Source: Dehalococcoidia bacterium (lineage in GTDB: Bacteria; Chloroflexota; Dehalococcoidia; Bin125). Taken from it: a DNA stretch of 64,000 nt. Numbering within the stretch: position 1 is the first letter of the stretch; each line of letters begins with the position of its first letter. The notes under the pieces were generated by a model that was not told the DNA's origin, made no database searches, and worked only from the letters and a program-made list of their open reading frames with translations. Positions 1 to 64,000 of the stretch are shown here, piece by piece. The DNA is taken from contig CBDCPP010000002.1 in NCBI GenBank assembly GCA_965220315.1, positions 45,736 to 109,735 on the forward strand. The letters are read 5' to 3'. The position numbers and the translations under genes are program-made.

Positions 1-171
1 TCGCGGCCGCTACAGGACAGACTCCTGACAGAGGCGGGAGTAGCGACGATCAGCGGCACGAGCTTCGGGGCGGACGGGGAAGGGTTCTTGCGGCTGTCGT
101 ACGCGAGCAGCCTGGATCATATTCGCACGGCGGTGGATCGTATCCGCGCCTTCCTCAACGGGAGTGTGTGA
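1..171 (+). CDS. PLP-dependent aminotransferase class I/II, 3' end only
   Basis: Frame 1 reads ...LLTEAGVATISGTSFGADGEGFLRLSYASSLDHI...NGSV*, matching the class I/II C-terminal G-x-x-F-G...RLSYA motif; truncated at window start. Confidence 0.85.
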   Translation, partial: SRPLQDRLLTEAGVATISGTSFGADGEGFLRLSYASSLDHIRTAVDRIRAFLNGSV

Positions 172-239
172 GGCAAGCGAGGACCATGCGACGTTCGGTT
201 GCGCACGGAAGTCTCGCCCCAGTGGCGGCGCGGCGAACT

Positions 240-267
240 TTGCAGGAAAGCAGGCCGCTGCGATAAT
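240..267 (+). promoter_or_regulatory. Candidate sigma70 promoter for the LLM pair
   Basis: TTGCAG-N16-GATAAT with TG just upstream of the -10 (extended -10). Confidence 0.4.
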
Positions 268-336
268 ACGCGCCGTCCACTTTGCGGCCGTTCAGGCACG
301 ATCCTGCACCAAAACAGTGGCTTGGGGAGGCGAACG

Positions 337-1425
337 ATGGAGTTAGGTTTGGTTTTGAACACGCACGGCGTGGGCAGTCGCGACGATGCGGACTGGTGGC
401 ATCAGCCGATGGATCCGGATGAGATGAAGCCGGTGGAGGCGGCGCAGATGGCGGAGCGGCTGGGGTTCCACTCGGTTTGGGTGGGAGACCACGTAGCGCT
501 AAAGGAAACATCGCCGGAATCGACATCGCCGGTACACGTGGAGGGGCGATCGAACCCGGAGGTACGGCAGAGGGGAACGGGGGATACGGACGTAGGGGGC
601 AGCAAACGGCACTATCCACCGCGGCCCAACATCCTAGACGGGGTGGCGTGTTTCGGAGCGATCGCGGTGAGTACGAGCCGGATCAAGTTCGGACCGGGAG
701 TGTTGATTGCGCCGTACCGGCACCCGCTGAACGACGCGCGGCAATACGCGACGCTCGATTATCTGTCTGGGGGACGGGTGTTTCTTGGAGTGGGACCGGG
801 ATGGATGAAAGAGGAGTTCGACGCGGTGAACCAACCGCACGAGCACCGGCTGGCGATGACGGAGGAGTGTCTTCAGATCTACAAGAAAGCGTGGACGGAG
901 CCACATGTCACGTACCACGGGAAGTTTTATGACTTCGAAAATATGGGGATGGACCCCAAGCCAATCAGTAAGCCGCACCCGCCGATCGCGTACGGCGCGG
1001 TGACGCCGGGGGGGACACGGCTCTGCGCGCGCGAGGCGGACGCGTTCTATCCGATTCTGGTGCGGCCGCACGATGATCCCCACATGCACGACCACTTGGT
1101 CGAGATTCTGAAGAGGGAGTTGGACCGGATCGGGCGGCCGGAATCAGAGATGGGGATGATGGGGCTGATATCGGCGCGGATCAGCAGCGCCGACGACATG
1201 GAGGCCAGGCGAACCCCGCGCCGGAACTGCGGTGGTACGGCGGAGCAGATCGTGAGTGATATGCAGCGTTTCGCGGAGGCGGGCTACTCTCTGCTGGTGG
1301 TGGCACCGGACGTGCCGTCCCATACGTATGCGGAATACAAGGAGCAGGTTGAGTGGCTGGGCAAGGAGGTCTTGCCCGAAGTCAAGCGGATCAAGGCAGC
1401 GGGCAACTGGCGGACGGAGCTTTAG
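337..1425 (+). CDS. LLM class flavin/F420-dependent oxidoreductase
   Basis: AERLGFHSVWVGDH, ATLDYLSGGRVFLGVGPGW, PKPISKPHPPI; ATG at 337 after GGGGAGG RBS. Confidence 0.9.
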   Translation: MELGLVLNTHGVGSRDDADWWHQPMDPDEMKPVEAAQMAERLGFHSVWVGDHVALKETSPESTSPVHVEGRSNPEVRQRGTGDTDVGGSKRHYPPRPNILDGVACFGAIAVSTSRIKFGPGVLIAPYRHPLNDARQYATLDYLSGGRVFLGVGPGWMKEEFDAVNQPHEHRLAMTEECLQIYKKAWTEPHVTYHGKFYDFENMGMDPKPISKPHPPIAYGAVTPGGTRLCAREADAFYPILVRPHDDPHMHDHLVEILKRELDRIGRPESEMGMMGLISARISSADDMEARRTPRRNCGGTAEQIVSDMQRFAEAGYSLLVVAPDVPSHTYAEYKEQVEWLGKEVLPEVKRIKAAGNWRTEL

Positions 1426-1462
1426 GGCCGCACACGCGGCGAGTGATTAGGAGGAAGTAAAC

Positions 1463-2401
1463 ATGGCCAAGCCAGGATTCATTATTTCAGCGCATTTGGG
1501 ACAGCGGCGACAGGTGGTGGAGCTGGCGGTGGAGCTGGAGCGGCGGGGGTTCCCGTTCGTCCTCTGCCCGCATGACTACAGTCCGATCCTCAATGCGAAG
1601 GGTGACCCGCCGCCCCCATACGATGCACTGAGCCTCTGCACAGCGGTGATCCAGGCGACGCACACGATCAAGGTGGGCAGCGGCATCGCGGTGACCTACA
1701 CGCGGCACCCGGCGGAGATGGCGGCGGCAGCGAGCTTCAACCACGAGTTGAGCGAAGGCCGCTTCATCCTGGGTTTGGGGCCGGGGCACAATGGCATCTT
1801 GCAGCGCTACAAGATCCCAACGGAGAAGCCGCTCAGTCACATGAAGAATTACACAGCGCAAGTACAGGCGGCGTTCGCCGAATGGCCGCAGCCGCCGATC
1901 ATCTGGGCGACGTTGCGGACGAAGATGACAACGTTGACGGGGCAAGAGGCGGACGGACTGCTGGCCAACAACTGGGCGCTGTCTCAGGTGCGGGAGCAAC
2001 TGCGCGTGCTGCCGCCGGAGCGGCAGAGCGGCGACTATATCCGCGGGGCGATCGTGCCGACATTCGTGGGGGATCGGAGCGAGGGGTTGGCTGCGATCCG
2101 GAATGCCCTGAGCTTCTACACGACGATGCAGAATTACGTGGAGTATTACCATCAGGCCGGTTTCGGCGAGTCTGCGGAGGCATCCAAAGCTGCGATGGCA
2201 GTGGACGATCGAGCCGCGGCGCGCGCCGCGATCCCCGAGGAGATGGCGGACGAGATGGGGATCGTGGGCACCGCCTCGGAAGTGCGGGAAAAGGTAGAAG
2301 CGTGGCAAGACGCCGGGATCAACTGGCTGGCGCTGTCATCGCTACAGTCATCGGGGAGTCAGTACGACAATATCCTGCAAATCGCGCGGACGTGGGATTG
2401 A
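1463..2401 (+). CDS. LLM class flavin-dependent oxidoreductase
   Basis: IKVGSGIA, ELSEGRFILGLGPGH, IVGTASEVREKV; AGGAGG RBS. Confidence 0.88.
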   Translation: MAKPGFIISAHLGQRRQVVELAVELERRGFPFVLCPHDYSPILNAKGDPPPPYDALSLCTAVIQATHTIKVGSGIAVTYTRHPAEMAAAASFNHELSEGRFILGLGPGHNGILQRYKIPTEKPLSHMKNYTAQVQAAFAEWPQPPIIWATLRTKMTTLTGQEADGLLANNWALSQVREQLRVLPPERQSGDYIRGAIVPTFVGDRSEGLAAIRNALSFYTTMQNYVEYYHQAGFGESAEASKAAMAVDDRAAARAAIPEEMADEMGIVGTASEVREKVEAWQDAGINWLALSSLQSSGSQYDNILQIARTWD

Positions 2402-2429
2402 TCTGGGCGAGGCGGATCGAGCGGGTGTG

Positions 2430-3266
2430 CTAGGCGATGGAGTAGCCGCCGCTGGCACGAATGGTTACGCCGGTGATCCAGTTAGCGCGATCGGAGCAGA
2501 GATAGACGACCGGATCGGCAACATCGCTGGGGATGCCTAGGCGATCGTAGCCCTTGCCCATCGGGTAGAGGCGCAGCATGGCAGCCATGGCCGAATCGGA
2601 CTCGCCGGGGTCACCGGTGTCGCGGGCGCCGGCTGGACCGCGGTGACCGGTGTCGGAGGTGGCACCGGGCGAGACACAGTTGACGTTAATGCGGAAGCGG
2701 CCGACCTCTTTGGCTAAGGCGCGGCTGAAGCCGATCACACCAGCCTTGGCCATGGAGTAAACGACGAGACGGGGTTCGCCGACGATGCCGGCGTCCGAGA
2801 TCAGGCTCACGATCTTGCCGTAGTTGTTTTGCATCATGTGAGGCACGACCGCCTGGGTGCAGTGCAGCACGCCGTAAGTGATGACGTGCATCGTGCGGTG
2901 CCAGCCATCGGGATCGGTATCGATGAAGTACTTACCGGTGGCGGAGGGTAGATCGGAGCCGCCGACATCGGTGGGACGAAGCGGGATGCCGGCGTTGTTG
3001 ATCAGTATCTCGAGGCTGCCGAACTCGTCGATGGCTTGCTGGACCATGGCATCGACGGCAGGGCGATCGGTAACGTCGGCCTTGATGGCGAGAGCGTTAC
3101 CGCCGGCGGCTTTGATCTCGCCGGCAACGGCGTCGGCGCGGCCTTGATCGATGTCATTGATGACAACGTTGACGCCTTCTTCGGCGAGTGTCAGCGCGAT
3201 GCGGCGGCCAATGCCGCGCCCGGAGCCAGTGACGATGCCGGTCTTACCTTGCAGGCCGAGGTCCAT
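2430..3266 (-). CDS. SDR family NAD(P)-dependent oxidoreductase
   Basis: TGSGRGIG, NNAG, YSMAK (YxxxK), NCVSPG. Confidence 0.93.
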   Translation of the reverse strand: MDLGLQGKTGIVTGSGRGIGRRIALTLAEEGVNVVINDIDQGRADAVAGEIKAAGGNALAIKADVTDRPAVDAMVQQAIDEFGSLEILINNAGIPLRPTDVGGSDLPSATGKYFIDTDPDGWHRTMHVITYGVLHCTQAVVPHMMQNNYGKIVSLISDAGIVGEPRLVVYSMAKAGVIGFSRALAKEVGRFRINVNCVSPGATSDTGHRGPAGARDTGDPGESDSAMAAMLRLYPMGKGYDRLGIPSDVADPVVYLCSDRANWITGVTIRASGGYSIA

Positions 3267-3393
3267 AGCGGGGCTCTCCTTCGAGCATTGCGGGGTGGTG
3301 GTCCGCGAGTGTGTCTAACGGGTGAGCGCGGGGCGGTCAATCGAACGATGCCGCTCTCAAGGCTGGGAAGCGGAAGCGCTGCGCCCTTCTCTG

Positions 3394-4317
3394 CTAGCGC
3401 AGCTGCGGGCGTACATTGCAGGCAAAGGCCTCAATGTCCTCCAGCTGCTGCTCAACGTTACCATTGACCACGATGTTCATAGCGATATGGGAGACGCCGA
3501 TCCCTTGCCAAGCACCAATGGTATCGACGAGTTGGTCGTCGCTGCCGTGGAGAGAGCCGTCGTCGAGATCATGCTGCCCGTAGCGGAGGCTGGCGCGGAG
3601 AGAAAGAGTGATGGAAGCAGGGTCGCGGTTAATAGTCTCGCAGTAGCGCTGGACAGTCTGCCATTGCTGTTGGACCTGAGCAGGGCTGCTGTGGAGAGCA
3701 ACGGCGTGGAAATCATCACCGTAGGTGGCGGCGCGGCGATAGGCAGGATCGCTGTGGCCCCCGACCCAGATGGGGATGCGGCCACGGATCGGCTTGGGGT
3801 TAAAGCCGATGGGCTCGAAGTCATAGAAACGGCCGTGGTGCTCGGGCCGCTGTTCGCGAAAAAGAGTACGGAACATGTCGAGCTGCTCGTCGACACGCTG
3901 GCCGCGGTGGTCCCAAGGCATCTCTAGGACTTCAAACTCTTCCTTCATCCAGCCGACGCCCACGCCGAGGATGAACCGGCCCTGAGACAGCACGTCGAGC
4001 GTGATGAGCTGCTTGGCATTCCAGACCGGCTGTCGCATGGCCAGCACGAGCACGGAAACGCCGAGCTGTACTTTCTCGGTGCAGGCGGCGGCGAAGGTCA
4101 GCGATTGAATAGGATCGAGCCAGCCCATACTACGGCCGACGGGCAGCTTGTGATCGGGCGCATACGGGTAGGCACTTTCGATCCGCTGGGGTAGCGCAAC
4201 ATGGTCGCTGACCCACAGGGACTCGTAGCCTAGATCTTCACCTTTCCGGGCTATACGGGCGACGTTGGCGGCGGTGGCGTCGAGGCCAATATGGGGCAGG
4301 TGAACACCAAACTGCAT
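3394..4317 (-). CDS. LLM class oxidoreductase, probably F420-dependent (Rv2161c-like)
   Basis: MQFGVHLP, GYESLWVSDHVALP...YPY, TLDVLSQGRFILGVGVGW, IPIWVGG; start at ATG 4317 after RBS. Confidence 0.9.
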   Translation of the reverse strand: MQFGVHLPHIGLDATAANVARIARKGEDLGYESLWVSDHVALPQRIESAYPYAPDHKLPVGRSMGWLDPIQSLTFAAACTEKVQLGVSVLVLAMRQPVWNAKQLITLDVLSQGRFILGVGVGWMKEEFEVLEMPWDHRGQRVDEQLDMFRTLFREQRPEHHGRFYDFEPIGFNPKPIRGRIPIWVGGHSDPAYRRAATYGDDFHAVALHSSPAQVQQQWQTVQRYCETINRDPASITLSLRASLRYGQHDLDDGSLHGSDDQLVDTIGAWQGIGVSHIAMNIVVNGNVEQQLEDIEAFACNVRPQLR

Positions 4318-4427
4318 GAATGCTCCTAGAGTGCGTGCGACGGACTCCACAAGCGGAGACGGTAGCACCCCCAAAGCACGCTATCCTCGGCGCCGACCGA
4401 TCGCTTCTGCAACAGAGAGACAGGCCG

Positions 4428-5366
4428 ATGACTTCTCCCGCTGCTAGCGCGCCGCCCGCACGGATCGAGGAAGTGAGCGCTGGGATCTATGCATACGTAC
4501 AGCCGGATGGGAGTTGGTGTCTCAACAACCCGGCGTTCATCGCGGGGAGCAGCGGGGTGACGTGCGTGGATGCGTGCGCGACCGAGCAGCGCTCGCGGGA
4601 ACTACTGGCGGCGATCGGCCGCACAACGCAGCGGTCAGTACAGACGCTCGTGAACACCCACCACCATTTGGACCACACGTTCGGGAACTTTGTGTTTGGG
4701 CCCGAGGTGACGATCGTAGGGCACACACGGTGCCGGGAGGAAATTCTGGAAACGGCGGACGAGATCGTGGAACGAGCGTCACAGATGTTTCCGGGGGTCG
4801 ACTGGGGTGCGGTTGAGATCGTGGCGCCGACGCTCACCTTGGACCAGCCCCTGACAATTTACGTGGACGCACTGCGGCTGGAGTTGATCCCGCTCGCGCC
4901 CGCGCATACGACCAACGATGTGGTGGTCTGGGTCCCGGAGCGGCGGGTACTGATCGCGGGCGATCTTCTCTTCAACAGAGGGACGCCCTTCGCGGTGTTT
5001 GGGTCCGTGGCGGGATGGCTGGAATCGTTGGAGACGCTGCGCGCCTTCGGGGCGGAGGTGATCGTGCCGGGGCACGGGGAGGTGTGCGATGCGCGCGTGA
5101 TCGATGATGTGGCGGATTACCTGCGGTTCGTGCAGACGATCGCGGAGGCGGGCTTTGAGGCAGGTGCATCGCCGCTGGAGGTTGCGCGGGATGCGGATCT
5201 CGGCCGGTTCGCGGAGTGGTCTGATCCAGAGCGGTTGGCGGGGAACCTGCACCGGGCTTATTCAGAGCTACGGGGCGAGCAATGGGGGGCGCCTATCGAT
5301 GCAGCGGCCGCGTTCACGGACGTGATCGCGGCCGCTGGGGGCGGACCGCTGCGCTGCTTGGCGTAG
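4428..5366 (+). CDS. MBL-fold metallo-hydrolase (cyclase-like)
   Basis: NTHHHLDHTFGN (HxHxDH), AHTTND, AGDL, PGHG. Confidence 0.9.
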   Translation: MTSPAASAPPARIEEVSAGIYAYVQPDGSWCLNNPAFIAGSSGVTCVDACATEQRSRELLAAIGRTTQRSVQTLVNTHHHLDHTFGNFVFGPEVTIVGHTRCREEILETADEIVERASQMFPGVDWGAVEIVAPTLTLDQPLTIYVDALRLELIPLAPAHTTNDVVVWVPERRVLIAGDLLFNRGTPFAVFGSVAGWLESLETLRAFGAEVIVPGHGEVCDARVIDDVADYLRFVQTIAEAGFEAGASPLEVARDADLGRFAEWSDPERLAGNLHRAYSELRGEQWGAPIDAAAAFTDVIAAAGGGPLRCLA

Positions 5367-5575
5367 AGCGCCATCGATCGCGGTCTGGCAGCGCGATACT
5401 GCAGCCCGTGCCGCTGGAAGATGAAGCGCACGAGCGGCGCCCAGCGATAAGTAAGATCAACGCCACGGCGGCCGTCTCGCCGAATGGCAGCGCCCTCCAG
5501 GCAGCGAGGGTTGCCCATGCGGAGCGCCCTATCGGCCACCCCACAACGTGGGAAGCGAGGCATGGGGAATGGAAG

Positions 5576-6364
5576 CTAGCCGATAGCGGAGAGGAAGGGA
5601 CGGAGTTCGGCAGCGACGAGTTCCGGGCGATCGTCGATCAGGTACGTGCCGCCGTCGAGGGCGACGCAGCGGGCGTCGGGGCAGGCAGCGCAGGCCTCTT
5701 CTTGATGCGGCAGGAGCACGTCATCCTTGCCGCTGAGCATCATCAATGGGCAGCGGATCTGGGGAAGACGGGCGGGCATGTCGTAGCTGAAGACGGCGAG
5801 ATAGGCCTCATGCCAGCGAACGCCGGCGCGGAGAGTATCGACGGTTTCGCGGTGGACCACATCGAGAGCAGGGTTCGGGTCTAAGGATTGGGCGCGCTCC
5901 CAGGCAGTCATGAGATGGCTCCCATCGGGTTGGATCACCATCGCTGCGGTTTTGTTGGTCCAGAACTCGCGCGCGGCGGCGTCCATATAAGGAGGACCTG
6001 CCATCGTCAGGCTGGCAACGCGGTCTGAGGCGCTGGCGGCCATTTCACAGCCAATGGAGGCGCCGGTGTGATGTCCGAAAAGGTGGAAGCGATCCAGGCC
6101 AAGAGCGCGGGTGGCGTCCAAAAGGGTGCGCGCGTAGCTGGGGACGGTGGGTGAGGGCGGGGGCGGGTCGGACTGGCCGAAGCCGGGGGTATCGAAGGCG
6201 TACTGGGGACGCTCGCCGGCAAGATCAGTCATCAACTTTTCGTACATGGCGGATGAGGAGGCCGTCTGATGGAGAAAGACGATCGGCGTGCTGGTCCCGG
6301 CGTCCAGCCATCGGTAGTGGATCTGCGCGGCATCGACTTGGACATAGGCACGTTTGATCTGCAT
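5576..6364 (-). CDS. Alpha/beta-fold hydrolase
   Basis: VFLHQ, DTPGFGQS, GHHTG at the nucleophile elbow (His in place of Ser); start MQIKRAY. Confidence 0.85.
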   Translation of the reverse strand: MQIKRAYVQVDAAQIHYRWLDAGTSTPIVFLHQTASSSAMYEKLMTDLAGERPQYAFDTPGFGQSDPPPPSPTVPSYARTLLDATRALGLDRFHLFGHHTGASIGCEMAASASDRVASLTMAGPPYMDAAAREFWTNKTAAMVIQPDGSHLMTAWERAQSLDPNPALDVVHRETVDTLRAGVRWHEAYLAVFSYDMPARLPQIRCPLMMLSGKDDVLLPHQEEACAACPDARCVALDGGTYLIDDRPELVAAELRPFLSAIG

Positions 6365-6516
6365 GGGGTATCCCTCCACACGGTGCATGCTAGCGGTTGA
6401 AGAGGCGCGCGAGGGCCGCCTTGCGGCTGAGTCTCGGCTGCGCGCGCGTATACTCCGCGGTGTGCCGCCGCGTCCCTGGCGGCGTATGCACGACACCGTA
6501 GAGGGAGGCTCTGCCC

Positions 6517-6999
6517 ATGCCGGACTTTTCCGTGCTGGGAACGAATCACACGGGGATCACCGTCTCGAGCCTCGACCGGGCGGTGGCCTTCTACAGAGAT
6601 GTGCTGGGCTTCACGCTGCGGGACCGGGGTCCGCGCGACCCGGCCTTCATTGAGCAGGTGGTAGCAGTGCCCGGGGCGGACGTGGAGATCGCGTACATGA
6701 CGGCGCCCGGACACACGCTGGAGCTGATCGAGTACCGAGGTCCAGCGGGACGGGGAGCCGTGCGGCCGCGTCCATCGGACACCGGGGCCACGCATATCGC
6801 GTTCAATGTCGATGCGATCGAGGCGGTGGTAACGGCGGTGCGGGCAGCGGGTTTCACAGTGCTAAGCGAACCGCTGCAGGTGGCTGCGGGCCCGAACGCA
6901 GGCGCGCAGGTCGTTTACACACAGGACCCCGACGGCGTGACGCTCGAGTTTATTCAACCGCCGCCGCGTCCGGCTGGTGCGCCAAGAACCGAATCTTAG
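6517..6999 (+). CDS. VOC/glyoxalase family protein
   Basis: NHTGITVSSLDRAVAFYRDVLG, LELIEY, HIAF, DPDGVTLE. Confidence 0.9.
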   Translation: MPDFSVLGTNHTGITVSSLDRAVAFYRDVLGFTLRDRGPRDPAFIEQVVAVPGADVEIAYMTAPGHTLELIEYRGPAGRGAVRPRPSDTGATHIAFNVDAIEAVVTAVRAAGFTVLSEPLQVAAGPNAGAQVVYTQDPDGVTLEFIQPPPRPAGAPRTES

Positions 7000-8141
7000 G
7001 CGACCGCGCCGTCTTCGCGCAGCGCACTGATCTCCGCGTCGGGGCAGCCAGCGGCGCGGAGGATCTCGTCAGTGTGCTCACCGGGATGAACGGGCGGACC
7101 TTGGACGGCGCCAGGGGTGCGGCTGAAACGGGGCGCGGCGCTCGGCTGGGTGACGCCGCCAACTTCCACGAAGGCCTGGCGATGGCGGGCGTGGGGGTGA
7201 TTGGGGGCCTCTTCCAAGGAGAGCACGGGGGCGAAGCAGGAATCGCTGCCCTCCATGATCTCTTGCCACTGAGCCCGGGTCTTGGAACGAAAGATGGCGG
7301 CGAGGCGCTCCTTCATAGCGGGCCAGTGTTGCTCATCGAGTTGGTCGGGGAGCGAGTTGTCCTCGCCTAGACCGGTGAGACGCACGAGCTCGGCGTAGAA
7401 TTGCGGCTCCATTGAGCCGACCGAGACATATTTGTCATCGGCAGTTTGGTAGACATCGTAGAAGTGGGAGCCGGTGTCGAGGCGATTGGTGCCGCGCTCC
7501 GGATGCCAGCGGCCGGCGGCGTGCATGCCGTAGAACATCGTCATCAAGATGGCGGCGCCATCGACCATGGCCGCGTCGACGACCTGTCCTTGGCCGGTGC
7601 GCTGGGCCTCCAGCAGGGCAGCGAGCATGCCGAAAGCAAGCAGGAGACCGCCACCGCCGAAGTCGCCGACAAGGTTGAGGGGAGGAGTGGGCGGTTGGCC
7701 TTTGCGGCCGATAGTGTCCAGCGCGCCGGAGAGGGCAATGTAATTGATGTCGTGGCCAGCCATCTGCTCATAGGGACCCTCTTGGCCCCAGCCGGTCATA
7801 CGTCCGTAGACGAGGCGGGGATTACGCTGGAGGCAGACGTCGGGCCCGATACCGAGGCGCTCACAGACGCCGGGGCGGAAGCCTTCGAAAATGGCGTCGG
7901 CCGTGTCGGTGAGCCGAAGGACTGTTGCAAGGCCAGCGGGCTTCTTTATGTCGACAGCGATGGAGCGACGACCTCGGTTGAGGAGATCCCAGGGAGGCTG
8001 TGAGCGGTCGGCCTCCCGAGCCCAGACGGCCCGGTCGACCCGAATGATTTCGGCGCCCAGATCGGAGAGGAGCATGCCGCAGAACGGCCCGGGGCCGATC
8101 CCGGCTAACTCGATGATGCGTAGTCCCGCTAACGGTCCCAT
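6996..8141 (-). CDS. CaiB/BaiF family III CoA-transferase (alpha-methylacyl-CoA racemase-like)
   Basis: GPLAGLRIIELAGIGPGP, EGFRPGV, GHDINY, NLVGDFGGG. Confidence 0.92.
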   Translation of the reverse strand: MGPLAGLRIIELAGIGPGPFCGMLLSDLGAEIIRVDRAVWAREADRSQPPWDLLNRGRRSIAVDIKKPAGLATVLRLTDTADAIFEGFRPGVCERLGIGPDVCLQRNPRLVYGRMTGWGQEGPYEQMAGHDINYIALSGALDTIGRKGQPPTPPLNLVGDFGGGGLLLAFGMLAALLEAQRTGQGQVVDAAMVDGAAILMTMFYGMHAAGRWHPERGTNRLDTGSHFYDVYQTADDKYVSVGSMEPQFYAELVRLTGLGEDNSLPDQLDEQHWPAMKERLAAIFRSKTRAQWQEIMEGSDSCFAPVLSLEEAPNHPHARHRQAFVEVGGVTQPSAAPRFSRTPGAVQGPPVHPGEHTDEILRAAGCPDAEISALREDGAVA

Positions 8142-8236
8142 GAGGGCCCTCCTTCAAATACGCAGCCTACCGCGTAGGACGCGCTTCGCAACTCCTGTAC
8201 AAGTCGCAGGCGCGCGAAGGATGGAAACTTGCGGGA

Positions 8237-8743
8237 CTAGCCGATGAGCGTAGGAACCAAGCGACGAAGGACATCGCGCAAGGCGACGATGCCTACGACG
8301 CGTTGATCTTCGATCACCGGGAGGAAGCGGACGTTGTCGACGCAGAGACGGTGCAACGCCGTACCCAGAGTGTCCTCCGGCTTCACAACGACAGGATTTG
8401 GGGTCATGAGCTCGCTTACGAAGCAAGCAGTGCCCGGATCCCAGGGGTCGAGTTTGAGGATGAGGTCGCGTTCGGTCAGGATGCCGACGAGAGCGCCCTC
8501 TTCCATGACGGTGAGGGCGCGGATGTTGTGCTTCCGCATCAGCTCCAAGGCATCAGCAGCGGGCGCATCCGCGTCGACGCAGAGCGGGTTGGGCGTGGCG
8601 ATCTCGGAGATCTGCGTTTCGAGCAGCAGTGCGGAGAGAGCATCTGTGGGCGTGGGAATGTCGGCATCACCGATCTCCCAGCTGCAGTCCTCGCACTGAT
8701 CGACGCCGGGGAGGTTCTCGTGATCACAGATAGGGCAGCGCAC
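8237..8743 (-). CDS. CBS-domain protein with N-terminal zinc ribbon
   Basis: CPIC-x10-CEDC followed by a CBS pair (GILTERD, LMTPNP, LPVI). Confidence 0.85.
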   Translation of the reverse strand: MRCPICDHENLPGVDQCEDCSWEIGDADIPTPTDALSALLLETQISEIATPNPLCVDADAPAADALELMRKHNIRALTVMEEGALVGILTERDLILKLDPWDPGTACFVSELMTPNPVVVKPEDTLGTALHRLCVDNVRFLPVIEDQRVVGIVALRDVLRRLVPTLIG

Positions 8744-8745
8744 GG

Positions 8746-9213
8746 TTAGGCACCCTCGGCAGTAGCGGCGGTCTGGGTAGGATCGGGAGGCAAGTTCAGG
8801 ACCGTCTCCGGAATGCTCTCGGCGAGGAAATGCATGATGCCGCGGATGGTAACGACGCCGTGGGGACGGCCACGGTCGTCGACGAGGGCAACGTGACGGT
8901 AACGCTCGCGATCCAATAGGTAGAGCGCGGTCTGGAGGGAGTCCTGTGGGTGCAGCGTGCGGGGGCTGGCGTTCATGATTTCCGACACCGGTGTGTCCGG
9001 GCCAACGTCCGATCCGTAGGCACGCTTGACGAGGTCGCGCTCTGTGAGCAAGCCGGCGAGGCGGGGCCCTTGCAGGACACCAATGTAGCGCACGTTCTCT
9101 TCACGCAAGAGCTTGATGGCATCGTGCAAGGGGGTGTCGACCGAGACGGTGTTGAGCGGGCGGCGGACGAGCGCGGAGATGGGGGTGCGCCTAAATTCGT
9201 CGCTAACGGTCAT
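8746..9213 (-). CDS. CBS-domain protein
   Basis: GLLTERD, IMNASP, YRHVALVD. Confidence 0.85.
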   Translation of the reverse strand: MTVSDEFRRTPISALVRRPLNTVSVDTPLHDAIKLLREENVRYIGVLQGPRLAGLLTERDLVKRAYGSDVGPDTPVSEIMNASPRTLHPQDSLQTALYLLDRERYRHVALVDDRGRPHGVVTIRGIMHFLAESIPETVLNLPPDPTQTAATAEGA

Positions 9214-9343
9214 GCTAAAGCTCCTGTCGCAATTGCGGAGGAACGGCCTTTGAATACTAGCGCGCTGGGGAGAGGACGGGCGGCCTGGTCAGCCGTCGCG
9301 GGGTAAAATCCGTCGCTGCGGATCGTCCAACGCGGGCGGAATG

Positions 9344-10357
9344 CTATGCCATGGCTGGCTCATAGAGGCCCATGCGAGCAGCGCTGGTGAGACGAGCACG
9401 CTGCTGGAAGACCGCCTGAGAAGCTGGGGCGTTGGCGGGGTCGCCGCCCCAGGTCTTGAGAGGGGTGGCCTGCAGACCACGACCGTAGGAGAAACTGAGC
9501 TCCCAGGGTTGGCCAGCAGAGAGGCGGTTGATGGCGTTCAGGTTTTCGGTGGCTTCGGTGTCGGTTTGTCCGCCGGAGAGGAAGACGATGCCGGGGACGG
9601 CGGCGGGCACCGTGCGACGGAAGCAGCGAATGGTAGCGGCCGCTACCCCCTCAGGTCCTTCACGGGTAGGAGCGTCTTTTCCGGAAAGCACCATGTTGGG
9701 CTTGAGTAGGATGCCCTCAAGGTGAACGCGCTGCTCGGCGAGCGACTGGAAGACGCGGCGCAGGGTTGCGGAGGTGACTTCCAGACAGCGGTGGATGTCG
9801 TGGGGACCATCCATGAGCACTTCGGGCTCGACGATAGGTACGAGCCCGGCCTCTTGAGAGAGAGCAGCGTAGCGGGCGAGCGCGTCGGCATTGACGGCGA
9901 TGGCATGGGCACTAGGGAGATGGGGGCCAATGGCAATGACGGCGCGCCACTTCGTAAAGCGAGCGCCGAGGTCGCGGTACTCGGCGAGGCGGGCGCGGAG
10001 GCCGTCGAGGCCCTCCGTGACTTTTTCGCTGGAGGAGCCGACGAGGGGCTTGGCACCTTTATCGACCTTAATACCGGGCAGCACGCCGTTGGCGGTGAGG
10101 ATGTCGACGAGCCGCCAGCCATCATCGGCATGCTGGCGGATCGTTTCGTCGAAGAGGATGACGCCGCTGATGTACTCGCCGATGCCGGGAGCGGTGAAGA
10201 GGAGATGGCGCCAGGCGCGCCGGGAGTGTTCGGTCGATTCGACCCCGATGGAGGCAAGGCGCTTTTGAATGGTACCGGCGCTCTCGTCGGCAGCGAGGAT
10301 TCCCTTGCGTTCGGCAACGAGGTCGCGCGCGGTTGCTTCCAGCTCACTGGCGTTCAT
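9344..10357 (-). CDS. Fructose-bisphosphate aldolase class I
   Basis: GILAADES, GIKVD, KWR, PIVEPE, LLKPNM, FLSGGQ, FSYGR. Confidence 0.95.
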   Translation of the reverse strand: MNASELEATARDLVAERKGILAADESAGTIQKRLASIGVESTEHSRRAWRHLLFTAPGIGEYISGVILFDETIRQHADDGWRLVDILTANGVLPGIKVDKGAKPLVGSSSEKVTEGLDGLRARLAEYRDLGARFTKWRAVIAIGPHLPSAHAIAVNADALARYAALSQEAGLVPIVEPEVLMDGPHDIHRCLEVTSATLRRVFQSLAEQRVHLEGILLKPNMVLSGKDAPTREGPEGVAAATIRCFRRTVPAAVPGIVFLSGGQTDTEATENLNAINRLSAGQPWELSFSYGRGLQATPLKTWGGDPANAPASQAVFQQRARLTSAARMGLYEPAMA

Positions 10358-10503
10358 GAAGCCTCCGCATTTCTGGGTGGCCGCTGGTCCTTTGCTCGGC
10401 GCGCCGAGGCGCGTCTACGATGCTAGCTCCACCCTCGGAGCAGTGCAGCGCCACTGTTGTCGCCGTGTTGTCGCAGCAGTGTGCTTCTGTCGCCGCAGAG
10501 CGA

Positions 10504-11565
10504 TTACTCGGCGCTGTCCTCGGTACTGATGGCGGCGTTGATGGCGGTAACGGCGGCGTGGCTGCCGACGAAGAGCGGCGTGCGTTGGTGCAGGTGTTGC
10601 GGCGTGAAATCCAAGACACGCTGGGCGCCATTACTGGCAGCGCCGCCCGCACGCTCGGCAACGAAAGCAAGAGGAGCAGCTTCGTAGAGAAGGCGGAGCT
10701 TGCCGGCGGGATTCTTGGAATCGCCTGGATAGAGGAAGATGCCGCCCTTGAGCAGATTGCGATGGAAATCGGCAACGAGGGAACCAACGTAACGCGCCGC
10801 GCAGTTCGCACGTAGCTCGTGTACGGCGCGCTGCACACCGGGGCTCCAGCGATCGAAGTAGTGCTCGTTGACGCTGTAGTAGGTGCAGGCGTCGGGGAAG
10901 CGGATGCCGGAGTGGGTGAGGCGAAAACGATTGGCGTCTGGATCGAGAGTGTAGGCATCGACGTCAGTCGCCGTCGCCACGACGAACATCGTGCTAGAAC
11001 CGTAGAGGGTGTAGCCAGCGGCGATCTGCTCGGCGCCGGGGCGAAGGAAAGTGGCTGCATTTAGCGGTACGCCCGGAGGGCGCTGGTAGATGCCGAAGAT
11101 GGAGCCGATAGTAACGGCAACATCGATGTTGCTGGATCCATCGACGGGATCGAAAACCACGAGATAGGGATGCGAGGCATCGTCCGCGACGACGACCATG
11201 TGCTCCAGCTCTTCACTAGCCATTGCGGCCACGAGCTTCGTCTGACGCAGACAGCGTTCGAAGGCGCGCTGCCCTTCGACATCAAGGCGTTGAACCGCTT
11301 CGCCTTGAACGTTGACTTCTCCGGTGCCTCCCAGCATGCCAGCGAGGCTGGCCATGCGAGTAAGGCGCCCAACTTCGATGGAAGCGCGGGCGATCGCGGT
11401 GAGCACGGCGTTAATGGAAGGATCTTTGGTAAAGCCGTTCTCGGTGACCACAGCGCTATCGCATTCTATGCACGCTCGGTCCAAGTGGCCGACGGCGAGC
11501 TCGCGTGACTTGCCGCTTGCCGCGGCCCTGGTTCGACCATGGACCGCAGATAGTCCGACGTACAC
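10504..11565 (-). CDS. fbp: Class 1 fructose-1,6-bisphosphatase (start uncertain)
   Basis: NVQGE, SEE, FDPVDGSSN, ARYVGSLVAD, GKLRLLYE. Confidence 0.93.
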   Translation of the reverse strand: MYVGLSAVHGRTRAAASGKSRELAVGHLDRACIECDSAVVTENGFTKDPSINAVLTAIARASIEVGRLTRMASLAGMLGGTGEVNVQGEAVQRLDVEGQRAFERCLRQTKLVAAMASEELEHMVVVADDASHPYLVVFDPVDGSSNIDVAVTIGSIFGIYQRPPGVPLNAATFLRPGAEQIAAGYTLYGSSTMFVVATATDVDAYTLDPDANRFRLTHSGIRFPDACTYYSVNEHYFDRWSPGVQRAVHELRANCAARYVGSLVADFHRNLLKGGIFLYPGDSKNPAGKLRLLYEAAPLAFVAERAGGAASNGAQRVLDFTPQHLHQRTPLFVGSHAAVTAINAAISTEDSAE

Positions 11566-11887
11566 GTTGGCGTCCCACGGTCACGCAAGGTCTCACGCAG
11601 CATGGGTCTCTCCTGCCGAGATGCTGGAGGCCGGTCGAATCCGTCCAGGACCGATCGATGACAGACGCCCCGCTCGGCGGCGTCTCGCATGACAATGATA
11701 CGAGTGTAGTGGCACGCCCGCTCTTTCCTCGCGCGGGCGGCCTGAGTGAAAGTTGCCAAGTTGTCCCCGACATCTGGGACAGGGGCTGGCAGGAAGAGCG
11801 ATAGCACAGTGCCACGGTGGGGCTGGACCGATCGGGCTATTATTTGAGTCCACCGCTCATATCTATCGCACCAAGAAGGAGATGCTG

Positions 11888-12124
11888 ATGGCAGACAGTC
11901 CGCACACGTACAAGATCGTCGAGTTGGTTGGGTCATCGCCAGAGAGCATCGATACAGCGATTCGCAATGCGCTGGGCCGCGCGAATCAGACGCTGCGTAA
12001 CATCGATTGGTTCGAAGTACGTGAGATTCGGGGTTACGTCACGGACGGGGAAGTGGGCGCCTTCCAAGTAAAGCTGGGAGTGGGGTTCCGAATCCTGGAG
12101 AATGCGGACCTAGAGCGTACGTAG
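11888..12124 (+). CDS. Dodecin (flavin-binding)
   Basis: TYKIVELVGSS...TLRNIDWFEV...FQVKLGVGFR; AAGGA RBS. Confidence 0.92.
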   Translation: MADSPHTYKIVELVGSSPESIDTAIRNALGRANQTLRNIDWFEVREIRGYVTDGEVGAFQVKLGVGFRILENADLERT

Positions 12125-12179
12125 GCAGTGCTTGCGCGATTCTGCGCTCGGAGGCAGGTTCCGGAGCGGCCCACAGATA

Positions 12180-13730
12180 TTAGGCAGCGGCTCCACGGTC
12201 GCGCAGGACGGCGTGCGCTGCATTGTGCCCGGGCGCGCCTGTAACTTCCCCGCCGGGATGGGTACCCGCGCCGCATAGGTAGAGGCCAGGGACAGGAGTG
12301 CGATAGCCGCTCCAGCCCGGGAGCGGGCGGGCGGCAAACATCTGCTGGGGAAGGATATCGAGGTGGCGGATGTTGCCGTCGGTCATGCCGACGCGGGACT
12401 CGATCTCTTCGGGACTGATCAACAACCAATCCTCGACGCAGTCGCGGATATCGGGGGCGTAACTGGCGATGTCATCGAGAAGCTGCTCTCCGACTTCCCT
12501 CCCCCGCTCGGCCCAGGTTCCTTCCCGGAGATGCACTGGTTGGTAGGTCACCCAAGCGGAAAGCAAGTGAGCGCCCGGGGGCGCGAGGGTGGGATCGATA
12601 ACGGTGGGGATTTGGAGCTGCATAAGGGGATGGCGAGTGGGAATGCCGGCCATAGCGTCGCGCCAGCTGGCTTCGATCGCGTCGAGGCCGGGCATGATGC
12701 GGATCATGGCAAGGCGCGATTGGTCGTCGTCCGGGCGGAGGAAGCGGGAGAAATCGGGAAGGCGCTTGAGCACGGCGTGCAACTTGAGCGAGGCCGAGCG
12801 AGTCTTGAGGCGGGCGATCGCAGTGGGAAAGCCATCTGGGAGAGCGGCGGGGTCGACGAGGCGGAGGAAGGTGGTCTTCGGGTCGGCGTTGGAGAGGATG
12901 TACGGAGCTGCGAGCGTCTCGCCGCTCGCAAGGACGACGCCGCACGCGCGGCCGTCTTGGATGACGATTCGCTGGACGGGCGCCTCCGTACGGATGGTAG
13001 CGCCAGCCGCAGTCGCGGCAGCGGCCATAGCTTGGGTGACGCCACCCATGCCACCACGAACGATGCCGTAGTCCTGATCCGGCGTGAGCAGATTGGTCTT
13101 GAAGTACGCCTGGGTAAGAGCGCTGCCGGGGGCGTCGATCTGGCCGAAGTCGCCGGTACCGACAGCAGCGGCGGCGAGGCGGGGATCCTGGAAGGTTCTC
13201 TCCGCTAGGTCACGGAGGGGCACGGTGAGCAGCGTTTCGAGCAAGGCGGCATCGTCGCTGCCTGCAACGTCAGCGGCAAGCTGAGCGAAGGTAGGTGGCT
13301 CGCGCAGGAAGTAGCGCAGCAAGAGCGCGCCTGCACGCTCCCAGAATCGGATCCACGCAGGGTAAGCCTTGGCGTCGGCGGCGGAGAGGGGAGCGATCTC
13401 CTCGGCGGTGCGTTGAGCGTTGTGCCACATGCGGAAATGACTGCCATCGGGAAAAGGGAAAAGGGCAGCAGGATCGAGCGGGTAGATGTGGAGGCCGTGG
13501 TCCCGGAGCCCAAGGTCGTTAATGACCTTAGGCTGCAGCATGTGGGCGATGTAGGCGCAGGTACCGATGCGGTAGCCCGGGAAGGCCTCCTCTGTCACAG
13601 CGGCACCGCCGACGACGGGACGGCGCTCGAGAACGAGGACGCTCAGTCCGGCACGAGCCAGATACCAGGCAGCGACGAGACCGTTGTGTCCGCCGCCGAC
13701 GATAAGACAGTCTGCATCGTTGTCGGACAT
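12180..13730 (-). CDS. Phytoene desaturase-like FAD-dependent oxidoreductase
   Basis: GGGHNGL, LERRPVVGG, GGMG, LYLCGAGTHPGG-V-GAPG. Confidence 0.88.
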   Translation of the reverse strand: MSDNDADCLIVGGGHNGLVAAWYLARAGLSVLVLERRPVVGGAAVTEEAFPGYRIGTCAYIAHMLQPKVINDLGLRDHGLHIYPLDPAALFPFPDGSHFRMWHNAQRTAEEIAPLSAADAKAYPAWIRFWERAGALLLRYFLREPPTFAQLAADVAGSDDAALLETLLTVPLRDLAERTFQDPRLAAAAVGTGDFGQIDAPGSALTQAYFKTNLLTPDQDYGIVRGGMGGVTQAMAAAATAAGATIRTEAPVQRIVIQDGRACGVVLASGETLAAPYILSNADPKTTFLRLVDPAALPDGFPTAIARLKTRSASLKLHAVLKRLPDFSRFLRPDDDQSRLAMIRIMPGLDAIEASWRDAMAGIPTRHPLMQLQIPTVIDPTLAPPGAHLLSAWVTYQPVHLREGTWAERGREVGEQLLDDIASYAPDIRDCVEDWLLISPEEIESRVGMTDGNIRHLDILPQQMFAARPLPGWSGYRTPVPGLYLCGAGTHPGGEVTGAPGHNAAHAVLRDRGAAA

Positions 13731-14923
13731 CAGAAGAACGGTTCCTGAGGCTCAAGCCCGAGCAACACGCGCCCGGCATCCTGCTGCAGCCGATCTGTGA
13801 GGGAGAGGTGTTGCGTGACGACGTGGATGTCCCGGAAGGCGCGCTCTAGGGGGTTGCCGCGCGTGATCGCGCTGGTGCCGGCGAGCGCGTAAGCGATATC
13901 GACAACTTCAGCAGAGCGCCGCCCGGCATGTACGGAGGCGAGATGGATCAACGCTGCGTCGCGCTGGGTCACGGCAGAACCACGAACAGCAGCCTGCTGG
14001 GCAGCATCGACGGTCTCGAAGAAGAAAGCGCGGGCGGCACGGAGACGGCCCTCCGCCTCGGCCAGCTGTAGCTGCACACGAGGGTCATCGCGAAGGGAAG
14101 TAGGAGCGAGGAAAGAGGTCTTGCGGGCGATAACCGGCAGTACGGTGTCGATCGCTCCGCGAGCGATACCGAGGGCCACGGCCGCATTGGATGGCGCCAA
14201 GACGCAGCCCAAGGGCATACAGTAGGCGCGCGACGGTGCCGGGGGTGGCGCGCCGAGAAGGTCAAAGCTGTGCTCGGTGGGAACGAAAACGTCCTCGGCA
14301 GCGAAGTCGTTGCTGCCGGTGCCACAGAGGCCCAGCACGTCCCAAACGTCGATCAGCTCGCATTGGGCGCGCGGGAGAAGCAGCGTCATAACGAGGGGCT
14401 GGCCTTGTGCATCGTTCCGTTGCTCTGCACCGTCCCAGATGGTGCAGTCGGCGACGATCCAAGCACTGTGGTCGACGCCGCTGGTAAAGCGCCAGCGACC
14501 GCTGACTTGGTAGCCACCGGCACAAGCCCGGGCGCGCCCGCCGTTGGTGATGGAAGAGGCGATGACAATTCGAGGGTCAGCGCCAAACAACTCACGGGCC
14601 ACAGGCACGGCCAGCCAACTACCGGCCATGCCATTGCCTATCGCACCAACCATGAGGCACCAACCGGTCGATCCATCTGCGACGGAGACAATTTCGACCG
14701 CTTCAAGGAACTCGGGGGCGAGGGCATCGATACCGCCCAGCGACCGAGAAACGATGAGCTTGAAGAGTCCAGCGTCGGCGAGGGCGTCAACGACCGGCCG
14801 GGCAAGCTGCCGCTGATGTTCGGACTGGTCGGCATGCGCGCGCACTAGCGGCTGGAGCCGCTGCGCGGCCACGAGGGGAGATTCGAGGCGGGTGGGATCC
14901 GGGGTGGAGGTTGAATCTGGCAT
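13730..14923 (-). CDS. Acyl-CoA dehydrogenase-fold flavin-dependent hydroxylase (HsaA/IacA-like)
   Basis: VSGRWRFTSG, WDVLGLCGTGSND, LERAFRDIH; start MPDST; stop overlaps the next start. Confidence 0.82.
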   Translation of the reverse strand: MPDSTSTPDPTRLESPLVAAQRLQPLVRAHADQSEHQRQLARPVVDALADAGLFKLIVSRSLGGIDALAPEFLEAVEIVSVADGSTGWCLMVGAIGNGMAGSWLAVPVARELFGADPRIVIASSITNGGRARACAGGYQVSGRWRFTSGVDHSAWIVADCTIWDGAEQRNDAQGQPLVMTLLLPRAQCELIDVWDVLGLCGTGSNDFAAEDVFVPTEHSFDLLGAPPPAPSRAYCMPLGCVLAPSNAAVALGIARGAIDTVLPVIARKTSFLAPTSLRDDPRVQLQLAEAEGRLRAARAFFFETVDAAQQAAVRGSAVTQRDAALIHLASVHAGRRSAEVVDIAYALAGTSAITRGNPLERAFRDIHVVTQHLSLTDRLQQDAGRVLLGLEPQEPFF

Positions 14924-15061
14924 CGCTCTTATCCCGAGACAGCACCTAGGAGAGAGGGAGGATACCAGGATGCCACGACCGATCCGAAGCGATCGTGGTT
15001 CCATTAGTCTCCAAGGTGCGCAAGGCGATCGGATCGCCGACAGGGCCGACAAGGAGGCACC

Positions 15062-15973
15062 ATGCGAGTGGGATTCATCGGCACGGGCAGCATCGGGGAG
15101 CCGATGGCGCGGCAGCTGCTCTCGGCCGGGCATGAGCTAGTGGTGCACGATGCGCGATCGGAGGCGACCGCGAGCCTGCGCGAGCTCGGCGCGGCGTGGG
15201 GCGCTGACGCGCGGGAGGTGGCCGCGGCGTGCCGGGTAGTGCTGACGTCGCTGCCGGGCCCGGCCGAGGTCGAGGCAGTGGTGACGGGTGCAGACGGGCT
15301 CCTGACAGCGGCGCAGCCAGGCGACGTTCACATCGACCTCAGCAGTAATTCCGTGGCGATGGTACGGCGGCTCCATCGAGAGGAAGCGGCACGCGGGGTG
15401 CTGTACATCGACTGCCCGGTAACAGGGGGCGTGCGCCGAGCGCGGCGTGGAGCGCTGACACTGCTGGCGAGCGGTGAGCGGCAGGCGTTCGAGCGGGTGG
15501 AGCCGTTGCTGCAGGCGCTGGGCGAGCACGTGTTCTATGTGGGCGAGGCAGGCAGCGGTTGTCTGACCAAGTTGATCAACAACGCGATCGTGCTGTGTGC
15601 GGGGCAATTGGTACAGGAAGGGTTGGTACTGGGAAGCAAGCTAGGTCTGGAACCGGAACGATTGTATGAAATGTTGAAGGTGGGGTCGGCGGCGCCGCAT
15701 ATCGGGCTGATGCCGTACATGATCGGCCGGCGGTTCGCGGATCCGACGTTCACACTCGCGCTGGCGAGCAAGGACGTGGGGTTGGCGCTCGAGGCAGCGC
15801 GCGACGCGGAAGTGCCGATGCCGGTGACCGCAGCGGCACAGCAGACGTATTTAGCCGCAATGGGGCGGGGGTTGGGCGAGCAGTCGTTCTTGGCGACGCA
15901 GATCCCGCTCGAGCAGGGAGCCGGCGTGGAGGTGCCGTTGGTGGAGACGGATGCGGGAAGCCAGCGGCTCTAG
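15062..15973 (+). CDS. 3-hydroxyisobutyrate dehydrogenase family NAD(P)-dependent oxidoreductase
   Basis: GFIGTGSIG, DCPVTGG, KLINN, KD motif. Confidence 0.9.
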   Translation: MRVGFIGTGSIGEPMARQLLSAGHELVVHDARSEATASLRELGAAWGADAREVAAACRVVLTSLPGPAEVEAVVTGADGLLTAAQPGDVHIDLSSNSVAMVRRLHREEAARGVLYIDCPVTGGVRRARRGALTLLASGERQAFERVEPLLQALGEHVFYVGEAGSGCLTKLINNAIVLCAGQLVQEGLVLGSKLGLEPERLYEMLKVGSAAPHIGLMPYMIGRRFADPTFTLALASKDVGLALEAARDAEVPMPVTAAAQQTYLAAMGRGLGEQSFLATQIPLEQGAGVEVPLVETDAGSQRL

Positions 15974-15999
15974 GAGCCGGGCAAGGAGAGTAGTGAGTC

Positions 16000-17412
16000 G
16001 TGCAAGCAACATCAGATGAGCGCTACTTAGCGCAAGCGACGATCGAGGAGATCGGGGAACGGATTCGGCGGCGAGAGGTATCGCCAGTAGAAGTCACGCA
16101 GCTGACACTCGATCGAATCGAACGCCTCAACCCGAAGATCAACGCGTACTACACGGTCTTCGCCGAGCAGGCACTGGCGCTGGCGCGCGGCTTGGAGGCC
16201 GAGGTCGCGGCAGGGGTGTACCGGGGGCCGTTGCACGGGATTCCGATCGCGATCAAGGACATCTACGAGGCGGGACCCACGACGTGCGGGAGTGAGCCGC
16301 TGGTGGGGTACGTAGCGGAGCGGGAATGCGCGACGGTGCGGCAGCTGAAGGCGGCGGGGGCAATCGTGGTGGGGAAGGCGGCGACGTATGAGTTCGCGTT
16401 CGGGGTGCAGACGCGCGCATCGCACTTCGCGCCGACACTGAACGCTTGGGACGCGCGCCGGGAATGCGGAGGGTCGAGCAGCGGCACAGCAGGAGCGATC
16501 GCGGCGGGACTGGCATATGCAGGGATGGGGAGCTGCAGCGGCGGGTCGATCCGGTGGCCGGCGCAGTGCTGCTTCCACGTGGGGTTGAAGCCGACCTACG
16601 GACGGGTGAGCCGGGCGGGGATCTATCCGCTGGCGTGGAGCCTGGACCATCCGGGGCCGCTGGCGCGCACAGTGACCGACGCCGCTTATATGTTGCAAGG
16701 GTGCGCAGGGTACGATCCCGACGATCCTGCTTCCGCAGATGTACCCGTGCCGAATTTCGCGTCGAAACTGGGCCGCGAGATCAAGGGGATGCGGATCGGG
16801 GTGCTGCGCGACCTGTTCGAGAATGGCTGCGATCCCAAAGTGCGCGCGACATTCGAGGCGGCGTTGCCGGTGTTCGAGCGTCTGGGCGCGCGCATCGTGA
16901 CGGTGCCGACGATCTCGCACGCGCAGTTGACGGCGATCGCGCTGCCGCTGCTATGGAGTGAGGCCGGCGCGGTCCATCGGAGCAACCTGCGGCAGCGCGG
17001 GGACGAGTACAACCCGCATACGCGGCAGGCGCTGCTGTGGGGGCTGTTAGTGAGCGCCGGTTACAGCAACCTGGCCAACCGCGCGCGCGCGCAGGTGACG
17101 GCGGCGCTGCGGCAGGCCCTGCATGCACAGGCTGACGCCTTCGTCTTGCCGACGACATGCTTCCAAGGTCCGCCGCTGGTGCTCGACGACACGCCAGGGT
17201 TTGGGGCACGGCTCGACCGGGGAGCCCTGCACACTGCGATCTTCAACCTCACAGGGGCACCGGCGATCCAAGTACCGTGCGGGTGGGACGCGGACGGGCT
17301 ACCAGTCGGGATGCAGATCAGCGCGGCCGCTTTCGACGAAGAAACGATGTTGCAGGTGGCGTACGCGTACGAGCAGGAGGCGGGATGGTTCCGCCAGCGA
17401 CCGGATATCTAG
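16000..17412 (+). CDS. Amidase signature family protein
   Basis: GPLHGIPIAIKD, GGSSSG, GGSIRWPA, GLKPTYGRVS. Confidence 0.92.
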   Translation: MQATSDERYLAQATIEEIGERIRRREVSPVEVTQLTLDRIERLNPKINAYYTVFAEQALALARGLEAEVAAGVYRGPLHGIPIAIKDIYEAGPTTCGSEPLVGYVAERECATVRQLKAAGAIVVGKAATYEFAFGVQTRASHFAPTLNAWDARRECGGSSSGTAGAIAAGLAYAGMGSCSGGSIRWPAQCCFHVGLKPTYGRVSRAGIYPLAWSLDHPGPLARTVTDAAYMLQGCAGYDPDDPASADVPVPNFASKLGREIKGMRIGVLRDLFENGCDPKVRATFEAALPVFERLGARIVTVPTISHAQLTAIALPLLWSEAGAVHRSNLRQRGDEYNPHTRQALLWGLLVSAGYSNLANRARAQVTAALRQALHAQADAFVLPTTCFQGPPLVLDDTPGFGARLDRGALHTAIFNLTGAPAIQVPCGWDADGLPVGMQISAAAFDEETMLQVAYAYEQEAGWFRQRPDI

Positions 17413-17435
17413 CAAGTGTCCCCGAGGGAGAGCGA

Positions 17436-18005
17436 TCAATCGTGGACGAAGCGGAGGGCAGTGCGGTCACGGGGGTCGGTAGCGAGGCCAAGGTAGCGGC
17501 GGCGGAGGTCATCCCAAAGGGTTAAGCGCGCCCAGTCCGGGCTCGCCAGGTGCTTGTCGTCGTCATCGAGGAAGGGGTTGGGGAGGAAGACCGTGAGCTG
17601 CTGCTCGTCCTTGCCGTTGAAGAGCCGCAGGCCCCAGGAAACCGGGCGGGCATCGGGATCGAGACGGCGGTAGAACTCAGCGCGAGCGGTGCGGCGGTGG
17701 TAGGCAAGACGGGAATCGACGGGCTGATCGAGCCCGCGATGGGCGTCGATACAGATATGCAGGTGCCAGGCATCGAAGGCAACGGTGAGATAGCCGTCAA
17801 GCATGGCGACGGTGACCGGCGCGGCCGGGGCGCGAATCTCCAGCACGGAACCCTGGATGAGAACACCGAAGCGGATCGCGGCCCAATGATCGCGGAAGAG
17901 TTCCGTGCACAGCGGGACCAGCGTCGTGGCGGAGGTGTCGAGGGGAAAGAGTTCGAGCGTGCCGTTGCCGGGCTCGGTAACAGTTCGGCTGATGCCGGCG
18001 CCCAT
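17436..18005 (-). CDS. Protein of unknown function, coupled to the NHase accessory gene
   Basis: Natural-looking composition with WHLHICI, SWGLRLFNG, LPNPFL motifs; start shares base 18005 with the upstream stop. Confidence 0.75.
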   Translation of the reverse strand: MGAGISRTVTEPGNGTLELFPLDTSATTLVPLCTELFRDHWAAIRFGVLIQGSVLEIRAPAAPVTVAMLDGYLTVAFDAWHLHICIDAHRGLDQPVDSRLAYHRRTARAEFYRRLDPDARPVSWGLRLFNGKDEQQLTVFLPNPFLDDDDKHLASPDWARLTLWDDLRRRYLGLATDPRDRTALRFVHD

Positions 18006-18859
18006 CAGAAGATCTCGTCGCGCTCGCCGAATTCGTACTCGTTGGTGCGTTCGGTGACCTCCGGGTCGAGTGTCACGTCTTTTTCGGCAAGGATGTCCTC
18101 AAAGGCGGCCAACCAACACTTGTAGTAGTCAAACGGATCCTGCCCGCGCTCAGCCTCCGCGATACGGTCGATCAGGCGCTCGCGAAACTCGTCCCATGTG
18201 TAGAAGTGCTGGTCCTCCAATGCGGCCGCCATGCCAAAGATGCGCCCGTGCCAAGGGTCGTCAAAAACGAGCTCGCCGTTCTTGCGCGGGAGAGCAGCGG
18301 TCCCCTGCCAGCGTGCGAGCACGCGCTCGGGCGGCTCTGTGCCGACGTTTCGGTCGGCCTCGAGCCTGGCGGCAGGCATGGGGCAGGCAGCGCTCTGCGC
18401 CGCGAGGCGGCGGCGCCAGTCGCGGCGATCGTCGAGGGGGAGGCCATCGGGGCGGTCTTGCCACTGCGAAGCAGTGAAGTGGAGATCCGCCAGCGGAGCG
18501 GGGGGCGGAAGGTAAGCATCAGCGTCGAGCATGGCATCGATATAGTCGTAAAGAGCGAGAATGAGTGGCTCACTGTTGACCGATTGGAACCAAAGGGCGC
18601 GCCCGTCGAAGAGGAGCAGGACGACGTTGGCGAGGGCGCAGGGGCCGAGGCAACCGCCGATCGAGAGGTGGACGATGTTGCGGAAGCGGCGGCGCTCCCA
18701 TTCGGTGTGGTAGAGCTCGGCCGGCACGGGGGCAAAGCCATCCTCGGTCCGGCCGCAGCAGCAACCAGACTCACACACGAAGAGCATGCCGCGCATGCGG
18801 GCGACGTTGACGAGGACGCCGTCTGGGCGCGTGACGAGATTGCGGCGGCGCTGCAGCAT
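18005..18859 (-). CDS. Nitrile hydratase accessory protein fused to an N-terminal Cys-rich thioredoxin-like (2Fe-2S ferredoxin-type) domain
   Basis: N-terminal FVCESGCCCG...GGCLGPC; C-terminal LPRKNGELVFDDPWHGRIFGMA...WDEFR...YYKCWLAAFE typical of NHase beta-like accessory proteins. Confidence 0.82.
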   Translation of the reverse strand: MLQRRRNLVTRPDGVLVNVARMRGMLFVCESGCCCGRTEDGFAPVPAELYHTEWERRRFRNIVHLSIGGCLGPCALANVVLLLFDGRALWFQSVNSEPLILALYDYIDAMLDADAYLPPPAPLADLHFTASQWQDRPDGLPLDDRRDWRRRLAAQSAACPMPAARLEADRNVGTEPPERVLARWQGTAALPRKNGELVFDDPWHGRIFGMAAALEDQHFYTWDEFRERLIDRIAEAERGQDPFDYYKCWLAAFEDILAEKDVTLDPEVTERTNEYEFGERDEIF

Positions 18860-18862
18860 CCG

Positions 18863-38854: not shown

Positions 38855-40786
38855 CTAGAGCCGGACTAGGAATCCCAAGGCACCAGCGGCGGCGATGCCC
38901 AGCACCATGAAGAGCGCGTAGTCAGGGATGCGGCCGGTCACGTGGTATCGCATCCAGGAAGCCCCATAACGCGTGAGGTCAGCGGGGCCGTTGATGCCGG
39001 TGTCGTTAACGACCACGCGGTCGAAGATGGCGACGGCGCGGCCAGCAGGGAGAACAACGCGATCGATGGCGGCCTGATAGAGATCGTCCATATAGAACTT
39101 GTTCTGCACGAGTGCGGTCACGCGGGGGGCAAAGGCCGCGAGGCGCTGCGCTCGCTCGGCCTTGCCCCAGAACAGCCAGAAAGCAGCGCCGATGCCGGCC
39201 AGGGAGGCGACGCCAGTAGCAGCGGCGATCGTGTCATTGAAGTGGAACGCTTCAGGCAACGGGAAGTAGACGTAGTTGTTAATGCCGCCGGGGAATCCAA
39301 GGGCGCGGCCGACTTGATCGAAAGCAAAAAAGCCCACGAGAAGTGTCAATGCTGCGAGGATCACGAGCGGTGCCACCATCAGGAGCGGCGCTTCCCGCGC
39401 GCGCCGGATCATGGCGAGATCCTTGGGCGAGCCGAGGAAGGTGATGATCACGAGCCGGGCCATGTAAAGCGCGGAGAGGAAAGCGGCAAGACCCATCAAG
39501 ATGAGGACCACATCACTCTGGTGGGCATTCACAACCACGAAGATCTCATCCTTCGAGAAGAAGCCGGCTAAGGGTGGAATGCCTGCCAGCGCAAGCGCGC
39601 CGATGGCAAAGGTGAGGGTAGTGACTGGCATGCGCCACCAGAGGCCGCCGAGTTGGCGTGCGTCCTGCTCTTCTGTCATGTGGATCACGGAGCCGGATCC
39701 GAGGAAGAGGAGCGCCTTGAAGAAGGCGTGGGTGAGGAGATGGAAGATCGCCACTCCCACTGCACCGGCGCCGAGCGCCACGAACATGAAGCCGAGTTGG
39801 CTCACAGTGGAATAGGCGAGCACACGCTTGATATCAGTCTGGACGAGGGCGAGGACGCCTGCGAACAGCGCAGTGGTCAGACCGACGGCGGTCACGACCT
39901 GTAGGGCCCCGGGCGTAACATCGAACAGGGGAAGGAGCCGGGCGACGAGATACACGCCCGCGACCACCATGGTGGCCGCATGGATGAGAGCACTGACGGG
40001 TGTAGGGCCTTCCATGGCGTCCGGGAGCCACACGTGGAAGGGAAATTGGGCGCTCTTGCCCATGGCACCGAGGAAGACCATCAAGGTTGCCAAGGTGAGA
40101 TAGCCATCGCTCATGACGGGGGCAAGGTCGTTTGTGCGACCGGCCTGAGCGGCGGCGATGACGTCGCTAATTTGGAAGCTACCGGTGGCGCGCCAAAAGA
40201 GAATGATGCCAATGAGGAGTCCGACATCGCCGAGGCGGGTCGTGACAAAGGCTTTCTTGGCTGCCTCCACTGCCGATCGCTTCTCGTAGTAGAAACCGAT
40301 CAGGAGGAAGGAACAGAGTCCGACACCCTCCCAAGCGACGTAGAGGAGCAGGAAGTTGTCCGCGAGGACCAAAGCGAGCATCGCAGCGACGAAGAGGGAG
40401 TGGGCTGCGAAGTACCACCAGTAGCGCGGTTCCGGCTTGCCGTGGTGCCGCATGTAGGCAACCGAGTAGATCTGCACGAGAAGCGCGACCAGCGTGACGA
40501 CGCCGAGCATGACAAGGGCAATCGAGTCCACGGTGAAACCGATGCGCAGCATGAAGCCCTCGAACTGCAACCAGTCGAAGCCGACGTTGGAGAGGCCGCC
40601 CAAGCCTGCATGGATTGAGTCGAGGTGAGCTTCCAGTACGAAGAAGAAGAGAACGAAGCTGCTGGCGATGGCGGTAATGGAGAGCCAGTCGCCGCCGCGG
40701 GGAAGCCTGTTTCCCAGCGCAAAGAGCAAGATGAAGGCACAGGCGGGGATCGCGGGGATGATCCAGGCGTGGTCAAGCCAGTACAT
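38855..40786 (-). CDS. nuoL: NADH-quinone oxidoreductase subunit L
   Basis: GKSAQFPFHVWLPDAMEGPTPVSALIHAATMV, HAFFKALLFL. Confidence 0.96.
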   Translation of the reverse strand: MYWLDHAWIIPAIPACAFILLFALGNRLPRGGDWLSITAIASSFVLFFFVLEAHLDSIHAGLGGLSNVGFDWLQFEGFMLRIGFTVDSIALVMLGVVTLVALLVQIYSVAYMRHHGKPEPRYWWYFAAHSLFVAAMLALVLADNFLLLYVAWEGVGLCSFLLIGFYYEKRSAVEAAKKAFVTTRLGDVGLLIGIILFWRATGSFQISDVIAAAQAGRTNDLAPVMSDGYLTLATLMVFLGAMGKSAQFPFHVWLPDAMEGPTPVSALIHAATMVVAGVYLVARLLPLFDVTPGALQVVTAVGLTTALFAGVLALVQTDIKRVLAYSTVSQLGFMFVALGAGAVGVAIFHLLTHAFFKALLFLGSGSVIHMTEEQDARQLGGLWWRMPVTTLTFAIGALALAGIPPLAGFFSKDEIFVVVNAHQSDVVLILMGLAAFLSALYMARLVIITFLGSPKDLAMIRRAREAPLLMVAPLVILAALTLLVGFFAFDQVGRALGFPGGINNYVYFPLPEAFHFNDTIAAATGVASLAGIGAAFWLFWGKAERAQRLAAFAPRVTALVQNKFYMDDLYQAAIDRVVLPAGRAVAIFDRVVVNDTGINGPADLTRYGASWMRYHVTGRIPDYALFMVLGIAAAGALGFLVRL

Positions 40787-40821
40787 CTAGGCGCTTGCCC
40801 CACATTGGCGCTGCCGCGTGC

Positions 40822-41139
40822 CTACCATTTGAGCAGGTTCACTTCGTCGACGTTGGCGGTGGCGCGGTTGCGGAAAAGGCGAACGATGATGCCAAGCGCC
40901 AGAGCAACTTCCGCAGCAGCCACCACCACTATGAAGAACGCGAAAATGACGCCAGTGAACATGTTATCGAAAGCGACGCGACCGTAGATCGCAAAAGCCA
41001 CCATGTTGATGCTAACTGCATTCAGCATGAGTTCGACGGACATCAGGATGTTCACAGCGTTGCGACGGGTGAGCACGCCATAGACGCCGATCGAGAAGAG
41101 GATGGCGCTCACTACGAGGACATGCTCAAGAGGCGGCAT
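40822..41139 (-). CDS. nuoK: NADH-quinone oxidoreductase subunit K
   Basis: RRNAVNILMSVELMLN, VAAAEVALAL. Confidence 0.95.
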   Translation of the reverse strand: MPPLEHVLVVSAILFSIGVYGVLTRRNAVNILMSVELMLNAVSINMVAFAIYGRVAFDNMFTGVIFAFFIVVVAAAEVALALGIIVRLFRNRATANVDEVNLLKW

Positions 41140-41642
41140 TACTGCTCTCCTTGGTCAGGTTGGGAGAGGAGAATGGCACCGGCCATAGCGATTACTAAGA
41201 CCACGGAGATCACTTCGAAGGGCACGGCCCAGGCGCTGAAGAGAACATCGCCGATCTCCTGGAAGGGGATCGGCTCAATGTCGTCAGGGTTGGAAGTGGC
41301 CCACTCCGAGGCGACGATCCCACCCACGAAGGCCGCCAGCAAGCCGGCGGCGACGGTGAAGGCGAACGGGCGGTTCTTGCCAAAGAGGGCCTGAGGTCGC
41401 TCCCTAGCGCGCGTCAGCATGAGCGCAAAGAGCACCAACATGATCACGGCGCCGCCGTAGACGACCAGCTGGGCGAGCGCCAGGAACTCGACCGTCAAGA
41501 TCACGTAGACGCCTGCGACGGCACCGAGAGCGAGAATGAGCGCCAGCGCGGAGTGGACAATGTTACGGGCGAGAACCACACCGAGCCCGCTAACGATCAT
41601 GACGAAGGCAATGCAATAGAAGACGATTTCAGTTGCGCTCAC
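41139..41642 (-). CDS. nuoJ: NADH-quinone oxidoreductase subunit J
   Basis: NIVHSAL, QLVVYGGAV, PFEVISV. Confidence 0.93.
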   Translation of the reverse strand: MSATEIVFYCIAFVMIVSGLGVVLARNIVHSALALILALGAVAGVYVILTVEFLALAQLVVYGGAVIMLVLFALMLTRARERPQALFGKNRPFAFTVAAGLLAAFVGGIVASEWATSNPDDIEPIPFQEIGDVLFSAWAVPFEVISVVLVIAMAGAILLSQPDQGEQ

Positions 41643-41652
41643 GCAGCGCTCC

Positions 41653-42861
41653 TTAGTCGCCGCCGACCAAGTCGTGGGTGGTGATCAGCCGCGGCCGCGC
41701 GGGCTGCTTGTTGAGGGAGCGCTCGGCGCCGCGCGATAGCACTCGGGCGCGACCGTAGATAAACCCGAGCAAGAGGAGGAGCAGGGCAAGCGAGGTGATC
41801 CCAATAATCCACTCGCCGCCGCCGTAAGCCAGGATGATGGCGTTGGCGAGCACCTGCACGATGGAGAAGGGCAGCAGCACTTTCCAGGAGAACGCCATCA
41901 GTTGGTCGATGCGCAGACGCGGCAGCACGGCTCGCGACCAGAACAGGATAAAAATGACCGCCGAAGTCTTGGCGATGGTGAGCAGCAACTGTAAGCCGAG
42001 ACCCACGTCCTCTCCGAAGGGGAAGTTCCATCCTCCCAGGAACACGGTTGAGCCGATCACGACGAGCAACAGTAAAGCCGTGTACTCCGCCAGGAAGAAG
42101 AAACTCCAGCGGATGCCGCTGTACTCCACGAAGTAGCCGCCGACAACCTCTGATTCCGCGATGGGCATGTCGAAGGGGGGGCGGTGGAGCTCCGCGAGAG
42201 CACCGATCATGAAGATCGCGAAGCCCAAGGGTTGCAAGAGGATGAAGGGGGTTGTGGTTTGCTCGAGCGCGATGACGTTGAGGTTCACGGCCCCGAAGGC
42301 ACTGCCGCCGTCGGCCGTCAACCGCGCCGCCACTACGAGGATCACCCCCACGCTGACGAGCAGCATCGGTAACTCGTACGAGATGGCCTGGGCGGCCGCC
42401 CGGACGGCTCCAAGAAGCGCGTATTTATTGTCCGAGCCCCAGCCTGCCATCACCACACCCACTAAGTTCAGCCCCAGCACCCCGAAGACGTAGAGAAAAC
42501 CGAGTTCCAAATCTCGGACGATCCAGGTTTCGGTCCAAGGGATGGGGATAAAGACGAGAAAGATGGGGACGAAGGCGAAGTAGGGCGCCAGTTCAAAGAC
42601 CCAGCGGTCGGCCGAGGCAGGACGCACGTCTTCCTTCGTAAGCAGCTTGATTGCGTCGGCGAGCGATTGCAGCATGCCGAAGGGGCCGGTTCGCGTCGGT
42701 CCGACGCGCTGCTGGAAGCGCGCCAAGATCTTGCGTTCCAGGTAGATGAGCGCGAGAGCGTTCACCGTCATCAAGGCCACGATGAACACGATCCGGATCA
42801 GCGCGTCGATCCAGTCCGGCAAGCTCAGGCCAGCGAATTCGCTCAGAACGATCTCTGGCAT
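41653..42861 (-). CDS. nuoH: NADH-quinone oxidoreductase subunit H
   Basis: ERKILARFQQRVGP, AQAISYE, PFDMPIAESE, PRLRIDQ. Confidence 0.95.
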   Translation of the reverse strand: MPEIVLSEFAGLSLPDWIDALIRIVFIVALMTVNALALIYLERKILARFQQRVGPTRTGPFGMLQSLADAIKLLTKEDVRPASADRWVFELAPYFAFVPIFLVFIPIPWTETWIVRDLELGFLYVFGVLGLNLVGVVMAGWGSDNKYALLGAVRAAAQAISYELPMLLVSVGVILVVAARLTADGGSAFGAVNLNVIALEQTTTPFILLQPLGFAIFMIGALAELHRPPFDMPIAESEVVGGYFVEYSGIRWSFFFLAEYTALLLLVVIGSTVFLGGWNFPFGEDVGLGLQLLLTIAKTSAVIFILFWSRAVLPRLRIDQLMAFSWKVLLPFSIVQVLANAIILAYGGGEWIIGITSLALLLLLLGFIYGRARVLSRGAERSLNKQPARPRLITTHDLVGGD

Positions 42862-42976
42862 CGTGTGTCAGGCCCCGCCTCATTCGCCCTTGGGGCGGCT
42901 CGCTCGCTGGAGGCAGGCTACTGGCTCCTACAGGGAAGAGCCAGAGCGCAATATCGAGACGTAGCAGGTTGGCATG

Positions 42977-44128
42977 TTAGCGATCGACTTCGCAGAGCAC
43001 GATGTCGGTGGATCCCAATATGATCACCGCGTCGGCGATGTAGGAGCCCCGAACCTGGTGCCGGAGCGCGCTGAGGTTGTGGAAGCTAGGACTACGGACC
43101 TTCATCCGCCAGGGTTTGTCGGAGCCGTCCGAAACCATATAGATGCCGTACTCGCCGCGCGGGTTCTCTTGGCGCATGTAGATCTCGCCCGGTGGCGGCT
43201 TCAAAACCTTGGGCAGGCCCTCGGCCATGATCGGGCCGCTTGTAGGCATCTGATCAAGAGCTTGCGCAACGATGCGACCCGACTGCCGCATCTCTTCCAT
43301 GCGCACCAGGTAACGATCGTAGACATCGCCCCTCTGACCAGTGGGCACTTCCCAGTCGAAGCGGTCATAAATCGAGTAGGGCTCGTCGACGCGCAGATCG
43401 AGAGGCACGCCGGCGGCGCGCAGCAGCGGTCCGGTGACGCCGTAGCTGATCGCGTCTTCGGCCGACATCAAGCCCACATCCCGGCAGCGCGAGATCATGA
43501 TCTCGTTGTTGGTCATGAGTTCATCCATGTCGGCGATGCCGGTTTCGATCTGCCCGAGCAGCCAACGAATGTCCTCCGCGAAGGTTGGGTAGGGCTCCCA
43601 GGCGAGGCCGCCGACGCGGAAGTAGTTGTACATGAGGCGATCTCCGCAGACGGCCTCGAAGAAGTCTTGGATACGCTCGCGTTCTTTGAAGGCCCAGGTG
43701 AAGGCCGTACCGAAGAAGCCGACATCGGTGCCGAAGGCACCCAGGAACATGAAGTGCGAGAGGATACGATTGAGTTCGGCAAGGATAAGGCGAACATACT
43801 CAGCGCGCTCGGGTGCTTCGATACCAGCCAGCCGCTCGATGGCGTTGCAGTAGACCCACTCGTTGTTGAAAGCGGCGAGGTAGTCGGTGCGATCTTGGTA
43901 TCCCAACGCGCCGCGGTAGTCGAGGTTCTCGGTGAGCTTCTCACCACCACGGTGCATGTAGCCGATGTAGGAGGTGACGTCTTTCACTTGCTCGCCGTCA
44001 ACGGTGAGGACCATGCGAAAGACGCCGTGGGTCGAAGGATGCTGGGGACCCATGTTGATGTTCATATCGACCGTGTCGAATTCTTCTTCGACGACGACCG
44101 GCTCGATGGTGACCGGCGCCTGTGTCAT
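42977..44128 (-). CDS. nuoD: NADH-quinone oxidoreductase subunit D
   Basis: NMGPQHPSTHGVFR, GYMHRG, EVDR C-terminus. Confidence 0.95.
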   Translation of the reverse strand: MTQAPVTIEPVVVEEEFDTVDMNINMGPQHPSTHGVFRMVLTVDGEQVKDVTSYIGYMHRGGEKLTENLDYRGALGYQDRTDYLAAFNNEWVYCNAIERLAGIEAPERAEYVRLILAELNRILSHFMFLGAFGTDVGFFGTAFTWAFKERERIQDFFEAVCGDRLMYNYFRVGGLAWEPYPTFAEDIRWLLGQIETGIADMDELMTNNEIMISRCRDVGLMSAEDAISYGVTGPLLRAAGVPLDLRVDEPYSIYDRFDWEVPTGQRGDVYDRYLVRMEEMRQSGRIVAQALDQMPTSGPIMAEGLPKVLKPPPGEIYMRQENPRGEYGIYMVSDGSDKPWRMKVRSPSFHNLSALRHQVRGSYIADAVIILGSTDIVLCEVDR

Positions 44129-45163
44129 CTAGCCACCTCTTTTCGCTTTCTCCGCCCGCGCCTTCGCTGCTAGCTCCCGCGCCTTCTTAACGCGCTCCGC
44201 CTGGGCAGCTTTCTTCTGGGCCAACTCTTCGGGGGCGAGGTCGGTAGCGGCTTTCTTTTCGGCGGGCGAGGGGGTAGCAGGAGCTTCGGGCGGAGCCGCC
44301 GGCTTCGCTTCAACGGGAGCGGCGGACGCTTCCGTCTTCGCTGCGACTGGTGCGCCTCCGCTCGCCTTCGCCTCACGCGCCGCAGCGGCGAGCGCGCGTG
44401 CTTTCTTGACGCGTTCCGCCTGAGCAGCTTTCTTTTGGGCCAACTCTTCGGGTGTCAGCTCCTGCGACGGTTTCTCTTCGGCAGGAGCACCCGCCGCGGC
44501 CTTCTTCTTCGCATCGGCGATCCGTTGCGCGCGCTCATCATCGGCTTCGGTGTCATCTTTCCGCACGGGCGGTGCTTCGCGCGGATGCTCCTTGGTGAAG
44601 TATTCAACGTCGACGCCCTGCTTCACTTCGATCGGTGCAAGGGGATGGCTCTTGCGAAGCACGGGGAGGTCGAAGTCTTCATCGAGGAGGAGGTTGCGGG
44701 GGTCCGGGTGGCCTTCGAATTCGATGCCGAACATTTCACGGCATTCGCGCTCGGCCCAGTCGGCCATTCGCCAGAGGTCGGAAACAGTGGGAAGCGAAGG
44801 TTTCTCGGAGGGAACCCAGGTCTTGATTGTGATGGAGTGGCGCAGTGAGGTGGAGTAGAGGTGATAGACCACCTCGAGACCCTGGTCGGTCCAGTCGACC
44901 GCAGTCTGGTTACGCAAGAGATCCATCTGCAGCTTGGGATGCTCACGGCTGACGCGCAGTGCTTCGCGCAGCTGCGCAGCGGGAACCGTGAGCGCAACAT
45001 CCCACTTCGTTTGCTCAGCCTCAAAGGTGATCGAGGCGGGCAAGGCGCCGCGGTAGATGTCGGCGATGCCGCCTGGCGGCGGAGGTTCCTTGAGCCGCTC
45101 AGCTTTTTCGGCGCGCTTGCCCTTCGGCGTGGCCTTGGCTTTGGGTTCCGTGCCGCTCGTCAT
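44129..45163 (-). CDS. nuoC: NADH-quinone oxidoreductase subunit C with long Lys/Ala-rich C-terminal extension
   Basis: [19 protein letters not shown], then roughly 150 aa of low-complexity repeated tail. Confidence 0.9.
44184..44458. repeat. Two ~55-bp direct repeats in the nuoC tail, 219 bp apart
   Basis: Both encode [19 protein letters not shown]. Confidence 0.85.
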
Positions 45164-45723
45164 GCGCCCGCCGCCCGGTCCTCCATGATCTTTTCTTGAA
45201 GGGCGAGGAGGCCGTCCATCAGGGATTCGGGGCGCGGGGGGCAGCCCGGCACGTAAACATCAACAGGAATGATGTTGTCGGTGCCTTGGAGCACGCGGTC
45301 GTATTGAGTGTAGGGGCCGCCGTTGGTAGCACAGGCACCCATAGCAATGACCCACTTGGGATGGGGCATCTGCTCATAGAGAAGCTTCACGGCCGGAGCC
45401 ATTTTTTTGGTCACGGTACCGGCGACGATCATGACATCGCTTTGGCGCGGGGAGGGCCAGGGGACGATCCCCATGCGATCGAGGTCATGGTTGGACATAT
45501 AGGTCGCGATCATCTCGATAGCGCAGCAGGCGAGGCCGAAGGTCATGGGCCACAGCGACGATTTCCGCGCGGCGGCAATGATCGCATCAGCGGGTACCTG
45601 CATTACGCCGGGCAGGATTTCCTTGTAAAGGATCTGCGGCCGCTCGGCGTCGGAAGGAAAAAGGCGCAGCGCTTCAGGAGCTGTCGAGGGTGAGATCAGT
45701 TCGCCGGGGTCCGCTTGGGCCAT
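45160..45723 (-). CDS. nuoB: NADH-quinone oxidoreductase subunit B
   Basis: [25 protein letters not shown]. Confidence 0.95.
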
Positions 45724-46091
45724 TCCAGCACGCCTTTCCGCCAAGCATACCCGAGCGCGAGCCCGAGGATGCCGATGAACAGCACCATCTCCCAGAGCAC
45801 GAATTTGCCCAGCTCACCGCCGAGGCCCAGGAAGGAGACGGCCCACGGGAAGAGAAAGATGATCTCGACATCAAAAACGAGGAAGAGGATCGCAAAGACA
45901 TAGTAGCGCACGTGGACTTGGGCCCAGTTGCGGCCGATGGGAAGCATGCCGCACTCGTAAACCTGGCCCTTGAGCTTTGTGCGGCGTTTAGGCGCGAGAA
46001 GTTGGGTGACGACGAGGCCATTGAGGACGAGAAAGGCACCGACCGGGATGGCGATGAGTACGGCCCCATAGTTCTCGAGCAGCTGCTCCAC
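45696..46091 (-). CDS. nuoA: NADH-quinone oxidoreductase subunit A
   Basis: [19 protein letters not shown]. Confidence 0.95.
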
Positions 46092-46167
46092 GAGACCCTC
46101 ACTGATGATCTTGGTAATGCGACTCGGCCGCGCAGAACCCAGCCGGAGTCACCTTCGCTCTGCCGCG

Positions 46168-46196
46168 ATCGTACGGAGGGCCTCGGGGGGTGTCAA
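46168..46196 (-). promoter_or_regulatory. sigma70 promoter of the nuo operon
   Basis: Minus strand TTGACA-N17-TACGAT. Confidence 0.75.
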
Positions 46197-46214
46197 CGAA
46201 ACGGTCCAGGGAAA

Positions 46215-49022
46215 CTAGCTGAGTTCCACCAGACGCGCGCGCAGGCCATCCAAGCGCCCAACGATCGAGGCGTATCTCTCCTCTTCACGGGTCACCACGG
46301 CAGCGGGAGCCTTGCTGCGGAAACCTTGATTGGCGAGTTTGCCCTTGATCCGGCGCAAGTGACTCTCGCTTTCCTCGATCTCGCGCGCGAGTCGCGCGCG
46401 CTCCGCCGAGAGGTCGACCAGTCCTCCCAAAGGAAAAACAATCTCCGTGCGCGTCAGAATGCGCGTGATCACCTGGTCGCCGGGCGCTTGCGCTCGCGAC
46501 GCGACGACATGGAGCGGGCGAACTCGAGCCAGGAGTTCGATGACCGGCGCGCGTGCGTCCAGTGCGGCGCCACCAGCCTCACTCACGACGTAGGCTTCGA
46601 TCCAGCGCGCCGCCTCAACCTGCTTCTCGGCGCGGACCGTCCGGATAGCGCGAACCACTTCCTGCAGCTCTTCGAAGGACTGCTCCGCTTCTTCATCGAT
46701 CCAGCGATCTTGGGGTTGTGGGAAGGGGGCCGAGATGAGCACCGCCACCTCCGTCGCGGACAGATAGCGCCGCAGTTCCTGCCAGATCGCTTCGGTGACG
46801 AAAGGCATATAGGGGTGCAGCAGGCGCAGGGCCTGGTCAAGCACATGCACGAGAATAGGAAGCGGGGAGGTGTCCCCTGCACGCAGCCGCACTTTGCTCG
46901 CTTCGACGTACCAGTCGAAGTACTCGTTCCAAAGGAAGTCGTGGATCTGCCGACCTGCCTCGCCAAGCTGAAAGTCGGTTAGCAGGCCGTCGACGGTCAA
47001 GGCGACTCGCTGGAAACGGGAAAGGATCCAGCGGTCCTCAGGCTGCAAGGCTCCAGTGGGCTCGGGGAGGCCGATCGTCCTTTCGCCGATCTCACCCAAC
47101 ACGAAGCGAGCACCGTTCCAGAGTTTGTTGGCGAAGTTGCGCCCGGCCTCGAGGCGGTCCTCGGTGAGGCGCATGTCATTACCGGGAGTCGAGCCGGTGG
47201 CCAGGGTGAAGCGGAGCGCGTCCATGCCATAGCGCTCGCCCGCAACGAGCGGGTCGACGGCGTTGCCGAGGCTCTTGCTCATCTTGCGGCCTTGAGCATC
47301 GCGGACGAGACCATGCAGGTAGACGGTTTGGAACGGTCCGACGCCGTTCATGTTGTGGCAAGAGAGCATTACCATGCGCGCAACCCAGAAGAAGAGGATG
47401 TCGTAGCCGGTCTCCATGACGGCGCCGGGATAGAAGCGACCCAGGTCGGCGGTGTCGTCCGGCCAGCCGAGCGTCGAATGTGGCCAGAGGCCGCTGCTGA
47501 ACCATGTGTCGAGCACATCCGGGTCCTGAATGAGAGGGCCCTGGCCACACTGTTCGCAATCCGACGGTGCAGGCGTATCCCTACGGACAATAGGCGTCAC
47601 GCTCTCGCCGATTGCCACCTCCTGCGCCTGTTCGGCGATCGCCGCGAGGTCGTGCCCAGCAGCGATCCACTCGGCTACCGTCGCCGCAGAGGCAGGTTTG
47701 AGGGCGACGGTGATGCGGTCGGCGTTGCAGCGCAAGCAGTACCAGACGGGGATGCGGTGTCCCCACCAGAGCTGCCGGCTGATGCACCAGGGCCGGATAT
47801 TCTCGAGCCACTGCAAGTAGACCTTGGCGAAGCGCGGCGGCACGATCCGCATCTCGCCGCTTTGGAATACCGCGGCCGCCTTGGCGGCCATCTCGTCCAC
47901 ATCGACGAACCACTGATCGCTGATCAGTGGCTCGACGACGGTGGCGCAGCGCTGGCAATGGCCGACGCTGTGCAGATGATCTTCGCGCCTGAGAAGGAGC
48001 CCAGCTGCTTCCAGATCGGCCGCCGCGCGCTCGCGAGCTTCGGCGCGATCGAGGCCTGCATAGGGACCAGCCGCATCGGTCATCCTGCCGTCCCAAGCGA
48101 TGGCGCGGATGGCAGTAAGGGCATGGCGAGCACCGATCTCGAAGTCGAGAGGATCGTGCCCGGGAGTGATCTTTAGCGCGCCTGTGCCGAACTCGATCTC
48201 GACGGCGCCATCAGCGACAACAGGCAGGGAGCGGTCGAAGCCGGGGAGGGGAAGCCGGACTTTGGTGCCGACAAGCGGCAACCACCGCTCGTCGTCGGGA
48301 TGCACGGCAACCGCCACGTCCGCGACGATCGTCTCGGGCCGGGTGGTCGCGATAACAACGCCCTCGCCCCCGTTTGCGGCGGGATAGCGCACGTACCAGA
48401 GCGAGCCTTGCTCGTCCGCATAGTCGACCTCAAGGTCCGAGAGTGCGGTCTGGCAGCGCGGACACCAGTTAATAATGCGGTGGCCACGGTAGATCTTGCC
48501 TTTTTCATAGAGGTCGACGAAGGTCGCCCGCACGGCGCGTTGCGGCCCTTCGTCCAGCGTGAAGACCATGCGCGACCAATCGCAGCTGGCGCCCAGAAGC
48601 CGCAGTTGCTCTTCGATACGGCCGCGGTAGCGTCCAACCCAATCCCAGACGCGCTCAAGGAAGGCTTCACGGCCGAGGTCGTGGCGCGAAAGTCCTTCGC
48701 GCGCTAGTTCCGCCTCGACCACGTTTTGGGTCGCGATACCAGCGTGGTCGAGGCCGGGGAGCCAAAGAGTGGGGTGGCCGCGCATGCGACGCCAGCGGCA
48801 GAGCACGTCCTCGATCGTGGTCGTGAGAGCGTGTCCCAGATGCAGCGCGCCGGTCACATTGGGGGGCGGCATGATGACCGCGAAAGGGTCACGACCAGGA
48901 TCACCAGCGGGTTGGAAGGCGCCGCTCTCTTCCCAGAGCGCATACATACGCCCCTCGACAGTAGCGGGCTGATAGGTCTTGGGCAGAGGGGCAGCGGCCT
49001 CGGTCACGGGCAGATCGCTCAC
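46215..49022 (-). CDS. valS: Valine--tRNA ligase
   Basis: PPPNVTGALHLGH, WCISRQLWWGH, DTWFSS, KMSKS, C-terminal coiled coil. Confidence 0.97.
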   Translation of the reverse strand: MSDLPVTEAAAPLPKTYQPATVEGRMYALWEESGAFQPAGDPGRDPFAVIMPPPNVTGALHLGHALTTTIEDVLCRWRRMRGHPTLWLPGLDHAGIATQNVVEAELAREGLSRHDLGREAFLERVWDWVGRYRGRIEEQLRLLGASCDWSRMVFTLDEGPQRAVRATFVDLYEKGKIYRGHRIINWCPRCQTALSDLEVDYADEQGSLWYVRYPAANGGEGVVIATTRPETIVADVAVAVHPDDERWLPLVGTKVRLPLPGFDRSLPVVADGAVEIEFGTGALKITPGHDPLDFEIGARHALTAIRAIAWDGRMTDAAGPYAGLDRAEARERAAADLEAAGLLLRREDHLHSVGHCQRCATVVEPLISDQWFVDVDEMAAKAAAVFQSGEMRIVPPRFAKVYLQWLENIRPWCISRQLWWGHRIPVWYCLRCNADRITVALKPASAATVAEWIAAGHDLAAIAEQAQEVAIGESVTPIVRRDTPAPSDCEQCGQGPLIQDPDVLDTWFSSGLWPHSTLGWPDDTADLGRFYPGAVMETGYDILFFWVARMVMLSCHNMNGVGPFQTVYLHGLVRDAQGRKMSKSLGNAVDPLVAGERYGMDALRFTLATGSTPGNDMRLTEDRLEAGRNFANKLWNGARFVLGEIGERTIGLPEPTGALQPEDRWILSRFQRVALTVDGLLTDFQLGEAGRQIHDFLWNEYFDWYVEASKVRLRAGDTSPLPILVHVLDQALRLLHPYMPFVTEAIWQELRRYLSATEVAVLISAPFPQPQDRWIDEEAEQSFEELQEVVRAIRTVRAEKQVEAARWIEAYVVSEAGGAALDARAPVIELLARVRPLHVVASRAQAPGDQVITRILTRTEIVFPLGGLVDLSAERARLAREIEESESHLRRIKGKLANQGFRSKAPAAVVTREEERYASIVGRLDGLRARLVELS

Positions 49023-49121
49023 GACATCAGTAGGTCGGACTTGAGGGTTCCAGGCTATGGCGCGGAAAAAACGCGCGCAATGAAACTATGCAGGAATGCA
49101 ACATGGAGAGCCAGAGAAATT

Positions 49122-49916
49122 CTAGCCAGCCGGCGTCATCAATGCTTCGTGGACGACCTGCCCGTCGACGACGGTGGTCTCTTGAGCCAGTTTGTCCATG
49201 ACACGGCGCCGTCGGTGGCGCGTCTCCTCGAGCGCTTTAAGCCTGCGTAGTCCGCATCGGGTATCACTGGCGACACGGGCGGGATCTTGTGTTGCCAGAC
49301 GCCGCTTGAAAAGCCAATAGGTGAACTCCTTGAGTTCGGCGAGGCTGATACGGTCGACATCCGGCCGTTGTTGCTCGCGGCGAAACGTCACGAGCAACTC
49401 GCGGCGCGGTGTCCCATAGATGTGTCGGAAGATCTCCTCGTCAATGCGGCTGTCGTAGCCGGTCGCCCAGCAGCGCCGCTCTTTCTGAAGGGCTTCCTCA
49501 ACAGAGAGCTGCAGCGCCTCTTCGACGCGCACGCCATACATGAAATTAAGGTGGGCCCGATACTTAGTTGGGCCGAGCCCTCGTTGCAGGGCCGCGTCGT
49601 CCAACTCGACCGGCAGCCGTCCTTCAGCCAGCAGCGCTTCGACTTCATCGGGAGGTAGGAGGCCGTCCGGAGCGAGTGCATCACAGATCCGCTCGGCCAG
49701 GCAGAGCCAATCGAACGCCTCACCTCCGATTAAGTAGTGATAGTGCCGTCCTTTGACCTGCTCCTCGCCGAGCTCCCAGAGCGCGGCGGCTTCTAAAAGG
49801 GCTTCCCACCAGAGACGGCCGCGACGGACCTCTTGGCGGAAGTGCGCGATGAGCATCTCGGGGTCGCGCGATGCCAACTCGCTGTACGTCGCTGCGTCGG
49901 GGGAGCGATCCGGCAT
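49122..49916 (-). CDS. Hypothetical protein coupled to secA
   Basis: Long ORF with YLIGGEAFDW, HLNFMYGV, FTYWLFK, RVASDT motifs; ATG overlaps the secA stop (TGATG). Confidence 0.8.
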   Translation of the reverse strand: MPDRSPDAATYSELASRDPEMLIAHFRQEVRRGRLWWEALLEAAALWELGEEQVKGRHYHYLIGGEAFDWLCLAERICDALAPDGLLPPDEVEALLAEGRLPVELDDAALQRGLGPTKYRAHLNFMYGVRVEEALQLSVEEALQKERRCWATGYDSRIDEEIFRHIYGTPRRELLVTFRREQQRPDVDRISLAELKEFTYWLFKRRLATQDPARVASDTRCGLRRLKALEETRHRRRRVMDKLAQETTVVDGQVVHEALMTPAG

Positions 49917-52657
49917 CAGGCCGCTCCGTGACATTTTTTGTGCTTCTTACCGGAGCCACACGGGCAGGGAGCATTGCGCCCGATCTTGGACGACGCCACC
50001 GCGCCCGTCGCGGTACGGCGGGTGGGGGCCTGTGTAGCGACGGCGCCGCCGCCACTCTCACGCACGTTGCGCACACCTAATTCCTGGGCGACGCCGCCGC
50101 CCGCAGGAGGCGGGGCGATCGTCGGCGGGGCCCGACCAGGCGAGGAGCCGCGGGCGGGACGTCCTTTTTCCTGCTTCTGTATATGCAAGACCGCCTGCGT
50201 GACCTTACTGCGGATGTTGGCGGTTAACTGGTCGAACATGTCGAATGCTTCGCGCTTGTACGTGACAAGCGGGTCTTGCTGACCGTAGGCCTGGAGGCCG
50301 ACGCCCTGACGGAGTGAATCGAGTTCGGTGAGGTGCTGCACCCAGAGACGGTCGATGGTTCGCAACAGTACGAACCGCTCGAGCCGGCGCATGACGTCTG
50401 CACCAGCGCCGCGCTCTTTCTCGTCATAGACGGCCCGGGCGTGGTCGACCAGGGCAGCGGCAAGGGCACCGCCGCCACGATCGTAGGCCTCGCGGTCGAG
50501 ACCATCGAGTGGCATCAGCGTAGCCACCTCAGCCCAGAAGCCTTCCTCGTCGCCCGCGCCCGGGCCACCCGCGCTGAAGTGAGCAGCGATCTCCTGCAGC
50601 TCGGTTTCGATCATGTCGACGATGATCGCTTTAAGGTTTTCGCCGGCGAGAACTTTGTCCCGCTCGGTATAGATGACCGCGCGCTGACGGTTCACCACGT
50701 CGTCGTATTCGACGAGGTGCTTGCGCATGTCGAAGTAGTGGCCTTCGACTTTCTGTTGGGCTTGCTCGATGGCCTTGCCGACCATGCCGGATTCGAGCGG
50801 CTGACCATCGTCCATACCAAGCTTGGCCAGCATCCCGGGAAGCCAGTCCGGGGTAAAGCGCCGCATGATGGTGTCTTCAAACGAAACGAAGAAGCGGGAT
50901 GAGCCAGGGTCGCCCTGCCGTCCGGCACGACCGCGTAATTGATTGTCAATCCGGCGTGCCTCATGGCGCTCCGTTCCGATCACATGGAGGCCGCCGCGAT
51001 CGGCGACGCCAGTGCCGAGCTTGATATCGGTGCCGCGGCCGGCCATGTTAGTGGCGATAGTGACGGCACCGGGCTCGCCCGCGTACAGCACGATCTGGGC
51101 CTCGCGCTCGTGCTGCTTGGCATTGAGCACTTCGTGCTTGACACCGCGGCGTGTCAGCATCTCCGACAGTCGTTCTGAGGTTTCTACCGCTACCGTGCCC
51201 ACCAGCACAGGGCGGGCGCGCCCGCTCACGTCAGCGATCTCATCGACAACGGCTTTGTACTTGGCGTTCTCCGAGCGGTAGATCACGTCGGAATGGTCGT
51301 TGCGGATCATGGGTTGGTGGGTAGGGATTACGATCACGTCCAGTCCGTAAATTTTGTGCATCTCTTCCGCTTCGGTAGCGGCGGTACCCGTCATCCCAGC
51401 GAGTTTGCGGTAGAGGCGGAAGTAGTTCTGGTAGGTGATGGTGGCCAGGGTGACTGACTCGCGCTGGACTTTGACGCCCTCTTTGGCTTCGATCGCTTGG
51501 TGCAGGCCTTCCGAATAGCGCCGACCCTCCATAAGGCGGCCGGTGAACTCATCGACGATCATGACTTGACCGTTGCGCACGACGTAGTCGCGGTCGCGGT
51601 GATAGACGAACTGCGCGCGGAGGGCAGCCTCAAGGAAGCGCGTGAGACGGGCTTGTTCGCCGGCGAAGAGATTGTCGATGCCGAGTATGGCCTCGACCTT
51701 CTCAATGCCGGACTCGGTAAGCGCGACGGTGCGCGACTTGAGTTCGATGGTGAGGTCAGCGCCTTCAGTGAGCTGGGGGGCGATGCGGGCGAAGGTGCGG
51801 TAGAGGTCCAAGCTCTCTTCGGCCTGGCCACTAATGATGAGCGGCGTGCGTGCCTCGTCAATGAGGATGTTGTCGACCTCATCAACGATCGCGTAGGTCA
51901 GGGGACGTTGGACACGGCGCTCGGCTTCCGTAGCCATGTTGTCGCGCAGGTAGTCAAAGCCGTACTCGTTGTTGGTGCCGTAGGTGATATCGGCGCCGTA
52001 GGCCTCGTTACGCGGTACTGGGCGCAGGAAGCGCATGTCCCCTCGCTGGGCGCGCTTGGCCCGCTCCTCTGCGGTAGCGTCTCTGCCCTTGTTCCTACTG
52101 GGCTCGGCCGTTTCGTTTCCTTCTTCGCTTTCTTCGCCGCTTGGTTCGTAGTCCGGGTCGAAAAGGAAGGCGGCGCTGTGTTGCAAGACGCCGACACTGA
52201 GTCCGAGGCCCTGATAAATCACGCCCATCCAGCGGGCGTCGCGCTTCGAGAGGTAGTCGTTGACGGTGATAACGTGAACGCCGTCGCCCTCCAGAGCGTT
52301 GAGGTAGACGGCCAGTGTGGCGACGAGAGTTTTGCCCTCGCCGGTGCGCATCTCCGCGATCTTGCCCTGGTGAAGCACCATCCCGCCGATGAGCTGTACA
52401 TCAAAGTGGCGCATTTGAAGCCAGCGTTTGGAGGCCTCCCGCACAACGGCGAAGGCTTCGGTGAGGATGTCGTCCAAGTCGGCACCATCGGCGAGGCGGG
52501 CACGGAATTCGGCAGTTTTGGCGCGCAGGTCGGCGTCGGTGTGTCGCTCAATCTCCGGCTCCCAAGCGTTAATTTCAGCGACGACGCTATGCAGCCGACT
52601 GATCTCGCGGCGGTTCGCGTCGCCAATGAGCCTCTTGGCGCCGTCTAGCAGTCTCAT
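49916..52657 (-). CDS. secA: Preprotein translocase subunit SecA
   Basis: MRTGEGKT, DEVD, RAGRQGDPG, GRNAPCPCGSGKKHKKCHG. Confidence 0.97.
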   Translation of the reverse strand: MRLLDGAKRLIGDANRREISRLHSVVAEINAWEPEIERHTDADLRAKTAEFRARLADGADLDDILTEAFAVVREASKRWLQMRHFDVQLIGGMVLHQGKIAEMRTGEGKTLVATLAVYLNALEGDGVHVITVNDYLSKRDARWMGVIYQGLGLSVGVLQHSAAFLFDPDYEPSGEESEEGNETAEPSRNKGRDATAEERAKRAQRGDMRFLRPVPRNEAYGADITYGTNNEYGFDYLRDNMATEAERRVQRPLTYAIVDEVDNILIDEARTPLIISGQAEESLDLYRTFARIAPQLTEGADLTIELKSRTVALTESGIEKVEAILGIDNLFAGEQARLTRFLEAALRAQFVYHRDRDYVVRNGQVMIVDEFTGRLMEGRRYSEGLHQAIEAKEGVKVQRESVTLATITYQNYFRLYRKLAGMTGTAATEAEEMHKIYGLDVIVIPTHQPMIRNDHSDVIYRSENAKYKAVVDEIADVSGRARPVLVGTVAVETSERLSEMLTRRGVKHEVLNAKQHEREAQIVLYAGEPGAVTIATNMAGRGTDIKLGTGVADRGGLHVIGTERHEARRIDNQLRGRAGRQGDPGSSRFFVSFEDTIMRRFTPDWLPGMLAKLGMDDGQPLESGMVGKAIEQAQQKVEGHYFDMRKHLVEYDDVVNRQRAVIYTERDKVLAGENLKAIIVDMIETELQEIAAHFSAGGPGAGDEEGFWAEVATLMPLDGLDREAYDRGGGALAAALVDHARAVYDEKERGAGADVMRRLERFVLLRTIDRLWVQHLTELDSLRQGVGLQAYGQQDPLVTYKREAFDMFDQLTANIRSKVTQAVLHIQKQEKGRPARGSSPGRAPPTIAPPPAGGGVAQELGVRNVRESGGGAVATQAPTRRTATGAVASSKIGRNAPCPCGSGKKHKKCHGAA

Positions 52658-52807
52658 CAAGCCTCCCGATGCACCCCGGAGGGGCACCCCGCCCCTCGTG
52701 GCCGCCCCGGACTGTTCCAGTGCGAACAGCTACCTTTGAGCATAGTGCGAGTGGCGAGGGAATAGTGTTTCGGAAGTCGCTAGCGCAGGGCAGCCCCGAG
52801 GCCGCAG

Positions 52808-53749
52808 TCACTTGAAGAGTTCGCCGATCGACTGCCCAGTATGGATGCGACGGATCGCCTCGCCCAAGAGCGGGGCAACCGAACAGATGGTGATCTTCTT
52901 ACTAGCGGTGGGGAGAGGGGGAGGCAATGTGTCCGTGATGATCACCTGCTTGATCGGCGCCTCATCGATGCGGGAGAGCGCTGGCTCGGAGAGAACCCCA
53001 TGGGTAGCAGCCGCGTAAACATCGCGGGCGCCATTCTCCTTAACGAGCGCGGCGACACCCGCGAGCGTGCCAGCGGTGTCGATCTCGTCATCAATGATGA
53101 GCGCGTCTCGACCGTCCACCTCGCCGATGAGGTGAAGCATCTCGGCGGAGTCATTGTTGGCTTGCCGGCGTTTCTCTGAGAGCGCCAAGGGACTTCCCAA
53201 GAGGTGGGCGAGATTCCGGGCACGCTTGGCACTGCCGAGGTCGGGCGCGACGACGACGCCGTCAAAGTCTTGCGTACGAAAGTGGGTAGCGAGGAGCTTG
53301 AGCGCGGTCAGCTCATCCGTGGGGACGTTAAAAAAACCCTGGATCTGGCCAGCATGGAGGTCAACAGTCAGGACGCGGTCCGCGCCGGCCGTCTCGATGA
53401 GGTTGGCGACGAGCCGGGCTGTGATCGGCACGCGAGGCTGATCCTTCTTATCGGAGCGGCCATAGGGATAGTAAGGAACGACGGCAGTGACGCGCCCAGC
53501 GCTGGCGCGGCGTAGCGCGTCCAACATGATGAGCAGCTCCATGAAGTTTTGGTTGACGGGGCGCGCAGCGGGCTGGACAACGAAGACATCACGCTCGCGG
53601 ACGTTGTCGCCCACTTGGACGAAGATGTTTTCGTTGGAGAAGGAGAAGACTTCGGCGTGGCCGAGTGGTTGCTCGAGATAGGCACAGATACGCGAGGCCA
53701 GCGCTTGATGAGCATTACCAGTAAAGATCGACGGCCCCTGCAGTACCAA
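52808..53749 (-). CDS. prs: Ribose-phosphate pyrophosphokinase
   Basis: PYYPYGRSD, DLHAGQIQGFF, DDEIDTAGT. Confidence 0.96.
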   Translation of the reverse strand: MVLQGPSIFTGNAHQALASRICAYLEQPLGHAEVFSFSNENIFVQVGDNVRERDVFVVQPAARPVNQNFMELLIMLDALRRASAGRVTAVVPYYPYGRSDKKDQPRVPITARLVANLIETAGADRVLTVDLHAGQIQGFFNVPTDELTALKLLATHFRTQDFDGVVVAPDLGSAKRARNLAHLLGSPLALSEKRRQANNDSAEMLHLIGEVDGRDALIIDDEIDTAGTLAGVAALVKENGARDVYAAATHGVLSEPALSRIDEAPIKQVIITDTLPPPLPTASKKITICSVAPLLGEAIRRIHTGQSIGELFK

Positions 53750-53783
53750 GAAGTGCGCTCCTCTTGCCCATCGGCCGGGCGTC

Positions 53784-53812
53784 AGTATATCCCGCGCTGC
53801 AGAGGGGGTCAG
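53784..53812 (-). promoter_or_regulatory. Candidate promoter for prs-secA
   Basis: Minus strand CTGACC-N17-TATACT. Confidence 0.5.
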
Positions 53813-53820
53813 CGGGCTGG

Positions 53821-53849
53821 TTGACGCGTTGCCCAGCCCCGCATAGGCT
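53821..53849 (+). promoter_or_regulatory. Candidate promoter for rpoBC
   Basis: TTGACG-N17-TAGGCT, back-to-back with the prs promoter. Confidence 0.55.
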
Positions 53850-54141
53850 CACATTGATTCTTCATGCCCAGTTAATCCTGACGCCTATAACATCTCTGTC
53901 GCCAAACATGGCGAGAGTCGATCCACGTGTATGAGGAGAATCGATCTTTGATGGCTGTCGGCCCACTCTCCGCCATTTTAAACCACGGCGCACTCCAAGA
54001 CTTTGGCCCGGCTTCGTTCACGAAGCGCCATTCTCAGCCTCTGCGTGATTGATAGCCCCCATCAAGGCCACTCTGCGGCTCTGGCTTCGCTAGAAGCCGG
54101 AAGCCACCCGTCCAGCATTGAGCGAGGAGGAGACGATCCCT

Positions 54142-57100
54142 GTGACCACTGAACTGCGCACTCCCCGAATCGCCGAGCATGCATTGGTCCCCTCCGATAC
54201 GAAGGTGTACGCACGCAGTCCGGAGGTGCTAGAGCTGCCCAACCTCATCCGGGTGCAGCTGGACTCGTACAACTGGTTCTTGCGGGAGGGCCTCAAGGAG
54301 CTATTCGAAGAGGTCGCTCCGATCGAGGACTTCACGGGCAACCGCATGGAGTTGATCTTCGGCAACTATGCGCTGGGGGAGCCGAAATACTCCGAGCACG
54401 AATGCCGCAATCGCGACATGACGTACTCGGCACCGCTGAGGGTCACGGTGCGACTGGTGGTGAAGGAGAGCGGCGAAATCAAGGAGCAAGAGCTCTTCAT
54501 GGGCGATTTCCCGCTGATGACCCAGACCGGCACCTTCATCATCAACGGCGCCGAGCGCGTAGTGGTGAGTCAGCTGGTACGGTCGCCAGGTGTGTACTTC
54601 AGCACCACACAGGACCCCACAACTGGCCGCAGCCTTTGCGCGGCCAAACTCATCCCCAACCGAGGCGCTTGGCTAGAACTGGAAACGAGCAACCGCGACC
54701 TCCTCACGGCCAAAGTTGACCGCAAGCGTAAGATCCCCGTGACGACGTTGCTGCGGGCGCTGGACACCGATCCGAAGAATGCGGATGACTCACAGCTCGG
54801 CACGGAGGAGCGAATCCGCGCGCTGCTGGAAGACGTCGATACGGGTTCCATACATCGCTACCTCGACAGCACGATCGCGAAGGAACCGATCCCAAGCGAC
54901 GAGGGACCTCGTGACAAGGCCTGGGCCTTGCTGGAGGTATATCGTCGGCTGCGGCCCGGCGACCCGCCGACCACGGAGAACGCACGGGGTCTGATCGAAA
55001 GTTTGTTCTTCAACCCTCGCCGGTACGACCTCGGGAGAGTGGGGCGCTACAAGCTCAATAAGCGCTTGCACCACCGCGAGACGGAGGAACGCACACTCGC
55101 GCTGAGCGACCTGGTCGCGATTGTGCGCGAACAGATTCGCATTAACAACGACGAGGGGCAGCCGGATGATGTCGATCACCTCGGTAATCGGCGGGTCCGC
55201 GCGGTGGGCGAACTGATTCAGAACCAATTCCGTGTGGGTCTTTTGCGCATGGAGCGCGTGGTACGAGAGCGCATGACGATCACAGACCCTGAGCAGGCGA
55301 CGCCGAGTGCGCTGATTAACATCCGGCCGGTAGTCGCAGCAATGAAGGAGTTTTTCGGCGGCAGTCAGTTGAGTCAGTTCATGGATCAGACTAACCCACT
55401 GGCGGAGCTGACCCACAAACGGCGGCTGAGCGCACTCGGCCCCGGTGGCCTCAGCCGCGATCGCGCCGGCTTCGACGTGCGCGACGTGCACCACAGCCAC
55501 TACGGGCGGATCTGTCCGATCGAGACACCCGAGGGACCGAACATCGGCCTGATCGGGAGCCTCGCCACTTACAGCATGATCAACGATTTCGGCTTTATCC
55601 GGACGCCATACCGCAAGGTAATCACGGAACTTCCAACGGATTCGCTGGAGTTGGAGGGACACTACCTGCGTGAGGATGTCGTTGGGCCGCGCGGCGGGAT
55701 CATCGCGAAGGCGGGGGAGCAGCTCACCAGCGCAGCAATCCGGCGTTTCAAGCCACTCGGTGACCAGATGGTGCCTCTGCAACCGCGCGTCACCGAGCGG
55801 ATCGAATACCTCACCGCCGATGAGGAGGAACGCTTCGTCGTGGCACAGGCCAACGCGAAACTCAGCGTGGATGGCCACTTCACGGAAGAGTTGGTTGAGA
55901 TCCGCGAGGGCGATCACTTCGACGAGGTGCCCCCTTGGCAAGTCCATTACATGGATATCTCACCGAAGCAGATCGTATCGGTGGCGACATCGCTGATCCC
56001 CTTCTTGGAGCATGACGACGCGAACCGCGCCTTGATGGGCTCGAACATGCAGCGGCAAGCGGTACCACTCGTGCGGCCAGAGATGCCGTTGGTGGGAACG
56101 GGGATGGAGCGTCCCGCCGCGTACGACTCCGGGCAGGTGATCTTCGCGGAGAAAGACGGGGAGGTGCTGCGCGCGACGGCAGAGGCAATTGTCGTGCACT
56201 ACGAGGACGATAAGGAAATCGCTTACCCGCTCACGAAGTTTATGCGCTCGAATCAAGGCACCTGCGTGAATCAACGCCCGATCGTCTCCAAAGGCGATCG
56301 GGTAAGCGCCGACCAGCCGCTGGCAGATTCATCGTCCACGCACAACGGAGAGCTGGCGTTGGGTCAGAACGTTCTGGTGGCGTTCATGGCCTGGGAAGGG
56401 TACAACTTCGAGGACGCGATCATCGTGTCCGAGTCGCTGGTGCAGGACGACAGGTTCACGTCGATCCATATCGCCAAACACGAAGTCGAAGCGCGCGACA
56501 CGAAGCTGGGCCCCGAAGAGATCACCCGGGACATCCCGAACGTAGGCGAGGAATCGCTGCGCGACTTGGATGAGGACGGAATCGTGCGGATCGGCGCCGA
56601 AGTCTACCCCGGCGACATCTTGGTGGGGAAGATCACACCCAAAGGCGAGACCGAACTCACCGCTGAGGAAAAGCTGCTGCGCGCGATTTTCGGTGAGAAG
56701 GCGCGCGAGGTGAAGGACACGTCGCTGCGCGTGCCGCATGGGGAGCGCGGGAAGGTGGTGGACGTTCGGATCTTCCGTCGCGAGGATCACGGCGAACTCC
56801 CGGCCGGCGTCAATCAGCTCGTGCGCGTCACTATCGCGCAGCGCCGCAAGCTATCCGAGGGCGACAAGATGGCAGGCCGCCATGGCAACAAAGGTGTGAT
56901 CTCCCGGATCATGCCGACGGAGGACATGCCGCACCTAGAAGACGGCACGCCCGTAGACATCATTCTGAATCCGATCGGGGTTCCGAGCCGCATGAATCTG
57001 GGGCAAGTGCTTGAGACGCACCTTGGCTGGGCGGCAAACATGCTTGGCTTCCGAGCTATTACGCCGGTTTTCGACGGCGCGAGCGACATCGCCGTGGAGG

Positions 57101-57906
57101 ACGCGCTGGGCCGTGCCTGGATTGCACGGGAGGCCAGGGCAATCGAGCGACGCGCGACCGTCGATGGCATGAAGCAGGCGATCAATCAAGAGGAGGCCGC
57201 AAGCTGGCTGCGCGAGCAAGGCGTCGATCCGGACCCCGTCTTCGACGAGAGCGTGCTGGGCGCCGCCCGCCGTGCGTGTCTGGAGCTGTGGCTTGAGTCA
57301 ATTGGGGAAGCGCGCACGCGCGGCGTACCCTACGAGGATCTAGTGGCGCGCGCGCAGACGGCCTTCAACAGCGGGCGCGGGTCGCCGCCGATCTTCGGCA
57401 AGCAGTGGCTCTACGACGGCCGCACGGGTGAGCAGATCGACCAACCGGTATCGGTTGGCTACATCTACATGATGAAGCTGGTGCACCTTGTGGAGGATAA
57501 GATCCACGCGCGGTCGACGGGCCCCTATTCGCTGATTACACAGCAACCTTTGGGCGGGAAAGCGCAGTTCGGCGGGCAGCGTTTCGGCGAGATGGAGGTC
57601 TGGGCATTGGAGGCGTACGGCGCCGCCCACATTCTGCAGGAGCTTCTGACCGTCAAAAGCGATGATGTCGTCGGGCGACTGAAAGTCTACGAGGCGATCG
57701 TCAAGGGCGACCCGGTGCTGGAGCCGGGCGTGCCTGAGTCGTTCAAGGTACTCGTCAAAGAGTTGCAAAGTCTGGGACTTTCGGTTGAGGTGCTGAACCC
57801 CGAAGAGCAACGTATGGAGATTGAAGATGCCGCAGTTGGCTCTGAAGTCCCAGAACTAGGCATCAATTTATCCGGCTTCGAGGGCGAGGAGGTGGTCCGT
57901 GCTTGA
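54142..57906 (+). CDS. rpoB: DNA-directed RNA polymerase beta subunit
   Basis: [30 protein letters not shown]; GTG after GAGGAGG. Confidence 0.98.
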
Positions 57907-60900
57907 GGTCAACGACTTCGACGCAATCCGCATCGCGCTGGCATCGTCCGACCAGATTCGGTCGTGGTCGTACGGGGAGGTCACGAAGCCTGAAACGATT
58001 AATTACCGCACGCTCAAACCGGAGAAGGATGGGCTCTTCTGCGAGAAGATTTTCGGTCCGCAGAAGGACTTTGAGTGCATGTGCGGGAAGTACAAGCGAG
58101 TCCGCTACAAGGGAATCATTTGCGACAAGTGCGGCGTGGAGGTAACGCGCAGCAAGGTACGTCGCGAACGCATGGCTCATATCGAACTGGCAGCGCCCGT
58201 GAGCCACATTTGGTTCGTCAAAGGTACGCCGAGCCGCATGGCGCTGTTGCTGGACATCTCCCCACGCGCGCTGGAGCGGGTGCTGTATTTCGCCCAGTTC
58301 ATCATCAGCGCCGTGAATGAAGAGCAGCGTGCGAAAGCGATCGAACGCCTCAAGCTGGATGCGAAGGACGACGTTGAGGACGCCGAGACCGACCTAGATC
58401 AGAAACTCGCGCAGGTTGAGAAAGCACGCGAGACGGCGCTGGCCGAAATCCAGACCGCGCTGAAGCAGGCACTGCAGGCGAACGAGGAGGCGCTGGAGAA
58501 GCGCACCGCCACGCTGCAGGAAGAGGCCCAGGCGCTGCGCGTGGCCGTTGAGGAGAGCGACGGCAAGACCGCACGCCGCAATCTTACGCTGAACGAGGTG
58601 GTGATAGTCCGGTACACGGAACCAGTTGTGGCGCGGCGAGTGTTGAAGACCGTCGAGAAAAAACTTGCACAACAGATCAGGGCGGCCGAGCGGCAGGCAA
58701 AGAAGGACGCCGCAGCTATCGAGAAGCAGGTCGCGAAGGATGAACAGGACACGCGAGACCGGTTTTTCGTCCAGGAGAACGGCCTGCGCGAACAGTTCAA
58801 CACCTTACGTGACGAGATCAACAACGGTGCACAGGACCGTCTAGCCGAGCTGGCGACGCTGCGCGACCCCGTGCAAGAGCTCGACTTCAGCGCGGCAGTG
58901 CTCACCGAGCAGCGTGCCGTGGAGTTGCGGGAGCGCTACCCAGGCGTGATCCATGTGGGAATGGGCGCCGAAGCGCTGCTGAGCATTCTCGATCGGATCG
59001 ACTTGGATGAGCTCAGTACACGCCTGCAGAACCAAGTAGCTTCCGCCGTCGGCCAGCGGCGCAAGAAAGCGATGAAGCGCCTGCGCGTCGTGGAGGCGCT
59101 GCGGAAGTCGGGCAACAAGGCCCAATGGATGGTGTTCCAAGCGCTGCCGGTCTTGCCGCCGGACCTGAGGCCGATGGTCCAGCTAGACGGTGGCCGTTTC
59201 GCGACATCCGACCTAAACGATCTCTATCGCCGAGTGATCAACCGCAACAATCGCCTCAAGCGGCTGTTGGAACTCGGGGCACCGGAGATCATCATCCGCA
59301 ATGAGAAGCGGATGCTCCAAGAGTCCGTCGACTCGTTGATCGACAACGGGAGACGCGGCCGCGCCGTGACCGGGAGCGGAAGCCACAAACTCAAGAGCCT
59401 GTCCGACATGCTGAAGGGCAAGCAGGGGCGCTTCCGGCAGAACTTGCTGGGGAAACGAGTCGACTACGCGGGCCGCTCGGTGATCGTGGTAGGACCGGGA
59501 CTGAAGCTGCACCAGTGTGGGCTGCCAAAACGCATGGCCTTGGAGCTGTTCAAGCCGTTCATCATGCATGAACTCGTCGAACGGGGGCTCGCCCACAATA
59601 TTAAGAGCGCTAAGCGCGTCGTAGAGCGGGCCCACCCCGAAGTGTGGGACGTGCTGGACGATGTCGTGAAGTCGCGCCCGGTGCTGCTCAACCGCGCGCC
59701 CACGCTGCACCGCCTTGGGATCCAGGCGTTTGAGCCAGTGTTGGTGGACGGCAGCGCCATCCAGATTCACCCGTTGGTCTGCGCCGCGTTCAACGCTGAC
59801 TTCGATGGCGACCAAATGGCGGTCCATGTGCCGCTGGGCCGGGAAGCCGTAGCAGAGGCGCGCCAGATCATGCTGAGCACGCGCAACTTGCTTTCGCCCT
59901 CTTCGGGCGAGCCGGTGATCGCACCGACGCTCGATATGGTTATGGGCTGCTACTACCTCACGATCGTCACAGAGAACCAGCAGGGCGAGTACCGAGCAGG
60001 GTCACCGCCCCAGGGCGTGTATAGCTCATTCGAAGAAGCGCGGCTGGCGCATGATCTGAACAAGCTGTCGCTGCACGCCAAGATTCTGGTGCGTGACGAA
60101 CGGACCAATAGCGAGTTAGTGAAAACGACGGTAGGGCGCATCATCTTTGATGAAGTGGTCCCGAAGGGACTGCCTTATCAAAACGCGCTGATGGACAAGA
60201 AAGCACTCAAAGAGCTCGTGACACGTTCCTATGTGGAGCTGGGCACGGACGAAACCGCGGAGTTCGCGGATCACATCAAGCACGTAGGCTTCAGATACGC
60301 AACGCGCTCCGGCATCACGATCGCGGCCGACGAGATCCGCGTGCCAGAGGAGAAGGAGGCACTGTTGCAAGAAGCGCAGCAGCGCGTCGAGGAGATCCGC
60401 GAGCAGTATCAGATGGGACTGATGACGGGCACCGAGCGCTACGACCAGACGGTGCAAGTCTGGACCGAAGCCACGGACAAGGTCACCAATGCCATCTCCG
60501 ATCATCTAGGTGAGTACGGATCCGTCTACCTCATGGTGGCGAGCGGCGCCAAAGGGAACATCGCACAGGTGCGGCAGATGGCCGGTATGCGAGGCTTGAT
60601 GTCGGATCCATCGGGCCGGATCATCGAGTTGCCGATTCGCTCTTCCTTCAAGGAAGGGCTTTCCGTACTGGAATACTTCATCTCGACGCACGGCGCCCGC
60701 AAGGGGCTAGCCGACACGGCACTGCGCACAGCGGACAGTGGCTATCTCACGCGCCGGTTGATCGACGTGGCACAAGACGTGATCGTCCGTGAGGAGGACT
60801 GTGTTAACCCGAATGGCTTGCTGTTCCGTGAGCAGCCTGAGGACCGCGGCTTGCTGGAACCGCTGCGAGAGCGGGTGGCAGGGCGCTTTTTGGCAGGAGT

Positions 60901-62335
60901 AGCCGTGCACCCCGAAACGGGGGAGGTGCTGGCCGAATCCAGCACGCTGCTGGATGAAGACACGCTGGACAAGCTGACCGAGCAAGGGGTGAGCAGTTTC
61001 TACGTTCGCAGTCCGATGCTTTGCAATTCGCGCGTCGGCGTTTGCCAGAAATGCTACGGCCGCAGTTTGGCCACGGGCCGTCCCGTGGAACTAGGCGAAG
61101 CGGTGGGAATCATCGCTGCGCAGAGCATTGGCGAACCGGGAACACAGCTGACGATGCGGACGTTCCACACAGGCGGAGTGGCGGGGCAGGACATTACAAG
61201 CGGGTTGCCGCGCGTAGAGGAACTTTTCGAGGCGCGTGCCCCCAAGGGTCAAGCTGTGATCGCTGAGATCGACGGGCAGGTATCGATCTTGCGTGAGGGA
61301 GAGATCCGCAAGGTTCGGCTGACAGCTCGGGAGACCTTCCGCGATGAATACGAGCTACCAGCTGGCGCGCGCACTATTGTGAAGGATGGGGACGAGGTGG
61401 AGGAGGGTGCGGAGCTCGCCACGCTGCCCGCAGCGGAAGACGAAGCTACCAAGCCGAAGCAGCGTCCGGCGATCCGCGCGCGTGTCGCCGGACGCGTGGA
61501 GCGGAAGGCGCGTGCTCGCAAGATCGGGATCGTGTACGAGCACGAAGACGTGCGCGAGTACGCGATCCCCGCCGCCGCGCGGCTGCGGCTTGATGAAGGC
61601 GCGCAGGTGCAAGGGGGCGACCAGATCACCGAAGGTGCCGTGAATCCGCAGGACATGCTGCGCATCCTCGGGGTCGACGCTGTGCACCGCTATCTCGTGA
61701 CCGAGGTCCAGCAGGTCTACCGCGCGCAAGGGGTCAACATCAACGACAAACACATTGAGGTGATCGTGCGGCAGATGTTGCGCCGCGTGCGGATCGAGCA
61801 TCCGGGCGACTCGGATCTGTTGGCTGGCGAGCTGATCGATCGCTTCGCCTATGAGGAACTCAACCAGCGCCTGCTGACGGCGGGGCAGGAGCCCGCAACG
61901 GCACAGTCCGTGCTGCTGGGAGTGACACGGGCCTCGCTCTCAGTCGACTCGTGGTTGGCAGCCGCGTCGTTCCAAGAGACGACGCGGGTGCTCACCGAGG
62001 CTGCAGTGCAGGGTTCCGTGGACCAGCTAGAAGGACTCAAGGAGAACGTTATCATCGGCAAGCTGATTCCGGCGCGCTCGAAGATCGAGTTGCCGTCGTT
62101 GCCAGAGCCGGAGCCAGTAAGTGTGCTGAGCACCGGCGACTATGGCGAAGGCCTACTCGAGCCCGAACAACAGGTCGGCCGTCTGAGCGACGAGCAACTG
62201 GCAGGTCTCGGCTTCAGCTTCGACGAATTGAGGGAGAAGGCTGGAGAGCCGGTTGGAGCAGCTGCCAGCGGTGGTTTCAGTCTCGACTCGATCACCAAGG
62301 AGGGATACGTCGCTGAGCCAGGAGAAGACGACTAG
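57899..62335 (+). CDS. rpoC: DNA-directed RNA polymerase beta' subunit
   Basis: Zn-finger cysteines, [20 protein letters not shown]. Confidence 0.98.
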
Positions 62336-62387
62336 TTCTCTCTACATCCCTTTTTTCTAGTCAAGGGCCTCCAAAAGACAGAGGCCA

Positions 62388-62427
62388 CGAACGAGAACGG
62401 GGCCCCTTGGGGCCCCGTTCTCGTTCG
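62388..62427. terminator. Perfect 19-bp inverted repeat between convergent rpoC and groEL
   Basis: CGAACGAGAACGGGGCCCC-TT-GGGGCCCCGTTCTCGTTCG. Confidence 0.75.
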
Positions 62428-62461
62428 CCTATTTAGATCTGACGATCTAACAGTCCTCTGA

Positions 62462-64000
62462 CTAGTAATCCTCTGGCATCCCAGCGCCAGGCGGAATCGC
62501 CGGCGCGTTGACGGGGATGTCTGTGACCAGCGAGTCCGTAGTCAACACCATCCCGGCGATGGAAACGGCGTTTTCGATAGCGGACCGCACAACCTTGACG
62601 GGGTCGAGGATGCCCAACTCGAACATACTGCCGTACTGGTCGCGAGCCGCATCGTAGCCATACTCGGCGTTGTCCTTACGGCTGACAGCATTGACCACAA
62701 CCGCCCCTTCTTGTCCAGCGTTCTCAGCGATACGGACGAGGGGAGAGACGAGCGCCGTGTGAAGCAACTCGACTGCCGTGAGTTCGTCACCATCGAGCTG
62801 TTTGCGCAGAGGCTCCAGCGCGGAGCGGGAGCGGAGCAAGGCAACGCCACCACCAGCGACGATCCCCTCCTCCACCGCAGCGCGGGTAGCGCTGAGCGCA
62901 TCCTCAAGCTTGGCCTTCTTCTCTTTCAGCTCCACTTCAGTAGGAGCACCAACCTTGAGGACGGCCACGCCACCTGCCAGGCGGGCCTGGCGCTCTTGGA
63001 GCTTCTCGCGATCGAAATCGGACGAGGTGACATCAATGGCAGCGCGGATCTCCTTCATGCGATTCTGAACCGCCTCATCGCTTCCTGCACCTTCGACGAT
63101 CGTAGTACTGTCCTTGGTCGAAACGACGCGGCGCGCCCGGCCGAGGTCGGCTACTTGTATCTGCTCCAAAGTCCGGCCCATATCCCTGAGAATCGCGGTG
63201 CCACCGGTGAGAATGGCGATATCCTCAAGCATCGCCTTGCGCCGGTCGCCGAAACCGGGCGCCTTGATCGCGAGCACATTGACAGTGCCACGCATCTTGT
63301 TGACGACCAGAGTGGCGAGCGCTTCGCCGTCGATATCCTCGGCGATGATTATGAAATTCTTCGTGATCTGCAGTACCTTCTCGACGAGCGGGACGATGTC
63401 ATTGACAGCCGAGATTTTGTAGTCGGTCAGAAGGATGTAGGCGTCCTCAATGGATGCCTCCATGCGGTCGGGATTAGTGACGAAGTAGGGGGAGATGTAG
63501 CCGCGGTCCCACTGCAACCCGTCGACGAATTCCGTATCCATCTGCAGGCCCTTGGACTCCTCGACCGTGATGACGCCATCCTTGCCGACCTTTTCCATGA
63601 CATCGGCGATCATCTGGCCGACCTCTTCGTTGGCCGCACTGATGGAGGCGACCGCAGCGATCTCATCCTTGGTCTGCACCGGCCGCGCTTGACTGCGCAG
63701 CTCCTCCACGATCGCGCGCGATCCGTTATCGAGGCCGCGCTTCAGTCCCATCGCACTGGCCCCAGCGGCGAGGTTGCGCATGCCTTCGCCAACGATCGCC
63801 TGGGCAAGCACGGTCGCAGTAGTGGTGCCGTCACCGGCGACATCGTTGGTGCGGGTTGCGACCTCCTTGGCGAGCTGCGCGCCTAAGTTTTCAAAGGGGC
63901 CCTGCAATTCGATCTCGCGGGCGATTGTCACGCCGTCATTGATGATCAGGGGAGCGCCAAACTTCTTTTCCAACACCACGTTGCGGCCACGTGGACCCAG
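62462..64000 (-). CDS. groEL: Chaperonin GroEL (5' end beyond the window)
   Basis: [35 protein letters not shown]. Confidence 0.97.

Follow-up and report, generated by a model that had tools for sequence, protein, structure and literature searches.

Results

A two-domain activator gene in a nitrile hydratase operon

We analysed a window of 64,000 nucleotides from a Dehalococcoidia bacterium (contig CBDCPP010000002.1), whose reverse strand carries a nitrile hydratase (NHase) operon with the following features.

19486..20238, minus strand: NHase beta subunit (PF21006 and PF02211; TIGR03888, 255 bits)
18863..19462, minus strand: NHase alpha subunit, assigned to the Co-type (PF02979, 4.1e-80; TIGR01323, 271.9 bits, cut-off 249.85)
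18005..18859, minus strand: whole gene P0001, a two-domain NHase maturation protein of 284 aa (ORF list and translation)
18455..18859, minus strand: N-domain of P0001, residues 1-135, predicted thioredoxin-like-ferredoxin fold at about residues 22-133 (AF2, Foldseek, VIA, profile)
18755..18775, minus strand: C29-E-S-G-C33-C34-C35, putative first ligand Cys and CCC triplet (sequence TGT GAG TCT GGT TGC TGC TGC)
18638..18652, minus strand: C70-L-G-P-C74, putative third and fourth ligand positions (sequence; alignment with FeSI 5abr)
18308..18454, minus strand: linker of P0001, residues 136-184, variable except at its start (alignment)
18008..18307, minus strand: accessory domain of P0001, residues 185-284, similar to the N-terminal region of beta (TIGR03889, PF21006, 3qyh_B)
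17436..18005, minus strand: DUF7676 gene (PF24724, 1.4e-66)

The reading frame of P0001 runs through 18005..18859 without an internal stop, so that the first-pass annotation of this DNA was right to treat it as one continuous ORF. Its ATG lies 3 nt past the stop codon of the alpha subunit, its own stop codon shares one base with the ATG of the next gene, and P0001 is translationally coupled on both sides. Since the start of that next gene, DUF7676, overlaps the activator stop by this one base, the operon probably includes DUF7676 as its fourth gene. A search for regulatory RNA with Rfam across positions 17000-21500 around the operon gave 0 matches at E<=0.1.

The metal type of the enzyme was read from its alpha subunit, whose 11-residue motif was unchanged in 29 of 29 sequences. 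Wherever a metal was labelled, the PDB matches ranking above 1ahj/2ahj were cobalt-containing NHases (E 3e-90 to 4e-68), and the chains of 1ahj/2ahj, which we take to be the Fe-type enzyme, followed at 1e-53. By these matches the alpha subunit in the window is classed as Co-type.

A complete NHase accessory domain had also been claimed, and the family searches agreed: residues 199-266 of P0001 match TIGR03889 with 69.8 bits (NCBIfam cut-off 46), residues 185-275 match PF21006 (NHase_beta_N) at 1.1e-12 (Pfam), and a PDB search aligned the domain with the beta subunit of a Co-type NHase (3qyh_B, E 6.4e-4). Judged by sequence, the C-terminal part of P0001 is an ordinary Co-type activator domain of the TIGR03889 family, a mimic of the region with which the beta subunit begins. 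In the alignment it ends in an invariant C-terminal E-F-G-E-R. About 50 poorly conserved residues separate it from the N-domain, and only the start of this linker is conserved (W133 Q134 x R136 P137 D138 G139 x P141 x x D144 x R146). The same W133...R146 tail motif recurs in a fusion with the cobaltochelatase subunit CobN from Dehalococcoidia (L067).

Co-type activators are small single-domain proteins of about 100-150 aa. P0001 is like the members of this group (P14K, NhlE, NhhG; TIGR03889) in that its C-terminal domain scores above the equivalog cut-off, in its resemblance to the N-terminal part of beta, and in the position of its gene directly after alpha in a beta-alpha-activator operon, an order that the abstract of PMC3511329 describes for swapping-type Co-NHases. 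It is unlike them in being twice the size, at 284 aa, and in not being a small single-domain protein, with a 135-aa, six-cysteine domain of predicted ferredoxin fold and a 50-aa linker added in front. P14K has a positively charged flexible tail according to a part of PMC7193024, whereas P0001 has instead an invariant acidic EFGER(D/E) C-terminus.

The N-domain has a predicted thioredoxin-like ferredoxin fold

Residues 1-135 matched no Pfam or NCBIfam family. At E<=10 the sole Pfam match was meaningless (0.065), the 2Fe-2S_thioredx family PF01257 gave no match at that threshold, the only NCBIfam ferredoxin match reached 14.8 bits against a cut-off of 195, and a single-sequence search of the PDB returned 5abr at E 0.29. 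The family assignment of the domain thus came only through profile and fold comparison, not through a direct family search.

The AF2 model of the N-domain (pLDDT 95) gave a consistent picture. The top 17 VIA hits were all TRX-like [2Fe-2S] ferredoxins, led by 1f37_A (Z 11.5, rmsd 2.3, 95 aligned residues) and 5abr_B (Z 11.2); proteins of the NuoE, HoxF and HydB types followed down to Z 7.7, and plain thioredoxins scored Z <=7.1. Foldseek agreed with VIA, its top matches being TRX-like [2Fe-2S] ferredoxins and NuoE. A profile of the N-domain family matched Azotobacter vinelandii FeSI (5abr) at E 9.9e-6, with C29, one cysteine of the CCC triplet, C70 and C74 falling on cysteines of FeSI and HydB that we take to be their cluster ligands. 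The GCLGPC of the N-domain is that of FeSI letter for letter, and the spacing C29-x4-C34-x35-C70-x3-C74 is presumably of the NuoE type. From model and profile we confidently assign the N-domain to the thioredoxin-like [2Fe-2S] ferredoxin fold, in line with the first-pass annotation, and its cysteines occupy the predicted ligand positions.

The N-domain thus shares fold (Z 11.5-7.7), profile homology to FeSI, cysteines at four ligand positions and the GCLGPC loop with TRX-like [2Fe-2S] ferredoxins (Aquifex Fd4 1f37/1m2a, FeSI 5abr, NuoE/24-kDa, and the N-domains of HoxF and HydB). It differs from them in lacking a PF01257 match, in an additional N-terminal beta-hairpin (residues 8-18 of the AF2 model), in a CCC triplet that adds two invariant cysteines, in a conserved C-terminal tail, and in its partners, which are cobalt-insertion proteins and not dehydrogenase modules.

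The pattern that had been pointed out, six cysteines in C-x3-CCC-G...CLGPC with G36 following the triplet, holds for the N-domain only, because the linker and the accessory domain each add one cysteine, both non-conserved, to the whole protein. All six N-domain cysteines were kept in 92 of 92 fused proteins. Among unfused or fragmentary relatives C33 and C34 were the most often lost (58 and 60 of 63), which fits a set of four core ligands plus auxiliaries. Histidines were also considered: H64 was kept in all 92 fused proteins and in 46 of 62 others. As extra ligands H51 and H92 were rejected, since both positions vary among relatives, and the window protein itself has Q92.

The nearest named family to the N-domain is DUF1636 (PF07845), a 'metal-binding protein' of cobalamin operons. 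PF07845 gave no match to the N-domain of the window in Pfam; it gave sub-threshold matches in 13 of 57 relatives (best 24.3 bits, cut-off 31.6), and the nearest ESM-Atlas clusters, on which the DUF1636 link draws, scored 0.96. In the tree, full support (100*) sets the DUF1636-like proteins apart as an outgroup, and DUF1636 proteins, unlike P0001, are stand-alone. Passages of PMC4520260 model DUF1636 as related to TRX-like ferredoxin, and in bioRxiv 10.64898/2025.12.19.695462 it opens a cobalamin operon under riboswitch control. Our sequence comparisons place the N-domain close to DUF1636, in a family that Pfam does not name and that comprises at least 409 representative clusters.

The fusion is genuine and has arisen repeatedly

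If P0001 were a small ferredoxin and a small activator merged by an assembly, frameshift or gene-calling error, then the joined frame should not recur in other genomes. At E<=0.001 a database search with P0001 gave 993 proteins; the best 120 listed were full length, covering 96-100% of the query at 58-91% identity. An N-domain followed by an accessory domain was present in the same frame in 59 of the 80 loci fetched from independent species genomes. The source genome is 97% complete in 2 contigs, and the frame contains no stop. An artefact, which had been named as a finding that would overturn the proposal, is therefore extremely improbable, and we found nothing in its favour. Clearly frame-shifted or truncated pieces do occur among the database relatives (e.g. 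P0178, P0193, P0194). All carriers of the fusion that we found were uncultured MAGs.

Wherever the genes of both subunits were complete, the order was beta-alpha-fusion (48 of 48 loci). Over 46 loci, median identity was 69.7% for the N-domain and 72.8% for alpha, compared with 54.2% for the accessory domain and 50.2% for beta. P0001 is a real maturation factor of a Co-type nitrile hydratase, two-domain in build and strongly conserved.

The N-domain was found in other contexts as well, including C-terminal to the accessory domain in reverse order. In the tree, fusions with the N-domain first form a single group (SH-aLRT 91), accessory-first fusions fall in two other places, and the starred branches force at least two changes. 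On this tree the N-domain would have joined NHase activators in at least two independent fusions. Further partners were YHS/HMA metal-ion-binding domains, in 4 of 89 scanned relatives, and an ABC ATPase. The idea of a portable domain is borne out by its occurrence on CobN, on NHase accessory domains in both orders, and on YHS/HMA domains. Stand-alone copies (L066, L076 and L079) lie in unrelated neighbourhoods.

This pattern bears on whether the N-domain could be a non-essential sensor or stabiliser, its cluster or structural metal tuning the maturation of NHase and CobN outside cobalt insertion, either by reporting O2, redox or metal status or by stabilising or oligomerising the activator. 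The stand-alone copies would suit such a role, as would the Fe-S centres of chelatases, which passages of PMC7689651 report as unneeded for catalysis. Gating by an O2-sensitive cluster is also conceivable, because NHase maturation is O2-dependent and needs Cys oxidation. However, the N-domain is conserved to the degree of the catalytic subunit, it was fused repeatedly and independently to the same partner family, and its six cysteines are present in every fused protein. Taken together these observations argue for a direct, constrained role, and we consider a dispensable sensor or stabiliser unlikely.

The module had been put forward as new. The proteins themselves are already in public databases, where automatic naming calls them 'nitrile hydratase accessory protein' or, in error, 'cobaltochelatase CobN'; what the literature searched does not describe is their architecture and the family of the N-domain. 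The freely accessible literature yielded no description of the N-domain or of its fusion to NHase activators or CobN. Rodionov et al. 2003, on the comparative genomics of B12, may mention such a gene. The cobaltochelatase passages of PMC8305020 held nothing relevant.

The same domain heads the cobaltochelatase subunit CobN

An N-domain 64-74% identical to that of P0001 heads CobN proteins of 1412-1592 aa in cobalamin operons of Chloroflexota, and the similar domain that the first-pass annotation placed at the N-terminus of some CobN proteins and near cobalamin genes proved to be this one. It occupied the CobN N-terminus in 11 of 80 genome loci, and where a sampled Chloroflexota genome had both features, the N-domain and CobN mostly shared one open frame (14 of 16 genomes). 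Four annotated loci of this kind had genes for CobQ, CobD, CobO, CobT and CbtA as neighbours. In Chloroflexota the N-domain is found mostly at the N-terminus of CobN, and its known partners are cobalt-insertion systems.

With two such clients, the main rival to an Fe-S redox module, favoured second, is a cobalt chaperone without an Fe-S cluster. Here the ferredoxin scaffold would carry a Co(II)-thiolate site, mononuclear or binuclear, built from the six cysteines; the domain would pick up Co(II) and pass it to the tethered client, which would be either alpha, held by the accessory domain, or CobN. The chaperone would act like the CxCC site of COG0523 proteins (CobW for CobN, Nha3 for the Fe-type NHase), minus the GTPase. 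CobN and the NHase activator share only a need for Co(II) supply, and passages of PMC7689651 and PMC7193024 have COG0523 proteins serving the same client pair through the Cys-rich CxCC. The likeness to COG0523 (CobW, Nha3/epsilon) is one of role only, CxCC standing against CxxxCCC in the N-domain; the folds are unrelated, and P0001 lacks the G3E GTPase domain PF02492. The source genome has two PF02492 G3E genes, both far from the NHase operon. It carries the N-domain only in that operon and has no CobN, which also favours a chaperone. The invariant CCC triplet exceeds the four ligands of a cluster, and the six invariant cysteines, the triplet and the YHS/HMA fusions suit a direct metal-thiolate site no worse than a cluster.

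No protein scored above the CobW equivalog cut-off in the Chloroflexota genomes sampled (0 of 151) or in genomes with the CobN fusion (0 of 5), which makes another cobalt supplier plausible in this phylum. If the N-domain replaced CobW, then COG0523-like genes should be scarce where it is present. A COG0523-like gene (E<=1e-10) was carried by 11 of 16 CobN-fusion genomes and by 5 of 14 genomes with CobN-family matches and no N-domain, in a sample that includes related genomes, in which the CobN-family matches include the Mg-chelatase BchH, and which counts the unpublished genome G043, CobN-only and with no COG0523-like match, among the 14. Since these counts show no anticorrelation in presence and absence, the proposal that the N-domain replaces CobW is unsupported, and the same counts speak against a chaperone. 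So does the retention of four [2Fe-2S] ligand positions and the GCLGPC loop, which a pure cobalt site would not require. Moreover, small single-domain Co-type activators reportedly transfer cobalt unaided (passages of PMC7193024). We consider a chaperone of this kind somewhat doubtful.

Co-folding of the N-domain with the alpha subunit

A structure prediction with the alpha subunit had been suggested as a check. The co-fold of the N-domain with alpha scored 0.36, whereas the best of 3 controls scored 0.00; no interface was returned. Runs shared at least 76% of contacts, with a partner pLDDT of at least 75. Of 157 solved complexes 116 pass the mark used, as do 2 of 215 mismatched pairs; with a score of <=0.60, only 18 of those 157 pass it, and both passing mismatches lie in this range. 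The prediction thus gives weak support for a contact between the N-domain and the alpha subunit.

Discussion

The occurrence of one very conserved six-cysteine domain on both an NHase activator and CobN points to a hitherto unstudied cobalt-insertion module. NHase is an industrial enzyme, used in the production of acrylamide and nicotinamide. How cobalt is delivered and oxidised in the Co-type enzyme is debated in passages of PMC7193024, between subunit swapping and direct transfer, and a 'redox function' proposed there for Co-type activators is unexplained. P0001 has its putative redox or metal-handling function on a domain of its own, which folds well in the model and is very conserved. Since this domain can be deleted, mutated and studied by spectroscopy alone, the cobalt question in NHase becomes directly testable.

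Our leading explanation, which we hold tentatively, is that the N-domain is an Fe-S redox module serving cobalt insertion. A [2Fe-2S] cluster would sit on C29, C35 or C34, C70 and C74, with the other two cysteines of the CCC triplet adjoining it. The accessory domain would hold apo-alpha, as happens with known activators when alpha-e2 forms during swapping, and the tethered Fe-S domain would act as a one-electron or thiol redox partner at cobalt insertion. It could keep the CTLCSC cysteines of alpha and Co(II) in an insertion-ready state, and it could accept the electron given up when Co(II) becomes Co(III). The Fe-S domain would then be a built-in version of the redox function hitherto ascribed to the activator itself. 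On CobN, the N-domain might do an equivalent redox or hand-over job when cobalt enters the corrin. We know of no redox requirement in CobN catalysis, however, which counts against an Fe-S redox role.

A precedent is the cobaltochelatase CbiX-L, which bears an Fe-S centre in an extension, the cluster in the N-domain being a predicted one. In CbiX-L the centre is a [4Fe-4S] in a C-terminal MXCXXC/His-rich tail and not TRX-like, and it is dispensable for chelation in vitro according to passages of PMC7689651. The same passages propose metal storage or delivery for the extension, and note that several chelatases have Fe-S centres without a known role. Because CbiX-L without its extension inserts cobalt unaffected, an Fe-S appendage may be dispensable. 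The N-domain on CobN bears on why chelatases carry Fe-S centres at all, and on the cobalt supply of CobN in phyla in which no CobW was found. More immediately, the domain provides a working annotation for at least 409 representative clusters lacking a Pfam name, and corrects the 'cobaltochelatase CobN' label on NHase activators of about 280 aa.

A broader and more speculative reading, which we regard as rather improbable, makes the six-cysteine ferredoxin-fold domain an unrecognised, dedicated cobalt-insertion module for corrin (CobN) and non-corrin (NHase alpha) targets, repeatedly fused to its clients and performing in these lineages, free of nucleotide hydrolysis, a hand-over that elsewhere falls to COG0523 GTPases (CobW, Nha3). 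Its site would possibly be a hybrid, in which the spare Cys pair joins a [2Fe-2S] cluster in binding and redox-tuning cobalt. DUF7676, with its His3Cys set, would be part of this maturation system. The DUF7676 gene adjoins the fusion gene in 19 of 59 fusion loci, and the motif W-H-x-H-x-C-I-x-x-H is invariant in the alignment of its relatives. The AF2 model of DUF7676 (pLDDT 90.8) matches 3na2 (Z 10.6) and HutX (Z 9.4), and its predicted fold is ChuX/HutX-like.

The nitrile hydratase operon and its two-domain activator

The minus strand of the window carries four close-packed genes encoding the two nitrile hydratase (NHase) subunits, an activator (P0001) and a DUF7676 protein, and an amidase gene converges on this operon.

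Genes of the NHase operon and the converging amidase gene
19486-20238, minus strand: NHase beta subunit (TIGR03888, 255 bits)
18863-19462, minus strand: NHase alpha subunit (TIGR01323, 271.9 bits, cut-off 249.85)
18005-18859, minus strand: P0001, NHase activator with N-domain (ORF, 284 aa)
17436-18005, minus strand: DUF7676 gene, whose ATG has one base in common with the TGA of P0001
16000-17412, plus strand: amidase gene

Only 3 nt separate the alpha stop from the P0001 ATG. Judged from sequence, both subunits are standard and alpha is of the cobalt type. When alpha was compared with solved chains, all metal-labelled chains ranking above 1ahj/2ahj (E 3e-90 to 4e-68) were NHases containing cobalt; 1ahj/2ahj, the Fe-type Rhodococcus enzyme, scored about 1e-53. 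The alpha motif [11 protein letters not shown], presumably a mark of Co-type enzymes, was invariant in all 29 alpha sequences aligned from related loci. Amidase and NHase form the usual nitrile-to-amide-to-acid pair, and a 3-hydroxyisobutyrate-dehydrogenase-like gene and an acyl-CoA-dehydrogenase-like gene lie beside the amidase gene in 13730-15973.

The C-terminal part of P0001 matched NHase_beta_N (residues 185-275, 1.1e-12) and the accessory-protein equivalog TIGR03889 (residues 199-266, 69.8 bits, cut-off 46), and its closest solved sequence was a Co-type beta subunit (3qyh_B, E 6.4e-4). Residues 1-135, the N-domain, matched no Pfam family and no NCBIfam family. The first-pass annotation had described an accessory domain preceded by a six-Cys domain; both were confirmed, the Cys pattern C29-x3-C33-C34-C35-G plus C70-L-G-P-C74 exactly so in DNA and translation. 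In an alignment of 12 full-length proteins these six Cys were invariant, as were the C-terminal E276-F-G-E-R280 and the tail residues F128, W133, Q134, R136, P137, D138, G139, P141, D144 and R146. The tail motif F-x4-W-Q-x-R-P-D-G-x-P-x-x-D-x-R (residues 128-146; window 18422-18478, minus strand) directly follows the folded domain and could be a docking element. It was found in the Dehalococcoidia CobN fusion L067 and was absent from Anaerolineae-type CobN fusions.

The N-domain resembles thioredoxin-like ferredoxins

The N-domain was modelled with AlphaFold2 and a 57-sequence alignment (pLDDT 95, pTM 0.87). In a VIA-align comparison of this model with 48,161 chains, the top 17 were thioredoxin-like [2Fe-2S] ferredoxin chains, with ordinary thioredoxins at Z 7.1 or below.

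Structural matches of the N-domain model (VIA-align)
Aquifex Fd4, 1f37: Z 11.5, rmsd 2.3, 95 aligned
A. vinelandii FeSI, 5abr: Z 11.2
StnB, 8oh5: Z 10.9
R. capsulatus, 9jn8: Z 9.4
NuoE/HoxF types: down to Z 7.7

Foldseek agreed on the family (8iuf_V2, 7.6e-4; 1m2b and 5abr, about 4e-3). The N-domain family profile matched A. vinelandii FeSI at E 9.9e-6, followed by HydB-type domains (4e-4 and 0.019), and its alignment placed the first Cys, one triplet Cys and GCLGPC, letter for letter, on the FeSI Cys. The fold and profile matches together thus place the N-domain in the thioredoxin-like ferredoxin superfamily, as a diverged member. Compared with those ferredoxins it retains the full ligand set and adds two invariant Cys. 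The nearest named family is DUF1636, matched below threshold by 13 of 57 relatives; the closest ESM-Atlas clusters, scoring 0.96, support this kinship. DUF1636 was earlier modelled on Aquifex Fd4, as stated in PMC4520260. On its sequence and predicted fold, P0001 is an NHase activator of the Co type into which a Cys6 module of ferredoxin fold has been built.

The fusion is real, widespread and conserved

When 5.8 billion clustered proteins were searched, 993 relatives of P0001 came up at E<=0.001; among the best 120 of these, query coverage was 96-100% and identity 58-91%. Where source names were given, they read 'nitrile hydratase accessory protein' or 'cobaltochelatase CobN'. Many fused activators of about 280 aa carry the latter label from one source, evidently because the N-domain is shared with CobN. 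In a genome survey with one genome per species, a relative was encoded in 157 stretches, and 80 loci were retained. All of these came from MAGs; most belong to Chloroflexota/Dehalococcoidia and Methylomirabilota/Rokubacteria, and a few bins bear other labels. The N-domain was followed by the accessory domain on the same strand within 400 nt in 59 of the 80 loci, and all 48 loci with complete alpha and beta showed the order beta-alpha-fusion with the alpha end at most 200 nt away. The closest loci, from Dehalococcoidia/Chloroflexota MAGs, were 89-90% identical, and the window's own genome is a 2.5-Mb assembly in 2 contigs (97% complete). An assembly artefact, which the first-pass annotation had named as one outcome that would undo its reading, is extremely improbable given this recurrence and the coverage of the best relatives; the fusion is real and widespread.

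Since the fused proteins already stand in public databases under automatic names, the sequence itself is not new. No paper on the architecture, the N-domain family or the CobN link was found in the literature searched, which included DUF1636 and had most subscription journals outside it.

Across 46 loci, a sample omitting the two near-identical ones, median identity to the window was 72.8% for alpha, 69.7% for the N-domain, 54.2% for the accessory domain and 50.2% for beta. The constraint on the N-domain, judged from the first two values, is thus that of the catalytic subunit. It is unlikely that the N-domain is a dispensable sensor or stabiliser. All six Cys were kept in 65/65 proteins with the N-domain first (N-first), 3/3 with the accessory domain first (accessory-first), 20/20 CobN and 4/4 YHS proteins; in the remaining 63 rows losses fell mainly on C33 (5) and C34 (3), in part among frame-shifted entries.

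The N-domain also heads CobN

Scanned exhaustively with HMMER, a set of 1.84 billion representatives gave 409 clusters at E<=0.001 (60 at E<=1e-30). A Pfam scan covered 89 of the best 150, those omitted being mostly short fragments.

Partners of the N-domain in the 89 scanned clusters
CobN-Mg_chel, 11/89: complete in P0140 (1484 aa) and P0154 (1449 aa), N-domain at the extreme N-terminus
NHase_beta_N, 4/89: one N-first (P0130), three accessory-first (P0136, P0138, P0160)
YHS, 4/89: HMA as well in one
ABC ATPase, 1/89
FecCD fragment, MGMT DNA-binding domain, weak MoCoBD match: single cases

The rest mostly showed no family and were stand-alone or truncated. Some apparent stand-alone entries are truncated CobN fusions, such as P0143, which ends in the first CobN residues. 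The fusions to YHS (HMA once), an ABC-transporter ATPase and a FecCD fragment belong to remoter members of the family (P0203, P0217, P0224, P0226, P0271, P0207).

The association with CobN, which the first-pass annotation had raised, proved correct: the N-domain heads CobN in 11 of the 80 genome loci, at 64-74% identity to the window's. Four annotated examples encode 1448-1592 aa amid CobQ, CobD, CobO, CobT and CbtA genes. Among 151 sampled Chloroflexota genomes, the N-domain occurred in 25, a CobN-family gene in 30 (a count including the unpublished genome G043) and both in 16. The two shared one open frame in 14 of these 16, 13 at 1412-1543 aa and one (G126) cut by a contig end; G000 (285 aa) and G073 (293 aa) had open frames of NHase-fusion length. 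In the window's genome a single N-domain copy and no CobN were found, so NHase is the only evident client there. One cobalamin operon, at L077, has a further gene directly upstream of N-domain-CobN (5614-5967, plus strand), which encodes a thioredoxin-like [2Fe-2S] ferredoxin of 118 aa in its own right (PF01257, 2.1e-6); L074 has a 90-aa ORF without family at the matching position.

Repeated unions of the two domains

The N-domain tree was a quick maximum-likelihood one (155 N-domains, 134 columns, SH-aLRT only), unrooted and with many forks unresolved. DUF1636-like proteins fell on one side (100, starred), CobN-borne N-domains were scattered across several deep branches, and the YHS forms made one starred clade. 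All 65 N-first NHase N-domains lay in one 82-row group (support 91, not starred) whose other 17 rows were unlabelled, with the Dehalococcoidia CobN fusions L067 and L069 among its neighbours. The accessory-first proteins were placed apart, P0136 and P0138 together (98, starred) and P0160 within a CobN clade (99, starred). Starred branches require at least two changes of the accessory-first label. This placement and the opposite domain orders therefore indicate at least two, probably three, independent unions of N-domain and accessory domain. On this unrooted tree, CobN as the first partner is a likely scenario.

P0136 (408 aa) has the accessory domain at 15-110, the N-domain at 123-251 and then a stretch 47% identical over 287 residues to the N-terminal region of the L067 fusion; from sequence these parts seem to make up a triple architecture, which a contig end has probably truncated. 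N-domains at L065, L066, L076 and L079 (69-70% identical to the window's) are nested in the NHase-type clade. No accessory domain or NHase genes were found near these copies, whose neighbours are a hydantoinase, a Na/Ca exchanger, an enolase-superfamily gene and an Ldh_2 gene.

A possible role at cobalt insertion

For Co-type activators, PMC7193024 describes an alpha-activator intermediate, cobalt insertion and swapping of alpha into the apo-enzyme. It also reports direct Co transfer by the activator, gives a proposed redox function because Cys oxidation comes after Co insertion, and describes Fe-type activators as COG0523 GTPases with a CxCC metal motif. According to PMC7689651, CobW, likewise COG0523, gives Co(II) to CobN; several chelatases bear Fe-S centres whose purpose is not established; and chelation by CbiX-L proceeds without its Fe-S/His-rich tail, for which metal storage or delivery was proposed.

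The clients of the N-domain, CobN and NHase activators, point to the cobalt-insertion step itself. With its four ligand positions and cluster loop intact and with an electron-carrier fold, the N-domain is tentatively read here as a chaperone-tethered [2Fe-2S] redox module that would act at cobalt insertion. The main rival, a cluster-free Co(II)-thiolate chaperone, is favoured by the CCC triplet, the YHS/HMA partners and the parallel with COG0523 clients; we consider it less likely. Portable Co chaperone or 2Fe-2S redox module was the function first proposed for the N-domain, and it is plausible as refined by the comparative evidence.

Replacement of CobW by the N-domain would predict fewer COG0523 genes in genomes whose CobN bears it. 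The counts did not support this: a COG0523-like gene occurred in 11/16 fusion genomes vs 5/14 CobN-family genomes without the N-domain, a descriptive comparison only, as the genomes are related and CobN-family counts include BchH. No protein in the 151 sampled Chloroflexota genomes or 5 further fusion genomes reached the CobW equivalog cut-off.

Co-folding of the N-domain with alpha, suggested in the first-pass annotation, scored 0.36 against 0.00 for the best of 3 controls, which is weak support for a contact, and gave no interface. The mark was passed by 116/157 solved complexes and 2/215 mismatches, and the range up to 0.60 held only 18/157 along with both passing mismatches. Runs shared at least 76% of contacts, with partner pLDDT at least 75.

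The DUF7676 neighbour

The activator and the DUF7676 gene are translationally coupled. In 19 of 59 fusion loci a DUF7676 gene adjoins the operon in the same orientation, following the activator in 4 (as in the window) and preceding beta in 15. The motif W80-H81-x-H83-x-C85-I86-x-x-H89 was invariant in 20 sequences. A model (pLDDT 90.8) resembles the ChuX/HutX/HemS haem-binding fold.

Structural matches of the DUF7676 model
3na2: Z 10.6
HutX, 5exv: Z 9.4
2ph0: Z 9.1
3fm2: Z 8.8

The first unrelated row stood at Z 5.2. A reasonable guess from this model is that DUF7676 would assist NHase maturation by binding a metal or a tetrapyrrole. Foldseek gave 17 matches at E<=0.001, and the roughly 12 listed all belonged to the ChuX/HutX/HemS family.
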